DNA of 60,585 bases from the NCBI GenBank assembly GCA_046300175.1, contig JBKCMS010000066.1, positions 1 through 60,585 of the forward strand. Reading direction: 5' to 3'. This stretch comes from Pseudomonadota bacterium. GTDB lineage: Bacteria; Bdellovibrionota_C; UBA2361; OMII01. The notes beneath the pieces were generated by a model. That model was not told where the DNA came from. It was given only the letters and a program-made list of their open reading frames with translations, and did not search any database. Positions 1 through 60,585 of the stretch are shown here, piece after piece; positions within the stretch are counted from its first letter, which is position 1; the number at the start of each line of letters is the position of its first letter. Position numbers and translations under genes: made by a program.

Positions 1-149
1 CTATAGTGACGTGCAAAAGTCCGTGCCAGTAAAACTGGCAAGGCTTTTGCTGGACATCACTATAGGTTGTTGTTTTGATTCGCATCCGCGAATCGATAGC
101 GTTATCCAAAACTCGGGATTTCGCTACGGACTTTTGGAGAACGCTATAG
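1..149 (+). mobile_element. 149-bp palindromic MITE-like repeat, family A copy 1
   Basis: Near-identical copies at 1195-1343, 40789-40937 and 51137-51285. Imperfect terminal inverted repeats CTATAG..CAAAAGTCCGT / ACGGACTTTTG..CTATAG and three internal hairpins. Confidence 0.85.
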
Positions 150-166
150 TTAATCGAGGAGCATCC

Positions 167-1090
167 ATGTCACCCTTCGCTGATACCATTCAGAAGTCGA
201 TCGCCAAAACCGGAAGTGTACTCGTCGCTGGATGCGACCCTGTGATTGATAAGCTGCCGGCCTTTCTCATAGCAGATGCTGAGCGACGAGCAACGACAGA
301 TACCGACTTTGTGGAGCGAGTGCTGGCTTCTTTTGGAGATGTCTTTATAGCGGCGGTTACTGGAAAAGTTGCGGCCGTAAAGCCAAATATTGCATTCTTT
401 GAGCAGTATGGGATAGCTGGCATCGCTGCTTTTTCACGACTCTGTAAAGCGATGCGTGCGGCGGGTCTTCCGGTGATCGCTGATGCAAAGCGCGGTGATA
501 TCGGCACAACAGCCGCGGCCTACAGCGCGGCCTTTCTCGGAAGGAGTCGAATCGCTGGTCGGGTCATCGAGGGTTTTCCAGCTGATGCCGTTACCATCAA
601 TCCTTTTCTAGGTTTCGATACCCTGGAGCCTTTTATCAAGGATTGTCAGGAATACGGAAAAGGTATCTTTGTACTTGTGCAGACCTCCAACCCTGGTGCG
701 GTGGCTATTCAGGGGTTGACGGCGCAGGGTAAGCCGGTGCGTGAGCACGTTGCGCAGTGGTTAGCTGAGCGCGCAGAGGTATTAGCAGGATCGTGTGGGT
801 GGTCTGGGCTGGGAGCGGTGGTAGGAGCTTCTTATCCCGAGGAGGCTAAGCGGTTGCGGCAGTTAATGCCCAGAAATTTTTTCCTGATTCCTGGCCTGGG
901 AGCTCAAGGTGCGGCAGCCAAGGATTCTGTGGCTGGATTTGGCGTTCTTAATGGAGAGCCTGGTGGGGCTCTTGTTAACGTTTCACGTGGATTATTGGAG
1001 GGAACTGCTAGTTCAGCTGAGGAATTGCTTGCGTGCATAGCTCAAAATGCCGATCGATTCAATCAGCAGCTTACAGAAGCTCTACGGTAA
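167..1090 (+). CDS. pyrF: orotidine-5'-phosphate decarboxylase
   Basis: Motifs GCDP, KPNIAFFE, DAKRGDIGTT, VQTSNPG, LIPGLGAQG, NVSRG. ATG at 167 follows GAGGA; the ORF-track extension from 11 lies in the repeat. Confidence 0.95.
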   Translation: MSPFADTIQKSIAKTGSVLVAGCDPVIDKLPAFLIADAERRATTDTDFVERVLASFGDVFIAAVTGKVAAVKPNIAFFEQYGIAGIAAFSRLCKAMRAAGLPVIADAKRGDIGTTAAAYSAAFLGRSRIAGRVIEGFPADAVTINPFLGFDTLEPFIKDCQEYGKGIFVLVQTSNPGAVAIQGLTAQGKPVREHVAQWLAERAEVLAGSCGWSGLGAVVGASYPEEAKRLRQLMPRNFFLIPGLGAQGAAAKDSVAGFGVLNGEPGGALVNVSRGLLEGTASSAEELLACIAQNADRFNQQLTEALR

Positions 1091-1194
1091 GTTGTTACAG
1101 ACTGAGCCCTTTTACGAGTCGCTCACTGGGGATAAATGGGCGATGACCCAGATTGTAAATAGCGTAGGGAAGAGCGCAAGATGAGCTGTTTTAA

Positions 1195-1343
1195 CTATAG
1201 TGACGTGCAAAAGTCAGTGCCAGTAAAACTGGCAAGGCTTTTGCTGGACATCACTATAGGTTGTTGTTTTGATTCGCATCCGCGAATCGATAGCGTTCTC
1301 CAGAACTCGGGATTTCGCTACGGACTTTTGGAGAACGCTATAG
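1195..1343 (+). mobile_element. 149-bp palindromic MITE-like repeat, family A copy 2
   Basis: Differs from copy 1 at only 3 positions, no indels. Confidence 0.85.
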
Positions 1344-1442
1344 ATTCGTCGAAGGCCCCGCACTTTGAGATACAAGTAGCCGATTCCTACGCTTCTTTAG
1401 TAAATTGACTTTCCCTCATTAGTTAAGCAGAGTAATGGCTTC

Positions 1443-3536
1443 ATGAGCTCGAAGCCACCACAATCTCCCAAAAATTTAAACGCAACTCTATCGGTCGATT
1501 CATTGGTAGGGGGGCTAGTGCATTACGACGACGAGGGGCAAGTCGTGCTCGGGGTCGTAACAGGACTCAAGAAGGATAAAATCATAATACTGACAGAGCG
1601 TGGCCGCGAGCTTGAGCTGATACGGGCGCGGCTACATGTTTTGCCGGGTAAACTAACGGGTGTCTTTGCTTCAACAAACGCACGAGTTGAAAGGCTAAAA
1701 GAATTAGCCAAAGAGATAGAGAATGCCGCTACAACGGTCAACATCATCGAGCTGTGGGAGTTTGTGCACGAGGAGGGGCGCCAGTTCACTGTATCTGAGC
1801 TCAGCACTATGTACCTGGGGTCTGACGATCTTATGAGTCATGCAGCGCTCCGGGTGGCCATGATCCGGGAGCGTATTCACTTCAAGCGAGAGCGCGATAC
1901 TTTTGAGCCAAGAACGCAGCGTGTAGTTGAAGATCTTCGTCGTGCAGAGGATGCAAAAGCCCAGAAGAAGGCGGCCCGCGATCGGTGTCTTGCGTTTCTG
2001 GAGCTTAAAACTTCGGACAATGAAGCGGCAATACCTCCCGATCTAAGAGATTCCTTTCGGTTGATTGAGGAAGTTGCGGCATCAATAGTTCACACGGACC
2101 CGGCAAGACAGAAAGAAGCTCGTGATTTCGTGCATCTTTGTGGGGAGCGTCTAAAGCTACCTGAGAGTATGCCGATAGAGAAGCAAGCCTTTGAGGTGCT
2201 GTGTAAGACCGGCGTATTCAACGAACACACAAACCTTTCGCTCATCCGACACGATATACCACAAGAGCACAATGCTGAAGTGGAAGCTGAGGCAGCAGGG
2301 CAACATGCTCCTTGTGAGCTTGAAGATTTCTCAGTCCATGAAAGGCAATTCCGGCGCGATCTGACATCTGCATTTACGTTTACCATCGATGATATATCGA
2401 CTCAGGATATGGATGATGCGCTCTCTTTGGAGCGCACCCCTGATGGATACGTTTTGGGAATTCATATAACTGACGTGACTATGGCAGTTATGCCAGGGTC
2501 ACGGATAGATCGTGCAGCCAAGAGGCGCGCTACATCGCTGTACTGTGCCGACCGCACCATTAACATGCTCCCATCTCATTTGGCAGAAGGTGTCTGCAGT
2601 CTTAAAGTTGGTGTTGTGCGTCCTTGCCTCTCGGTGTTGGTCAAGTTAAGTGAGTCTCTAGAGATATGCTCAAGCGAGGTGTGTGGTTCTTTTGTGCGGG
2701 TGGGGTGTCGGTATACTTATGATCAGGTAGATGACCTCCTCGAAACAGGGGACTCTACTTTGTTACTGTTGCACGATATCGCGGCAGCATGTGAGGAAGG
2801 CCGAATTCGTAACGGAGCTATGCGCGTTCAGAAGCGCGAAGTAGTGCCTTTCTACGAAGACGGTCAGGTGCGCCTGCAGGAGATAGAGGAGGATAGTCCA
2901 GCCAGATTACTGGTGTCGGAGATGATGGTGCTCGCTAATACAGTCATGGCAAAATTCGCAGCAGCCAATCGAATTCCGGTCCTATTCCGAGGCCAAGAGC
3001 GTCCTGATGATCGTCACGGTGATGCAAATAATCGGGAGCAGGCTCCCGAGGGGCCAGCAAAGGATTTCTCAGCACGTACTAGACTCAAGAAATCATCGGT
3101 ATCATTCGAGCCGGTTCACCACGCAGGACTGGGAGTCGATGCATATATTCAAGCCACTTCTCCGATCCGGCGTTATATGGATCTATGTCATCAACGACAG
3201 CTTCTCTCTTTTTTAAAGGGTGGAGGGCCGTGGATCGCTCCCGGTGAGTTTGAGTCGGTGGCGGCCGAGGTGGAGCTGCCGCTTCAGGAAGCAAATCTTG
3301 CTAGTCGAGAGACGAAGCGGTATTGGCTTCTTCGCTATCTTGAGCAGAGAGAGCGTAATAAGCCGATCGAAGGAACGGTGGTGCGTGTGGACCTAAAGAC
3401 GCCCCTTGTTGAACTAGACGAGGTCTACATTACTGTGCTTGTGCGTTTGCAACAACGTGCTGTGCTAGGCCAGCGAGTAACTCTACGGATCAGTGCAGTC
3501 GATGCTCATGCCGATTATGTAAGGCTAGCACCTTAG
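1443..3536 (+). CDS. RNB-domain exoribonuclease (RNase II/RNase R family)
   Basis: Catalytic motif TIDDISTQDMDDALS, GIHITDV, RATSLY, ATSPIRRYMDL, C-terminal S1-like region. Confidence 0.92.
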   Translation: MSSKPPQSPKNLNATLSVDSLVGGLVHYDDEGQVVLGVVTGLKKDKIIILTERGRELELIRARLHVLPGKLTGVFASTNARVERLKELAKEIENAATTVNIIELWEFVHEEGRQFTVSELSTMYLGSDDLMSHAALRVAMIRERIHFKRERDTFEPRTQRVVEDLRRAEDAKAQKKAARDRCLAFLELKTSDNEAAIPPDLRDSFRLIEEVAASIVHTDPARQKEARDFVHLCGERLKLPESMPIEKQAFEVLCKTGVFNEHTNLSLIRHDIPQEHNAEVEAEAAGQHAPCELEDFSVHERQFRRDLTSAFTFTIDDISTQDMDDALSLERTPDGYVLGIHITDVTMAVMPGSRIDRAAKRRATSLYCADRTINMLPSHLAEGVCSLKVGVVRPCLSVLVKLSESLEICSSEVCGSFVRVGCRYTYDQVDDLLETGDSTLLLLHDIAAACEEGRIRNGAMRVQKREVVPFYEDGQVRLQEIEEDSPARLLVSEMMVLANTVMAKFAAANRIPVLFRGQERPDDRHGDANNREQAPEGPAKDFSARTRLKKSSVSFEPVHHAGLGVDAYIQATSPIRRYMDLCHQRQLLSFLKGGGPWIAPGEFESVAAEVELPLQEANLASRETKRYWLLRYLEQRERNKPIEGTVVRVDLKTPLVELDEVYITVLVRLQQRAVLGQRVTLRISAVDAHADYVRLAP

Positions 3537-3559
3537 AGGCTTGGTTGTTCTAGCTCGCA

Positions 3560-3675
3560 TAAACCCTGCGCGAGTGATTTTTGAAAAAAATCACTCGCAA
3601 TAGCAGGGCGAGCGCAATCTTGGCCCATGAAGATCAAGGGAACAGCCAAGTTGCGTCGTAGAAGACAAAAAACTC
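3560..3675 (+). repeat. 116-bp structured repeat, family B long copy 1
   Basis: Starts TAAACCC with two hairpins; inverted copy at 7660-7775. Confidence 0.85.
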
Positions 3676-3695
3676 TAGCTGTAGAAAGAGACTAT

Positions 3696-3896
3696 CTAGT
3701 TGCTGATAAGCGTGGGACCAGTGATGGCTGAGTAGGTTTTTAACTTAGCAGGAACTTGAAAGCACTTGAGCAAGAGCTCCGGCTGGAGCGCTATGCGAGC
3801 TTCTTGAGACAGGATTAAGTGCATATTGTTGCTCGATGCAGGTAAGTCATCAGAGAGCATCGCGGAGTACCTCTTTTTGAGCGGCAAGACCGTCAC
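3696..3896 (-). CDS. small hypothetical protein
   Basis: 66-aa ORF directly downstream of and co-oriented with 3903-4094; no recognisable motif. Confidence 0.3.
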   Translation of the reverse strand: MTVLPLKKRYSAMLSDDLPASSNNMHLILSQEARIALQPELLLKCFQVPAKLKTYSAITGPTLISN

Positions 3897-3902
3897 TATA
3901 GC

Positions 3903-4094
3903 TCAATGTACCTGCTTATCCGGAATCTGGGAGAGAGATTCAGCTAATACATCGATTTGCAGCTGATCGCATAGCTGACTGATCATCTCAAAGGCTTGAG
4001 TCAGAGAATTTACCTGATCCGTCGTGAGCTCGATTATTTCGGTTGCCAACTCTTCCTCAGTTAATTCTGGGAGGTTAGGTAGAGTCTTTATCAT
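3903..4094 (-). CDS. small acidic hypothetical protein
   Basis: ATG at 4094 preceded by GGAG; helical acidic 63-aa sequence. Confidence 0.5.
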   Translation of the reverse strand: MIKTLPNLPELTEEELATEIIELTTDQVNSLTQAFEMISQLCDQLQIDVLAESLSQIPDKQVH

Positions 4095-4446
4095 GTCGGC
4101 AGCTCCGTAAAGCCCGGTGGGTCTTTTAGTGCCCACAGGAAGTGTTGACCTGCAATTAAGATGCACTATACGTGCCAGAGTCGGCCTCTTGCTGGTCTAT
4201 AGATTCGGTCGGCCTAAATCCCTAGGAGCTTTATAAAGCAAGGCTAATTATATCCGTTAAGGACGGTAAAAATTGTCACGTCGGGCCGTTTATGAGCCGG
4301 CAACTGGAGTTTTAGCTTGGCAGGGAGTCTCAAGATGTGTCAGATATTTGACTTTCTGAAGATGATTTTGGGACCAGCGCTAGGTTAATGGTGCGCCTAA
4401 GCAGAGTCGCAGAATTGGGCTACGGATTTCCGTCATTCGCCACAAA

Positions 4447-5013
4447 TTAGCGCGATCCAGCAGCAGCTTTGATAGCAAGAATTAGCCCCTTATCCTGTGC
4501 GCAGTCAGTCCCCGTTAATACGGAATCAGTGGCATCGAAGTGAACTCGGGTGTTGAGTATCTCGCTACCATCCTGGTCACGCCAATTTAGCCACAGCCCC
4601 ATTCTCTTTGAGTCGAGATATATCGGCCGAAAAGTTAGTGAATGACCATTAGGTAGTTGTAGTGAATCACGCGTCTTTAGCGCAATCACCTCCTCCTTGG
4701 CTGAAAGGAGTTGGAAGCTATCAAATGGCAGTTGTGAGAGCTTAGGCTCAAGATCACGAATCGCAGGGTCAAGCTTCATAGTTCTTGCTGCTGTTGATCT
4801 AGCGTCATCGCCGCTGTGCGGTTCAGATGCTTGTATCGTACGCACTGATAGGGTGACCGAGTGCGTCCCGTCATTGTTGTCCTCAGCAAATGCCCCAGCG
4901 GCTTTACCTGCGATCAAGCTTGCAATTAGCAGTAACCAAAGCCCATTGATCCGCCTTGTTATTAGGTAAGTCGAAAAGGACGCTAAAGATTTTTTTAGGA
5001 TTACAGCTATCAT
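4447..5013 (-). CDS. exported hypothetical protein (third gene of the ECF sigma operon)
   Basis: Hydrophobic signal-like segment ending AFA; starts 5 bp after the anti-sigma stop codon. Confidence 0.7.
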   Translation of the reverse strand: MIAVILKKSLASFSTYLITRRINGLWLLLIASLIAGKAAGAFAEDNNDGTHSVTLSVRTIQASEPHSGDDARSTAARTMKLDPAIRDLEPKLSQLPFDSFQLLSAKEEVIALKTRDSLQLPNGHSLTFRPIYLDSKRMGLWLNWRDQDGSEILNTRVHFDATDSVLTGTDCAQDKGLILAIKAAAGSR

Positions 5014-5018
5014 GGACT

Positions 5019-5918
5019 CTATTTCTCACCACTCTGCCTATGTTCGTCAAGCTGCTGTCGTGGGAACGGACGAGACGGTAGGGGATCGCCCGGACTATCC
5101 AGGGCCATTCCGAGAGGTGTGGCTTCAAGCCTAGCCGCAGAGCTACCTATACCTAAGGAGTCTCTCCTGAGGGAATTATTATCAGGTAAACGGCTCTTGT
5201 GCAGAGGCACAGCTCTGCGACGTATCCAGATGATTGCTGATGAACCCGTTGGATCGGGAATCAACTTGAGCGACCCATTAGCCCGCATCCAGTCGACTTC
5301 CATTGAGTGGTGATGATTGACTGGAGCCACAGCATAGCGCGGACCTGAGGCCGTTGAATTGCCGATAGCAACTGGCTGGATAAATTGGTTATTAGCAACC
5401 GGGCCAGCCATCGGGGCAGAGAAGGAGGTAATCGGCGTTGGCCGCGACATAACGACCAGCAGAGTTGCAGCGACTGCGGCACCTGATAAGCCACCCAGCA
5501 TCGCATGCCGCGGGCTAACGCGTTTCCACAGCGACTCATACCTATGTTCAGATGTCGTCTCAAGGCGTCTAGCGCCGAGATACAGAGCCGCCCGCTGCTC
5601 CTGATCTATTCGCGCATTGATACGAGCCCACAGATCAACCGGCTGGGCACAATCGGATCGAGCGAGATCGGCACAGCGATCCTTGATCGTGCCGAGATCG
5701 GATAAGAAATCACGGGCGCACGCACTGCGTGAGATAAGTCGTCGAGCTAGGAAGGCAGATAGGCACGAACATTGGCCATCGTGAAAGCGCGAGAGCAGCT
5801 GCTCCTGCTTTTCAGAGAGCACTGTTTGTGAGAGACCTTTTTGCGAGTTCTCCGTCTGTGAGCCGTTAGCGGTGTTATTGATTGATTCACCCTTGCGGAA
5901 GCCGGTCATAGTTCTCAT
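5019..5918 (-). CDS. putative membrane-anchored anti-sigma factor
   Basis: ATGA-coupled to the ECF sigma gene; N-terminal LLSRFHDG..C..C anti-sigma-like domain, DLWARI, single TM helix (MLGGLSGAAVAATLLVV). Confidence 0.75.
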   Translation of the reverse strand: MRTMTGFRKGESINNTANGSQTENSQKGLSQTVLSEKQEQLLSRFHDGQCSCLSAFLARRLISRSACARDFLSDLGTIKDRCADLARSDCAQPVDLWARINARIDQEQRAALYLGARRLETTSEHRYESLWKRVSPRHAMLGGLSGAAVAATLLVVMSRPTPITSFSAPMAGPVANNQFIQPVAIGNSTASGPRYAVAPVNHHHSMEVDWMRANGSLKLIPDPTGSSAIIWIRRRAVPLHKSRLPDNNSLRRDSLGIGSSAARLEATPLGMALDSPGDPLPSRPFPRQQLDEHRQSGEK

Positions 5919-6667
5919 TCACCTCGTGCTCGCTGCGCGTATTTCTTAGTATCTCTGAGTATGTCTCGGCGCTCATCTTGAGCCCGCGAATCCCCGCTGT
6001 CTTCAACACGGGTTGATTCAGGAGCATAATCTCTCAAAGCTTCCTGCAGAGCTTTGCGAGCGTAGAACAACCTGCTCATCACCGTGCCACGCGGCACACC
6101 CAGTGCCACCGCGATCTCTTCATAGTCAAGTCCATCAACCTCCCGCAAGGTGATTACTGCTCGATGCTCATCTGACAATCGGGCGAACACCTCGTCGATC
6201 TTTCTGCCGGTTTCTCTGCGGAGCAGAGCTTCCTGTGGCCCTTCAATGTTTTGGCTGACTGGAAGGTCATCCCCAGCTCCAGCGCCTTTATCAGGGACCT
6301 GTATAGTACTAGAGACGCCAAAATCCTCTTTGTATTCAAAATGCTGTCCACCTCGGCGCTGGTTTTTGCGTTGCAGGTCTACCGCCATGTTAAATGTAAT
6401 GCGGTGGAGCCAAGTGTAAAAAGACGACTGATTGCGAAACTTATCTAGTGATAAGAAGGCCTTAACGAAGCTCTCTTGGACTACATCCTCGGCATCGGCG
6501 CTGTTTTTGACTATGTCTAAAGCCACCCTGAGCAGCCGCCCCTGATAGCGTTCTACAAGCAGCCGGTAGGCTTCCCTATCCCCTTTAAGGGTCGAGGCAA
6601 CGAGCGCCTCATCGGCCATTTTGTTCGGGGTGCCCCCATTTTTTGGGCGGTTCATACCCCTATACAA
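5915..6667 (-). CDS. ECF RNA polymerase sigma factor (RpoE-like); start uncertain
   Basis: Region 2 DAEDVVQESFVKAF..FYTWLHRITFN; region 4 LREVDGLDYEEIAVALGVPRGTVMSRLFYAR. Confidence 0.93.
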   Translation of the reverse strand: MYRGMNRPKNGGTPNKMADEALVASTLKGDREAYRLLVERYQGRLLRVALDIVKNSADAEDVVQESFVKAFLSLDKFRNQSSFYTWLHRITFNMAVDLQRKNQRRGGQHFEYKEDFGVSSTIQVPDKGAGAGDDLPVSQNIEGPQEALLRRETGRKIDEVFARLSDEHRAVITLREVDGLDYEEIAVALGVPRGTVMSRLFYARKALQEALRDYAPESTRVEDSGDSRAQDERRDILRDTKKYAQRARGE

Positions 6668-6775
6668 TCACAACTCCGGCAAGGGCTCAACTTCAGGTGT
6701 CTCGCAGGTTGAAAAACTGCTGAGGCCGAGATCGGCCTGCTGGCTTGCTGAGATATTTCGCGGTATCATACGCCC

Positions 6776-7117
6776 ATGCGGTCAACAGCTACGTTATTCA
6801 TTCTTCTAGGAGTGCTCGCGCTTGCCGCGTTCTCATTTCTCTCAGATGATGCATTTGGCAAGCTCTCAAACCTCAATCGTACGCTGGAGCAGCAGCAACG
6901 AACGAACTCGAAACTCTCTGGAACTGTACAAGCTCTCAAGCGAGAGGTCCAAGGACTACAGTCAGACCCGAGAACTGTTGAGAAAGCCGCAAGAAATGAG
7001 CTAGGTATGGCCCGCCCAGGAGAAATGGTTGTCATCTTTGACAAACAGGAAGTGGCGGATACAGCCCGTAATCGTGACTCTGAGCCGGATGGTAAGATAG
7101 ATGGAAAAAATCGATAA
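6776..7117 (+). CDS. ftsB: septum formation initiator FtsB/DivIC family protein
   Basis: N-terminal TM helix, coiled coil, EKAARNELGMARPGE motif. Confidence 0.85.
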   Translation: MRSTATLFILLGVLALAAFSFLSDDAFGKLSNLNRTLEQQQRTNSKLSGTVQALKREVQGLQSDPRTVEKAARNELGMARPGEMVVIFDKQEVADTARNRDSEPDGKIDGKNR

Positions 7118-7493
7118 GCTTCCGGGCCAAAGTCCGCAGGAGCATGATTCTAGTCAGTACATGCCGCGTCGTCGACGCAGCGGCGTGGCTACTGATTTGA
7201 CTAAGGTCAAGGCGATCCTTTCTAAGGTGCTTTCGCACAGAGGACTTGATAAGCGAGTAGAGCGCTACGGCTTTATACTTCATTGGCCAGACATAGTCGG
7301 ACAGCGACTGGCAGAGGTCAGTAAGCCCGATTGTATAGTCAACAAACAGTTGATTGTTAATGTCTTGCATCCTGCTTGGGCGCAGGAGCTAACGATGATT
7401 AAACCGGTCTTGCTTGAATCTCTTGCTCAATACCTAAGGCCGGGAGATGTTGTGCGCGATATGATATTCCGGGTTCGCGACACGAGAGGGTGA
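7101..7493 (+). CDS. dciA: DciA/DUF721 family protein
   Basis: WPDIVG..LA......LIVNV.HPAWAQEL pattern typical of DUF721. Confidence 0.8.
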   Translation: MEKIDKLPGQSPQEHDSSQYMPRRRRSGVATDLTKVKAILSKVLSHRGLDKRVERYGFILHWPDIVGQRLAEVSKPDCIVNKQLIVNVLHPAWAQELTMIKPVLLESLAQYLRPGDVVRDMIFRVRDTRG

Positions 7494-7515
7494 GTGGTTC
7501 AACCTTCCAGTATAA

Positions 7516-7564
7516 TAAACCCTGCGCGAGTGATTTTTGAAAAAAATCACTTGCGCAGGGTTTG
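7516..7564. repeat. 49-bp palindrome, family B short form
   Basis: TAAACCCTGCGCGAGTGATTTT..AAAATCACTTGCGCAGGGTTT; 5' part identical to the copy starting at 3560. Confidence 0.85.
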
Positions 7565-7659
7565 CAATCGGTACTACGAGCGATTTGCTAACATCAAGCA
7601 GTACCGTCCAGAGCTAGAGTCTCTGATGACATTAAAATTTCACACGCTTAAGCACATAG

Positions 7660-7775
7660 GAGTTTGTTGTCTTCTACGGCGCAACTTGGCTGTTCCCTTG
7701 ATCTTCATGGGCCAAGATTGCGCTCGCCCAGCAATTCTCATTCATTTTTTCCAAAAATGAATGAGGCTGGGTTTA
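7660..7775 (-). repeat. 116-bp structured repeat, family B long copy 2
   Basis: Reverse complement aligns without gaps to 3560-3675 with 16 substitutions. Confidence 0.85.
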
Positions 7776-8048
7776 GATATGTGCAATAATAAAGCATATT
7801 TACCTAAGCACTATAGCTGTAATCTGCTCCCCCTATGTTCGAATTTTTCCTGAAATTGTGAAGCTAGCCTCACAGTTTTCTAACACGGCTTTGATTTCGA
7901 AAGAACATAAATACGCTTAGACTACCGCTGGGTTTGTTTGCAGCGACGAATAAACACTACGACCTTTAGTGATATTGATGGTCAAGGCAGTGTGTGTTTG
8001 TGGGCGCGGAGTGCAGCAAACGACTATCGGTCACATTGAGAGCCACTT

Positions 8049-9839
8049 ATGCCTTTTTTCGCTAACAATCCTAAAAACGTATTTGAGGCGATCCTCAAAT
8101 ATGGGCATGACGAGGACTTCAACCCGAAGCCCTCTCCCACATTTGTAGCAACTGATGCACCGGCGGGCTCACTTGAGAAGATAGAGATTCTTAGACAACG
8201 AGTAGAGCTGGGCCAACCGTTGTGGCATGACGGTGACCGGGTGGATTACTCGGGAATCGATCCGATACGCTTTTTTGGTGAAGGTCCTACGGGTGCTGAT
8301 GATGAACAAAGTAATAGCCTAGAGGGTGATTATCCGAGTGATGAAGAGCTGCTAAATAGCAATCAAGAGCCGCAGCCGCCAGGGACTCTTAGTGAAGATA
8401 GCGCTGATGATCATTTTGAGAGCTATTTGAGAGCAAGGGAGTCGCATTCTAGGGGGAATGAGGGAAATGGCGCACTAACGACCCAGACACCGCCACCAAG
8501 AGTGAAACTTGGTGAGTGGGCGACGGGTTTCAAAAAAGAGATGACTGACCTTGTCCTTAAAGATCCGAGAGCAGCATTTGAGATGGCTGCTTCCTGCAGT
8601 CTTAGTAAAAATCCTGAACTAATCAGTGGTAGGTTAGAGTCAGAACAGGAAGCGGCGAAGCGAATGTTCCTGGCGGCAGTGGTTGGAAGATACTCTGAAA
8701 GTAACTTTCCAGAACTGCTTCAGGGATCTCTGCGGTTAGAAAATGCGGCAGACGGGAGCAAATTTTTCCGCAGGTTGGTTCTTAAGGCATTGGGAGTAAT
8801 ATGTACGGGAATTATAGCGCAGTCTAAAAAAGAGATCGCTAAAAACCCGACCAGCAGAGAAACAGTTTGTAATGCTGCCCGTCACGAGATTGTCGGTCTT
8901 GTAAAAGGTGTTAGTGCTTGGAGTAAAAAGTCCTCAAGCGTGGCGTTGCTGGAATCAAGACTTATAAAGGGGCTGTCCCAACGGGACGCAGCCGAGAAGT
9001 TGGGTTTTAAGCGGAAAAAAGCGATTGAACTTGAATCAAGGCTTAAAAAAAAGCTATTTGGCGAGAATCACTACGGTTTAAAAATATTTCCAAGCTCACG
9101 ACCTCCTTATAACAACCCTGCAGGGTACGATAGGGAGCCTAAAGCAGCTGGGAAAGTAACGGCTGGAAATAATCTGTCCGATAAGGAATTTATCGAGCGT
9201 TATTCAGATTGGTTGGGGCCGTGGGCAAAAAAATTCTGTGTAGAGCGTAGCAAATTATTTAGAGAGCTAATGAGTGGTATAAACCGTGATCCTGATGGCA
9301 TATTTGATTACGGGCCTTCGCTCGACGCCAGTTCTTCTCCAACCACCAACGAATTCGCATCCCAAGATCAAGCAGGATACTTTACAAGGATATTCTACGT
9401 TGCGTTCGCCGGTAGGTACGGCAGATTCCCTCAAGGGGGAAATTTGTATCCGATCCCTTTGCGAATGGTTGGCCATCAAATCGGTTGTGACTACTTTCGT
9501 TCCGTAGCTATTACGGCTGCAAGAGCCCAGATAAGTCGGTTACTAGTCAAGTACCCCAATGCTACGGTAGTGCCGAACGATCTGAAACAAGAGATTGCGC
9601 AAGTTCTAAGTAAGGATTTTTTTGTATTTTGGTATGGCTACCCAGAGCGGATCGATTTAGTCAAATCCCGCATTCTTACAGGAACGTCCCTGAAGGAGTT
9701 TGCGGAGAGTAGGCATATTCCCGTGGACAAGGTGAGCAAATGGGAGCAGTATTTCAAAAAAGATTTCGATGTTTTGCGAGGTCGCGACGGTCTTTTCCCT
9801 CTCCCCTCACGCAGAGGTTCCCTGGAGGGCGCCCTTTAA
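8049..9839 (+). CDS. hypothetical protein with duplicated ~240-aa module ending in a sigma-region-4-like HTH
   Basis: 596-aa ORF; internal repeat (RMFLAAVVGRYS / RIFYVAFAGRYG) and two HTH-like segments (GLSQRDAAEKLG / GTSLKEFAESRH). Confidence 0.75.
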   Translation: MPFFANNPKNVFEAILKYGHDEDFNPKPSPTFVATDAPAGSLEKIEILRQRVELGQPLWHDGDRVDYSGIDPIRFFGEGPTGADDEQSNSLEGDYPSDEELLNSNQEPQPPGTLSEDSADDHFESYLRARESHSRGNEGNGALTTQTPPPRVKLGEWATGFKKEMTDLVLKDPRAAFEMAASCSLSKNPELISGRLESEQEAAKRMFLAAVVGRYSESNFPELLQGSLRLENAADGSKFFRRLVLKALGVICTGIIAQSKKEIAKNPTSRETVCNAARHEIVGLVKGVSAWSKKSSSVALLESRLIKGLSQRDAAEKLGFKRKKAIELESRLKKKLFGENHYGLKIFPSSRPPYNNPAGYDREPKAAGKVTAGNNLSDKEFIERYSDWLGPWAKKFCVERSKLFRELMSGINRDPDGIFDYGPSLDASSSPTTNEFASQDQAGYFTRIFYVAFAGRYGRFPQGGNLYPIPLRMVGHQIGCDYFRSVAITAARAQISRLLVKYPNATVVPNDLKQEIAQVLSKDFFVFWYGYPERIDLVKSRILTGTSLKEFAESRHIPVDKVSKWEQYFKKDFDVLRGRDGLFPLPSRRGSLEGAL

Positions 9840-12458
9840 GGCCTGATAGTCAGTCTTGCCACTGCCTAAGACAGGCAAGTTCTGTATCTGGCGTGTCTCG
9901 CTGATGTGTACAAGGGGAGGGAAGCCAGCATCCTTAAGGGTTGCGTTGGCTGTTTCAACCGAGAGGGTGCCGGCAGCAAATGCGACTAACTTGGGTCGCC
10001 CATCGCCCTCGGTGCCCTGCGCTAGAACCGCCACCGATGGGGCGCCATCGGGTGATGGGACACGTTTCTGCAACGCCTCCTCAACGGCTCCTAGACTAAC
10101 CATCTCACCGGCTATCTTGATGAACCGCTTAAGGCGGCCGGTGATAATCAGGGAGCCGTTGTTCAACATCCCGAGGTCCCCTGAGTTGTACCAGCGTTCA
10201 TGACAGTACTCGATGAAGGGGTTGAGAACAGGGTCGAGGTATCCATGAAACACGCTCGGTCCTTTTATGAGTATGAGCCCTTGCTGACCATCGGGGATCG
10301 CCTTGAGGCTCTCTGGATGCACTATTGCTAGCGCCACCCCAGTTAGAGGTCGACCGACCCCGATTCTGGGCTCCTCAGGCCTTCCAACGCTCACCACAGG
10401 GCTACATTCAGTAATGCCATACCCTTCAAGTATCTGCATTCGTGGATTGATCGACATAGCCAGCGTAAACAGATCTTCCGGCGCGCGCTCAGCTCCGGAG
10501 ATCAGGGCTCTAAGGGATGCAAATTGATCTGCTGTTCCTGCTTTTAGGATTGAACGGAGAAACGTCGGGGTGCCCGCGGCGATAGTTGCATTCCATGTTG
10601 AGATCGCCTTGGCTATTTTTCGGCTCTCGTTTGGATTTGAATGATAGGCAACCTTGAGGCCGGTAATCAGCGGCAGCAAGGTGCAGATAGTCAGGCCAAA
10701 AGAGTGAAAAGGGGGTAGGAAGCCAAGCAGTGTATCCGCGCGCGAGATACTGAAGGCCTCCAGCACACCTTGAATGTTGGTCATAATGTTTCTATGCGTG
10801 AGCGGTACACCTTTTGGTAGCGCTTCAGAGCCACTGGTAAAAAGCACTACCGCAGGTGAGTCGGGGTCGCGAGCGGATTGACCTAGAGCTTTAAGTATCT
10901 CGTCGCTAGGCCGCCGCGAGAGAAGCTTGCCAGTAAGCTTGTCCTTAAATGTCAAGGCGCCAGCGACCTGCTCAAGAAGAACAAAACGCTCTTCAAGAAA
11001 CTCAAGATCGGTAGGCACAACATCTAGGAAACTTTCCGCTGTGAAGATCGCCTTGAGTTGCGTTGTATCGCAGGCATGCAACAGGGATCGCTTGCCCGCG
11101 GTCCAGTTAAGAAATACCGGAATCTTTCCGGCGAGAATAGCAGCCATCGTTACAAGCGAGCCGGTAACCGAAGCTGGAAGTAGCACACCAACGTGCGATT
11201 CCGGTAGCTGTGCGATATATCGCGCCAACGTGACTACTTTGAGCTTGGCAGTGTTCCATGTAATAGCACCTGATCGTGGATCTGCGAGCGCTGCGTGTCT
11301 CCCGTAACGAGAGCAAGCTATTAGGAACGCTTCTGCTATAGTTGCGGCCGATTGCAACTCAGGGTCGGGCCGGGAATCATTGCCCCAACTCCAACTCTCA
11401 GGAGCTGTGACCTGAGTTTTGGCATGGGTAGCACTTAATTGCCCCACAGCGGCACGCATCAGCGAGCCGATTGTCAGAAGCTCTGAAAGCTCGACATCAT
11501 GAACTTCAAATTCCCGGTCGAGCCAGATCAGTAGCTCAGCAGTAGAAAGGGAATCAATACCAAGGTCATCGCCTAGCCGTGTCTCCGGGTTTAAAGTATC
11601 AACTGGTACCTGAGCTAACTGCGCAACTCGCGACAAAACTTTTTCTCTTATGTCTTCTGGAACTGTCTCGAGGGAATCGTTTAGAAGTTTACGTTCCGGT
11701 AGAGCGGGAACGCTGCGCATCAGAAAGCTGTGAGAAACAAGGGTCGGAGCCTCGGGCTCTGGGGAGTTATAAAAACCCTCAAGATACCTATTTATAGCCA
11801 TCGGATCGCCGTCGCGCGGAAACTGCGGCGGATTAAACGAGATTTCTATCGTCACCGGACGTCTAGGAGTAAACAGAAACAGGTTCTGCGCCAAAACCCG
11901 AAGACCTTTCAGGCAGGTCTTGCCAACATCAGGGGTAGTACCGCCGGTGGTGGCTTTGGAGAAGATACTTCCGCATAGACCGCGAATCTTGACGACAGCG
12001 ATCTGAGCGTTAGGATATCCGCCAAGGATTGAGTGAACCCCCGAAGCGCCTCCAATCCTTTCAGGTCCGCTCACCGAGAGTCTACCAGATGGATAGAAGA
12101 GCACGTTGTTCCCGTATTCTAGCGACTTAACGATCTGCGCTAGGCTGCGCTCTATTCGGCGCCGCTTGTAAGGACCCGAATCAAATTCCATATCAGCCAT
12201 CGGAATAGCGCGTATGCGTTTAAGGATAGAGTGCAGAAACGGAAGGCGATACATACCCTCAATGACCACCGGTCGAGGATGTAGAAGATCCCAGAGGATG
12301 GTGGTTATGATCACCGGGTCTACCTCAGCTGGGTGATTGGGTAGGATCAGCACCCCGTTAGTCTTAGAGATATTCTCAATTCCGGTGACAGTAATCCGGT
12401 AGCGTAGACCGAGGAGGCCTTTGAGTATTCGTGCCAACATACCGGTGTATGGTTCCAC
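9807..12458 (-). CDS. Aas-like acyltransferase-ACP-acyl-adenylate ligase
   Basis: PlsC motifs NHPAEVD and FYPSG, carrier-protein motif LGIDSL, AMP-binding motifs FTSGSEALPKGV, EGYGITE and YNSGDLG. Confidence 0.88.
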   Translation of the reverse strand: MEPYTGMLARILKGLLGLRYRITVTGIENISKTNGVLILPNHPAEVDPVIITTILWDLLHPRPVVIEGMYRLPFLHSILKRIRAIPMADMEFDSGPYKRRRIERSLAQIVKSLEYGNNVLFYPSGRLSVSGPERIGGASGVHSILGGYPNAQIAVVKIRGLCGSIFSKATTGGTTPDVGKTCLKGLRVLAQNLFLFTPRRPVTIEISFNPPQFPRDGDPMAINRYLEGFYNSPEPEAPTLVSHSFLMRSVPALPERKLLNDSLETVPEDIREKVLSRVAQLAQVPVDTLNPETRLGDDLGIDSLSTAELLIWLDREFEVHDVELSELLTIGSLMRAAVGQLSATHAKTQVTAPESWSWGNDSRPDPELQSAATIAEAFLIACSRYGRHAALADPRSGAITWNTAKLKVVTLARYIAQLPESHVGVLLPASVTGSLVTMAAILAGKIPVFLNWTAGKRSLLHACDTTQLKAIFTAESFLDVVPTDLEFLEERFVLLEQVAGALTFKDKLTGKLLSRRPSDEILKALGQSARDPDSPAVVLFTSGSEALPKGVPLTHRNIMTNIQGVLEAFSISRADTLLGFLPPFHSFGLTICTLLPLITGLKVAYHSNPNESRKIAKAISTWNATIAAGTPTFLRSILKAGTADQFASLRALISGAERAPEDLFTLAMSINPRMQILEGYGITECSPVVSVGRPEEPRIGVGRPLTGVALAIVHPESLKAIPDGQQGLILIKGPSVFHGYLDPVLNPFIEYCHERWYNSGDLGMLNNGSLIITGRLKRFIKIAGEMVSLGAVEEALQKRVPSPDGAPSVAVLAQGTEGDGRPKLVAFAAGTLSVETANATLKDAGFPPLVHISETRQIQNLPVLGSGKTDYQALKGALQGTSA

Positions 12459-12700
12459 CGACTGGCAGCTAAAGGCAAGTGATAAACCAATCTGGGTTTC
12501 AATCTACTGAGTGGATGGCTAAAAGTGTTAATTGGCCTCAATGTGGCGTTTTGAAGAGAGTTGAGCTCAAAAGTATCTTCTGCTCAGGTTGACGATATGT
12601 GCGCCGCCACTTAAAAAGAGGGTTAGTTTTGACAGTGGGCCCCCCTTTACGGCAGACTCCCTGTTGTTGTACGGTAGTGGGGTATTTTCCGTTTACCTGT

Positions 12701-12774
12701 GCGCCTTTAGCTCAGTTGGATAGAGCATCTGGCTTCGAACCAGAGGGTCGGGGGTTCGAGTCCCTCAGGGCGCG
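12701..12774 (+). tRNA. tRNA-Arg (anticodon TCG)
   Basis: Acceptor stem GCGCCTT/AGGGCGC, D-arm GCTC/GAGC, anticodon arm TCTGG-CTTCGAA-CCAGA, GGTTCGAG T-loop; CCA not encoded. Confidence 0.95.
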
Positions 12775-12820
12775 TTTCTTCATTAATCTCAATAAGTTCA
12801 GATAGGATCAGCGGGGTACC

Positions 12821-13744
12821 ATGGCAAGGATTATCGTCACCGGCGGCGCGGGGTTTATAGGATCGCACATTGTCGACCGACTGCTACCGGGCAATGAGCT
12901 TCACGTGATCGATGATCTCTCGAGTGGCTCCCGCGACAATCTACCCAAGGATGTTACGCTTCACGAGCTAGACATTCGCTCTGAGGAAGCAGCGGAAGTG
13001 GTGGCGCAAATTGCGCCCGAGGTGCTCGTGCATGCAGCAGCGCAGATATCGGTAAGAATAAGCATGGATAAGCCATCCGTGGACACTGATATCAATGTGA
13101 CCGGGCTCATAAATCTCCTGACACCTCTGTGCCATACTGACGCCCACCCGCACGTGGTTTTCCTCTCATCTGGAGGAGCGTGTTATGGGGAGCAGGAGGT
13201 GTTCCCCGCGCCTGAGAGTCATCCGGTTAGACCTGAAAGTATCTACGGATTATCTAAGCGCGTTGGGGAGATGTACTTGGAATTTTGGTCACGTGTGTGG
13301 GGTGTGACGAGCACATCACTGCGACTATCGAATGTATATGGTCCGCGCCAGAACCCTCATGGTGAAGCGGGCGTAGTCGCGATTTTTTGTGAGAGGCTCC
13401 TTGCAGGTAAGGATATCACCATTTTTGGCACAGGGGAGCAGACGCGTGATTTCGTCTACGTCGGTGATGTTGCGGATGCCGTGGCTAAGTCGGTCGAGAA
13501 GAGAGTTGCCGGTGAGTTTAATATCGGAACAGCGCGAGAGACGTCGATTGTTTCGCTGGCCAAGAACCTGCGCGATCGGGTGTGCCCTACGGCAAAAGTT
13601 GAGTTTGCTCCGGCAAAGGCGGGGGAGCAGATGCGCAGTGTCATTGATAATACATTGGCTGCTAAGGTCCTGTCGTGGAGGCCTACCCTCGACATGTCTG
13701 TGGGCTTGGACCGCACACTTGAGTGGTACCGTCGCAAGCACTGA
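12821..13744 (+). CDS. NAD-dependent nucleotide-sugar epimerase (UDP-glucose 4-epimerase-like)
   Basis: TGGAGFIGSH, YGLSK (YxxxK), NVYGPRQNPHGEAGV. Confidence 0.92.
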   Translation: MARIIVTGGAGFIGSHIVDRLLPGNELHVIDDLSSGSRDNLPKDVTLHELDIRSEEAAEVVAQIAPEVLVHAAAQISVRISMDKPSVDTDINVTGLINLLTPLCHTDAHPHVVFLSSGGACYGEQEVFPAPESHPVRPESIYGLSKRVGEMYLEFWSRVWGVTSTSLRLSNVYGPRQNPHGEAGVVAIFCERLLAGKDITIFGTGEQTRDFVYVGDVADAVAKSVEKRVAGEFNIGTARETSIVSLAKNLRDRVCPTAKVEFAPAKAGEQMRSVIDNTLAAKVLSWRPTLDMSVGLDRTLEWYRRKH

Positions 13745-13771
13745 CCATCAACCGCTGACCATCAACCGCTG
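13741..13771 (+). repeat. 14-bp tandem duplication (CTGACCATCAACCG)x2
   Basis: Seen directly, overlapping the epimerase stop codon. Confidence 0.7.
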
Positions 13772-13810
13772 GCCGCGTCGGTAAAGTAGCTCTAAAGACG
13801 CAGGCTGGAT

Positions 13811-14935
13811 ATGTCAAATCAAATCATCTCTATATTTATACCGAGTGTACACGGAGGTGGAGCTGAGCGGGCTATGCTCGTATTTGGAGCAGAGCTCATC
13901 AAACGCGGCTTCGCTGTAGATCTCGTAGTTGCTAAATTTCAAGGCCCGCACGTTGATCGCATTCCGCACGGTATGCGCGTTATTGACCTGCAGAGCTCTC
14001 GTATGCTGAGAGCTATCCCGAAGCTTATTAATTATCTCCGAAATACCCGTCCGCGGGCGGTTTTCTCCACGATTACTCACGCGAATATAGCGGCTGTGTG
14101 GGCAGCGTGCAGGGCCAACATCAATGTGCCCGTTATAGTGCGTCAATCAAACGCGCCACGTGCTGAGACCAAGAGCAGCTTTGGGCGCTACATAGCTAGT
14201 CAAATTATTCCCTATGCCTATCCGCGAGCAGCCGGCATTATCGCCGTCTCAGATGGCGTCAAGAGTGAATTGCTTGAATTAAACCGTGCTTTAGTTGGTC
14301 TAACTAAGGTTATCCCTACGCCAGTTCTGACCGATGACATTCAACGGCAGGCTAGCCAGCCCACTGGGCACCCCTGGTTCGATAGCCCCGATTTGCCGAT
14401 TGTATTGAGTGCGGGGCGTCTTGAGCCACATAAAGGTATGCTTGATCTGGTCCAGGCCTTTAGGCTTGTTCGCAACAGCAGACGTGCACGATTAGTAATC
14501 CTGGGCGAGGGAAGTCAGCGCTCGCGTATCGAACGCGAGGTGCAGGAGCTGGGATTAAAAGGTGATGTTGATCTTCCAGGATTTGTGGCTAACCCGTTCT
14601 GTTTTATGCAGCAGGCTAGGGTCTTTGCTCTCGCTTCTTATTATGAGGGACTGCCAAATGTACTTATTCAAGCGATGGCATGTGGGACGCCGGTTGTTTC
14701 AACTGATTGTCGAAGCGGACCCTCAGAGATACTCGCCGGAGGCTCACTGGGTCAACTAGTTCCGGTTGGTGATAGCAGAGGGTTGGCGCGAGCTATTGAG
14801 CTATCACTTGAGCTGCCGAAACAGACGGAGGCTCAGAGATTAGTTTGGGAACGCTACGGTGCTGAGCTGGCGACCTCACAATATCTACAGATTGCTGGGA
14901 TTTCGCCGAATATCCCAATAGAATCCCGAACATGA
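13811..14935 (+). CDS. glycosyltransferase family 4
   Basis: GGGAER, AGRLEPHKG, EGLPNVLIQAMACG (EX7E-like), TDCRSGPSEI. Confidence 0.92.
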   Translation: MSNQIISIFIPSVHGGGAERAMLVFGAELIKRGFAVDLVVAKFQGPHVDRIPHGMRVIDLQSSRMLRAIPKLINYLRNTRPRAVFSTITHANIAAVWAACRANINVPVIVRQSNAPRAETKSSFGRYIASQIIPYAYPRAAGIIAVSDGVKSELLELNRALVGLTKVIPTPVLTDDIQRQASQPTGHPWFDSPDLPIVLSAGRLEPHKGMLDLVQAFRLVRNSRRARLVILGEGSQRSRIEREVQELGLKGDVDLPGFVANPFCFMQQARVFALASYYEGLPNVLIQAMACGTPVVSTDCRSGPSEILAGGSLGQLVPVGDSRGLARAIELSLELPKQTEAQRLVWERYGAELATSQYLQIAGISPNIPIESRT

Positions 14936-16169
14936 TCAGGAAGGGACGCTGATCGAGTAGATTATGGCTGAATATTCCTCCGATGGTCGCCACGATAATC
15001 AGCGCAATCCCATTACGCGAGCCTCGCCGCACAAACGTCAGTAGTGCACTTAGCAGGAACATTACGTAGCTTAAAACTCCCGGTAAACCATTATTTACCC
15101 ACTGCTGGATGTAGATGTTATGGGGCAATTCCGACATCCGCCTCGCAAATCCAGTGCCGTGCCCCAGAAAGGGGGCAGCTTCGATTAACTGCACCCCTTC
15201 TCGCAGAGCTTGATAGCGTGTGCCGGCTGACCCGTCGTCCACCCGTTGGTTATGTAGTAATCGGGTGAGGCGTGAGTTGCTCTGGGTGGCGCCGCTGATC
15301 TGCGTGAAAGCAACGGCGAATGTGATCGCTGTGGTAATGGCAACTAGCAGAGCTAGAACCTCGATCGCCCGTTGCCTAGGAGGCAGAGACGATCCGATGA
15401 AACGAAAGCCCAAATACAACGAAGCAAGCGCGGTAAAGTTGACTAAACCACTTCTGGACATCGTCATACAAACGACACCGAAGGTCGTTACCAAGAGAAG
15501 AATGTTAAATGCTAAGTCCTTGAAGGCAACTGACCTGTCACGCCTATAGCGCTCAGTAAAAGTTAGACCGACAGGAACAGGTCTGCCAAAGCGAAGCCCT
15601 CCAGCGCATAGAATGACTGAAACCAGAGCCGCGAAATTGGCGTTACCTGGAAATCCTGCTGCGCGGTTGGTAATCGGAGCAAAGGTTCCTGGGTGGAGCG
15701 TGTCATACCAGACGGAGAGAGCAAGAAGAGTGTTGCTTAGGAGCGTAGCTCGCGGTAGGAGCGCAGCATCAGTCAACCATCGTCCAAGGAACATAGCCGA
15801 GCATACTATGCACACGCCATAAGGGACCAGAAATACCCACTTACCCCCTTCAGACCAGTAAGTGCCGGGCAGAGCTGCCAACATAAGAGCTGTTAGGGCA
15901 ACCACTGCCAGAGGCGCCAGTGCTGAGAAGTTCTCTGCAATAACTCTGAAAGGTCCCGCGCATGCAGGTTGGGTACAGTGTCGGACCAGAAGGGTTATGC
16001 CGAAGGGACTCAGCAAAATCAGGCATAATAGAGTAGGGCTAGTCGGTAGGAGTCCGGCATGTCCGAGCGCTTGATCCGCAACACAGAAAAAGAGCGCAAG
16101 CACACTAATTGTGTAGCTGCGAGTTGAAAAATATAACCAACGATTAATAGTAGCCCGAACGTATCTCAC
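14793..16169 (-). CDS. O-antigen ligase/Wzy polymerase family membrane protein
   Basis: Many TM helices; RAAGFPGNAN, TMSRSG, PFLGHGTG, PHNIY motifs. Confidence 0.82.
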   Translation of the reverse strand: MRYVRATINRWLYFSTRSYTISVLALFFCVADQALGHAGLLPTSPTLLCLILLSPFGITLLVRHCTQPACAGPFRVIAENFSALAPLAVVALTALMLAALPGTYWSEGGKWVFLVPYGVCIVCSAMFLGRWLTDAALLPRATLLSNTLLALSVWYDTLHPGTFAPITNRAAGFPGNANFAALVSVILCAGGLRFGRPVPVGLTFTERYRRDRSVAFKDLAFNILLLVTTFGVVCMTMSRSGLVNFTALASLYLGFRFIGSSLPPRQRAIEVLALLVAITTAITFAVAFTQISGATQSNSRLTRLLHNQRVDDGSAGTRYQALREGVQLIEAAPFLGHGTGFARRMSELPHNIYIQQWVNNGLPGVLSYVMFLLSALLTFVRRGSRNGIALIIVATIGGIFSHNLLDQRPFLIMFGILLGYSAKSQQSVDIVRSPAQHRSVPKLISEPPSVSAAQVIAQ

Positions 16170-16275
16170 TAAGTTCGTGTATCAGATAGGTGCCGAAACG
16201 ACTCTGCGCCAGCACATAGTGGTGTCTGATTCCATAAAGTAAAGTGCATCCCTCGCGAATTTCGGAAAATTCTAT

Positions 16276-17772
16276 ATGTCTCAAGCCCTCGATTCTGAAG
16301 CACGAAGTATCATTCGTGGCTTTAAGTGGACCTATGCGTCAGTGGCACTTCAAGGGTTTCTCAAATTAGCCGTGCTGATGATCCTAGCGCGACTCTTGAG
16401 TCCCCGCGATTTCGGACTTCTTAGTTTTGCTCTTCTGTGCACAAGCTTTATTGAGCGTATTGTGCAAGGAGGAATAGCTCCGGCACTGGTGCAACTTGAG
16501 CGGCTGTCTAGCGATGCTGTCTGTACCGCTTGGTGGCTCAGCGGAGTGCTTGGAGTATGTTCTACAATCGCGGTGCACAGTAGTGCTAATGCGGTAGCAA
16601 TATTCCTGGGCGAGCCGGAACTGGCTGCGATTATCAAGGTTCTGAGTCTTGGGTGTATGCTTGAAGCGATGGTCGCCATACCAGAGGCGCTGCTACAACG
16701 AGAGCTGCGCTGCAAGGAGATTATGATCGCTGATAATGTGGCTTACCTGATCGCTATGCTCGGGGTATGTGCGGCGCTAGCATTTGCAGGTTGGGGTGTA
16801 TGGTCGCTTGTCATGGCGCAACTATCGCTAAAGATCATCAGGCTCGTGCTGATAATACCAGTGGCGCCACGCCCGAGTGGGGGCTACTACTCATGGTATT
16901 ACACACGTCATCTGATACATATGGGTTTCGGTTTTAGTCTCGGGCGGCTTCTTAACTTCTTCTCCTTGCAAGGTGACAATTTCGTGGTTGGGAGACTGCT
17001 TGGCGCTGAGGCATTGGGCATGTACACCCGTGCCTATCAGCTGATGACTCTACCGGCGATGTATGTAGGCCAGGTTTTTGAGCGGGTTATGTTTCCAGCA
17101 ATGTCCAGAAAGCAGGCCGCCCCAGAGAGGCTGGCTAATGATTTTTTAATGGCGCTTGAGATTCTAACCTTAGTAGCGCTACCAGCGGGTGTGGTGATGT
17201 TTGTCCTAGCGCGAGAGATCGTCCTTGTCGGCTTTGGAGGCGCATGGATCAGTGTCGTGCCGGTAGTCTCTGTGCTTGCATTTGGTGTCTTCTTTCGAAC
17301 TGCGTACAAGTGTAGCGATACGGTAGTGCGGTCAGTGGGAGCAGTCTACCACTATGCTGGTCGCCAGGCGCTGTACGCGGTGCTTGTGCTCGGCGGGGCT
17401 ATGATCGGTGCCCTGCACAACGGCGTGCCGGGTGTGGCGTGGGCGGTGGTGATCGCGGTAGCATTGAACTACATCTCTATGACTCGTCTAAGCACGCGTC
17501 TAGTAGCTGTATCACTTGGGCAGGTATTACAGGCTCATCTGGTCGGAATATGGGCTAGTCTATGGGTTGCAGTTGCTCTGGTAGGTTCGATCGATACCGT
17601 GCGGGCCCATTCAGAATACGAGGTGCTAGTCCTCATAGAGTCAGTGGCGATAGCAGTGTTAGCATGGCTCGCCGGTGTTGCGGTGGCAGCGCTTTTGGTG
17701 CCGTTTGGCTGTTTGCCGGGCTTCATGAAATTACTTAGCGTGCTCCCGAACCGGATAACACCACACCGATAG
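16276..17772 (+). CDS. Wzx polysaccharide flippase
   Basis: ILARLLSPRDFG, DNFVVGRLLGAEALGMYTRAY, multi-TM. Confidence 0.9.
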   Translation: MSQALDSEARSIIRGFKWTYASVALQGFLKLAVLMILARLLSPRDFGLLSFALLCTSFIERIVQGGIAPALVQLERLSSDAVCTAWWLSGVLGVCSTIAVHSSANAVAIFLGEPELAAIIKVLSLGCMLEAMVAIPEALLQRELRCKEIMIADNVAYLIAMLGVCAALAFAGWGVWSLVMAQLSLKIIRLVLIIPVAPRPSGGYYSWYYTRHLIHMGFGFSLGRLLNFFSLQGDNFVVGRLLGAEALGMYTRAYQLMTLPAMYVGQVFERVMFPAMSRKQAAPERLANDFLMALEILTLVALPAGVVMFVLAREIVLVGFGGAWISVVPVVSVLAFGVFFRTAYKCSDTVVRSVGAVYHYAGRQALYAVLVLGGAMIGALHNGVPGVAWAVVIAVALNYISMTRLSTRLVAVSLGQVLQAHLVGIWASLWVAVALVGSIDTVRAHSEYEVLVLIESVAIAVLAWLAGVAVAALLVPFGCLPGFMKLLSVLPNRITPHR

Positions 17773-18430
17773 TCTTAATGGCGATCCAGAGGTCCAGTAA
17801 CAGACTCCATTTGCGGATATATAGTATATCGAGGCCGAGCTTACGTCTGTAGCCATGAACTCCGTCAGGGTAGCCCTGAATCACCTGTGCGAGTCCGGTG
17901 AGTCCAGCCTTGGTCCCGAGGCGTTGATGAAACCGGGGAATCGATAAGGCAAGCTCTTCGGCGATCTCGGGGCGCTCAGGGCGTGGCCCTATAAGTGACA
18001 TATCACCGGCGATTACATTGAAGAGCTGAGGTAGCTCATCGAGTCGTGTTTTTCTTAAGAAGCGGCCGATCGGTGTTACGCGCGCGTCTCCCTGTGTTGC
18101 CAACTGCGCTTCTCCGGTTTGCTCTGCGTCTACTCGCATCGAGCGAAACTTCCAGATGGTGAAACGTCGCCCGCCTTGAGTCAGTCGTTCCTGACTGTAG
18201 AGTACCGGTCCGGGTGATGTGAGCTTGATCGCTAATGCCACACCACTCATAACAGGTGCGAGCATGATCAGGAGTGCGCACCCGCCAGCTATATCGATTC
18301 CACGCTTGATCACAGCTTGGCAGGATACTTGCGCTGTTCGATGACACGACGCCTCAGCAGTATCGAGATTGTAGACATGAGTTAGATCAAGATTTGCGGT
18401 ATGCCCAGCGGGCGTAAATAGGGGAGTCAT
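17735..18430 (-). CDS. priming sugar transferase (phosphoglycosyl transferase)
   Basis: KRGIDI, KFRSM, RVTPIGRFLRKTRLDELPQLFNV, GPRPE, GLTGLAQV. Confidence 0.93.
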   Translation of the reverse strand: MTPLFTPAGHTANLDLTHVYNLDTAEASCHRTAQVSCQAVIKRGIDIAGGCALLIMLAPVMSGVALAIKLTSPGPVLYSQERLTQGGRRFTIWKFRSMRVDAEQTGEAQLATQGDARVTPIGRFLRKTRLDELPQLFNVIAGDMSLIGPRPERPEIAEELALSIPRFHQRLGTKAGLTGLAQVIQGYPDGVHGYRRKLGLDILYIRKWSLLLDLWIAIKTIGVVLSGSGAR

Positions 18431-18518
18431 AAATATTTTCACCAAAGAAGCGCTCGCTGTATCGGTGATCACAGCGATGTTGTTGAAGCGATTGTACATT
18501 AGGTGCGGTAGGTTAATT

Positions 18519-19628
18519 ATGCGTACAGTCATTCTCTATAACTCTTCTTGGTATGTCTTTCTGCTTAGACAGAATCTAATTAGGTCGCTGCAATCGGCCG
18601 GACACACCGTAACCGTTATTGCGCCGGAAGATCGATACACTGAGCGTGTTAAGCGTCTGGGTGTTAATTTCGTTCCGATCGCGATGCACGGTAGTGGCAG
18701 CTCTCCGATTGAGGAGGCAGTGACTATAGCAGATGTATACCGGGCGCTCCGAAAGGTGCGAGCTGATGTTGTTCTTTCATTTACGGTGAAATGCAACCTC
18801 TACGCAGGATTGTGTCGTAGGATGCTTGACTTTAGACACGTTGCTAATGTGTCTGGACTTGGGGATATATTTAATACAGGGCCGGCAGTTCGTAGAGGGG
18901 TTTATCTGCTCTATCGGGTTGCATTAGCGCGGACACACTTAATCTTTTTTCAAAACGTAGAAGACCAGGAACGCCTGTGTGCGAGTGGGGCAGTTGATAG
19001 GAATCGCACGCGTGTTATCCCTGGCTCAGGGGTTGATCTGGAAAGATTTATGCCAGCTCAAAGATCGCACCGGCGACAGCGCGCGTTTCTTATGTTTGGT
19101 AGATTACTACCACAGAAGGGCTTTGACAGTTTCATCGAAGCTGCTCGCGAGCTGCGCCACAGATTCGAAGATCGAGTTGCCTTCTGGGTCCTGGGCGCAG
19201 TAGATCAATCACGCAACGAGTCACTTAGGCTGCTGCAGCGGATTAATGAGGCTCATGCGGATGGTATCATCCGTTACCTCGATTCAACTGATGATCCGCT
19301 GCCTTTTATTCGTGAAGCAGATGTAGTGGTGTTACCATCCACTTACAATGAGGGGGTTCCTCGTTCTCTCCTTGAGGCACTGGCATGCGGCAAGCCGGTC
19401 GTAACAACTGATTGGAAGGGTTGCCGGGATACTGTAGAGCATGAGGGTAATGGACTGCTCGTGAGACCAAATGATACAGCATCCCTGATTGATGCTCTCG
19501 GCTCCCTTGCAACGTGTGATATCGGTATGCTTGAGCGCTTAGGTCGTCGAAGTAGACACGTTGCAGAACAGCGCTTTGATGAGCGCATAGTACTAAACGC
19601 CTACCTAGAGTCTTTATCTCCGTGCTAA
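18519..19628 (+). CDS. glycosyltransferase family 4
   Basis: FFQNVED, PGSGVDL, GRLLPQKG, EGVPRSLLEA, GCRDTV. Confidence 0.92.
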   Translation: MRTVILYNSSWYVFLLRQNLIRSLQSAGHTVTVIAPEDRYTERVKRLGVNFVPIAMHGSGSSPIEEAVTIADVYRALRKVRADVVLSFTVKCNLYAGLCRRMLDFRHVANVSGLGDIFNTGPAVRRGVYLLYRVALARTHLIFFQNVEDQERLCASGAVDRNRTRVIPGSGVDLERFMPAQRSHRRQRAFLMFGRLLPQKGFDSFIEAARELRHRFEDRVAFWVLGAVDQSRNESLRLLQRINEAHADGIIRYLDSTDDPLPFIREADVVVLPSTYNEGVPRSLLEALACGKPVVTTDWKGCRDTVEHEGNGLLVRPNDTASLIDALGSLATCDIGMLERLGRRSRHVAEQRFDERIVLNAYLESLSPC

Positions 19629-19674
19629 ACCCAGAGCGAGTGAATTCTGATTAAAATCACTCGCGCAGGGTTTA
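19626..19674. repeat. 49-bp palindrome, family B short form
   Basis: TAAACCCAGAGCGAGTGA..TCACTCGCGCAGGGTTTA; its TAA is the stop codon of the glycosyltransferase; lies between convergent genes. Confidence 0.8.
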
Positions 19675-19739
19675 TTTAAAGATGAAGCATGAACCACAAC
19701 CTGTAAAATCGGTGATTAGTTACAAAAACAGGTGAGTGG

Positions 19740-22151
19740 TTACACGCACCCATAATTGCTACCGTACGCCACCAGCTTTTGTGCGCCGTTGGAGTAAGAG
19801 GCGCCGTTTAAGACGGTACCGATGACGCGGGCCTTAACCCTCGATAATTTACTGCGGGCTTCGCGGGCTATCGGTCGTGGAGTTTTACCGCTGCGCACTA
19901 CCATCAGAACGCTATCAACCATTCGCGAGACGAGCAGCGCATCGGCCACAGCCATGATAGGGGGGCTGTCGACCAGAATGAAATCGTAGCGATCTTTTAG
20001 TCCGGCTAGGAGTCGCTTCATGCTCTCAGACCCGACCAGCTCAGCCGGGTTGGGGGGACGGGCGGCAACGGGTAGCAGATCAAGGTTTGCAACGCCTGTA
20101 GGATGGATCACGTGCTCGAGTGGGTACTGAGCCGTAAGAAGTTCGCTTAGACCCGGCCCGATCGGTTGGTTGCCGTAGAACAGGGTCGTCAGCCCTGCCA
20201 TTCGCAGATCGGCGTCGATCATCAGTGTGCGGTGATTAGCCTGTGCAAGCGTGACGGCCAGATTTGAAAGAATAGTGGTCTTTCCCTCGCCCTGAATTGA
20301 ACTGGCAACAAGGATTATTCGAGGGGGATAGTCTGCTGATGAGAGGAGCACGTTTGCACGAATGGTTCGAAGAGCTTCAGCAATCGCCGTGTGTGGAGCA
20401 GAGATCGTAACCAGCTCGTGCTTCGAAGAGAGTGCGCTTTGCGGTAATGCTGTCTGTCCGTGCGTTGGATTATTAGAAGGGTCGGGCTCTGTTGGAGGAT
20501 CTAAGTCAGATGGCCGATTGTTTGTTGAATCCTCGGAGGTAGTATGCCGGGGCAGTGCTCTACTTCTTTCACGAGATGAAAGGGCGAAGTCTGGAACGGT
20601 ACCAAGAATTGGAAGGTCAAGCGCTTGATGCACATCTTCGGAAGATGTGATTGTATCGGCCAGTGACTCTAATAGATATGCCATTAAAACTCCACCGCTT
20701 AAGCCGACAAGTGCGGCGAGAATAACTATCAGTTTCGTCTTAGGGCCGCTGGCAGAGGTTGGAAGAGCCGCGTAATCAGCCACAAAGACGTTTGATGTTG
20801 TTACCGCAGCACTCATTTCTATCTCCTTGACCTGCTTGAGCACCGCTTGATAAAGATCTCGCAGAGAAGAGGCCTCCTTACTCAAGACGTCGTATTGTAT
20901 GAGTTTCCTCGATACCTCCTGAGCTTTGGCTTTCTCTGCTTCAATTTGCTCGCGGAGAGAAGTTTCTGCGTTGTAATCAGCATTAAATTGGCTCTGAAGA
21001 GCCTGTAACCCCTGTCGGCGCTCATCTTTAATGGCCCGTCTAAGAGCTGTTATCTTCGCCTGTAGCTCGCGCATACCTGGGTAGGCTGCGGTCACTTGAC
21101 TGCCCAAGCTGGCATATTCGGTCTCTGATTGCTTGAGAGCAGTTCTGAGCTGCTGCGTTATATCACTATCAAAAAATGTGCCTTCATCATCCTTTTGCTG
21201 CTGGGCCTGCTGGAGAGCGCTTTCGGATTTGATTCGCCGCCCAGTTGCATCAGCTAGCATCTGCGCTAGTGATTCAACATGGCGATGGTTGAGGCTGGCT
21301 CCGTCGTTATTACGCACCAGTAGCAGTTTGTTTGCAGCGGCATATGAGCTAAGTTGCTCATCTGCCAGGCTGACCTTAGAACGAAGAGCTTCTCCCTGTG
21401 CTCGCAGGAGTTGTATATTTGATTGAATCGCCCCTTGCCGCTCACGCTTTAAGTGTTCGATAAACTCGGTAGCGTGGAGATTGGCGATCTTCTGCGAGAG
21501 CGTTTTGTCGGTTGTAGTGGCCCTGATGTGCACCAAGTTTGTCTCGTGGACCGGTTCGATATCGATTAGTGAGAGGTATCGGTTGATCTCCGAGGGGGAG
21601 TGCTGAAAGTAGCCACCACCCTTGGCCAGCGATTCGGCAGTGCTAGAAACAGTAGCGCTAGAGACAGTAGGGCGTAGCGACCGCAGGCTTTTTCTGAGAA
21701 GTGAAAGCGGAGAGCGCTGCGTCATCCAGTAGTTGCGCAGGTCATGTGCCAGACGGTTGCGGGCCAGAACCTGATCAGCAAGGCCCGTTAGCTTGAGCTT
21801 GGCAACTGTTGTTTTTAAGTACTCGACCTTCCGTGAATCACTGCCGAATAGGTTCTCGGATTGGATCGATGCCAACACCGGAGCGTGGCCGCGTAGCTCG
21901 ATGGTGGTATCGGCTGTGAATGAGGCAGGTGTCGCCAAACAGAACAGCAGTGCCAGGATGCCGGCCCCGAAGCTTGATAGGGCTACTAGTCGCCGACGTT
22001 TGCGGAGCACCGCTAGGTAGTGCGCCCATTCGTTTGGCTCTTTGTTTCCGTGTAGAGCGGTCGTCTCAATGCGAGGAATCGCAATGTAGGTCATCAATTC
22101 CGATTCATCGGGCGAGGGTATCAGATGGTGGTTATTTGAATGTAGACTCAT
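19740..22151 (-). CDS. Wzc-type polysaccharide co-polymerase/tyrosine autokinase
   Basis: Two TM helices flanking a coiled coil; EALRTIR, Walker A GEGKTT, IDADLR, ILVDSPP. Confidence 0.92.
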   Translation of the reverse strand: MSLHSNNHHLIPSPDESELMTYIAIPRIETTALHGNKEPNEWAHYLAVLRKRRRLVALSSFGAGILALLFCLATPASFTADTTIELRGHAPVLASIQSENLFGSDSRKVEYLKTTVAKLKLTGLADQVLARNRLAHDLRNYWMTQRSPLSLLRKSLRSLRPTVSSATVSSTAESLAKGGGYFQHSPSEINRYLSLIDIEPVHETNLVHIRATTTDKTLSQKIANLHATEFIEHLKRERQGAIQSNIQLLRAQGEALRSKVSLADEQLSSYAAANKLLLVRNNDGASLNHRHVESLAQMLADATGRRIKSESALQQAQQQKDDEGTFFDSDITQQLRTALKQSETEYASLGSQVTAAYPGMRELQAKITALRRAIKDERRQGLQALQSQFNADYNAETSLREQIEAEKAKAQEVSRKLIQYDVLSKEASSLRDLYQAVLKQVKEIEMSAAVTTSNVFVADYAALPTSASGPKTKLIVILAALVGLSGGVLMAYLLESLADTITSSEDVHQALDLPILGTVPDFALSSRERSRALPRHTTSEDSTNNRPSDLDPPTEPDPSNNPTHGQTALPQSALSSKHELVTISAPHTAIAEALRTIRANVLLSSADYPPRIILVASSIQGEGKTTILSNLAVTLAQANHRTLMIDADLRMAGLTTLFYGNQPIGPGLSELLTAQYPLEHVIHPTGVANLDLLPVAARPPNPAELVGSESMKRLLAGLKDRYDFILVDSPPIMAVADALLVSRMVDSVLMVVRSGKTPRPIAREARSKLSRVKARVIGTVLNGASYSNGAQKLVAYGSNYGCV

Positions 22152-22160
22152 CTTTTAGCT

Positions 22161-23480
22161 CTAGTTTATCCGTTGGTTGACTCCGACACCGTTGAAGATG
22201 CCATTAATGGTCTCTACTATCTGGCGCTTAATGAATCGGCTGGAGTGGCTCGGCACCCGAACAAGATCACCATTACGAAGTCTCACGTCGCGAGCACCTC
22301 GTAGTCCAACCTCCTCGAGGTCGAGGGTTATCAAGGCTTTGCGGCCTGAACCGATGTCACGGATGACCTCGACGTTATTGACATCTGCGGAGTAGGTAAA
22401 CCCTTTGGCCGCCGCAATTGCACCGATAACAGATGTGCGCCCGGCTAATTTGAATGAGCCAGGTGTTACAACCTCACCGTCTACTTCATAACTACCGGCC
22501 TCTGGCACGATGATAGTGTCTCCCGGAATCAACGGAACAACGAGTGGGCGTTTGTCGATCGTGCCCATGAGGTCCTCCATGTCGATCTCAATCCCACTGG
22601 CTGCTTCGGGTGCCGAGTGCCCCACGAGGGACACCCGTGGTACGGAGTTGTTCTTGGGTGCTGAGACCTGCAGCCGCGGGGAGGGAAGAAGTACGATCCG
22701 TGTGCCTGCGGCGGGAGTGCGTCCGCCTGCCTCGCTGAGGAGCTCAGTGAGTACGATCCCGCGGCGAGTTAGCGGATAGCTGCCGGGCTTATTGACCTCT
22801 CCAATAACTGAGACTTTATTGGTGGAAAATGTTTTTAGGGACACGATTACCTGTGGTGAGCGGATAAAATGAGCATAGCGACGCGACAGCGCTGTCTGAA
22901 CATCCTCAACTGCCAGCCCGCCGACCGGTACTCTGCCTACCAGAGGAAGGATAATTGAACCATCTGGGGCGACGGCAGTGTTAGCGGTAAGGTTATTGAA
23001 TCCGAATACAGAAACATCCAATACGTCTCCGGTTCCAACCGGGTAGCCCGATTGCGTATTAGATTGATCAAGGAGGTGAGCCCGCTCAGCGAGTAGGGAT
23101 TCGGTCCTCTCAGTGAGGGTATTTTCGTAGCGCTGGAAGTCTTCCGCGCTCCCAAGCGCTTCCTGCCCGTTGCTATCAGTAGCAGCGCGACTATCCAGCT
23201 CCTTGTGAGACGGGGTATAGCGTAGGCACCCAGTTGATAGAAGTATTAAAGAGATAAAAAGTAAACATCTGAGGAGACCTCCATTTCTTTCAGGTCTTTT
23301 TTGGCTAATTTTGATTACTTTAGCGCACCTTGTCGGACGGATGGCTGATTCGGTGGTTTGCTCTCTGCTGGTTGTAAGGCGGTTATTTGCTCTGTCGTTT
23401 AATCTAATCATAGGTGCTAGAAGCTTCATATCGCTGGCGTCCGTAATTATTGAATGGGTGCTTACTAAGGAGTAGGACAA
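22161..23480 (-). CDS. Wza-type polysaccharide export lipoprotein (true start probably downstream of the ORF start)
   Basis: Lipobox LLSTGC, YPVGTGDVLDVSVF, DGSIILPLVG, SLBB repeats (GEVNKPGSY). Confidence 0.88.
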   Translation of the reverse strand: MSYSLVSTHSIITDASDMKLLAPMIRLNDRANNRLTTSREQTTESAIRPTRCAKVIKISQKRPERNGGLLRCLLFISLILLSTGCLRYTPSHKELDSRAATDSNGQEALGSAEDFQRYENTLTERTESLLAERAHLLDQSNTQSGYPVGTGDVLDVSVFGFNNLTANTAVAPDGSIILPLVGRVPVGGLAVEDVQTALSRRYAHFIRSPQVIVSLKTFSTNKVSVIGEVNKPGSYPLTRRGIVLTELLSEAGGRTPAAGTRIVLLPSPRLQVSAPKNNSVPRVSLVGHSAPEAASGIEIDMEDLMGTIDKRPLVVPLIPGDTIIVPEAGSYEVDGEVVTPGSFKLAGRTSVIGAIAAAKGFTYSADVNNVEVIRDIGSGRKALITLDLEEVGLRGARDVRLRNGDLVRVPSHSSRFIKRQIVETINGIFNGVGVNQRIN

Positions 23481-23653
23481 CCTTTAGTAAGGGAGATGTA
23501 TAATGGATCGATTAGCTTGTTTGCGGGGATAACAGCCATCAGTGCGCGACACACTCCATGTAGTCTCTTGAGCCAAGGTGATATGAAGTGATTGATTTTC
23601 GGTGATAGAAGCCGCAATATGGGACTGATTTAGGGGATCCATCTGGTGGCTGT

Positions 23654-24619
23654 ATGAAGAATGTTTTGGTGACAGGAGCAGCGGGGTTTATAGGTTCTTA
23701 CGTGGCCGAGGCACTGCTACAACGTGGCGATACAGTCGTAGGAGTAGACAACCTTAATGACTACTATCCCGTAGCATTTAAGCGCGAAAACATTTCGCTA
23801 CTCTCAAAGTACCCGCGGTTCTCTATCGTGCACGGTGATATCTCGGATCGTGCGGTAGTCGAATCACTCTACGGCTCTAACAACTTTACCCACGTGGCGC
23901 ACATTGCGGCCAGGGCAGGGGTACGACCATCGATCGTTGACCCGCTTCTTTATCAGCAGGCGAACATTCAGGCGACACTTAATTTACTTGAGTGTGCTGT
24001 TGGTAAGGGTGTCGAAAATTTCGTAATCACCTCTTCGTCCTCGGTCTACGGCAATTCGCAAGCGATACCATTCCGCGAGGAAGATTCGGCGACGGACAGA
24101 CCGATATCGCCGTACGCGGCTACGAAAAAAGCCACTGAGGTTTTGAGTTACACATACCACTCACTTTACCGATACAACGTAAATATTATACGCCCATTTA
24201 CCGTGTATGGGCCGCGTGGACGACCGGATATGGCTCCTTGGCTGTTTATCGAATCGGCGTTACTGGGTAGAACTATCAAAAAGTTCGGAGATGGAACCAC
24301 CCGTAGGGACTATACGTACATCGAGGACTTCGTTCGCGGCTTTGTTAACGCGCTAGACAGGGTATTTGGCTACGAGATATTTAATCTCGGTAATTCGGCG
24401 ACAGTATCGCTTAACGAAGCGCTCGATATCGTGCGCTCAGTAACCGGTAAAGAGCTGCAAATTGAGCAGCTTTCAAAGCAACCTGGTGACGTCGATATTA
24501 CCAATGCAGATATCTCAAAAGCTAAAAACCTTCTCGATTATGACCCTGCGACATCGTTTCATCAGGGAATGAAAAAGTTGTATGACTGGTATGTTTCTAA
24601 TCGATTAATAAGCCAGTGA
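23654..24619 (+). CDS. NAD-dependent epimerase (UDP-glucuronate 4-epimerase-like)
   Basis: TGAAGFIG, AARAGVRPS, SSSSVYG, YAATKK, FTVYGPRGRPDMA. Confidence 0.9.
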   Translation: MKNVLVTGAAGFIGSYVAEALLQRGDTVVGVDNLNDYYPVAFKRENISLLSKYPRFSIVHGDISDRAVVESLYGSNNFTHVAHIAARAGVRPSIVDPLLYQQANIQATLNLLECAVGKGVENFVITSSSSVYGNSQAIPFREEDSATDRPISPYAATKKATEVLSYTYHSLYRYNVNIIRPFTVYGPRGRPDMAPWLFIESALLGRTIKKFGDGTTRRDYTYIEDFVRGFVNALDRVFGYEIFNLGNSATVSLNEALDIVRSVTGKELQIEQLSKQPGDVDITNADISKAKNLLDYDPATSFHQGMKKLYDWYVSNRLISQ

Positions 24620-24650
24620 CGTGGTGGTGCGATTAGTTGGCGGTTGCGTG

Positions 24651-26060
24651 CTAACCAGACTGACTTACCCGTAGAGCCATTCGGTGAAGCCAATTCTCAA
24701 GCTCAGTGTAGCCATCCCCATCGGAATCAGTGAATAGCGATCGTGGCAGTCTAAGTCGCCGTGAGCGGCCAGGGGCAACTTTGGTCTCTCCAACTGCTCG
24801 CGAGCAGCCTTTCAGGCAGTCCTTTAGCGAGCCACCCCGGTATTCCACGTCTCGGACTATTCGTTGGTCGATCGTTGAGCGTTGTCTAGGTCTACTTCCC
24901 ACCTGCGTTAGCACCTGCTGGTACGCTGCCTGGCTACTTAAAGGGGTCCGCATGTCGGAGAGTAATGGGGGTATCTCCGCACGAAAGGTATCCTCGTCGA
25001 TGCTGGTGATCTCCCAGGGATGGTTTATTGTGTGACCTGGGCTAAGCAGTATGTTGTCATCGACGTATACTCGACTACTAGGAGCTAGTACGCTTGCATA
25101 GATCGGAGGGGCCATATAGCTCCACGGTGCTGGAATATAGATATTACCGACAAATGTTAAGCTTACAGGGTTTGGGGTTCCGTCGTGATTGGAGAGATTA
25201 CACAACGACCACCCACCGCGAGGACCCCAACCGTATACGACGTTGTTAATCATCTCAACGCTCGCGCCGGGTTTGATGTAAGGGTTACGCTCCTCGTTTG
25301 CAGCGATCAGGTTTTGGTAGAGGGTAATTCGTTTAGAATCGTTTCCTACCATGATGCCTTTGCTATGTGGCCCCTTGGGATGAATTGAGTTGTATAGACC
25401 CTCAGCGATCAGCGAGTGAGCCACAGTTACATCGTGGGTGGTAGGATAGGCAGTCGACACATTTTCATCGATCGCCCAGGTAACAGAGAGATGATCCAGA
25501 ACGATATTGTGTGCAGCAAGAGGGGCAGCTACCCCGACGGAGATGCCGTCACGAAATCGTGGCGAAACTCCATCGGGATGATCCCCGGGCCGGACGGCAA
25601 TGTGCTGAATGAGTACGTCGTGTGTCTCAAGGCTCAATCCTCCGCGAGAGAGTGTGATCCCGGGTGATGGGGCTGTTTGACCAGCGATGGTCAGGTAAGG
25701 TTTTCGGATACGCAGGATTGAACGCAATCTAATCTCACCTGAGATCTCAAATATGCATGTGCGCGGACCTCGGTCATCGATACACTCTCGCAGAGATCCA
25801 GGCCCAGAGTCAGCTAGGTTCACTACTCGGTATACACGGCTGCGGATCGGAGTGAGGTTGCGGCCACTACCCGCCGTGGTGTACGCACCAAATCCGCGTA
25901 CGTTGGGTAGAATTGGGGTCTTGTGCTCAGCCGCGATCGCCGGCACAGCTTCTCGTGAATGACTCTCCGGCATACCCTGATTTCCCCTCTGAGAAAAATG
26001 AGTAACAACCCAGAGCAGGGAAGCGGTCGTGAATGACAGCACAAGGCGATAGCAGGTCAT
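24651..26060 (-). CDS. secreted pectate lyase-like beta-helix protein (PL1-like)
   Basis: GFGAYT, DSGPGSLR, TIAGQTAP, LDHLSVTWAIDE, RNP motif, C-terminal DSDGDGYT. Confidence 0.85.
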   Translation of the reverse strand: MTCYRLVLSFTTASLLWVVTHFSQRGNQGMPESHSREAVPAIAAEHKTPILPNVRGFGAYTTAGSGRNLTPIRSRVYRVVNLADSGPGSLRECIDDRGPRTCIFEISGEIRLRSILRIRKPYLTIAGQTAPSPGITLSRGGLSLETHDVLIQHIAVRPGDHPDGVSPRFRDGISVGVAAPLAAHNIVLDHLSVTWAIDENVSTAYPTTHDVTVAHSLIAEGLYNSIHPKGPHSKGIMVGNDSKRITLYQNLIAANEERNPYIKPGASVEMINNVVYGWGPRGGWSLCNLSNHDGTPNPVSLTFVGNIYIPAPWSYMAPPIYASVLAPSSRVYVDDNILLSPGHTINHPWEITSIDEDTFRAEIPPLLSDMRTPLSSQAAYQQVLTQVGSRPRQRSTIDQRIVRDVEYRGGSLKDCLKGCSRAVGETKVAPGRSRRLRLPRSLFTDSDGDGYTELENWLHRMALRVSQSG

Positions 26061-26110
26061 CTGTCGATGAATAGCTTAACTGCTGGCGCGCAAGGATGAC
26101 AACAGACAGG

Positions 26111-26746
26111 CTAAGCTGACCGTTTTACCGATTTGCGAGAGGTTTTACCCCTAGGTGCGCCCTCGGTAGCATAGCCGGAAGCGCTAACTGTCCTGGAGCG
26201 GCTCCTCTTGCTAGCGATAACTGGAGCGTTTCCGGATGCCTCAAGGCGTCCCTGAATTAGTCTCTCCCCATTTGCAAAGCCGGTGGAGGCTTTTGTGTCC
26301 CCAATTGAATCCCAGGCTACATCCAGGTTGTCATCTAGCTGACATGTGGCCATAGCCAGTTGCCTAATTTGTAGCGCTTCCTCGCGGGTGAGTAGGGTCG
26401 ACTTAACGAAGAACTTTAGTGACTCCTTAGCAGCGCGTTCTGCTGAGGGCACCCGTTCAGATTGAGGCTTGTCGGCCATGTTTAATTTAAAAGCGGATTT
26501 AAAATCATTTGCTACGGCGCTTCCGTAACGGTTAAAGATCAGCTGGTAGGCAGCAGCGGCAAAAAGTTCCTCTTCATTTACCTTGCCGGGTTGGAAGGTG
26601 TTGCCGAGTAAGTCCCTCAAAGTCCGGCCAAACTCCGTTGTGGGAGATGTGCTCCGAGACGGCATTCTCTGCTGATTTCTAACGGTTAGCGCTTCCTGGG
26701 TCGACTCCCTGCGCTGTGTTGCGGCACTTTTTGATGATACCTTCAT
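26111..26746 (-). CDS. hypothetical protein
   Basis: Globular core (VNEEELFAA..QLDDN) between basic low-complexity ends; ATG at 26746. Confidence 0.65.
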   Translation of the reverse strand: MKVSSKSAATQRRESTQEALTVRNQQRMPSRSTSPTTEFGRTLRDLLGNTFQPGKVNEEELFAAAAYQLIFNRYGSAVANDFKSAFKLNMADKPQSERVPSAERAAKESLKFFVKSTLLTREEALQIRQLAMATCQLDDNLDVAWDSIGDTKASTGFANGERLIQGRLEASGNAPVIASKRSRSRTVSASGYATEGAPRGKTSRKSVKRSA

Positions 26747-27005
26747 GGCGGTCTTCCTTGCTCGTAACGGCGTGACAGCAAATCCTCTTGGCAAGTAGAG
26801 CAATCTTGGTGCCAAAAGCCAACCGCCGCCTTAGGCGGTTCTAAGGTTTGCCTGTTCCAGCTTGGGGTGGACATTCCTAAGCCTTGTGCAATAGGTAGTT
26901 TAAAGGATAATGATGCGGGTCGTGACACGTGGCAGCCGGTTGAGTACAATCGGGGAAGTGCGTGGTTTTTTGCGGCGGAAGCCTAATTTAAAGAGGTAGA
27001 ATCGT

Positions 27006-28847
27006 ATGTGTGGTATTGTTGGATACGTTGGTACTCAAGATGCACTGCCAGTTCTTTTAGGTGGGCTAGAGGCTCTTGAGTATCGCGGGTACGATTCCTC
27101 CGGTGTGGCGCTCTATCGGGCTGGCGAGGTGGAGATCACCCGCGCAACCGGCAAGCTATCAGAGCTAAAGAAGATATTCCGCGAACGCGGAGCAGCAAAG
27201 GAGGGGGTAAGCACCCTTGGTATCGGACATACTCGCTGGGCAACTCACGGCAGACCAACCGAAAATAATGCGCATCCACACTCGGCAGGTCGGGTGAGTT
27301 TGATCCACAACGGCATTATTGAGAACTATCTTGAGCTCAGGGCGGAACTACAGAGGAAGGGGTGTGTTTTTAAATCTGAGACCGACACGGAGGTAGCAGC
27401 ACATCTGTTAAATCAGCTTCTTGAGCAGGGGGTAGAGCCACTTGAGGCGATGAGACGTATGTGCGCTTCTGTCCGGGGGAGCTACGCGTTTCTGGCGATC
27501 GACTCGCAGAGTCCAGATCGAATCTTTGTCGCTAAGAATTCTACGCCGATTATTATCGGTCGCGGAGAGGGAGAGAATTTTGTGGCGAGCGACATTCCGG
27601 CGCTCCTCCCGCACACCCGTAATATAATAGTTTTAGAGGATGGTGACCTAGCTGAGGTAAGTAGCGATTCTGTTTATATCGAGAACGGTGGGGCGCCTGT
27701 ACAGCGGCGACAGGAGCGTGTTTCGTGGGATCCAATAACAGCCCAGAAGGGTGGTTTTAAGCACTTTATGCTCAAGGAGATATACGACCAACCGCAGGCG
27801 GTTGCAGATACTCTTCGTGGTCGATTTTCTGCGGAAACCGGAAGTGTTGTGCTCCCCGAGTTGTCTGCTTTGGAAGCCGTAGCGCCAAGGCTTAAACGTG
27901 TCGTGCTCGTAGCTTGTGGTACGGCGTGGCATGCGTGTCTTGAGGGGAAATTCTTTATAGAGCGTTTTGCTAAGATTCCATGCGACGTCGATTACGCATC
28001 AGAGTTCAGGTATCGGTCGCACCTGCTCGATGCCGACACGTTGGTACTTGCTGTGTCTCAGTCAGGGGAGACCCTCGACACCTTAGGTGCCATCGAGTGT
28101 GCACGTGGAATCGCTCCGACACTTGTTGTGAGTAACGTGGTTGGTTCTTCGATGAGTCGACGGGCAGACATGGTGCTTTATACCCACGCAGGGCCAGAGA
28201 TAAGTGTGGCCTCAACCAAGGCTTTCACTACGCAGCTGATAGCTTTAGAGCTGCTGGCGTTGTTTTTGGCGGAGCGGCGAGGAGTAATGTCTGCAGATGA
28301 GCGCCGCACTATCTTGCAATCATTGGTGAACACCTCTGGTGCCGTCACTCAAGCTCTCAAAGTTGACAGTGATGTACTGGCGGCTGCGAAAAAAGTTTCT
28401 GGAGCGCGTGATTTTCTATTTCTGGGTCGGGGCACCTGCTATCCGATCGCCCTTGAGGGGGCTCTCAAGCTGAAAGAGATATCGTACATCCATGCAGAGG
28501 GGTACCCAGCGGGAGAGATGAAGCACGGGCCGATAGCTCTTATAGATGAGCGGATGCCGGTGGTTGTTGTCCTGCAACGGGACTCGCTGTTGTTTGAAAA
28601 GACCCTCTCAAACCTCAAGGAGGTCGAGGCTCGTGGGGCGCGTGTTATCGTTGTTACTGATGCATCTGATGACCGGCTGGCTGGAGCTCCGGCTGAGTCG
28701 ATTGTTAAGGTGCCGTTTGTATCAAATGAGCTTAGTCCGCTGCTGCTTAATATCCCTTTACAGCTACTGGCGTACCACGTGGCGGTGATGAATGGTACAG
28801 ATGTGGACCTGCCTCGTAACCTGGCTAAGAGTGTAACTGTTGAGTAG
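27006..28847 (+). CDS. glmS: glutamine-fructose-6-phosphate transaminase
   Basis: MCGIVG, EYRGYDS, HTRWATHG, SQSGET, PRNLAKSVTVE. Confidence 0.98.
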   Translation: MCGIVGYVGTQDALPVLLGGLEALEYRGYDSSGVALYRAGEVEITRATGKLSELKKIFRERGAAKEGVSTLGIGHTRWATHGRPTENNAHPHSAGRVSLIHNGIIENYLELRAELQRKGCVFKSETDTEVAAHLLNQLLEQGVEPLEAMRRMCASVRGSYAFLAIDSQSPDRIFVAKNSTPIIIGRGEGENFVASDIPALLPHTRNIIVLEDGDLAEVSSDSVYIENGGAPVQRRQERVSWDPITAQKGGFKHFMLKEIYDQPQAVADTLRGRFSAETGSVVLPELSALEAVAPRLKRVVLVACGTAWHACLEGKFFIERFAKIPCDVDYASEFRYRSHLLDADTLVLAVSQSGETLDTLGAIECARGIAPTLVVSNVVGSSMSRRADMVLYTHAGPEISVASTKAFTTQLIALELLALFLAERRGVMSADERRTILQSLVNTSGAVTQALKVDSDVLAAAKKVSGARDFLFLGRGTCYPIALEGALKLKEISYIHAEGYPAGEMKHGPIALIDERMPVVVVLQRDSLLFEKTLSNLKEVEARGARVIVVTDASDDRLAGAPAESIVKVPFVSNELSPLLLNIPLQLLAYHVAVMNGTDVDLPRNLAKSVTVE

Positions 28848-29043
28848 GCGTTTAGTAATGCCTTGAAATAACAATATAATTCCAAAAAACGGCAGCTGCG
28901 AGTCCAAAATAGCGCATCTGGCCGAAATCACAGCGACTTTTGACTTGCGGATCCATTGTGGCCCACCCTAAAGGCTATTTTTAGCTCGGGGCGAGTGGTA
29001 GCACTTTTTTTAAAAAAATAGCGTTGAGAATCTATTTAATGCG

Positions 29044-29098
29044 TTGACGCATACGACTACCGGCTGTAGTCTGGTGGTATGAAGTGGGTCATGGTGGT
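29044..29098 (+). promoter_or_regulatory. mraZ/dcw promoter with three MraZ-binding boxes
   Basis: TTGACG-17 bp-TAGTCT followed by GTGGT/GTGGG/GTGGT at 29074, 29084 and 29094. The exact 10-bp period matches the known MraZ operator arrangement. Confidence 0.75.
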
Positions 29099-29190
29099 AT
29101 TTTGACCCATTATTCTCTCGGTTGTGTTCTCATTGTTAAGTTCGGTTGTTAGTTCGGTTGTTATTCCCCTAAACGGCGGCGGATCTGTGG

Positions 29191-29733
29191 ATGATGGAAA
29201 AGCAGGAGGGGCAGAAGGGTTCTGATTTATCTGAGCGTTCTGCGCCTCCTGCTCGTTCACCATCCCGTCCGCCGTTTGTTTCTTTTCGGGGTAACTGTGT
29301 CCACACGCTCGATGATAAAGGGCGTATCAGTCTTCCAAGTGAGTTCCGTAGGGTGCTCGGCGACCAGGAAAAGCGCGGAGTCGTTCTCACCAATTACATA
29401 TCTGAAGGCTCGCGTTGTATCGAGGGTTTTAGCCTCGGAGAGTGGGAGGATTTCGAAGCGCGACTCCGAGAGAAGAGTCGATTTAGTAGCAAGCTTCAGC
29501 GCCTTGAGAATTTTTACCTCAGCCGCGCTTCCGAATGTCCCATAGACAGCAATGGGCGAATTCTAGTCCCGACTTACCTGAGGGCGTATGCAGGTTTCGA
29601 TAAGGAGGTCGTGTTTACCGCCTCCATACACGGATTTCGTATGTGGGATAAACGGGTCTGGGATTCAATCTTTGCAGCCTCCGAGCAGGCTCTTTTGGAG
29701 AATCCAGACCTGTTTGCAGATGTGGATTTATGA
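29191..29733 (+). CDS. mraZ: division/cell wall cluster regulator MraZ
   Basis: Two AbrB-like repeats LDDKGRISLP and IDSNGRILVP; upstream of rsmH. Confidence 0.93.
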   Translation: MMEKQEGQKGSDLSERSAPPARSPSRPPFVSFRGNCVHTLDDKGRISLPSEFRRVLGDQEKRGVVLTNYISEGSRCIEGFSLGEWEDFEARLREKSRFSSKLQRLENFYLSRASECPIDSNGRILVPTYLRAYAGFDKEVVFTASIHGFRMWDKRVWDSIFAASEQALLENPDLFADVDL

Positions 29734-30656
29734 GTGGTGGTGACGGTGGGGCGATACATATCCCCGTTCTGCTACGCGAAGTGGTAGAGCTGATTCAAGC
29801 GGAGAAGGGTGGCATGTTCCTCGATTGTACTTTTGGTGGTGGCGGGCACACGAGGGCGATCCTCGAAGCCTCCGCTGATAATTGGGTCGTAGCGCTCGAT
29901 CGCGATCGTAGAGCGATTGAGCGGGGCGCCCGTTGGGCAGATGCTTATGGTGAGCGGCTTCAATTGATACACGCGCCTTTCTCTCAGGTACGTGAGGTCG
30001 CGGGCAGCAATAAATTTGATGGCGTGCTAGCTGATTTGGGGATGTCTACTGATCAGCTGCGTGAAGGACGGGGGTTCTCCTTCGCCGACCAGGAGGCGCT
30101 AGATATGCGGATGGATGAGGACTCGCCGATCACCGCGCAGGATTTCGTCAATAGTGCTCCGGAGCGCGAGGTATTCCTAGCTCTCGCGGAGGGAGGAGTG
30201 GGGGCAACGGCGCGGCAGCTAGCGCGGCTGCTCGTTGCGCAACGACCGTTTACTAGTGCTAAACACCTGGCGGACGTTGTGCGGGCCTCCTGGCTCGGTA
30301 AGAGGGGTGCCTCTAAGGTTCATCCAGCAACGGTAGTATTTCAGGCCTTGAGGATGAAGATAAACCGCGAGCGCGAGGAGATTGAGACACTGATGGCAGC
30401 TGTTCCCAGCTTAGTTAAAGGGGCAGGGGCACGATTGGCGGTAATAACCTTTCATTCGATCGAAGACACTTTGGTGGCGCGCGAAATGCGGCGTTGGGAA
30501 TCGGCTGGTAGTTACCCCGCATCTTGGCGTGGCGCACGCACTGAGAAGCAGATTGGGCAGTGCGTTTCGCGCAAGCCAGTGTGTCCGAGTGAAGATGAGG
30601 TGCAACACAATCCTGCTGCGCGAAGCGCGAGGCTCAGAGTGTTTCAGTTCTCGTAG
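29730..30656 (+). CDS. rsmH: 16S rRNA (C1402) methyltransferase
   Basis: HIPVL, DCTFGGGGH, LDMRMD, FQALR, FHSIED, NPAARSARLR. Confidence 0.96.
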   Translation: MSGGDGGAIHIPVLLREVVELIQAEKGGMFLDCTFGGGGHTRAILEASADNWVVALDRDRRAIERGARWADAYGERLQLIHAPFSQVREVAGSNKFDGVLADLGMSTDQLREGRGFSFADQEALDMRMDEDSPITAQDFVNSAPEREVFLALAEGGVGATARQLARLLVAQRPFTSAKHLADVVRASWLGKRGASKVHPATVVFQALRMKINREREEIETLMAAVPSLVKGAGARLAVITFHSIEDTLVAREMRRWESAGSYPASWRGARTEKQIGQCVSRKPVCPSEDEVQHNPAARSARLRVFQFS

Positions 30657-30757
30657 GGGTTTGGGAAATTATTTTTGAAGTAGAAAATTAAGGCGATGTC
30701 ACTTTTGGTAGCGACAGAAAACTAAGAACAAAGTACATTATAAAAATTAAGGGTTTT

Positions 30758-31075
30758 ATGGCAGTGTGTTTGCAGTATCAGTCGGTTTACGTAAAGCGAG
30801 AAGCTGCGGTCGTGTCCCTCCGGGTTCAGGTGGTAGCGGCGGTGGCGCTTCTTGTGGTCCTGGGTGCCAAAGTGTGGATGAAGCTGGAGGCAACGGATGT
30901 TGGCTATCAGTTAGCTCGGGAGCGAGCCCGCACGGTAGAGCTGGATATGGAAAGGCGCGAATTGGAGTTGCAACGCTCGGTGTTGCTGCGGCCAGATTCT
31001 CTCACGACCTCGGCTCGGAAGATGGCTCGGCTTGAGGACCACACCTCCGGGAGAAGCTTTCGACTCTCTTACTAA
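30758..31075 (+). CDS. ftsL: cell division protein FtsL-like
   Basis: TM helix plus coiled coil; position between rsmH and ftsI. Confidence 0.72.
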   Translation: MAVCLQYQSVYVKREAAVVSLRVQVVAAVALLVVLGAKVWMKLEATDVGYQLARERARTVELDMERRELELQRSVLLRPDSLTTSARKMARLEDHTSGRSFRLSY

Positions 31076-31181
31076 GAGCCGGCTAGCGACTGTAAGAGAG
31101 CTGAATCTCGAACGCGACACTAGCGCTGCTGACTTCGAGCTAAAGACTTAGAGCTAATGCCTTAGAGATGGGGCCTACCAG

Positions 31182-33110
31182 ATGGTCGCGCAGTTTAAAC
31201 TTCCTTTTGATTCATCGGCACTAGAGGCCCGCAGGTTGACGCAACCTGAAGGAGGGGCCGTTTCCCAGCGTAAGGAGTCACTTGTTGGCGTAGACTTTGC
31301 GATGCTGCGCAAACAGCCAACTTCAATTGCATCACTTGCAGTTAAGCGACCCATGCGTTTACGCATGATTGGTTTCTTTGCTTTGGTGTGGACGGGGGTG
31401 CTGGTTGCCAGGATGTACAGTTTGCAGGTCTCCGATTATGAGCGCTGGCAGGAATGGGCGATCAAACAACATGTAGCTGATGTTGAGATAGCCTCTGAGC
31501 GCGGGCCAATCATCGATCGAAACGGCAAGCTAGTCGCTGTCTCGGTGCCTGCCGAATCGATCTATGTCAGACCGCGTCAGGTCAAGGACAAGCAGCGGGT
31601 GGTCAAGGAGCTGTCTAAGATACTTAAAGTAAAGCCGACATTGGTGGCAGAAAAGCTCATCAGCAAGCAACCCTTTGTGTGGGTCAAACGTCAGATGCCA
31701 CGCCATGAGGCCCGCAAGATCACCGAGCTTAACCTGCCCGGTATAGGTAGCGTTCTGGAATCTAGACGATTCTATCCTTATAACAACGCAGCAAGTGCGC
31801 TAATCGGAAAAGTTGGGGTCGATGGAGTCGGGCTCTCTGGAATCGAGAGTGTCTACGAGAGGCGGCTTCGCGAGGAGCACATGAAGACTCGCGCGGGACG
31901 CGATGCTTTCGGAAAGATTATTCATACCGGTGTTGCCGATGAGAGTGAGCCGTTTGCTCCGCCTCGCGGGCATGAGCTAAAGCTTACCATCGATGCGGAT
32001 TTGCAGATCATCATGGACGAGGAGCTTGAGGTTGGGCGCAAGGAAGCCAATGCTAAGCAGGCTATGGCGGTAATGATCGACTCTGACACCGGGGAGATTA
32101 TCGCGCTCAGCCAATCGCCGAGCTTTAATTTCAATAATCCCTCCAAGTCCTCGAAGAACGAGCTGCGAAACCTTCTTGTAGAGGCGGTTTTTGAACCTGG
32201 ATCTGTGATGAAGCCGATGGTTGCCGCAGCTGCTGTGGATGCTGGAGTGGTCAGTTCGAAAGAGATGATCAACTGCGAAAATGGGAGATTTCCCTTCTCT
32301 AAACACACCATAAAGGACGTGCATCCGTCCGGTATTATCCCTTTTTATGATGTAGTGGTTAGGTCATCGAATATAGGTATGACCAAGGTGGGTATTCGAA
32401 TGGGGAGTGAGCGCCTCTACTCATACCTACGGCGTTTCGGTTTTGGCCAGTCTAGTGAATTGGGGCTTCCCGGGGAATCCTCTGGTATTCTAAGGCCGGA
32501 GCCGGCCTGGAGTAAGGTAGATGTTGCCACCCATTCGTTCGGACAGGGGGTGGCTGTCACCCCGCTTCAGGTCGTACGAGCTGTGGCTGCTATCGCCAAT
32601 GGTGGGATACTCCCAGAGCTTTCAGTGGTTATCGACGAAGGTGGGATTCCAGAGGGGCGTAGGATTATCTCTGAGAAGGCTGCCGATGCAGCACGAGAGA
32701 TGATGTACGGAGTAGTCGAGGATAAGCACGGAACAGGTGCCAAAGCTGTAATTCCCGAGCTTAGGGTGGGTGGCAAGACCGGTACCGCCCAGAAAGCTAA
32801 TCCGAACGGTAGGGGTTATCAGGCTGGGGTTTACGTCGCATCCTTTGTAGGATTTGCAGATGGCGCGCCGCTCGGAGTGGGAAGAAATCTAACTGCTATG
32901 GTGATTATCGATGAGCCGCATGCCAAAAGTATCTACGGCGGAACTCTCGCTGCGCCGGTTTTTCAACGTGTAATGGACAGAAGCTTTCGATTCCTGGCAA
33001 CAAAGAGCCAGCTTGGAGTAGGTCGTAATCGCGAGCCGATGGTGCTCGACAATCCGCCGATAAAGATTCGGGACGAGGATCTGTTTGCGGCATCTTACAA
33101 GGTACCATAG
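31182..33110 (+). CDS. ftsI: class B penicillin-binding protein (PBP3); start uncertain
   Basis: RGPIIDRNG, EPGSVMK (SxxK), SSN (SxN), GKTGTAQ; dcw position. Confidence 0.93.
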   Translation: MVAQFKLPFDSSALEARRLTQPEGGAVSQRKESLVGVDFAMLRKQPTSIASLAVKRPMRLRMIGFFALVWTGVLVARMYSLQVSDYERWQEWAIKQHVADVEIASERGPIIDRNGKLVAVSVPAESIYVRPRQVKDKQRVVKELSKILKVKPTLVAEKLISKQPFVWVKRQMPRHEARKITELNLPGIGSVLESRRFYPYNNAASALIGKVGVDGVGLSGIESVYERRLREEHMKTRAGRDAFGKIIHTGVADESEPFAPPRGHELKLTIDADLQIIMDEELEVGRKEANAKQAMAVMIDSDTGEIIALSQSPSFNFNNPSKSSKNELRNLLVEAVFEPGSVMKPMVAAAAVDAGVVSSKEMINCENGRFPFSKHTIKDVHPSGIIPFYDVVVRSSNIGMTKVGIRMGSERLYSYLRRFGFGQSSELGLPGESSGILRPEPAWSKVDVATHSFGQGVAVTPLQVVRAVAAIANGGILPELSVVIDEGGIPEGRRIISEKAADAAREMMYGVVEDKHGTGAKAVIPELRVGGKTGTAQKANPNGRGYQAGVYVASFVGFADGAPLGVGRNLTAMVIIDEPHAKSIYGGTLAAPVFQRVMDRSFRFLATKSQLGVGRNREPMVLDNPPIKIRDEDLFAASYKVP

Positions 33111-33125
33111 GGATAAACTCGCAAA

Positions 33126-33860
33126 ATGGCCGATTATTCCGAGTATCTTGACAGAATATCTTCGCAGCAGACGTTCAAGCGTAAGTGTGCATGGCTCAGC
33201 CATAATTTTGGCCGGTTTTTTGCGGAGGGACAACGGGTTCTAGAGATCGGTCCGGGGCTCGGAGAGTTTCTTCAATTTTTGAAAGAGCGCGGCATAACGA
33301 CGATCGATGTGGTTGATCGTGACCGGGGAGTTTTGGAGCTAATCAAATCCCGATTTTCGGTTAGGCACGCTTGGATGTGTTCAGCAGAGGATATCTCTAC
33401 GCTAGATCAGCAGCTTGAGCAGTACGATCGTATATTTCTTTTGCAGGTGATGGAGCACATAGAGACTCATCACCTGCAGAGTTTCCTGAGGACCCTCTAT
33501 CGCCACTTAGCGCCCGGCGGAATGATTCTTATAACAGTGCCAAATGGCGGTAATCCACTGAGTATCGTTGAGCGGTATTCCGACATTACCCATCACAACC
33601 TTTTCAGTGAGAACTCTCTTCGTGAGCTAGTGGATTTAACTGAATTGCCAGGCTCTGAGTGTAGAATACAGGGGTACAGAATTCCTCCGGTCTCTTTGGT
33701 TGATGTAATCCGGATCGGATTACAGAAGGTATTGCATCTCATACTTAAAGGTCTGCTGGTGATTAATGGAGGAGTTTTCTTCTCAGTTTATGAACCGAAT
33801 ATCACCCTGATTATCGAGAAGACAGGGGCGACTCCAAATTCTAAGAACGTAACTGAATAG
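33126..33860 (+). CDS. class I SAM-dependent methyltransferase
   Basis: VLEIGPGLG, YDRIFLLQVMEH, LAPGG. Confidence 0.88.
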   Translation: MADYSEYLDRISSQQTFKRKCAWLSHNFGRFFAEGQRVLEIGPGLGEFLQFLKERGITTIDVVDRDRGVLELIKSRFSVRHAWMCSAEDISTLDQQLEQYDRIFLLQVMEHIETHHLQSFLRTLYRHLAPGGMILITVPNGGNPLSIVERYSDITHHNLFSENSLRELVDLTELPGSECRIQGYRIPPVSLVDVIRIGLQKVLHLILKGLLVINGGVFFSVYEPNITLIIEKTGATPNSKNVTE

Positions 33861-33878
33861 TGTACTGGCCTGGAGGCC

Positions 33879-35096
33879 GTGGCGATGCCGATAGCAGCGG
33901 TTCTCTTTCTTACGGTGGTTAATCTCCTGAATTATTTTGACCGCTATATCGTTCAATCGGTTGAGCCCAGTATTACCAAAGAGTTCCAACTCACGAACAC
34001 GCAAGCCGGCTACGTGGTATCGGCTTTTGTTCTCGGTTACTTCATCTTTTCCCCCGTATTTGGTTATCTGGGTGATAGGTTTGATCGGCGTCGAGTGATG
34101 GCAGTCGGGTTGTTGGCTTGGAGCGCGGCTACTGCGATGACATCGTGGGCAGGCAGCTTGGCAACATTTGCCTTGGCTAGAATCTTAGTTGGAGTAGGAG
34201 AGGCTTGTTACGGTGCGATAGTTCCAGCCTATTTAAAGGCTAGAATCCCAGATACCCTTGAACTTAACCGCGGGCTATCAATCTTTTATGTGGCGATACC
34301 TGTTGGTTCGGCTCTGGGTTACATAGCGGGCGGGCAGATCGCGGCGGCATACGGTTGGCGAACTCTATTTCTTCTAGCTGCACTACCGGGGATGATTCTG
34401 GCGCTTGGTTTTTTGTTTCTAAAAGGTGATGGCCTAGCCCAGACGAGGGCATCGGATCGAAATTCCGTGGGGCTCCTTGGCGGTTTGAAACAGATTGCGC
34501 GGAGCCGTTTCCTAGTTCTGATGATCCTTGGTTATGTGCTAAACACCTTCGCGCTTAATGGCATAGCAGCTTTTGCGGTTCGTCACGGGACCAACTTGGG
34601 GCTTTCAGAGGCTTCGTCGGCTACATACTTTGGCGTCATCCTGGTTATAACCGGTCTGTTGGGAACCCTAGGAGGTGGATTTCTCGCTTCAAAGCTCGCC
34701 TCTGGGGTGGCTGATTCAGTACCAGGGTTGGTGCGCTTTGTGGCTTGGACAACGATTGCGGCTGTACCGTTTCTTGGTCTGTGTTTCATCTTCAATTCAG
34801 TGCAGCTGTTTTTATCGGGATGTTTTCTAGCCGAGCTTTTGATATTTGCAGGAGTCGCTCCACTAAACTCAGTGCTAGTTGCGCGAGCCCCTGTCGGCTT
34901 TGAGTCATTGACGCAGGGTATAACTATCTTCGCGATCCAGCTGTTTGGCGGATTTCTGGGCCCAGTAGTGGTCGGGGCCCTAGCAGACTGGACTGGAAGT
35001 CTCTCGTTGGCTCTGCAAGGCACAACCCTGGCGCTAATGGCCTCAGGAGGTGTGTGGTGCCTGGCAATCGGCCTTAAAAGGAACGCCCTAAGCTGA
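33879..35096 (+). CDS. MFS transporter (spinster-like)
   Basis: NLLNYFDRY, GYLGDRFDRR, RILVGVGEA, multi-TM. Confidence 0.9.
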   Translation: MAMPIAAVLFLTVVNLLNYFDRYIVQSVEPSITKEFQLTNTQAGYVVSAFVLGYFIFSPVFGYLGDRFDRRRVMAVGLLAWSAATAMTSWAGSLATFALARILVGVGEACYGAIVPAYLKARIPDTLELNRGLSIFYVAIPVGSALGYIAGGQIAAAYGWRTLFLLAALPGMILALGFLFLKGDGLAQTRASDRNSVGLLGGLKQIARSRFLVLMILGYVLNTFALNGIAAFAVRHGTNLGLSEASSATYFGVILVITGLLGTLGGGFLASKLASGVADSVPGLVRFVAWTTIAAVPFLGLCFIFNSVQLFLSGCFLAELLIFAGVAPLNSVLVARAPVGFESLTQGITIFAIQLFGGFLGPVVVGALADWTGSLSLALQGTTLALMASGGVWCLAIGLKRNALS

Positions 35097-36317
35097 GTTG
35101 GCGGCATAGCTTCCGAGCTGGGGATCGAGTGTAACCCCGAAGATCCCAGGCGCGTAGCGCCGAGCTAGATCTTGTGAGCGCTTGGCGAAGCCCCCTGAGT
35201 TCATAATAAAGGAGAGCGCCTGATTGATACTCGGCAATGCCTCTGGCCAGTCCGGTCGGATCGCAAATGAGTTGTCGCAGATATCGATCATCGTCGCCCG
35301 TTCACTAAAAAGTGGACGCAAGTCCTTCTTATGAGCTTGCGAGAGCTGGTAGGTATTCATCGAGTTACAGATGAATATGTGAGCTGGACGTGAGACTCCC
35401 TTCAGTAGTACTCGGTCGAGTCCTTCGTCGATCGTTTCACAGATCACTAGTGCCGTATCGGGCCGATTGAGGCGGGTATTGGCGATCAGGTGCGCCCGGC
35501 TATCTTTGATCACGGCGATTCGGTAGTCCGGATTCCGCAGATCCTCGAACGTTTTAGGCTCATCCATCTTGGAGATACCCCCGGTCTCTCGTAAACGCAT
35601 TAATGCTGATATCCCGATCCTATTCACCGGTAAAGAGAACAGGATATTCGAAGGCGCGTGCGGTATGGCGAGCATCGGACCGAAGAGATCGATCTCACCA
35701 CGGCAAAGTTTATCAACATGCCGGTGGAATGAGACCGGAGTGGCTTGAATCGGGCAACGTAGAAAGGTCTCAAGGTATGCGCACAGCTCAGGAACGAGAC
35801 CACGTGACGGATCGATAGATCCATCGCTATTGGTATCAAAGAGCCATGGCTGGGTTAGATTCAGACCCAAGCGCAGCGGTCGACCGTTAAGCAGATCAGT
35901 GAGAGACCGTGGACGAAACTGCTCACGTACTACAGCCTTGATAGCATCGACAAATCCGTCCATGTCCAGCTTGATGTTGAGAAATCCGTCGGCAGAAGCC
36001 TGTATCGGACTAATCGCCATCGCACTATCGAAAGGCCACGGTTCGTCTAGCCGCGCTGCTCTAAGTAGAGTCGATGGGTCCTTCATCTGAAAGTTTAAAG
36101 CCAACAAGATCAGTACTGGCTTACTTGGGATACGCCCGTAGCGCCCTACGTGTGCAAGGTATGAACGCGATACTCCGCAGCGAGCGCTAAGCTCATCGAG
36201 CCCAAGCCTGTTACGAGAGCACCAATTCTCAAGCTCTTGAGTGAATAGTCGTCTTAATTCGTTAGATGTCTCGAATTCCGCTTTCTTATTTGCCACGATC
36301 GCAACCTCCCTATGCAC
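35088..36317 (-). CDS. XRE-type HTH fused to a type-2 solute-binding-like domain
   Basis: N-terminal LDELSARCGVSRSYLAHV..G RIPS HTH; C-terminal LRLG..PW..GLVPEL..L..GEIDL pattern of amino-acid-binding proteins; no signal peptide. Confidence 0.7.
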   Translation of the reverse strand: MHREVAIVANKKAEFETSNELRRLFTQELENWCSRNRLGLDELSARCGVSRSYLAHVGRYGRIPSKPVLILLALNFQMKDPSTLLRAARLDEPWPFDSAMAISPIQASADGFLNIKLDMDGFVDAIKAVVREQFRPRSLTDLLNGRPLRLGLNLTQPWLFDTNSDGSIDPSRGLVPELCAYLETFLRCPIQATPVSFHRHVDKLCRGEIDLFGPMLAIPHAPSNILFSLPVNRIGISALMRLRETGGISKMDEPKTFEDLRNPDYRIAVIKDSRAHLIANTRLNRPDTALVICETIDEGLDRVLLKGVSRPAHIFICNSMNTYQLSQAHKKDLRPLFSERATMIDICDNSFAIRPDWPEALPSINQALSFIMNSGGFAKRSQDLARRYAPGIFGVTLDPQLGSYAANSA

Positions 36318-37025
36318 ACGGCGATTAGGAAGCTAAAAAAGTACGTTTTTTGAGCTACTGTGGTTCGCCTACCCAGGTTTAGGTACAGGGCTTGTACCAC
36401 CACATAGTCTGGATCAGGTACGGCGTGTAACAAAGGATATTATGCAGTGTGGATTCAGACGTTCTTTCAGGAGGCTACTGTGTTCTAGCGTCTTGAAACA
36501 CTTAGATTAAATTCGTTAGCTACTGAATCAATCGAACGTAGTATGGAATCTCAACAGGGGGGGTAATGAGGCCTCCTAGGGGTTGTACGGAGCGGAGGGA
36601 CGTTTTTGGTCAAGCAGGTGAATGCAGCAATAACGCGTGGGGCGTGAGCTGAGGATAGCTTTGCGACCGCCGCCATCCAGGGCTATATGCAGCTGGGTCG
36701 GACGGAATGGGTTTTAAAGGAGATTCCGGATGAAGCTAGTGCTGATGGCATGTATCTTTTTTGCAGGGGTCTACTTTGGGTTGTTTACAGATCCAGAGGG
36801 AGAACTAAGCCGAGTAATCGAGCAGCTCTATGGGCTCGTTCGCGGCGAACCGGAGTGGTAGGAAGTTAGTGAACGTGCTAACCGTCAATCCGGCTTGGTA
36901 GTTACTAATCTGGCGTCTGTATATTTTGTGCCCGCCGCTCCTTTTTTAAGGTCTTAGCATTTTAAAGTGGGTAAACAGTGGTATGCCGCGCTAGCCGCAA
37001 GGAAATACCGGCCTTGTCCTAAGCG

Positions 37026-39101
37026 CTACCAGGGAGCGTAGCGAACGCCATGAGTCTCACAGAGTTGTTGCAGCTCTGTTCGAACCTTTTCCAGGCCACG
37101 CAGGCGGGCATAGTACAGCACCCCGCCACGGAACGGAGGGAATCCGATCCCCATGACGGTACCCAGATCGATCTGTTTCTCCGCCAGAACAGGATCGGCA
37201 CCCGCCACACCCTGGTTAAGACACTTCATGGCCTCGTTGATTAAGTGTAAGATTAGACGATCAGCGAGTTGTTGGCGACTTAGCCTTACTTGCGGAGCAG
37301 AAGGGAGGTGTAGTGCTCGAGTCAGCCCGTCCCACGCCCGCGGTTTTGATTCGGAGTAGTCGTAGAATCCTCGCCCATTCTTGCGCCCCTTACGGTCAAG
37401 TGGAATCAGCATCTCGGCAAAACCGGGAGCGGACATGCGATCACCGTATCCAGCGACCATTACTTTCGACACGTGAGCCGCGACATCGAGTCCGACTTCA
37501 TCAAGCAATCGGATCGGACCCATGGGCATCCCAAAAGCTAATGCGGCACCATCGATATCGTCTATCGCATATCCCTCTTGGAGCAAGAAAAGCGCCTCGT
37601 TCAAATAAGGTATCAGCACTCGATTGACCAGGAAACCAGGCACATCATGCACCACTATGGGAAACTTACCGATCTCAGTAGTCAGAGCCGCAACCTTGGC
37701 AATGGTAGCTTCAGAAGTTTTGTCTCCTTTTATAATCTCTACCAATGGCATCTTTTCAACTGGATTGAAGAAATGCATACCGACGAAGCGCTCTGGACGT
37801 TCTATTGCAGACGCCATCGAAGAAACCGAAAGCGACGATGTATTGGTGGCTAAAATACAGTCAGGATGAACCTGCTTAGCTAGATCTGCAAAGATTTTCT
37901 TTTTTAGATCCAGGTCCTCAAAAACAGCCTCGATCACCACCTTAGTACGAGCAACTGTAGGACTAGAGAATTGAATCCAGTCGATCCGATTCGCCACAGC
38001 AGCGCGTTCAAAGGAGGATAGGTAGCGTAATTTGCTGAGTTCCTTGTTGGTGTGAGCTTTGCCGCGTTCAAGAGAGGCATCAGACGTATCTTTTACTATC
38101 ACCTGGTGGTTGTTTTTAGCCAGAGCTCCTGCTATCCCAGCGCCCATAGTCCCTGCGCCGACCACCAATGCGTGCAGAGCTTCAACTTCCTTTCGCGACG
38201 ACTTGCCGAGAGATTTAGCTGCCTCGGTGAGGTAGAATAGATGTACCAGGGCCTTGCTTTCCGGGCTTACAATCAGAGCACCAAGCTCCGCTGCCTCTAC
38301 TTGCATCCCGGATTTTCGATCGCGGCCTAGCCCAGAGATGGTAACTTCGAGGGCCCTAACCGGAGCTGGATAAAATCCCTTTGTTTGAGCAAGGATTGCT
38401 TTACGAGCATTCCGACGTACGATAGCCCTACCGAGTGGATTACCGCCAAGCAAGCGCTCGGTGAGAGTTGCTGCGCGTCGCTTGGGGGTGAGATTGCCGA
38501 TTGCAATCGCCTCTGCCAGCGAAAAGAGTGCATCAGGTGGGGCTACTCGGTCGACCAGACCGGCCTTTAACGCTTGCGCTGCCCTGAGGGTTTTACCCGC
38601 TAAAATAATATCGAGTGCCTTAGTGAGGCCTACAACGCGGGGCAAACGGTAGGTGCCGCCGAATCCCGGTAGTATACCGAGCTTTGTTTCAGGCAGTCCG
38701 ATCGAGGTTGCCGGGGTATCGGCCGCCACCCGGTAATCACAAGCGAGCACAAGCTCACAGCCACCACCTACACATGGGCCGCTAATGGCCGCTACGGTTG
38801 TGCAAGGAAGGTCTTCTAGGAGATTGTAGGCCTTTTGCCCTTGAGCCGCGAGTTCGGCGCCTTTAATCGGATCGGTTACGCTCTGTATTAGAGATATATC
38901 AGCTCCGACACAGAAAGAATCGAGGGATGGTGCGCGAATGACCAGACCTTTTGGTGCGGACTCCCTTACCGCTGTCAGGGCTGCTACAAATGAGTCGATT
39001 CTTTCAGGCGTGAGGGTGATGGCACGCTCCTCGCTCGATCCCAGACATAGAGTTGCAACGGCCCCATCAGGGGAGAATGTGAGTGAAACGCTACCGGTCA
39101 T
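37026..39101 (-). CDS. fadJ: fatty acid oxidation complex subunit alpha (enoyl-CoA hydratase/3-hydroxyacyl-CoA dehydrogenase)
   Basis: FCVGADI, GGGCEL, PETKLGILPG, GAGTMG, TNTSSL, MHFFNPV, GFLVNR, GFPPFRGG. Confidence 0.9.
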   Translation of the reverse strand: MTGSVSLTFSPDGAVATLCLGSSEERAITLTPERIDSFVAALTAVRESAPKGLVIRAPSLDSFCVGADISLIQSVTDPIKGAELAAQGQKAYNLLEDLPCTTVAAISGPCVGGGCELVLACDYRVAADTPATSIGLPETKLGILPGFGGTYRLPRVVGLTKALDIILAGKTLRAAQALKAGLVDRVAPPDALFSLAEAIAIGNLTPKRRAATLTERLLGGNPLGRAIVRRNARKAILAQTKGFYPAPVRALEVTISGLGRDRKSGMQVEAAELGALIVSPESKALVHLFYLTEAAKSLGKSSRKEVEALHALVVGAGTMGAGIAGALAKNNHQVIVKDTSDASLERGKAHTNKELSKLRYLSSFERAAVANRIDWIQFSSPTVARTKVVIEAVFEDLDLKKKIFADLAKQVHPDCILATNTSSLSVSSMASAIERPERFVGMHFFNPVEKMPLVEIIKGDKTSEATIAKVAALTTEIGKFPIVVHDVPGFLVNRVLIPYLNEALFLLQEGYAIDDIDGAALAFGMPMGPIRLLDEVGLDVAAHVSKVMVAGYGDRMSAPGFAEMLIPLDRKGRKNGRGFYDYSESKPRAWDGLTRALHLPSAPQVRLSRQQLADRLILHLINEAMKCLNQGVAGADPVLAEKQIDLGTVMGIGFPPFRGGVLYYARLRGLEKVRTELQQLCETHGVRYAPW

Positions 39102-39191
39102 TAGCCCTCATTTTTAACATTAAGTGTCTGATAAAAGACCCTATCGCAAAAGTAGCTGCTTAGCAGCAGGGTATCCCTTTTGATATAGGAG

Positions 39192-39412
39192 CTAGTCCGT
39201 ATTTTTCACGAAGCTCGCTACGCTCGCCGTGAAAAATGGGCGGAAACAGACCATCCCTGGCCTGTTTCCTTATCGCCTACAGTTTGTGTGGGACCCATAG
39301 TGCCCACACAAACTGTAGGCTCCAAATTCCTTCGCTGCGCTTGGAGAATTTGCAAGTGCATCCATGCACTTGCTAGCCTGAACAATGCACTCTCGTGCAG
39401 TATTCGGGCTAG
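39192..39412. repeat. 221-bp CTAG-bounded six-hairpin element (family C, one copy in window)
   Basis: Six back-to-back stems including a perfect 18-bp inverted repeat (39275-39320); imperfect terminal inverted repeats. Confidence 0.65.
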
Positions 39413-39516
39413 TCTGGATCTCTCCAAGTTATCGTCTTGTTAGGGGTCCGGCTTTACCTTAATGTCTGGTAGAGAATACCGAATTTAACCGCGGTAGGGG
39501 CGAGAGTGGAGATTCT

Positions 39517-40686
39517 ATGACGCTGTGTGATCTGGAAACCTTTGGATTAAGTTCGACGCGGGGATTTCTGCCACATCAGGACCCCCTAAAGGTTCTGCCT
39601 CAACCTGAGTTCGCTCGTTGGGAGGCGCTGGCTCAAGCGCTGCCTAAGTACATGGCTGCGCTCAGCGTGCGTAAGGCGGTAAATGCGCTACCGGACTTCC
39701 CGGTAGCGCTACTCTCAAACGACGCTGAGCTCAAAAGAGCCATGATGATCGTATCATTCATCGGTCATGCATATGTTTATGGTGAGCGCCCAGTTGTTGA
39801 CCGCATACCTGCGGTGCTAGCTAAACCGTGGCACGAGCTGTCGAAGAAGGTGGGACGTCCCCCGGTACTTTCATACGAATCATATGCCCTGGATAACTGG
39901 CAGCGGATCGATCCTGATGGTCCAGTTGAGATGGGCAATATCGCATTGCTTCAGAACTTTTTGGGAGGCATAGACGAAGAGTGGTTCATTATCGTGCACG
40001 TCGACATAGAAGCTAAAGCAGCTAGGGGCTTAAAGGGGATAGCGGCCGGTCGCCGTGCTGTCATTGCGGCCGATAGCGCTGGCCTTGTGGCTGCGCTAAA
40101 GGAGCTCTCATGCTCGCTTAGTGATATGTATGCTGCATTGTGTCGGATGGTAGAGCATTGCGATCCATTTGTTTACTTTCACCGTGTACGTCCATACATT
40201 CATGGATGGAAGAATAATCCGGCGCTTCCCAATGGATTGATATACGAGGGAGTTGATGAGTTCGGAGGGGTCGGACAGTTTTTCCGCGGAGAGACCGGAT
40301 CGCAGAGTGGAATAATTCCCTGCTGCGATGGATTCCTTGGGGTGGGGCATCAAGAGGACCCGCTTAAAGCTTATTTGATGGAGATGCGGCTGTATATGCC
40401 TCCCCAACATAGGTGGTTTTTAGAGGCGACTGAATCTGAGCCGAGCACTCGTGTCTATGTTCAGTCGCATACCGATGCACCGGGACTTCTCGACGTCTAC
40501 AATGAGTGCGTAGAATGGGTTGAAAAGTTTCGCACAAAGCATCTGGAGTATGCGGTGGCCTACATCGCCAATCAAGCTCAGCGCGATCCAGCTAATCCCT
40601 CTCAAGTTGGTACCGGAGGGACACCCTTCGTTAAGTACCTATCCAAGCACCGCGATGAGACCGGTCCCCATGCGATACGGAGATGA
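39517..40686 (+). CDS. indoleamine 2,3-dioxygenase family heme protein
   Basis: RGFLP, RPPVLSY..LDNW, EEWFIIVH, GETGSQS, MRLYMP, FRTKH (proximal His), GTGGTPF. Confidence 0.9.
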   Translation: MTLCDLETFGLSSTRGFLPHQDPLKVLPQPEFARWEALAQALPKYMAALSVRKAVNALPDFPVALLSNDAELKRAMMIVSFIGHAYVYGERPVVDRIPAVLAKPWHELSKKVGRPPVLSYESYALDNWQRIDPDGPVEMGNIALLQNFLGGIDEEWFIIVHVDIEAKAARGLKGIAAGRRAVIAADSAGLVAALKELSCSLSDMYAALCRMVEHCDPFVYFHRVRPYIHGWKNNPALPNGLIYEGVDEFGGVGQFFRGETGSQSGIIPCCDGFLGVGHQEDPLKAYLMEMRLYMPPQHRWFLEATESEPSTRVYVQSHTDAPGLLDVYNECVEWVEKFRTKHLEYAVAYIANQAQRDPANPSQVGTGGTPFVKYLSKHRDETGPHAIRR

Positions 40687-40788
40687 TCCAGCGTTATTAA
40701 TTTTGGCGTAACTGCTCAGCAAATGCAGAGGCGGTAGCTTTAGCTCCTATTAAGGGGCGGCTTTGCGGAGCAAAGCGGGGCGGAAATA

Positions 40789-40937
40789 TTATATTGATGT
40801 GCAAAAGTCCGTGCCAGTAAAACTGGCAAGGCTTTTGCGTTACATCACTAGAAGTTGTTGTTTTGATTCGCATCCGCGAATCGATAGCGTTCCCCAAAAG
40901 CCCGGATTTCGCTACGGACTTCTGGAGAACGCTATAA
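40789..40937 (+). mobile_element. 149-bp palindromic MITE-like repeat, family A copy 3
   Basis: Ungapped alignment to copy 1; flanks t|TATA...TATA|a. Confidence 0.85.
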
Positions 40938-41004
40938 CTACTCACCAAAAATACTGCATCCCCGATAACCTTTAAAGCTAAGTTCGGCAGTTGCTGGTCT
41001 GAAA

Positions 41005-41122
41005 ATGGCGCATATGACTAAAATCACTTTGTCTTTTGAATTTTCGGTGCTCACCCTGGCGGTGCCAGGGTTGCGCCTCCGAATAGTTCAAAATACTTCG
41101 TGCTTTTAGCCATATGCACCGT
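41005..41122. repeat. 118-bp imperfect palindrome
   Basis: GCATATGACTAAAATCAC..TTTTGAA..TTCGG..ACCCTGGC-GGT-GCCAGGGT..CCGAA..TTCAAAA..GTGCTTTTAGCCATATGC. Confidence 0.7.
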
Positions 41123-41200
41123 CCTCATCCGCATTAAATGCCGAAATTAGGTGAAAACCGGTGCTGGTAAAATTTTGGCAAAAATAAATTGGAGAGGTGC

Positions 41201-41773
41201 TTACGGCATAGACCCGCACTCTGCCCCAGTGTGCTTTTTGATTTTGTTTACCAAGATATCTGAGCCAACTCTGCGACCCTCTGCTTCTACGCAGACACCC
41301 GCTACGAGATCAGATTTTGACGATAGGCCTCTAAAGAAAACGGTTGAACTCGTTATCTTTAGAGTAGTCGTGCCGACTACTAATTCCGGGTCGTTAAAAG
41401 ATTTTATACGGCCCTTAGTCTCGACCTCCATTCCATCAGGAACGCCATCGTCATCGCTGTCTGACTTATCCTCGTCGGAATCTTCATCATCGTCTACACC
41501 ATCATCGTCAGAATCCGCATCACAACGATTTCCTCCGACTGAGGGTTCTAAAATATCGGCAAGTCCATCTCCGTCTGAATCAAGGCCGCGGGTTGAGCGC
41601 TTTAGGCGAGCACGCTCCAAATCAGAGAGCTTTTTGATCGATGCAGCGAGTTTGCGCTCCTCCTGCTTGATCTTAGACACCGCGTTCTGAGCGTTTTTAA
41701 GATCTCTTGGGCCCGCGTAAGCTGACTGAAGGGCAGCAAGAAGAAAAAGGCAGGTCAAAATTAGTTTTAGCAT
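41201..41773 (-). CDS. secreted protein with DxDxDG calcium-binding repeats and DUF5666-like C-terminus
   Basis: Signal peptide ending AYA; DSDGDG, DSDDDG x2; ETKGRI..LVVG..L.AGVCVEAEG. Confidence 0.75.
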   Translation of the reverse strand: MLKLILTCLFLLAALQSAYAGPRDLKNAQNAVSKIKQEERKLAASIKKLSDLERARLKRSTRGLDSDGDGLADILEPSVGGNRCDADSDDDGVDDDEDSDEDKSDSDDDGVPDGMEVETKGRIKSFNDPELVVGTTTLKITSSTVFFRGLSSKSDLVAGVCVEAEGRRVGSDILVNKIKKHTGAECGSMP

Positions 41774-41855
41774 ACGGCTCCGTGCATATGGTTATCTCTA
41801 AATAGTACCCATAACAGCGGAGCCGGGCTAGTGAAAAGATGGCCAGCGGGGCAGT

Positions 41856-42308
41856 TTAGTTAAGGAATCCATTAAAAGTGAGTTTGATGGAGTTGAAAAA
41901 GCTAGTGGGTCTTGATTGACCTTTGACAGTGTAAGCGCCCCGGATATTGACGGTGGTCTCCATAGTGCACGGCATGCCGACGGGTCCTGATGTGGTGATC
42001 GTATACCCGTTGCCAGTTGGGTTAGCTGTAATTGCGCTTAATCCTTGCGCATTGGAGAGAGTTACCGGAATGCGATTTGCCCTGTTGACGATGGTTACCG
42101 AAGCCGTTGGGTTTAGGTGCTGCTTGGCGGTGAGGTCTTGCAACACAGACGCGCGGATTAAACTGGATAAAGATGAAGAAGGGATAACGCAGCGCGCAAA
42201 AATTGTTTTTGAATTTGACGGTGAGGCATGGGCTGCCTGTAGGGCTGCAACAGTTGGCAGAGCAGCTAGGGTAAGAATAAGCGCTTTAAAAGACACAGGA
42301 AATTTCAT
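41856..42308 (-). CDS. secreted hypothetical protein
   Basis: ATG at 42308 with GGAGG upstream; signal peptide ending AHA; two Cys. Confidence 0.7.
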   Translation of the reverse strand: MKFPVSFKALILTLAALPTVAALQAAHASPSNSKTIFARCVIPSSSLSSLIRASVLQDLTAKQHLNPTASVTIVNRANRIPVTLSNAQGLSAITANPTGNGYTITTSGPVGMPCTMETTVNIRGAYTVKGQSRPTSFFNSIKLTFNGFLN

Positions 42309-42423
42309 GATAGGCCTCCGAAAGTCAAAGTTTAGCCACTGACTACATGTCAATCTTTAAGTAGGGTATGCTTCGACTAGCCTGTGATGTGACTTAATCA
42401 GCCAAAAAATCGGCCGAATACCA

Positions 42424-44325
42424 TCAAAGCTTCTCTAGGTACTCAGTAAGCGTCCTTTCTAGGTCGTAATCTTGCTGGTCCCTAGCCAGATCGATTGCCT
42501 CTTCTAGCCGTTCTTTGTAGGTCTCACGATCAAAGTGTTGGGGAGCAATCCGGATCAGGTCAATCGCTTGAATCAGAGCCCCAAGTTGCTCAGCAGAGGA
42601 ATCAGGGGTTTTGCCATAGAGATCTGCCAGGACTAATAGCCCGTTAACTAGGGTCGGTGTAAAGGTAGCTTCAAATTCAAGAGGGCAGGTCTGCTCACGG
42701 ACACGATCAATAGTTTTTAATGATTTTTCCAGCCCCTCAATATGTTTATTAAGGCTTTGAATTTGGGGCTGATCATCCTGGCTTAGTAAAGTAGCCACGA
42801 GCGAGATGTGACAGTCAGTTGATCTTATTAACTCTTGCTGCCACTGTTCGAAGTCAAGAGAAATATCCTGACCAGCCAGTAAAAGGCTATCAAGAAGCCG
42901 CTCTGCCATCAACAGAAAACCTTGGCCTTTATATGCAAATCCTGGACGAGCGATAAAATCTCTGGCGATGGTAATAAGGCTCTCGACTATGCGATATTTA
43001 CTTATGTGCGAGGCCGAATCTTGCAGCTTGAGCATCTCATTTAGTTGGTCCTCGGCTTGCTCTAAGAACTGGTATGCCGGTGGTGAATCTAGGAGCATTA
43101 ATTCTATTTCTAACTTAGCTGCTTTGACCGCCTTATCAAGCAATCGACCGATCGCCGCTTGATGTACCGAGAGCGCCTCATCCACTAGAAATTTTTGTCT
43201 TTGGACTTCGAGTTTTTGAAAGCCAAGCTGAAATTGACTAATTGCAGCGTCAGCCCTTTCTTCGTATGAGCGAGGGTCGTCTATCAATTCCTGGCTCAAG
43301 GCCCTCACAGAAATAGATACCCTTTGGGCTCCGAGTCTTAGTGCAAGTACTTGGTAGTCGGTGCTGCAGTATCTAACCGACCTCTCTAACCTCTCTAAAA
43401 GCACCGCCGCAGCATCAAATTCACCCAGGCCCTCCAGTCTGTCACATATTCGCGAATATCGCTCTATCCAAAGAGTCTGCTGGTGTTGGTCAAATCGGCC
43501 TAAAAAATGAGCAACATGATCCAGAGACTTGGCAGCGGGATAGTAGAAGCCGCGCATCAACAGGCTGTCACTCGCATCGATAAAGTTTCCGAGAACCAGT
43601 TTAAGGGCAAGTTTATATGCGGCGCTATCCTTATCGTGATTATCGTCAGGCGCTGCGAGAAGAGCTAGCGCTTGAGGTGGAGAGTTTAACAGCTGTACAG
43701 CATTTTTTGATTGATATTCGAGCAATTTAAGTTCATTTTCGAGCGGAACTAATTTTAGTTTCGTTGCATTTTGTGCCCTGCGGCAGCCCTTAAAACCCCA
43801 GGACCTGAGAGTTATTATATCTGCACTGCTACTAATATCTGATCGGTAAATGATGTCGGTGTGGAAGCTCCGCAGGGATTCGATAATCCGGCAGATACTT
43901 TGGTTTGGTTGAGAGGAGAACCTGTTTATCGGATAAAACGATGCTAATTCATGCGCTACTATGTAGGCTAAAGCGAAGGCCTCTTTGTTAACGTGACCTG
44001 CTAGATTGATAATAGCAATGCCTCGCAGAACTTCAAGCACTGCGTGAAATGTCCGGTTTATAAGTTTTATCGTACCCGTATCGTCGGGCGCATTCGCGTC
44101 GTGTAATTGCCGAGCATAGCTAACTGCTGAGTAGCTCAGGCGTAAGCGCTCCAGAGAGAAACTTCTGGAATTCAGGTCGCTTGCAGCAAGCGTAGCCAGG
44201 TCCGTGAGGGTTTGGGCCAGCTGGTTATGGTTTTCCTGGGTGAGTCTGAGAGGCTGCCCCTCGCTGTGTTCTGGCGGCAAAGGGTGTTGATGCTTTGTTC
44301 CTTTCTCTTGATGTGGCCCGCTCAT
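42424..44325 (-). CDS. hypothetical alpha-helical (TPR-like) protein
   Basis: 633-aa uninterrupted ORF, Leu/Ala/Glu-rich amphipathic helices; no motif recognised. Confidence 0.7.
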   Translation of the reverse strand: MSGPHQEKGTKHQHPLPPEHSEGQPLRLTQENHNQLAQTLTDLATLAASDLNSRSFSLERLRLSYSAVSYARQLHDANAPDDTGTIKLINRTFHAVLEVLRGIAIINLAGHVNKEAFALAYIVAHELASFYPINRFSSQPNQSICRIIESLRSFHTDIIYRSDISSSADIITLRSWGFKGCRRAQNATKLKLVPLENELKLLEYQSKNAVQLLNSPPQALALLAAPDDNHDKDSAAYKLALKLVLGNFIDASDSLLMRGFYYPAAKSLDHVAHFLGRFDQHQQTLWIERYSRICDRLEGLGEFDAAAVLLERLERSVRYCSTDYQVLALRLGAQRVSISVRALSQELIDDPRSYEERADAAISQFQLGFQKLEVQRQKFLVDEALSVHQAAIGRLLDKAVKAAKLEIELMLLDSPPAYQFLEQAEDQLNEMLKLQDSASHISKYRIVESLITIARDFIARPGFAYKGQGFLLMAERLLDSLLLAGQDISLDFEQWQQELIRSTDCHISLVATLLSQDDQPQIQSLNKHIEGLEKSLKTIDRVREQTCPLEFEATFTPTLVNGLLVLADLYGKTPDSSAEQLGALIQAIDLIRIAPQHFDRETYKERLEEAIDLARDQQDYDLERTLTEYLEKL

Positions 44326-44521
44326 AGTAAAAGCTCTAGCTAGCTGTCTCTCCAGTTTAAGCCAACAGCTAGTTTAACGATATACGGCGGGCTTGACGAT
44401 GTGTTTGATACAGTTCGAAATAGTACGCATCATAGAGTGATTGCACACATTAAAGGCGATGGGAATTAAAAATTGGGGGCTTGTTGGCTAGTCGAAGGTT
44501 GCTGAACTAGACAGAGACCAG

Positions 44522-44917
44522 TTAGCGCCATCTGACTAAAACGGCTCCAGCGGAGACCTCCTGGCCTTTTTGAATCAGGACCTGGTCTACTACACCGTCA
44601 TGTGGTGCTCTGATCGGGTTTTCCATTTTCATGGCCTCAATCACGACCAGCACATCTCCCGTTTGCACCTCAAGACCTTGGGTAGCTAAGACCTCGGAAA
44701 CTATTCCTGGCATCGGGGCACGTAAGTCGGTGACTTTGGCCTGGCGCTGAGCTTTTGAGGAACGATTAGCATTGCCCCTTTTGGAGAGGTCGCTATCTGT
44801 TGCGACCTCTACTTGGTATTCTTGCCCGTTAACTGCGAAGTTCATGAGTGCGCCCACACGGCCCTTGAACTCAACTTGGAACTGCTTTCCGGCGACGGAG
44901 ATAATATATCTGCTCAT
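44522..44917 (-). CDS. biotin carboxyl carrier protein
   Basis: RAPMPG, IEAMKMEN biotinylation motif. Confidence 0.93.
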   Translation of the reverse strand: MSRYIISVAGKQFQVEFKGRVGALMNFAVNGQEYQVEVATDSDLSKRGNANRSSKAQRQAKVTDLRAPMPGIVSEVLATQGLEVQTGDVLVVIEAMKMENPIRAPHDGVVDQVLIQKGQEVSAGAVLVRWR

Positions 44918-45192
44918 AGCGAACTCCGCTCGATCCCCTCAATTAGTCCTACCTGATGCCAGAGGGTACGGATATCAGTTGCACGGAGTGATGAACGCGC
45001 TTGGATGATGGTTCCCTGGGAGTCCACTGTGAGATCTCCTTCGGGTAGCAACGATTGGAGCGAAGCGGCGATCGCCACGATGGTTTCATCGGATGGCTGA
45101 CTGGTACTCGCATGACTTACATCGAGCACAAAGGGGATACCTGAGTGAGAGAGTGGGGGTGGCAACGGAGGTAAAAGTGTAACGGTTCTCAT
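44914..45192 (-). CDS. small accessory subunit of acyl-CoA carboxylase (epsilon/delta-like)
   Basis: Between the carboxyltransferase and BCCP genes, overlapping the BCCP start by 4 bp; PSDETIVAIAA..LW..G pattern. Confidence 0.5.
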   Translation of the reverse strand: MRTVTLLPPLPPPLSHSGIPFVLDVSHASTSQPSDETIVAIAASLQSLLPEGDLTVDSQGTIIQARSSLRATDIRTLWHQVGLIEGIERSSL

Positions 45193-45262
45193 GTGACTAA
45201 GGGTCTCCTGAACATGTTCCGCCTTTCGTTTAGTAAAGTCGGGTTGATCAAAGCCGCTCTCC

Positions 45263-46813
45263 TTAAAGCGGGATGTTACCGTGCTTCTTTTTCGGGTTAG
45301 TTTGACGTTTGCTGGAGAGCAGAGCCAACGCCTCAATCACTTTTTTGCGAGTTTCTCGTGGGCGAATGATGCCGTCTATGAATCCAAGTTGTGCTGCTTC
45401 ACGAGGGTTCGCAAACTTCTCTCGGTATTCGCTAACTAGACGTTCACGCACCTCCTTCTCACACCCCTTTGCAGCAGCGTCCTCAATCTCTTTTCGGAAT
45501 ATGATATTAACTGCTCCCTCGGAGCCCATGACAGCGATCTCTGCCGAAGGGAAAGCAAAATTAATGTCGGCGCGGATGTGTTTCGAGGCCATCACGTCAT
45601 AGGCGCCGCCGTATGCCTTACGGGTGATGACTGTGATCTTTGGTACTGTGGCCTCAGCATAAGCGTACAATAGCTTTGCTCCGTGTCTGATAATCCCACC
45701 GTGCTCCTGCTGGAGTCCAGGTAGGAACCCCGGGACATCAACGAGGGTCAGGATCGGGATGTTGAAAGCATCGCAGAAGCGCACAAAGCGGGCGGCCTTC
45801 ACACTGGCGCTTATATCAAGACACCCTGCGAGGTGTGATGGCTGATTTGCCACAACCCCGACGCTGCGCCCGTTAAGTCTGATGTATCCGATAACTATGT
45901 TCGCGGCGAATGTCGACTGTATCTCAAAGAACTCATTGGCATCAGCTATCGATTCGATTAGCTGTTTTATATCATACGGGAGATTGGGTTGACTGGGAAT
46001 CAGCGTATCTAGTGCCGGGTCCTCACGGGTAGTTATATCGCCAGATGGGATCACCGGTGGGGCATCAAGGTTGTTTTGCGGAAGAAAAGAAAGGAGAGTG
46101 CGGCAGATATCGAGTGCGTCTCTATCGGAGTCTGCTTCAAGATGTGCCACGCCACTTATAGACCCGTGTGTGTCTGCACCACCGAGGACCTCTTTGGAGA
46201 CCTCTTCCTTTGTCACGGTCTTAATGACGTCAGGACCAGTGATGAACATGTGGCTAGTGTTGCGCACCATCACCACAAAATCTGTGATAGCCGGCGAATA
46301 AACCGCGCCCCCTGCGCACGGCCCCATTATCAGGGATATCTGGGGTACTACACCCGAGAGTAGGGTGTTTCGAAGAAATATATCGGCATACCCCCCAAGA
46401 CTCTCAACCCCCTCCTGTATGCGTGCACCACCAGAGTCGTTGAGACCGATGATAGGACATCCGATCTTTTCGGCGAGGTCCATTACCTTGCAGATCTTTT
46501 TAGCGTGCATGGCAGCAAGCGAGCCGCCAAAAACTGTAAAGTCTTGAGCAAACACGCATACGCTACGACCATTGATTGAGCCGCTTCCCACTACCACGCC
46601 ATCGCCCAGATACCGGCGGTCAGCAAGGCCGAAATTAGTCGAACGGTGGGTGACAAACTTATCTATCTCGCTAAATGAACCCGGGTCTAGAAGAGCTAGA
46701 ATACGCTCTCGGGCGGTTAACTTGCCACTTTCGTGTTGCTTGGAGATACGCTCAGGACCGCCACCGGCCTCAGCTTCTTGCTCTAGTCTCGCGAGTTCGT
46801 CTTGATGTGTCAT
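45263..46813 (-). CDS. pccB: acyl-CoA carboxylase carboxyltransferase subunit (propionyl-CoA carboxylase beta-like)
   Basis: [43 protein letters not shown]. Confidence 0.9.
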
Positions 46814-46968
46814 AGCACCAAGGATGCTAACGCGCAGGAGTTATGCCGTAAACGGTAATTGTTAAGCTGTGGGGGTGTATTTGAATTGGGCGGCTTGGTG
46901 AATTAGGCAGTTTGGAGAGCTACGAATTCAGCTTTACGGGAGTTGTCTAAGGGGGTTATCGTAGCTGC

Positions 46969-47808
46969 ATGAAATTAATTCGCTTGTTACAAAAAACCTC
47001 AGTCCTAGCATTTATTTTGGTGGGTTCGCTGTTTGGCGCCGGCTGTGCTACCTCTCCGGCTCCGGTTGCCCCGAATGTTTCTCAGGATGATCCGGATAAC
47101 TTTGAAAAATGTGCTTTTGATCTGCTGTCCGATTTTTTCTGTGAAGAGAAACGTTGGCCTACCGAATGGGCGCAATTGGTAGGCTTCGAAAAGAGACGGG
47201 GACGTGATGCCACGTGGCTGGAGGTAGTCAAGGAACCGCAAATTTCGTCTCCGCGTGCAATCTTTCTTTCGTTGAGGTACGTGAGCTCCGGTGGGGTGCC
47301 ACGTCGAGCGACTTACATAGCTCCACCTCGCTGTGGCAGAGAGGCTGAGGAGGGGGTGGTTTCGATAGCTGCTGATGGAGTAGTATTCGACCTGCCTGCT
47401 GGATTTAAGGTTATGTCAGCCAGCGATGTGCGCGAGCGTTGGAAGGCGCCGCCGTACCCAGATGTAGCTTGGAATACGAGCGATGGTCGGGTGCTGGCAG
47501 TAAGATTTGGGGATGTAGACATTAAGTCTGATGAGCTGCCGCAGTTTGCTGCCGATATCGCTGAGGCCTATGAGTCATCAATTCCATCGTTAGTCTGGAC
47601 ATTCAAGGATTCCAAGGTAATTAACGACAAGCCCGTTCTGTATCACGAGTTTCAGAGCACCGCATCGAGTGGTCCGATCCTGAACGTGGTATTTTCAGGT
47701 TCATTTGCCGATCGTCTCTTTGCCATAACGATCACTGGCCCAACGGAGATCTCTGATGCCGTAGTTCAATCAGCGCGTCAAGTCGAGCAGTCGCTCAGGG
47801 TCCGTTAA
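46969..47808 (+). CDS. putative lipoprotein
   Basis: Signal peptide with lipobox-like FGAGC; no recognised function. Confidence 0.7.
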   Translation: MKLIRLLQKTSVLAFILVGSLFGAGCATSPAPVAPNVSQDDPDNFEKCAFDLLSDFFCEEKRWPTEWAQLVGFEKRRGRDATWLEVVKEPQISSPRAIFLSLRYVSSGGVPRRATYIAPPRCGREAEEGVVSIAADGVVFDLPAGFKVMSASDVRERWKAPPYPDVAWNTSDGRVLAVRFGDVDIKSDELPQFAADIAEAYESSIPSLVWTFKDSKVINDKPVLYHEFQSTASSGPILNVVFSGSFADRLFAITITGPTEISDAVVQSARQVEQSLRVR

Positions 47809-47820
47809 CGGAGCAATAGT

Positions 47821-49398
47821 ATGACGCAAGACTCGCAAGATCCGAAAACATCGTCGGGTATATTGATCAAGAGTGCGTATAGGCTATCGGATAGGGCTGG
47901 GTGTGTCGATGAGGCTCCAGGGGTGTTTCCATACACTCGTGGGATTCATCCGACGATGTATCGGGGAAAGCAATGGACGATGCGTCAGTATGCCGGGTTC
48001 GGTAGTGCTGACGACACTAACGCGCGCTACCATTTTCTGCTCAAGCAGGGGATTACGGGGCTGAGCGTTGCTTTTGACCTTCCAACGCAGATGGGGCGTG
48101 ATCCTGATCATCTCCTAGCTCGGGGTGAGGTGGGACGAGTCGGGGTATCGGTGTCAACAGTAGAGGTGATGGAGCGGCTCTTGAAAGATATTCCGCTCGA
48201 CAAGGTTTCCATATCGATGACGATTAATGCCACCGCCGGCATCTTGCTGGCGTTTCTCTTGGTGATAGCGGAGAGACGCGGTGTCAGCTGGAAAGATCTG
48301 CGTGGTACGATTCAGAATGATCTGCTTAAAGAGTATATAGCCCGCGGGACATACATCTATCCACCCCGAGCAGCGATGCGTATCGTCACTGATATCTTCG
48401 CCTTTTGCAAATCCAATGTGCCCCAATGGAACACCATCAGTGTCTCTGGGTATCATATTCGTGAGGCTGGTAGCACAGCAGTCGAGGAACTCGCCTTTAC
48501 TCTTGCTGACGGTATCGCCTACCTCAAGGCCGCGGTTGAACGTGGGCTCTCTGTTGATGATGTGGCGCCTCGCATGGCGTTCTTCTTTAACTGCCACAAC
48601 AACTTTTTTGAGGAGATAGCGAAATTTCGAGCAGCAAGAAGGTTGTGGGCGACCCTGGTGCGTGAGCGTTTCAATCCAAAAGATGAGCGCTCCTTACTTC
48701 TGCGGTTTCATACTCAAACTGCGGGTAGTACTCTAACAGCACAACAGCCTCACAATAATATCATCCGTACTACTCTACAGGCTTTGGCGGCGGTACTAGG
48801 AGGCACTCAATCACTGCATACAAACGGTTTCGATGAGGCACTTGGCTTGCCGACGGAGGAGAGTGCGCGGCTGGCGCTGCGAACGCAACAGATAATAGCT
48901 GATGAGTCTGGCGTGGCGCAGGCCGCTGATCCGTTGGGTGGTAGCTATATGGTTGAAGCCCTCACCGCTGAACTAGAGTCGCAGGCGCGCAAGCGGATAG
49001 AGACTATTGACGCGATGGGTGGGATGCTTGAGGCGATAGAGCAGCGTTATCCACAGGGAGAAATTGAAAACTCCGCCTACGATGCGCAGCGGGCTATAGA
49101 GAGAGGGAATAATAGAGTAGTAGGGGTCAATGTTTACTGTGAAGAATCGCCGGGTGCTCCCCCCGTTTTGACGATAGACAAGCGGGTCGAAAGGCAGGAG
49201 CAGGAGGCGCTGGCCTCATTTAAGCTTAGCCGCGATCAGGCTAAGGTTGACAAAAGCCTGGGCGACCTCAAGAGGGTGGCCGAAGGGGCATCAGAGGGCT
49301 TGATGGCCGCGATGGTGGAGTGTGTGCGCAACGCTTGCACCCTAGGCGAAATATCGGATGCGTTGAGGGCTGTGTTTGGAGAGTACGCATCAGACTGA
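47821..49398 (+). CDS. methylmalonyl-CoA mutase, substrate-binding subunit (split type)
   Basis: [43 protein letters not shown]; no C-terminal DxHxxG B12-binding domain. Confidence 0.92.
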
Positions 49399-49552
49399 TT
49401 TTCCCTTGAACCTAGTGAGCCATTGTTTTAGCCTGGGAGGGTCGGGGTCGACAGGATAGCTGACTTCCCTTGACACCAGTAATGGTCTATAACCCTGGCG
49501 CTTGCATGTGGCAGCGGTACCCACGAGACACTTATCGAGGTGAGGAGTTTGT

Positions 49553-49969
49553 ATGAAGAAGAAGGACCTTGAGCAACTAAAGAAGCTACTCGAGGAAGAG
49601 AAGCGCCGAATTTTGCGACACCTTGAGGATCTCAGCGATTCGTCAGTTGCGGACATCGAGACCCCCTCCGGAGACTCAGTAGACCTTGCAGCACTTGAGA
49701 TTAACCAGAACTCGTTGGTGAAGGTCGGCAAGCGTGAGCTAAATCACCTCAAAAAGATCGATGTTGCTCTGCAGAAGATGGAAGACGACACCTACGGAGA
49801 GTGTGAAAACTGCGGCGAGCAGATCGCAGTTGCGCGACTTCTGGCTCGTCCGGTCGCGCAGCTTTGTATCGACTGCAAGACAGCTCAAGAGAACGAGGAG
49901 CGCAAATATACTGATCGCTCAACAGACGAAGAGTCCGATGGGCTTCCAGACGAAGGGGAAGAGCTATAG
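49553..49969 (+). CDS. dksA: DksA/TraR C4 zinc-finger protein
   Basis: DSVDLA (DxxDxA), YGECENCGEQI..RL.ARP.AQLCIDC. Confidence 0.9.
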   Translation: MKKKDLEQLKKLLEEEKRRILRHLEDLSDSSVADIETPSGDSVDLAALEINQNSLVKVGKRELNHLKKIDVALQKMEDDTYGECENCGEQIAVARLLARPVAQLCIDCKTAQENEERKYTDRSTDEESDGLPDEGEEL

Positions 49970-49974
49970 TTAGC

Positions 49975-50916
49975 GTGTTCGACACGTTCAAAGAGCAGGT
50001 ATTGGTAGCCCCTGCCAAACTCAACTTGCGCCTCAAAGTTGTCGGCCGCAGGGCGGATGGCTACCACTTGCTCAGCATGCTTAATGTGACCACATCGCTC
50101 GCAGATCGAGTGGCGGTAACTCTACGCAGCGCACCTGGCATCTCAGTTGTTGTTGACCCACCAGATGTTGTTTCGGGAGCTGTAAGTGATAACTCAGTGG
50201 TGCGGGTGTGGGACGAATTTTGGAGGGATTTCTCACCCTCCGGGGCTCCGTGCGGAGCAACGGTGACAATAACAAAAAGGATACCTGTTGGGGGTGGCCT
50301 TGGCGGTGGAAGTAGCGATGCAGCGGCTATGTTGCGGTTCCTGGCGGGTAATTTTGGTTCCGAACTTTCGCAACAGCTCGACATCTCCTCGCAGGAATTT
50401 GATACGCGGTTAGGACGAGTCGCTCTGCGTGTTGGAGCTGATGTGCCGTATGCATACTGCGGGGGTGCTTGCTGGGTAAGGGGAATAGGTGAGGATGTGC
50501 ATCCGATTTCAGGCAAAGTGTCATGGCCGGGTGAGATCCTGATAGCGATGCCGGCAACTTCCGTGCCTACAGTCGACTTCTACAGGTTCTTCAGGGACCA
50601 GCACCCGGATTTGTCAGGCTCTTGTGATGCCCCGCTGCAACGGTTCGTATCTCTAGAGGAGCCGAGAGTGACTCTGGAACAATTAATAGAAAATGATTTC
50701 GAGCAGGATATAGTGACTTTTAGACCGCAAGTCGGCGCGGCGCTATCGGTGGCGCGGCGCCACTTTCCATACACTACCTCTGTAACTGGGTCTGGTGCGG
50801 CTATCTTTAGCTTGGTTTCGACGGGTGAACTGGATGCTATACCCGCATGCCAGGAGGCGCTGGAGCAAATTGGTGGTACTGTGTACCGAGCTAAATTAGT
50901 TGAACCCTGCTCATAA
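49975..50916 (+). CDS. ispE: 4-diphosphocytidyl-2-C-methyl-D-erythritol kinase
   Basis: APAKLNL, DGYH, KRIPVGGGLGGGSSDAA, GADVP, TGSGA. Confidence 0.95.
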   Translation: MFDTFKEQVLVAPAKLNLRLKVVGRRADGYHLLSMLNVTTSLADRVAVTLRSAPGISVVVDPPDVVSGAVSDNSVVRVWDEFWRDFSPSGAPCGATVTITKRIPVGGGLGGGSSDAAAMLRFLAGNFGSELSQQLDISSQEFDTRLGRVALRVGADVPYAYCGGACWVRGIGEDVHPISGKVSWPGEILIAMPATSVPTVDFYRFFRDQHPDLSGSCDAPLQRFVSLEEPRVTLEQLIENDFEQDIVTFRPQVGAALSVARRHFPYTTSVTGSGAAIFSLVSTGELDAIPACQEALEQIGGTVYRAKLVEPCS

Positions 50917-51052
50917 AGGTAGTTTGGCTGGCCATGTCCAAGACTCGAAGCGGCACGTTCCCACGGGAGGGGATAAATGCTTCTGGGGGCGCTCTTATGT
51001 TGCGGGGCCTTGCCAAAAGGCCATAAGTGTTTTACTCAAGGAGCGCAGGTGA

Positions 51053-51127
51053 TGCCCGGTAGCCAAGTGGTAAGGCAGCGGATTTTGATTCCGCCATACG
51101 CAGGTTCGACCCCTGCCCGGGCAACCA
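51053..51127 (+). tRNA. tRNA-Gln (anticodon TTG)
   Basis: Acceptor stem TGCCCGG/CCGGGCA (U1-A72), anticodon arm GCGGA-TTTTGAT-TCCGC, GGTTCGAC, encoded CCA; conserved ispE-tRNA-Gln-prs context. Confidence 0.96.
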
Positions 51128-51136
51128 CTTCCAAAA

Positions 51137-51285
51137 CCATAGCGATGTGCAAAATGGTGGGCCAGTAAAACTGGCAAGACGTTTGCTGTAAATCTCTGTG
51201 GAGTATTGTTTTGATGCGCATCCGCGAATCAATAGCGTTTTCCAAGAGCCAGGATTTCGCTACGGACTTTTGGAAAACGCTATAG
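51137..51285 (+). mobile_element. 149-bp palindromic MITE-like repeat, family A copy 4 (most diverged)
   Basis: Ungapped alignment to copy 1; starts 10 bp after the tRNA CCA and abuts the prs ribosome-binding site. Confidence 0.82.
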
Positions 51286-51293
51286 GAGTTCCA

Positions 51294-52235
51294 GTGACTA
51301 GACCTCTTCTTGTGTTCTCTGGTAGATCCAATCCGGCATTCTCCAAAGCTGTTTGTGATACATTGTCGATTCCTTTAGGAACGATGGACTCAACGCAGTT
51401 TGCTGATGGGGAGCTGTCGGTAGAGATCGGTGACAATGTGCGTGGTGGCGACGTGTTCGTAATTCAGAGCACCTGTACGCCGGCCAACGACAGATTAATG
51501 GAGCTGTTAATCATAGTTGACGCGCTCAAGCGATCATCGGCAGGGCGTATTACCGCCGCTATCCCTTATTTTGGATATGCGCGCCAAGATCGCAAGGTCA
51601 AGCCAAGAGTTCCAATCACCGCCAAGCTAGTAGCTGACATGATTACGACAGCCGGAGCTGATCGCGTCTTGACGATGGATCTGCACGCTGGGCAGCTGAT
51701 GGGATTTTTCAATATACCAGTGGACAATCTATTCGCCTTGCCGGTGTTGATGCCATTTCTAATAGGTAAATATGGCACGGAGGGAGTTACTCTAGTCGCC
51801 CCTGATGTAGGGGGTGTAGAGCGCGCACGCTTGTTCGCTACCCGCATGGGTAACGCTCCAATTGCAGTGATCGACAAACGCCGATCGGGCCCCAACATGG
51901 TTGCCTCAATGAACGTAGTCGGCGACGTAGAGGGGCAGGTGTGTCTGATAGTGGATGATATGGTGGACACCGGCGGGACCTTAATTAAGGCGGCCGACAC
52001 CCTATTGGAAAAAGGGGCTAAGAGCGTTGCAGCTTGCTGTGTACACGCAGTGTTATCTGGCGAAGCTCGTAACAGGCTCAACAACAGCAGTATCTCGGAA
52101 GTCATCGTCACCGATACGATACCCCATGTAGGGGATTTAGGCCCAAAGATATCGGTGCTTTCGGTGGCGTCTCTTTTTGCCGAGGCTATCCGTAGAATCC
52201 ACTCTGACGATTCTATCAGTAGTCTTTTCAGGTAA
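51294..52235 (+). CDS. prs: ribose-phosphate pyrophosphokinase
   Basis: FADGE, PYFGYARQDRK, DLHAGQ, PDVGG, VDDMVDTGGT; GTG at 51294 after AGGAG. Confidence 0.96.
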   Translation: MTRPLLVFSGRSNPAFSKAVCDTLSIPLGTMDSTQFADGELSVEIGDNVRGGDVFVIQSTCTPANDRLMELLIIVDALKRSSAGRITAAIPYFGYARQDRKVKPRVPITAKLVADMITTAGADRVLTMDLHAGQLMGFFNIPVDNLFALPVLMPFLIGKYGTEGVTLVAPDVGGVERARLFATRMGNAPIAVIDKRRSGPNMVASMNVVGDVEGQVCLIVDDMVDTGGTLIKAADTLLEKGAKSVAACCVHAVLSGEARNRLNNSSISEVIVTDTIPHVGDLGPKISVLSVASLFAEAIRRIHSDDSISSLFR

Positions 52236-52525
52236 GTAGACTCATCCCGTCTCTCCCGTGTGGTCACTATGGCGGCCGTCGAGTGGTAGGGATCGGCAAA
52301 AGTTCGTGTGATGTTAGGTAGATGTGCCATTTTTATGGTCGTAAATGCTATTTCTGGTAGGTTGCTGATGCGGGTCGGTACCGGAAATGCTGGGCGGAGG
52401 TGAGTGCAGGGCAGTTCCATCGCACGTAGTTAGTCTCCTTGTCGCTCTCTTTACCTGGATAAGAGCTTCTGGTAATCTCCTCCCGGCCGATTTTTGCTGG
52501 CCAATTTTGTTGAGGAATCAAAGAC

Positions 52526-53170
52526 GTGGAAAATTTCACAATCGAAGTCTCAGAGCGCACCGAACTTGGAAAGGGTGGCTGTAATCGTTGTCGCAAGGCT
52601 GGGTTTATACCAGGAGTTGCCTACCATCGTGCAGATGAAGCAGTAGCGGTACAAGTTCCATACAAGGAATTCACGATGCTGGCTAAGAAGGCGCGCATGT
52701 CGCAGGTTTTCACCTTCAAAAGTGGAAACAAAGCTTTGGATGGCAAAGCGGCGATCGTAAAGGAAGTTCAACAGGATTACATCAAGGGCAAGGTATTGCA
52801 CGTTGATTTCCAAACTCTCAAAGATGATGAGGAGATTACAGTTTACATCCCTGTGTCGCTCGTCGGCGAGGCCCCAGGAGTTAAGGTGCAAAATGGAATC
52901 CTGACTCTCGTTACGCACGAAGTGGCGGTTACTTGTTTGCCCAAGAATATTCCAAACCAGATTCCAGTGGATATTTCGGCGCTTGGGCTTGGGCAGTCGA
53001 TTCACGCTAGCGATCTGAAGTTGGGAGCAGGTGTAGTGCTTTCAGATGATCCGCACGAGACGATCGTAAGCGTAGTAGCGGCTCGTACGGCTGAGGATGA
53101 GGCTAAGCCAGCAGAGGGAGCAACAGCAGCTCCAGCGGCGGCCGAACCGGCTAAGCCAGCAGCAAAGTAG
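52526..53170 (+). CDS. rplY: 50S ribosomal protein L25 (Ctc type)
   Basis: R..GFIPGVAY, HVDF, GEAPGVK..G.L; prs-rplY-pth synteny. Confidence 0.95.
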   Translation: MENFTIEVSERTELGKGGCNRCRKAGFIPGVAYHRADEAVAVQVPYKEFTMLAKKARMSQVFTFKSGNKALDGKAAIVKEVQQDYIKGKVLHVDFQTLKDDEEITVYIPVSLVGEAPGVKVQNGILTLVTHEVAVTCLPKNIPNQIPVDISALGLGQSIHASDLKLGAGVVLSDDPHETIVSVVAARTAEDEAKPAEGATAAPAAAEPAKPAAK

Positions 53171-53297
53171 TTTCTGCTTAGGTCTTGCAGATCAGTTTCG
53201 TTTTTTTAAGCACGTAGCCGTTGCGGTGTGTGGAATCAACATGCGAGCCCGCCTCGGAGCGTAGCTGTATTTCTAGCGCATTGAGTGGGTAGGAGAG

Positions 53298-53957
53298 ATG
53301 GAGTTCTCTGTAGTCGTCGGCCTTGGAAACCCCGGTAGCCAATACGATGCGACCCGCCACAACGTTGGCTTCGCAGTGGTAGACCTTCTCCGTGCACTCT
53401 CTGGATTATCGGACCCAGGAGATCTGCGATCAGAAGCTGGCGCGCATGTGCGAGCTGCCATAGGCGGCTCAATCGGTCGTCAAGGCTGGGTTGAGCGAAC
53501 AGGGGTTCTTGAGTCCCAATGCTCGGTTGGGAACTGGTCAGGGCACCTAATTAAACCGATGACGTATATGAATCGCAGTGGCGAGCCGCTGCAACAGTTC
53601 CTTCACTATCGTAAAATTCCCCTGTCTCAAGTGGTAGTGGTTCACGATGAGATCGACATTCCTTTTGGCTCTCTGAGGATAAAGGTAGATGGGGGAGAAG
53701 GAGGCCATAACGGCCTTAGGTCAATATCAGAAAGTTGTGGAGGTCGCGGCTATGCTCGGGTACGAGTAGGTGTTGGTAAGCCTCCTCCAGGTAGTCCGAT
53801 GGCCCTACGGGAGGACGGGATCGCTAATTGGGTTCTCAGTCGCTTCTCGGCAGAGGAACAGCCGTTCGCTGAGGATCTGGTAATCAACGGTGCGCGAGCT
53901 GTCTATGAGCTGGTATCCAAAGGAGTTCGGGCAGCGCAGAATCTTTGCAATCGGTAG
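53298..53957 (+). CDS. pth: peptidyl-tRNA hydrolase
   Basis: VGLGNPG..Y..TRHNVGF, KPMTYMNRSG, HDEID, GGHNGLRS. Confidence 0.96.
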   Translation: MEFSVVVGLGNPGSQYDATRHNVGFAVVDLLRALSGLSDPGDLRSEAGAHVRAAIGGSIGRQGWVERTGVLESQCSVGNWSGHLIKPMTYMNRSGEPLQQFLHYRKIPLSQVVVVHDEIDIPFGSLRIKVDGGEGGHNGLRSISESCGGRGYARVRVGVGKPPPGSPMALREDGIANWVLSRFSAEEQPFAEDLVINGARAVYELVSKGVRAAQNLCNR

Positions 53958-54325
53958 CGGCGGCTTTGGGGTGGTTCTTGGCGATTGATGAGGGGCGCGC
54001 AACGGTGAGTCACTCAGTCGGAAGAGCCCAAAGGCGGGCACCTTTCATTGCCTGCCTAAAAAGCAGTAGTAATTTTGAGCAGATGCGCCGTTTTTTAGGC
54101 CCGTAAATGCTGTTTTTAGGTTTTAAAGGCTGGCTATGCCAAAAAACGGAATTAAGCCGCGAAATTCTGTCACTCGCTATAGTTGTGTTTCCCGGCCAAT
54201 CTGATACACTCCTGCGACCCATCGGCGTGCGTGTATTGTATGCCGGAACCTCAATCAGGTAAGGCAATTAGGTAGCCGGGTACATAGTAGCTAAAGTCAG
54301 AGAAAGTAAAGTAAGTAGGTGTATC

Positions 54326-54709
54326 ATGGAAGTTCGCCGTTATGAGTCGGTGGTCATTTTTAACCCGCGCTTGAGTGATGCGCAGCTAAAGGAAGAGATC
54401 AAAAAGATCGAGACGCTGCTCAAGACGAACAAAGCGGACATCAAGAGCGTCGACACTTGGGGCAAGAAGGAAGCTGCCTACGAGTTTAATAAGCAGAGGA
54501 TGGGATACTACGTGGCATTTAACTACGAGTCGGCCAATCATGAAGCTCCAAACGAGTTGCAGTCGATCCTGCGCATAACCGATGCTGTGCATAAATTTCA
54601 GACTCACCTCATTAAGACCAAGACCCGCAAGTTCAAGGGTAATCCGCGTAGGCTGACGCAGCCGCGCACCGACATCGATGATTACGATTTTGGCGGAGAT
54701 TACGAGTAG
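54326..54709 (+). CDS. rpsF: 30S ribosomal protein S6
   Basis: RRYESVVIFNP, WGKKEAAY...GYY; upstream of rplI. Confidence 0.92.
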   Translation: MEVRRYESVVIFNPRLSDAQLKEEIKKIETLLKTNKADIKSVDTWGKKEAAYEFNKQRMGYYVAFNYESANHEAPNELQSILRITDAVHKFQTHLIKTKTRKFKGNPRRLTQPRTDIDDYDFGGDYE

Positions 54710-54770
54710 ATTGGTCACTGCGTAGAGTGGTCAGGAGCGCTAGCAGTTTTTAGAAGTTAGGAGTTAGGTC

Positions 54771-55367
54771 ATGGAAGTCATTTTGCGAGAAGATTACATA
54801 TCGCTCGGATACATTGGAGACACCGTTCGCGTTCGTCGTGGATTCGCGCGCAACTTTTTGATTCCTCGTGGGATCGCTGTTGAAGCTACATCAGGTAATG
54901 AGAGTCAGCTAAAGCACAAGCTCTCGGCGATTGTGGCTAAGCGCATCAAGAAGAAAGCTGAAGCTGAGGCGTTCGCCAAGGTTCTTGGCCAGGTTACTGT
55001 GGAGTTTACTCTGAAAGTGGGTGCGAGCGGTAAGAGTTTCGGAGCTGTGACCAGTCGTGATGTAGAGGCGTCGCTAAAGGCTCTCGGCTACGAGGTGGAC
55101 CGTCGCCAGATTAGAATCAATGAAACTATCAAAAGCCCCGGTGTTTACGCAGTGGATGTGAAGCTGCACTCTGAGGTTACTGTTCCTGTTCAGGTTAAGG
55201 TAATCGCAGCGCAGCCGCCTGCTTCTTCCAGCGAGGGCAAGGCGGAAAAGGGTAAGAAAAAGAGCCGCAAGAAGGGTGATGAGTTAGAAGCTACCTCATC
55301 TGAGGAGGGTTCTGAGGCTGCAGGCGATGAAGTCGAGGCCGATGAATCTGAGGCTGATGCTGAGTAG
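54771..55367 (+). CDS. rplI: 50S ribosomal protein L9
   Basis: MEVIL..LG.IGD.V.V..GFARNFLIPRG, FGAVT, VKLHSEV. Confidence 0.97.
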   Translation: MEVILREDYISLGYIGDTVRVRRGFARNFLIPRGIAVEATSGNESQLKHKLSAIVAKRIKKKAEAEAFAKVLGQVTVEFTLKVGASGKSFGAVTSRDVEASLKALGYEVDRRQIRINETIKSPGVYAVDVKLHSEVTVPVQVKVIAAQPPASSSEGKAEKGKKKSRKKGDELEATSSEEGSEAAGDEVEADESEADAE

Positions 55368-55405
55368 TATCGGTCTCATTGATCTAGCTCGATGCCCTTA
55401 GTCCA

Positions 55406-56461
55406 GTGGTGCGATTGAGTGGTTTAGCTGCACGGCTATTTGGTCCCATGGGACAGATTCAGGAGTCGTTAGACCCAATGGAAGAAGAGGCCTCACAGAC
55501 GGGGTGGTCTACGCCATTGCTGATAGGTTCCTTTTGCGCGTCCTTTGTATTTGCTTGCACTCTGTTGCTGGTGATTGGGCACTACGGTCTAAACGCGCCT
55601 AAGTCGCTTTGGCCCCTAGGATCAAGCGGAATCTCAAATTCAACGCTGGTAGATATAGAATCGGCGTTTACGCCCTTCATGGTCAGTCGTAGCGGCACGT
55701 ATCTCAAGGCTCAGGTAGGAGAGGCTGCTAATCCAACCGCCGGACAGGACTTCTCTTTTCTAGTCTGGTTTAAGTTGCGCAAATCTCCAGGAGTGGGAGA
55801 GGCGCTTGGCTTAGTTGGAAAATTCGATTCTCAAATAGAGGGCAAGCCTGGGTACGCGATCTCCTTGGAAGGTGCGCCAGATGGTATACGCCCACGGGTT
55901 TATTTAAGCACTGGCATTGCTCACGGGCGTTGGTACTCATTCTCCAGTTATCCGATGAATCGTCGCGATTGGTATCTGCTACAGGTTTCCTTGGTAGGTG
56001 ACTCTTTTGTCTCTGTGCATCTAGCTCGAGCTTTTTCAAAGGAGCCGGCTTTGTTCCTTGGCGGCCATCCAATAGGCAGCGGAGGTCTACCGCAATCGAA
56101 AGCAGATGTTGTCGTTGGCGCTTTTGGAGCGAGTCGTTTTCGCGGTCAGATCGGCCCAATTGCGATCCTTTCCGGTCGTAGCATTTCAGAGCATTTTGCG
56201 GCCTACCTGGAAGCTTTTCAGGCAGATCCGGGAGTTGTGCCTGCGAGGATACCTAAGGATGCAATCCGCTTATGGGGTTCTCCACTAGAGGATATCGGCC
56301 CCCGCAAGGTGCAGATAGTGCGTATTGAAGGAGAAGTGTTAAACGATTCAGTCAAAAAGGGGCAAACGGGGCGCACCGCGCAACCTCGTTCAGCTACTTT
56401 GACCAAGCGTATAGCGCCGCCAAAAAAGAACGTTAAACGGTCAGCAAAGGTGAAGAGGTAG
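55406..56461 (+). CDS. membrane-anchored LamG/concanavalin A-like domain protein; start uncertain
   Basis: TM helix, then FSFLVWFK, GYAISL, DWYLL, VVVGA..FRGQIG pattern. Confidence 0.65.
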   Translation: MVRLSGLAARLFGPMGQIQESLDPMEEEASQTGWSTPLLIGSFCASFVFACTLLLVIGHYGLNAPKSLWPLGSSGISNSTLVDIESAFTPFMVSRSGTYLKAQVGEAANPTAGQDFSFLVWFKLRKSPGVGEALGLVGKFDSQIEGKPGYAISLEGAPDGIRPRVYLSTGIAHGRWYSFSSYPMNRRDWYLLQVSLVGDSFVSVHLARAFSKEPALFLGGHPIGSGGLPQSKADVVVGAFGASRFRGQIGPIAILSGRSISEHFAAYLEAFQADPGVVPARIPKDAIRLWGSPLEDIGPRKVQIVRIEGEVLNDSVKKGQTGRTAQPRSATLTKRIAPPKKNVKRSAKVKR

Positions 56462-58411
56462 GTGTCTGGTAGTATGACCGGAATAACACACGGATTCGGT
56501 CGCTTCCTGATAGCTCTCCTGGCTACAACAACAATAGTTTCCTCTCAGCAACTGCATGAGCAGATATTTTTGTTCGCTGCCTTAGTGTCTTTGGTGATTG
56601 CTCGCATATTACTTGCACAAAAAAGCTACGATAACCTTGGCGCAGCTTTAATCGGCATAATGATCCCGACGATACCGTGGGTTGGGGCACATGTTTTACT
56701 CGGCGTGGCCCTATCGTTTTTCGCTTTGCGAACTAGGCCACCTAGAGAGGTGACTAAATATTCGCCTGAAGATTCGTTGTTGTGGATTGCGCCCCTGATG
56801 GGTTTTCTTATAGGTAGTGTTGCTGGTGAGCTGAGCGCTGCTTTTAGTCTATTTGATCCTGTGACACAGGGACTTGCGAGTAATTTAAGGCTAGATGGAG
56901 TAGCCCGAGTGGCAGATCTCGTTCGCTCCGTCGTAGACGTGCAGATAGTTTCTTGGCATCTGTTAGCTCGCGTGCTCTTAGCCGGATGCTTTGTAGGTTT
57001 TCTTTCTGGTAACGGTGGACTGACTCGAACATTAGTAAAGTGGCTGCAATCTAGCGCATTTTTATCAGCGTTGTTTGTCCTGCTTCAGTGGGTGGGCGGA
57101 CTATCGTTTCGTCTCCCCAATCAAACAGCCCTGTGGGACTCGTTAGGTAGACCTAGTGGTCTTTTGACTGATCCTAATTCTCTTGGGTTAGTTATGGCGC
57201 TGGTTTTGTGGATCGTGTTTCTCGTTCGACCGCTCAGCTTCTCTTCCCTCATGCCTAACGCTCTATGGACTGCATCGATAGTGTTAGCTGGTATCTTCTC
57301 AGGCTCACGAACTTTTCTACTCTCGGCAGGAATTTTGTTGCTACTGATTATCTGGCGGCGTGCAAATAGAGTGCACGCATCGCCGAGAGTGAATGGAACG
57401 GTATTGGTTTTCACTCTGGTATTTTCGGTGATAGTTGTTGGTATCACTCTTGTCGATGCAAATTCAGGCTTGGTTGCACAGCTGGCAGCATCGGAGGGCT
57501 TGCCAATGGGTATCCGTCGAGGAGTGGCAGCTTTATCGTTGCTGCGCCTTGAGGAGACTTTTATGAGTCGTACCGTATTTATCGAGTTTGTACGTGAGAT
57601 CGGTAGGGGGCACTGGATTTTTGGAATTGGAGCTGATCGCTTTATCGATTATGTGCCGCTAGTTGGAGCTGAGCGTAACCTCGTGCGGGGCTGGCGTGAT
57701 AATTCGAATAATCTCTACCTAGGAATCCTGACGGAGCTGGGGGTGCTTGGAGGAATCACTTTTGTTTTGGCCATCATCAGTCGCGTGATCAGAGATGGCA
57801 GCGGGGTGGATCTTCACCTAGGGACATCTCGGAAAGTGTACTATGTGGGCGCCGTAGTGATGCTGGGCGTGCTTGGATTGACGGGACCTCACACCGATTT
57901 TGTTGAGGTTCTGCTGCTTGTTAGTGCGCTGGTAGCTATTACAACAGAGTCACGTTACTTGTTTCTACCGACCTACCGCATTTTAGCGGTTATTGCATTA
58001 TTCGCAGGAGTGATCGCCAGTGGATTTCATGAGCAGGGGGTTTATGGTTGGAATGACACGCCGTATGGGGCAGCGCGGTGGCTTTCACACAATGCAAGGG
58101 TGGAGCTAGAGTGCACCAATGCTACTCCTGAAGGGTTGCATGCGCGATTTAAGGTACAGCCAAGATACGTTCCACAAACCGAGCCACTGCGACTTTCCAT
58201 CGCAACGGAGCTTGGTAGCACTCAGGAAATATCTCTTTATAGCGGGTCAAATCATGAGATTATGATTCCATGCGTGAGAGCTGGAGAGAACTTTTTTGCT
58301 CAAGTGGTAACCAGACCGGCGTGGAGTCCATATCGCGCCTGGCCAAAAGTGTCCGGGGATCGTCGTATTCTCGGGGTAGAGCAGATTTTTGAACCTGACT
58401 CATCAGGTTGA
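56462..58411 (+). CDS. O-antigen ligase-like polytopic membrane protein
   Basis: RPSGLLTDPNSLG, SGSRT, IFGIG, NNLYLGILTELGVLG; C-terminal soluble domain. Confidence 0.78.
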   Translation: MSGSMTGITHGFGRFLIALLATTTIVSSQQLHEQIFLFAALVSLVIARILLAQKSYDNLGAALIGIMIPTIPWVGAHVLLGVALSFFALRTRPPREVTKYSPEDSLLWIAPLMGFLIGSVAGELSAAFSLFDPVTQGLASNLRLDGVARVADLVRSVVDVQIVSWHLLARVLLAGCFVGFLSGNGGLTRTLVKWLQSSAFLSALFVLLQWVGGLSFRLPNQTALWDSLGRPSGLLTDPNSLGLVMALVLWIVFLVRPLSFSSLMPNALWTASIVLAGIFSGSRTFLLSAGILLLLIIWRRANRVHASPRVNGTVLVFTLVFSVIVVGITLVDANSGLVAQLAASEGLPMGIRRGVAALSLLRLEETFMSRTVFIEFVREIGRGHWIFGIGADRFIDYVPLVGAERNLVRGWRDNSNNLYLGILTELGVLGGITFVLAIISRVIRDGSGVDLHLGTSRKVYYVGAVVMLGVLGLTGPHTDFVEVLLLVSALVAITTESRYLFLPTYRILAVIALFAGVIASGFHEQGVYGWNDTPYGAARWLSHNARVELECTNATPEGLHARFKVQPRYVPQTEPLRLSIATELGSTQEISLYSGSNHEIMIPCVRAGENFFAQVVTRPAWSPYRAWPKVSGDRRILGVEQIFEPDSSG

Positions 58412-58608
58412 GTAAGGCAACTTTTGCGCTAATTGTCCGATGTAGATAAAGAGCGCTTAACAAATGCGCTTTTGAGCCGAGCTTTAACTTCTTAAATGAA
58501 TATGAAGGCCTCCCTCGGTAGCTGGCAGCATACCAGTTGTTGGAGTTAACAGTGTGTTAAACCTGTTAAGTACCGAGGAAGGGTAGGGTCTCTACACACT
58601 TTTGGAAC

Positions 58609-60120
58609 ATGCTGATTTCAACACTTCGTGCGCAATCGATGGTTCGCAGACTTGCATGCTGGCGCCGGCACGCACCGGTGCTTCCGCTCGCTGGTGCGGT
58701 GATGCTAGGGCAGGGAATTGTCTGGTATTTACCCCTGCTAGAGCTTACTTTAATTACGATGCTAATCGCTGGTGCATTAGTAGCAGCACACTATCGATTG
58801 CTTCCAGGAGTTGTTGCGTGGCTCGGAGGTGGAGTGTTATTGGGCGTAGTAAGCGCTTTCCTGTACTCAGCTCACGTGCCCATTGATTCACGGCTGAATG
58901 GGGAATTGACAATATTGGGGACAGTCAAGGGCCAGGTAAGGCATGCAAGACCAGGAGAGGTAACTTTTGAGTTGCAAACGGGTAGAGAGCTCGATCATCA
59001 GGTAGTTCGATGTCGAGCAATCGACCTGCCCTGGCGTAATGCAGCTCATCTTGAACCAGGGGACACGATCTGGGTACGAGGTGCCTTTGGTGCAGTGGAA
59101 AAACCGATTAATCCATTTTCCTGGAATGGATGGCTCTGGCGCAGGGGGGTGCAATCAGAGTGCAAAGCCAGATTTGTATCGCGGCCGATTCGCCGGAATC
59201 CCTCATTACTGTATCAATGGCGCGAATCCTTGAAGCAGAAGGTATTCATGCGCCTTGGTGATTCTCAAGGTAGTGGACTATTCCTCTCGATGTCTCTGGG
59301 ATATCAGGATGTATTGAGCGTGCCGCTCGAAAAGTCATTTATGCGACTTGGTCTAACGCACCTGCTGGTTGTTTCAGGCTATCAGGTGAGTCTTGCATTT
59401 GGGTTTATTCTTTATTGTATGGGTGCACTTTTTGGATGGTTGCGATTTGGGCATCGCCATTTGCGAAATGTAGTGACCATGCTTGCATTTGTATGTGCGG
59501 CTCTATACGTGGTATTCGTCGGTGCTGAAATGTCCGCAGTGCGTGCACTTATCGCGGCGGCATGCATATGTGCTCATCTGCTTTCGGAGAAAGACACATC
59601 ATTTGCACAGCGCTGGGGAGTTGCTCTTTTAGGGATGCAGCTATTGTGGCCATGGTGTGCATTTGACCTCGGCGTAGTATTGACGTTTGCAGCTCTCTTT
59701 GGAATCGGACTAGGTAGTGAAGCGATGTCAAGATCAAAGATGGCGGTCTTTGTTGCAGTAACAGTGTCAGTATGGTTGTGCACCAGCTTAGTGGTAGTTG
59801 TTTGGCAAGGAAACATATCACCCCTTGGTCTTCTACTTAACCTAGTAGTGGCGGCTCCATGGTCGATTCTCAACTGCACGGTGGGACTGAGTGCTTTGGG
59901 GTTGCTCTGTACTGAGTTGCCAGGCTCCGCAGTTCCACTTGAGATCCTTGTGTGGATCAATCAACTAGTGAGTGAAGTCATTCTAGAGCTGGGAGAAAGT
60001 TCGTATTCAAGTTGGCAGCTTGAGGGGATATGGCGTGTTACGACAACAGTTGGCATATCACTGGTGCTAGCACGTATGGCGCACAGAAGTGCCTCAACAA
60101 GTAAAGTCACCTTCCCCTAA
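58609..60120 (+). CDS. comEC: ComEC/Rec2 competence protein (membrane domain; no metallo-beta-lactamase domain)
   Basis: OB-like region, GLTHLLVVSGYQV, SAVRA, NLVVAAP. Confidence 0.88.
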   Translation: MLISTLRAQSMVRRLACWRRHAPVLPLAGAVMLGQGIVWYLPLLELTLITMLIAGALVAAHYRLLPGVVAWLGGGVLLGVVSAFLYSAHVPIDSRLNGELTILGTVKGQVRHARPGEVTFELQTGRELDHQVVRCRAIDLPWRNAAHLEPGDTIWVRGAFGAVEKPINPFSWNGWLWRRGVQSECKARFVSRPIRRNPSLLYQWRESLKQKVFMRLGDSQGSGLFLSMSLGYQDVLSVPLEKSFMRLGLTHLLVVSGYQVSLAFGFILYCMGALFGWLRFGHRHLRNVVTMLAFVCAALYVVFVGAEMSAVRALIAAACICAHLLSEKDTSFAQRWGVALLGMQLLWPWCAFDLGVVLTFAALFGIGLGSEAMSRSKMAVFVAVTVSVWLCTSLVVVVWQGNISPLGLLLNLVVAAPWSILNCTVGLSALGLLCTELPGSAVPLEILVWINQLVSEVILELGESSYSSWQLEGIWRVTTTVGISLVLARMAHRSASTSKVTFP

Positions 60121-60129
60121 CCACCCCAG

Positions 60130-60193
60130 CAAATATTTCTCTCAGAGACCGCGCGCAGGCCCCAAATATTTCTCTCAGAGACCGCGCGCAGGC
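60130..60193 (+). repeat. 31-bp direct repeat with 33-bp period
   Basis: CAAATATTTCTCTCAGAGACCGCGCGCAGGC at 60130-60160 and 60163-60193. Confidence 0.85.
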
Positions 60194-60585
60194 AACTTTT
60201 TAAGCGATTTTTTCGATATAGCTATTAAAGCAACCCTAAACCGGTGGTTAAGGAGAGTTGAAATGGCGCCAACTGCGCGAAGGTACGATGGATTTTGGGC
60301 ATTTTAGTGCACACCCCGAGCACCAACAAGGAGTGCCACTGAACTTCAAAATTCAAGAACCGTAGGTCTGGCTAGCCATTTTCAGACCCTCTACCGCCGC
60401 TCTTAGGTCAAAATGTTTCACACAAAAAACATCTGGATATTATTCACCATGGGCTATCATCCTCGCATTGAGTGTAAGCAGATATCGTCTTTTCAGACCA
60501 CTAGAGCACGGAACTCAGAGCTGTGGTTTGTCAACAACCCGGAATTAGAGCATGCAGTTTTAGGTTACGCTGCCCGATACGTCAC

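Follow-up and report, generated by a model that had tools for sequence, protein, structure and literature searches.

A TA-flanked 143-bp repeat, very probably a MITE of the IS630/Tc1-mariner type, in an uncultured freshwater Bdellovibrionota genome

What is the 149-bp sequence that opens a contig of an uncultured freshwater Bdellovibrionota genome and recurs three more times along it, and by what means has it been copied? The stretch of DNA analysed here, referred to as the window, is that whole contig (60,585 nucleotides), C66 of a 3.36-Mb, 212-contig assembly with a G+C content of 50.7%; other contigs of this genome (G000) are likewise given as C and a number. The sequence, termed family A, is interpreted here as selfish DNA whose copy number has risen recently in this genome, chiefly between genes. 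The family is new although elements of its kind are well known, and it is very probably a non-autonomous DNA transposon (MITE) of the IS630/Tc1-mariner type.

Copies in the window and in the genome

A find-repeats search of the window returned a single family with four copies of 149 nt, all on the + strand, which lie among the following features:

Copy 1, 1..149, + strand: element proper at 4-146, TA at 2-3 and 147-148; 98% identical to copy 2.
OMP decarboxylase gene, 167-1090 (PF00215, E 3.8e-26): start codon 18 nt after the end of copy 1.
Copy 2, 1195..1343, + strand: the reference copy, between the OMP decarboxylase gene and an RNase II/R-like gene.
RNase II/R-like gene, 1443-3536 (PF00773 RNB, E 8e-73).
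Copy 3, 40789..40937, + strand: inserted within another repeat.
tRNA-Gln, 51053-51127: neighbour of copy 4.
Copy 4, 51137..51285, + strand: member of an older subfamily with a T-A pair at 104-139; its left TA reads CA.
Ribose-phosphate pyrophosphokinase gene, 51297-52235: neighbour of copy 4.

Identity to copy 1 is 100, 98, 90 and 83% for copies 1 to 4 respectively, a MAFFT alignment of the four has no internal gap, and BLAST E-values as low as 1e-73 exclude chance similarity. The original prediction of four equal-length, co-oriented copies free of indels therefore stands. Since the contig begins with copy 1 itself, nothing is seen of the left flank of this copy. The shared strand of the four copies is a coincidence, as copies have no preferred orientation towards neighbouring genes (22 with both neighbours in the same direction, 15 with both opposite and 41 mixed) and show no strand bias, whether measured against GC skew (Fisher p 0.36) or against gene strand (p 0.76).

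BLASTN of copy 2 against its own assembly gave 274 matches, 129 of which were at least 140 nt long. Among these 129 full-length matches 12 were at least 98% identical and 60 were 96-98% identical, with the remainder ranging down to 75%. When merged, the matches form 249 loci covering 32,410 bp (0.96% of the assembly), so the family is not limited to four copies at conserved positions. Of the 424 contig ends, 79 lie inside a family A match; the real number of copies must therefore exceed 249, and family A is one of the main causes of breaks in this assembly. The midpoint of 34 of 198 copies falls inside a crudely called ORF.

The distribution of family A within the genus is patchy, 15 of 34 other genomes having a match to the element part of the query. 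The 16 genomes examined from other families of the order lacked it except for one 29-nt match (E 4e-4). An exact 25-nt core pattern was found in at least 43 stretches of public MAG records labelled Bdellovibrionota or Bdellovibrionales, and also in two MAGs labelled only 'Pseudomonadota bacterium' and 'Bacterium'. No match was obtained in the viral contig collection or in the plasmid collection. No Rfam family was matched, the best hit (E 0.015, 23 bits against a gathering score of 86) being one of several chance-level miRNA matches, and a full-text literature search on Bdellovibrio and miniature inverted-repeats turned up no description of such an element. The searches of Rfam, plasmids and literature thus agree with the proposal that the element had not been described before.

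The element had also been predicted to be recently active. What speaks for this is that 72 of the 129 full-length matches are at least 96% identical, and on this ground the family may still be moving. The metagenome contigs lend no further support: contigs of four public runs (X2, X8, X9 and X11) all enter copies 1 and 2 from unique DNA, and none contains a joint that skips an element. As metagenome contigs break at repeats, the missing empty allele says little.

Borders, ends and the TA target

The borders of the element could be set from 93 ungapped copies with both flanks available, in which positions 2-148 are conserved and the sequence further out is unrelated. Position 1 is C in 73 of the 93, and position 149 is G in 36, A in 31, T in 18 and C in 8. 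Positions 1 and 149 are therefore flank and not element, and the element proper comprises the 143 bp (positions 4-146) between two TAs. The repeat unit predicted originally is thus real but its length of 149 bp is not that of the mobile part, which is 143 bp, TAGTGAC...GAACGCTA, plus a duplicated TA. The two ends are imperfect inverted repeats of each other, as had been noted: of the 16 bases next to the TA on its inner side, 11 are identical between left and right, and a common block, CAAAAGTCCGT, comes after them. In copy 2 the parts are arranged as follows:

Left TA, 1196..1197: one copy of the duplicated target.
Left terminal inverted repeat, 1198..1221, + strand: element positions 4-27, TAGTGAC...
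Right terminal inverted repeat, 1317..1340, - strand: positions 123-146, reading inward TAGCGTTCTCCAAAAGTCCGT...
Right TA, 1341..1342.
Hairpin 1, 1195..1259, + strand: positions 1-65.
Hairpin 2, 1270..1289, + strand: positions 76-95.
Hairpin 3, 1290..1341, + strand: positions 96-147.

Five of the six reading frames of copy 2 contain stops; the sixth, frame 2 of the + strand (window 1195-1343), is open throughout its 49 codons, which is far too short for a transposase. Family A is thus small (143 bp), present in high copy (249 loci) and without a transposase gene, as is usual for a MITE.

Evidence for TA duplication comes from empty sites. Between species of the genus, divergence is too great for orthologous intergenic sites to be aligned, the neighbouring OMP decarboxylase gene being only 67-71% identical, and the sites compared are accordingly paralogues. 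Both flanks of every copy were blasted separately and places were sought where the flanks adjoin. This identified seven family A copies inside other repeat families that also have uninterrupted paralogues. Three of the seven comparisons are clean and show the general change N-TA-N to N-TA-[143 bp]-TA-N. The filled site at C179:422-570 reads G-TA-[143 bp]-TA-G, and of its dozens of paralogues five were inspected, four reading GATC-G-TA-G-TAGCAGG and one (C183) G-CA-G. At C209:22225 the empty site is C-TA-C in two paralogues and at C14:19476 it is C-TA-G in one. Two further sites, C189:25394 and C80:2985, need a TA variant of the host repeat, since all host paralogues read CTCA and the insert-bearing copy has TA on both sides; these fit an element that requires TA and found it in a variant host copy. 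The site of copy 3 is approximate (its empty paralogues read C-TA-T at C130:10295-10406 and C-TC-A at C185:17945-18057), and the comparison at C105:11671 differs by three extra bases. TA is present on both sides in 64 of 81 non-array copies.

As the empty sites read N-TA-N, the insert consists of 143 bp plus a second TA, and a flanking C belongs to the target. The predicted TA duplication is therefore directly confirmed by paralogous empty sites. Two other models were considered and rejected on these sites: a 4-bp TATA duplication, suggested by the asymmetric flanks and by arrays with a 143-bp period, and insertion 3' of CTATA, with no target duplication, of a 143-bp unit whose last bases are CTATA. 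For IS630/Tc1-mariner elements, insertion into TA alone, duplication of that TA and cut-and-paste movement are established behaviour (PMC2170065).

The narrower target CTAG that had been suggested is not general; outside arrays it accounts for 20 of 81 sites, the others including CTAA (23), CTAT (12) and CTAC (7). Where the target is asymmetric, the left end lies beside the C in 42 cases and away from it in 9 (binomial p 3.4e-6), a bias seen in each class (CTAA 23 against TTAG 5, CTAT 12 against ATAG 3, CTAC 7 against GTAG 1). In other genomes C is at the left flank in 10 of 12 distinct copies, from an alignment read by eye.

Two of the other repeat families of this genome were noted as carriers of family A. 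An abundant repeat of about 130 bp, GAATTCAAAAATCGATTTTTG...GGCGATCGTAGTAGCAGG..., with examples at C80:18470-18604 and C28:78-211 and dozens more, hosts one insertion. A partly tandem family (period about 183 bp, central palindrome GTGTATCCACTGAGATACAC; e.g. C54:1487-1671, C14:21441-21766 and C104:32428-32794) carries two inserted copies.

Hairpins, arrays and half elements

The minimum-free-energy fold of copy 2 consists of three hairpins (1-65, 76-95 and 96-147), the same three as originally predicted. Its energy is -71.2 kcal/mol, compared with -36.7 +/- 3.8 in 200 shuffles (z -9.0), and the opposite strand folds equally well (z -10.9). Hairpin 1 is the left end folded onto its own inverted second copy and hairpin 3 is an inverted copy of the right end folded onto the right end. 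Both ends thus pair with inverted copies of themselves inside the element, which gives it four end-like arms, of pattern TAG(T/C)G...CAAAAG, and three hairpins. A flanking C lengthens hairpin 1 by one pair, which results in a perfect CTATAG...CTATAG palindrome. GANTC sites in hairpin 2 were considered as a methylation signal, an idea left without support since GANTC is not depleted in the genome (observed/expected 0.97-1.01).

Family A also occurs in tandem arrays. Sixteen head-to-tail junctions were seen at 15 loci; every one has the same register, units follow each other at exactly 143 bp and no TA separates them. The units share CTATAG, and on the outside the majority of arrays are bordered by single TAs. 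If new units inserted into a flanking TA, the period should be 145 and not 143; if they inserted into the terminal TA of the element itself, a surplus TA should remain on the outer side, and only one array (C53) has it. Repeated TA insertion does not predict these arrays, and they count against the MITE interpretation. A possible explanation is slipped-strand duplication, with the TATA(G) sequences that TA duplication would create at both ends serving as short direct repeats.

Hairpin 1 is found alone at 11 loci and hairpin 3 alone at three. Some of these half elements are bordered by TA and lie in unrelated sequence; others resemble full copies that have been truncated. Other variants include an 80-bp internal deletion derivative with TA borders at C87:267-339, in which positions 1-51 are joined to 119-148, and a form with a 16-nt internal duplication of positions 119-134 (C12:2571-2731, C194:15567-15714 and C195:1-147).

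A further possible explanation for the data is that two foldback 'nano-MITEs', each mobile in its own right, make up family A, namely hairpin 1 (59 bp) and hairpin 3 (51 bp), both of which have TAG...CTA ends and lie between TAs, and that the hairpin form perhaps matters for insertion or retention. This is suggested by the half units, the compensatory changes in the stems (see below), the left-end bias towards C and the head-to-tail joints without TA. We consider it unlikely, but if it were true a Tc1/IS630-type transposition reaction would sense a hairpin or cruciform.

Relatives of the ends and candidate movers

Three intact IS630-family elements could be delimited in the genus. All are TA-flanked and all start and end with TAG/CTA, like family A. 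The closest in its ends is L111, a 1200-bp element (L111:1301-2500) on contig C62 of the congener G021, intact and TA-flanked in a CTAG site, which encodes a 335-amino-acid protein with HTH domains plus DDE_3. G021 holds two further copies of it, with stop codons. The L111 ends, TAGTGTTTTTCAAAAAG... and TAGCGTTTTTCAAAAAG..., share 11 and 10 of 16 bases with the left end of family A and 12 and 13 of 16 with the right end, and L111 and family A have the same difference between left and right at base 4, T versus C. The two other IS630-family elements share only 7-8 of 16. This resemblance is in keeping with the IS630 derivation originally proposed, and terminal similarity would place family A among the derivatives of the L111-type group of IS630-family elements. 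The likeness fades after about 16 terminal bases, so L111 is a relative of the parent and not the parent itself.

We propose that a DDE transposase supplied in trans, probably of the IS630 family, would bind the imperfect terminal inverted repeats of family A, excise the element and paste it into a TA dinucleotide, which would thereby become duplicated. A full-length cognate IS630-family element would be expected to carry the ends TA + TAGTGAYGTGCAAAAGTCCGT. A search for an IS630/Tc1-mariner transposase with matching terminal repeats, as originally suggested, found none in 35 draft genomes of the genus. DDE_3 was detected in five of the 35 and was absent from G006, G008 and G022, which have many family A copies. 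In the genome of the window all nine DDE_3 matches lie in a different, degenerate family of about 590 bp with ends TAAACCCTGCGCGAGTGA, and in a tblastn search with three IS630-family transposases that of L111 found nothing. Searching the 35 genomes for the left end followed by non-MITE sequence yielded only two degenerate copies, both in this genome; among solitary family A ends in the same genome the best was a truncated copy upstream of a peroxiredoxin-like gene. In metagenome contigs the end pattern had no match and no relative of the L111 transposase locus was confirmed. As draft assemblies break at repeats and lose multicopy insertion sequences, a missing transposase is weak evidence and does not contradict the model.

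The family of about 590 bp is itself TA-flanked, with ends TAAACCCTGCGCGAGTGA...GGGTTTA, and occurs at 3559-3900, 7515-7554 and 19625-19664 of the window, at C50:6000-6600 and at C22:34830-35420. It encodes the last ~65 codons of an IS630-type DDE_3 transposase and, as only these are left, looks like an internally deleted insertion sequence. At several loci it abuts family A at shared TAs.

Another possibility is that family A is a TA-duplicating MITE moved by a DDE transposase outside IS630/Tc1-mariner, or by one that is now gone, in which case the copies would be fossils. The lack of a cognate transposase in the 35 genomes would fit this, as would the presence of copies 1 and 2, and no empty allele, in contigs of the four metagenome runs. 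It is nevertheless decidedly improbable, given that the terminal bases and TA flanks match those of IS630-family elements in the same genus and that the identity among full-length matches (at least 98% for 12 and 96-98% for 60 of the 129) argues for recent spread.

A different class of enzyme was also considered. This genome encodes an unusually large family of proteins of about 320 amino acids with an N-terminal HUH/Y1 (RAYT-like) domain and a C-terminal extension of about 190 amino acids. The best match of this family is to REP-associated tyrosine transposase, below the cut-off, and it also matches Y1_Tnp. There are at least nine full-length paralogues plus fragments at contig ends, including the following genes:

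C165:14020-15018, C177:373-1350, C144:2-925 and C8:11932-12900: Y1 genes.
C166:14205-15161, C87:34802-35725, C67:802-1764 and C58:10854-11777: Y1 genes.

Short tandem direct repeats precede the C165-type genes (C165:13687-13868) and lie upstream of gene fragments at C152, C130, C2 and C121; they include units ending GGTACGGGGCTACTTTTCAAG and a 93-bp duplication at C165, and are possibly the ends of an insertion-sequence-like unit. A RAYT-like Y1 (HUH) transposase of this kind could recognise hairpins in a single-strand transposon (REPIN or IS200/IS605-type) and insert it 3' of CTATA without duplication. The strong hairpins at both element ends, the asymmetric flanks (C at position 1, variable position 149) and the arrays with a period of exactly 143 bp are features such a transposon might have, and the paralogues would provide the enzyme. 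REPIN/RAYT systems are recognised by the lack of a target duplication together with a co-occurring RAYT gene, and IS200/IS605-type elements by a fixed tetra- or pentanucleotide target, no duplication and a strand bias; family A displays neither combination. Its empty sites read N-TA-N and not CTATA-N, the insert adds 145 bp including the second TA, and there is no strand bias. Of the 35 genomes of the genus, 33 have matches to the Y1 family, as many as 20 in a single genome, irrespective of the repeat; G006, the genome richest in candidate copies, has none. Nor does family A sequence flank the Y1 genes. We therefore regard movement by a Y1 enzyme as very improbable.

The element had further been predicted to be structured at the RNA or single-stranded DNA level. 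The hairpins are real and stable, but variation in the stems mostly breaks pairs. The 54 stem pairs were scored in 155 distinct copies, 121 from the genome of the window and 34 from relatives, giving 8370 cells:

Consensus pair: 7419
Broken pair: 405
One-sided wobble (A-C or G-T): 452
Other one-sided change keeping the pair: 17
Double pair-preserving change: 67
Gap: 10

Double changes are concentrated at pairs 11-55 (14 copies) and 104-139 (22 of the 155 copies). Pair 104-139 is T-A in 19 of the 155 and this is the majority form among the 34 copies of relatives; the compensatory change from TTCTCC/GGAGAA to TTTTCC/GGAAAA noticed originally in copy 4 is thus real and marks a subfamily. The overall pattern resembles that of copies decaying from a small number of masters, and there are slight signs that stem pairing is preserved in the masters themselves; it does not speak for a function as RNA or single-stranded DNA. 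Mean column conservation is highest in hairpin 2 (0.966, compared with 0.933 and 0.936 for the ends), a figure taken from the window's own genome, since the copies of relatives were mostly retrieved with an exact pattern from the hairpin 2 segment itself. No terminator-like or promoter-like excess over shuffles was found in the element.

It is likewise highly unlikely that family A serves the host as a structured non-coding RNA or cis-regulatory module (terminator, RNA stabiliser or protein-binding site) for which its copies are retained, mobility being secondary: the very stable fold on both strands, the double substitutions that define subfamilies, a hairpin 2 at least as conserved as the ends and the closeness of copies to genes would suit such a role, but broken pairs and one-sided wobbles far outnumber double changes, orientation relative to neighbouring genes shows no preference, no Rfam family or excess of terminators or promoters was found, and positions are not conserved between species, the hundreds of copies at variable positions and the patchy occurrence in the genus showing that this is not a conserved cis-regulatory RNA.

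Family A, read as a MITE of the IS630/Tc1-mariner type, can be compared with known systems by its properties, and on these it appears closest to the RUP and Correia elements. RUP of pneumococcus is described as 107 bp, non-coding, intergenic and present in about 100 copies, inserting at TA, with ends that resemble an IS630-family insertion sequence; IS630-Spn1 is its proposed mover and it is often found within other mobile elements (PMC2229807). Family A likewise inserts at TA, shares terminal bases with an IS630-family element and has seven copies inside other repeat families. It differs from RUP in being longer, in its foldback ends and three hairpins, in its 143-bp arrays and in its host phylum, and no cognate insertion sequence was found in the same genome. 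Correia (NEMIS) elements of Neisseria, according to the same source, are 100-155 bp long with terminal inverted repeats of about 24 bp and hundreds of copies, have TA termini with target duplication and give transcripts that fold into long stem-loops (PMC2229807). The difference here is that one long stem is formed from both ends, in place of the three separate hairpins of family A. ISY100 and the IS630 family, within the Tc1/mariner superfamily, are reported to have a TA target, a 2-bp TA duplication and short terminal inverted repeats (PMC2170065). Target and duplication are shared by family A, and L111 provides a member with closely similar terminal bases, whereas family A is without a transposase gene and its interior is unrelated to that of L111 beyond the ~16 terminal bases.

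Family A adds a TA-inserting MITE to a phylum for which a full-text search on Bdellovibrio and miniature inverted-repeats brought up no such description. Two of its features lie outside the textbook picture of Tc1/IS630 transposition, namely the one-sided preference for a flanking C and the end-to-end arrays without an intervening TA. The family is of practical value for annotation and assembly in this uncultured freshwater Bdellovibrionota lineage, where it makes up about 1% of the assembly. Its copies lie within 20-100 nt of housekeeping genes, and the family could serve to mark strain history.

Follow-up and report, generated by a model that had tools for sequence, protein, structure and literature searches.

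How two copies of a short repeat can come to differ mostly in ways that keep a stem intact is the question posed by a 116-nt unit found twice in the window, i.e. the whole 60,585-nt stretch of DNA analysed here, which is contig C66 of an assembly (G000) of 3.36 Mb in 212 contigs with 50.7% G+C. The copies at 3560-3675 (+) and 7660-7775 (-) align without gaps over 116 nt, with 86% identity and 16 differences. An RNAalifold analysis bears out the original prediction that 12 of these 16 differences form six compensated pairs, and all six fall in hairpin 1 (columns 8-46, 11-39, 12-38, 13-37, 15-35, and 17-33). The four unpaired differences are in the loop (column 25), the 4-nt bulge (column 43), hairpin 2 (column 97, G-U versus G-C), and the tail (column 110). 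The 3' part of about 70 nt had been described as nearly constant, and hairpin 2 and the tail indeed show only 2 differences between the window copies.

Architecture of the unit

Folded as single-stranded DNA, the two copies have energies of -32.9 and -31.8 kcal/mol (z about -8.3), and none of 200 shuffles folds as well as either of them. The opposite strands of both copies fold equally well. Each copy opens with a flanking TA (3560-3561 and 7774-7775) that lies outside the element. Hairpin 1 is made of an outer arm, which is a terminal repeat of about 21 nt, and an inverted copy of the same arm that has a bulge of 4 nt (AATA or AATT) in it. The outer arm is built of AACCC.GC, an 8-nt block, and ATTTT (consensus AACCC.GC........ATTTT). 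The block comes in two types: it is GCGAGTGA in type A and CTCATTCA in type B, and the B-type end at 7660-7773 has the stem-1 block CTCATTCA/TGAATGAG with the bulge AATT.

The stem of hairpin 2 (GCGCAATCTTGGC/GCCAAGTTGCGC; window 3609-3658) is conserved in the copies, including those of relatives. Its top is swapped wholesale between subfamilies and is about 3 to about 20 nt long. In three very short MITEs (L040, L062, and L066), the 16 nt of hairpin 2 of the left end pair with those of the right end instead. A scan for terminator patterns called neither hairpin 1 nor hairpin 2.

A repeat family with two types of ends

The 61-nt scaffold of the unit (3615-3675) has 80 BLAST matches in the 3.36-Mb assembly, of which 51 are at least 45 nt long. 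The flank on the outside is unique to each scaffold copy, while the inward continuation is one of two kinds, and a T always precedes AAACCC in the aligned scaffold copies. Beyond the 116 nt, the inward similarity follows one course for type A and another for type B. The genome contains 253 terminal arms (129 A, 124 B), and 46 A-type and 53 B-type ends have the bulged hairpin. Of the hairpin-bearing ends, 54 have an interior that can be recognised; those of type A adjoin the left interior in 20 cases and the right interior in 1, and those of type B adjoin the left interior in 1 case and the right interior in 32. Since 52 of the 54 ends fit the association of A with left and B with right, the two alleles correspond to the left end and the right end of a single element family. 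Differing left and right terminal arms are seen in many insertion sequences.

The arrangement of the ends is in line with this. Inverted A...B pairs lie 580-741 bp apart on contigs C22, C50, C59, and C209, and 39 of the 42 nearest-neighbour pairs of at least 79 bp are heterotypic (A with B), the pairing of ends being a nearest-neighbour heuristic in which some pairs overlap or join unrelated ends. Only two main stem alleles, with minor variants, are found in the 253 arms of this genome and in the 45 copies taken from 8 other genomes. A search of 41 genomes, counting G000, detected element DNA in 13; it occurs in 11 of the 24 other genomes of the genus and in 1 of the 16 remaining ones in the order. 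Many of the copies are found where contigs end, and a family of some 250 terminal arms breaks the assembly. One locus of another genome (L065, G004:C7:8070-8430) has at least three head-to-tail copies of a unit of about 92 nt, an array of ends and not an inverted pair; in each unit, hairpin 1 is of type A and hairpin 2 is short, and the tail runs directly into the next TAG(A/C)CCC start.

Target duplication, transposase remnants, and class

TA precedes 207 of the 253 terminal arms, and 52 of the 72 nearest-neighbour pairs are flanked as TA...TA. Three filled sites (TA-element-TA) could be compared with paralogous empty sites, which have a single TA: elements of 593 bp and 350 bp and a 45-bp A/B element, with 31, 3, and 3 empty-site matches, respectively, all three of which had inserted into other repeat families (a family of about 149 nt supplied the paralogous empty sites). 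Orthologous empty sites were unusable because the flanking dciA has only 66-75% DNA identity in relatives and the intergenic DNA gives no alignment.

The interiors of the elements encode a decayed transposase C-terminus ('LPPYSPNLNLIERLW' / '...FLPPYSPNLNLIERLWRFLKK...'). This remnant matches Pfam DDE_3 (E = 2.3e-15, 57.2 bits, cut-off 28.6) and positions 230-294 of the 299 of the NCBIfam IS630 profile NF033545 (transpos_IS630, E = 6.1e-19), the latter match being fragmentary and short of the full-length cut-off. On the A side there is what is left of an N-terminal helix-turn-helix, for which the Pfam matches are all sub-threshold; for the translation of 3676-3901 in the window ('DRIKCILLLDAGKSSESIAEYLFLSGKTVT') these are GerE (2.3e-4) and HTH_23 (7.6e-3). 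A linked IS630 gene was among the things that the original prediction proposed to look for, and remnants of an IS630-type transposase are found inside the elements themselves.

The inverted ends, the TA duplication, and the DDE_3/IS630 remnant together identify a MITE family in the IS630/Tc1-mariner group. It has the marks of such families: duplication of TA, bounding terminal inverted repeats, internal homology to DDE transposases, and many copies with no intact transposase. We consider it very probable that this non-autonomous, IS630/Tc1-mariner-derived family has the 116-nt unit as its long terminal inverted repeat, and we take template switching, discussed below, as the likelier origin of the compensation between the copies.

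The search for an intact transposase in G000 was negative: a motif scan returned 7 remnants, the longest of 97 aa, and the DDE_3 profile gave 9 matches, all of them fragments, with a longest surrounding open frame of 141 aa. The genomes searched for an autonomous parent are fragmented metagenome assemblies, and among the 35 from the genus there were 5 with a DDE_3 match, none intact (longest open frame 144 aa). Of 21 loci in the species collection, the one inspected, an outgroup locus from Chlamydiales (L077), has a 128-aa remnant with different repeats. A search of the plasmid collection gave no match to a 583-bp copy.

The non-autonomous copies suggest how the ends of the parent may have been organised and bound. 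The A end would lie on the left, upstream of the N-terminus of the transposase, and the B end on the right, behind its C-terminus, in a family that probably moved by cut-and-paste, inserting at TA and duplicating it. The outermost 21 nt or so would be the working terminal repeat, bound by the helix-turn-helix domain of the transposase.

Two separate insertions in the window

The window copies are two separate insertions and not the two ends of one element (Table 1). Repeat similarity is limited to 3538-3907 and 7494-7782, and the DNA from 3908 to 7493 is unique host DNA, with genes for an ECF sigma factor, a DivIC-type protein, and DciA. The genes of RNase II and the ECF sigma factor also adjoin in three other genomes (G042:C2, G017:C191, and G002:C157), which identifies the 3.6 kb between the copies as resident host DNA. 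A single 4.2-kb cargo element spanning 3560-7775 is ruled out, since there are unique host genes in between and 7518-7773 is complete alone.

Table 1. Positions of the elements of the family and of their parts in the window.
Feature	Position	Strand	Evidence
TA, target dinucleotide beside the left (A-type) end	3560-3561		207/253 arms preceded by TA; paralogous empty sites with single TA
A-type (left) long terminal repeat	3562-3675	+	46 A-type bulged-hairpin ends in genome; A adjoins left interior in 20/21
Hairpin 1 of A-type end	3564-3608	+	Outer arm, GAA loop, inner inverted arm with AATA bulge
Hairpin 2 of A-type end	3609-3658	+	Alignment and fold
Tail of A-type end	3659-3675	+	Alignment and fold
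Decayed 5' part of IS630-type transposase gene (helix-turn-helix remnant with stops)	3676-3901	+	Repeat similarity ends near 3907
TA at left flank of 256-bp composite MITE	7516-7517		Sequence context
45-bp A/A palindrome, left terminus of composite MITE	7518-7562		Two A-type arms, GAA spacer, one mismatch
3' remnant of transposase gene ('NRYYERFANIKQYRPELESLM...'), running into right end	7563-7659	+	Homologous remnants elsewhere match DDE_3, IS630 NF033545
B-type (right) long terminal repeat, same two hairpins	7660-7773	-	53 B-type bulged ends; B adjoins right interior in 32/33
TA beside right (B-type) end	7774-7775		Sequence context
Degenerate A-type palindrome (mini-element), same family	19627-19676		Window repeats and arm census

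The second insertion (7518-7773) is a complete, TA-flanked composite element of 256 bp. Composites with the A/A palindrome as a new left end recur at C192:37977 and C17:30752, making three copies with that of the window; positions 7563-7564 are TG in the window copy and TA in its siblings. The hairpin at 7515-7563 had been a candidate for an independent, stand-alone repeat, a view revised to that of the left terminus of the composite, as in the two siblings.

The first insertion is a left half (3562-3901) cut off at CACTATAG (3894-3901), a boundary that it has in common with copies on C196, C72, and C189. All four left halves (3890-3901 in the window) stop at ...CCGTCACTATAG and are followed by unrelated DNA. 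The last bases of this boundary resemble the end (..ATCACTATAG) of a small repeat, TATAGTGAAGTGCAAAAGTCCGTGCC..., that is nested in C209 and C24. The CCGTCACTATAG boundary may be an end common to several repeat families or borrowed between them.

Origin of the compensated differences

The original prediction saw in the two copies a fixed scaffold with a stem that varies in sequence and keeps its structure. The other copies in the genome tell otherwise. In the 99 hairpin-bearing ends, 1289 of the 1386 cells of the stem match the allele of their own end. The changed cells comprise 58 that are broken on one side, 32 with a one-sided G.T, and 7 changed on both sides (4 of them Watson-Crick). With 90 of 97 changed cells one-sided and only two main alleles, each bound to one side of the element, that description is not supported. 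It had itself named mostly uncompensated changes in further copies, or a match to the end of an insertion sequence, as outcomes speaking against it, and both are what we found.

The six swaps would have a simpler origin. Hairpin 1 would exist because an inverted copy of the arm stands directly behind the outer arm; the left and right arms would have diverged from each other while each inner arm agrees with its own outer arm, and it is this agreement that would appear as six 'compensatory swaps' when a left end is compared with a right end. The match between inner and outer arm would be kept mainly by intrastrand template switching, which transfers the sequence of one arm to the other in one mutational step. 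Template switching is described as creating and repairing stems in one event (PMC8794818).

Three patterns in the copies favour this mechanism. First, the bulge has been resolved both ways: the 4 nt are missing from both arms in the 45-bp palindromes and present in both arms (TATT/AATA) in variant L040, i.e. copied into the outer arm. Second, the genome has 29 mini-elements of 42-46 bp, which consist of only two arms and a 3-nt spacer, and the homotypic forms are as common as the heterotypic ones (11 A/A, 9 B/B, and 9 A/B). Third, dead copies have 4 compensated double changes where 1.1 are expected (P = 0.024), a weak excess under a crude model of double changes that ignores transition bias. 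The additional compensated changes in about six rows from other species, given below, likewise point to copying between arms. From these patterns and the published mechanism we infer that template switching causes the compensation. Arm-to-arm templated correction had been one of the readings offered by the original prediction, and it gives the best account of the compensated changes.

There is one feature that neither neutral drift nor template switching alone accounts for, namely the strong divergence of the block. The divergence between the ends is concentrated in the 19-pair stem, which has 12 of the 16 differences, versus 2 in hairpin 2 and the tail. This packing is best explained by an alternative that we regard as possible, if rather doubtful: the ends are of IS630 type, but hairpin 1 was functional in the autonomous parent, and selection keeps the inner arm complementary to the outer one. 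In that case hairpin 1 might have worked at the DNA level, extruded as a cruciform or in single strands, or within the RNA of read-through or transposase transcripts; it might also have offered a transposase dimer a palindromic site.

The comparison across species lends this alternative some further weight. Adding the 2 window copies to the 45 from the 8 other genomes gave an alignment of 47 sequences, of which 40 are distinct. The other species again have two alleles, and 95.5% of 757 stem cells are paired, a level maintained over 40 distinct sequences from several species; the 47-sequence alignment includes 34 unpaired and 14 wobble cells. None of 500 shuffles of this alignment reaches the observed pairing, although relatedness alone can produce such an excess and the related sequences inflate the shuffle statistics. 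Both sides are changed in 82 cells, about 80 of them owing to the split between A and B; other compensated changes are found in about six further rows from other species. A selected hairpin would thus have in its favour the six compensated A/B pairs and at least five further compensated changes in other lineages, along with its high stability (z about -8.3) and an architecture (the AATA bulge and the closing GC.GGG) that is alike at both ends in all species seen.

The behaviour of reduced copies argues against such selection. Six copies at different sites have a common deletion junction, formed at a microhomology (AAAATC) that the hairpin loop shares with the transposase remnant, and keep only the outer A arm at their left end. 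Because six sites share one junction, these copies represent a subfamily that multiplied after the loss of the inner arm, the bulge, and hairpin 2 on the left side. By this evidence, an end needs no more than a single 21-nt arm. The nine A/B mini-elements are non-palindromic in the block and cannot pair there, and one such 45-bp element has a TA-duplicated filled site to set against empty paralogues. The 45-bp two-arm element may be mobile by itself, and if so, few units moved by a DDE transposase would be smaller. In addition, the terminator-pattern scan does not pick out hairpin 1, cleavage in the Tc1/mariner/IS630 group is described as proceeding without a hairpin, and the account of ISY100 gives a need for about 24-30 bp per end (PMC2170065).

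A stricter version seems improbable to us. It holds that the termini are obligate fold-backs, so that the ends of the parent must form hairpin 1, as a cruciform, single-stranded DNA, or RNA, for recognition or regulation. If this were true, the compensated changes between left and right ends and across species would record selection on structure. We know of no obligate fold-back requirement in Tc1/mariner/IS630 transposons.

Structured RNA and REP-like elements

Two stable hairpins with compensated differences also led to the proposal of an unrecognised structured ncRNA gene in which the scaffold is conserved and the first stem covaries, and we judge this very unlikely. No Rfam family matches at threshold: with the gathering threshold, the whole window gave two tRNAs only, and a sensitive scan of 3500-3920 had mir-23 as its best match (E = 0.99). 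Both strands fold equally well, and the context is that of a transposon, with copies that abut TA, run into transposase remnants, and pair as inverted ends. Only two main alleles exist, set by side, and the changes within copies are mostly uncompensated. On these grounds we do not retain the RNA reading, and the terminal inverted repeat of a MITE family remains our interpretation of the unit.

Members of IS200/IS605 have subterminal hairpins on one strand, no inverted repeats, and no target duplication, and they carry a TnpA(Y1) or TnpB gene inside. Membership in that group was rejected, as the family has inverted repeats for ends, a duplicated TA, and a DDE_3 remnant. REP/REPIN-like single-stranded DNA hairpins spread by a RAYT or an IS200-type HUH (Y1) transposase, which the original prediction also suggested together with a linked HUH gene, have hardly any probability: the 45-bp palindromes, present in dozens of copies, resemble REP elements in being short and abundant extragenic palindromes, and the genome has three Y1_Tnp-like loci, but arms do not flank any of the three (they come no nearer than 2.6 kb and 13.9 kb on two contigs and are absent from the third), the elements duplicate TA, their remnants are DDE_3/IS630 and not Y1 genes, the A/B hybrids are non-palindromic, and the hairpins begin with AACCC and have no GTAG or CGTC tag at the foot, the tag given as a REP criterion (PMC3733652).

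Relation to known families

The closest comparison among IS630 elements is with ISY100 of Synechocystis, for which 24-bp imperfect repeats are reported to suffice, 30 bp per end to be enough, and transposition to duplicate TA and to involve no hairpin intermediate (PMC2170065). The family studied here resembles it in the TA duplication, in the DDE_3/IS630-type transposase (here a remnant only), and in imperfect terminal inverted repeats with an essential part of about 21-24 nt; it differs in having ends of about 116 nt with two internal hairpins instead of plain 24-bp repeats (PMC2170065), and no intact transposase was seen.

RUP of Streptococcus pneumoniae is presented as a 107-bp MITE ascribed to IS630-Spn1, and RUP and the Correia/NEMIS elements of Neisseria share with our family a small, non-coding, TA-flanked format bounded by terminal inverted repeats, many intergenic copies, and transcripts or strands with predicted long stem-loops (PMC2229807). 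The differences are that the family here ranges from 42 to about 740 bp, keeps recognisable transposase remnants, and has two alleles of the end, from whose recombination come 45-bp A/A, B/B, and A/B forms. Correia elements have alternative types of terminal inverted repeats too.

Stowaway-like MITEs are described as deletion derivatives of Tc1/mariner elements joined at microhomologies (PMC3814204), to which AAAATC corresponds here; unlike them, our family is in a bacterial host and has sizes down to 45 bp. MITE remnants down to 39 bp are on record for QMITE1 (PMC10969869). Mutagenesis of quasipalindromes by template switching, as described, perfects imperfect inverted repeats and yields multi-base compensation in one event (PMC8794818; PMC7202029). 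It is a mutational process and not an element family, and its action here is suggested by the patterns in the copies. A search of the literature outside subscription journals and ISfinder returned no description of this A/B-ended family.

The A/B-ended family is an ordinary selfish repeat with self-complementary termini of two alleles. It can be taken for ncRNA or REP elements when these freshwater Bdellovibrionota genomes are scanned, and it calls for caution in covariation-based RNA discovery, since transposon ends and the homogenisation of palindromes gave six swaps with no RNA gene involved. Of mild interest are the modular arms, the evidence that a single arm suffices, and a fold-back kept by mutation bias or by function.

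Other features of the window and its surroundings

Three open reading frames near the insertions, 4447-5013(-), 5019-5918(-), and 8049-9839(+), encode 188, 299, and 596 aa and have no Pfam match. The 299-aa frame and the ECF sigma gene share 4 nt at the end of the latter, a position at which an anti-sigma factor would be expected. The 596-aa protein is matched in only 1 of 5 relatives, and there over the first 70 residues or so only. In G000 and G004 the dciA homologue lies beside the ECF sigma gene, and in G042, G002, G017, and G003 its contig is not that of the RNase II and ECF sigma pair; this difference within the genus is either a rearrangement or a matter of where contigs happen to break.

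The repeat family of about 149 nt, which has an internal palindrome, is present in the window at 1-149, 1195-1343, 40789-40937, and 51137-51285. A copy of it nested inside an element on C209 has about 200-235 BLAST matches genome-wide. Near the end of the window, 60130-60193 contains a perfect 31-nt direct repeat in two copies, whose starts are 33 nt apart.
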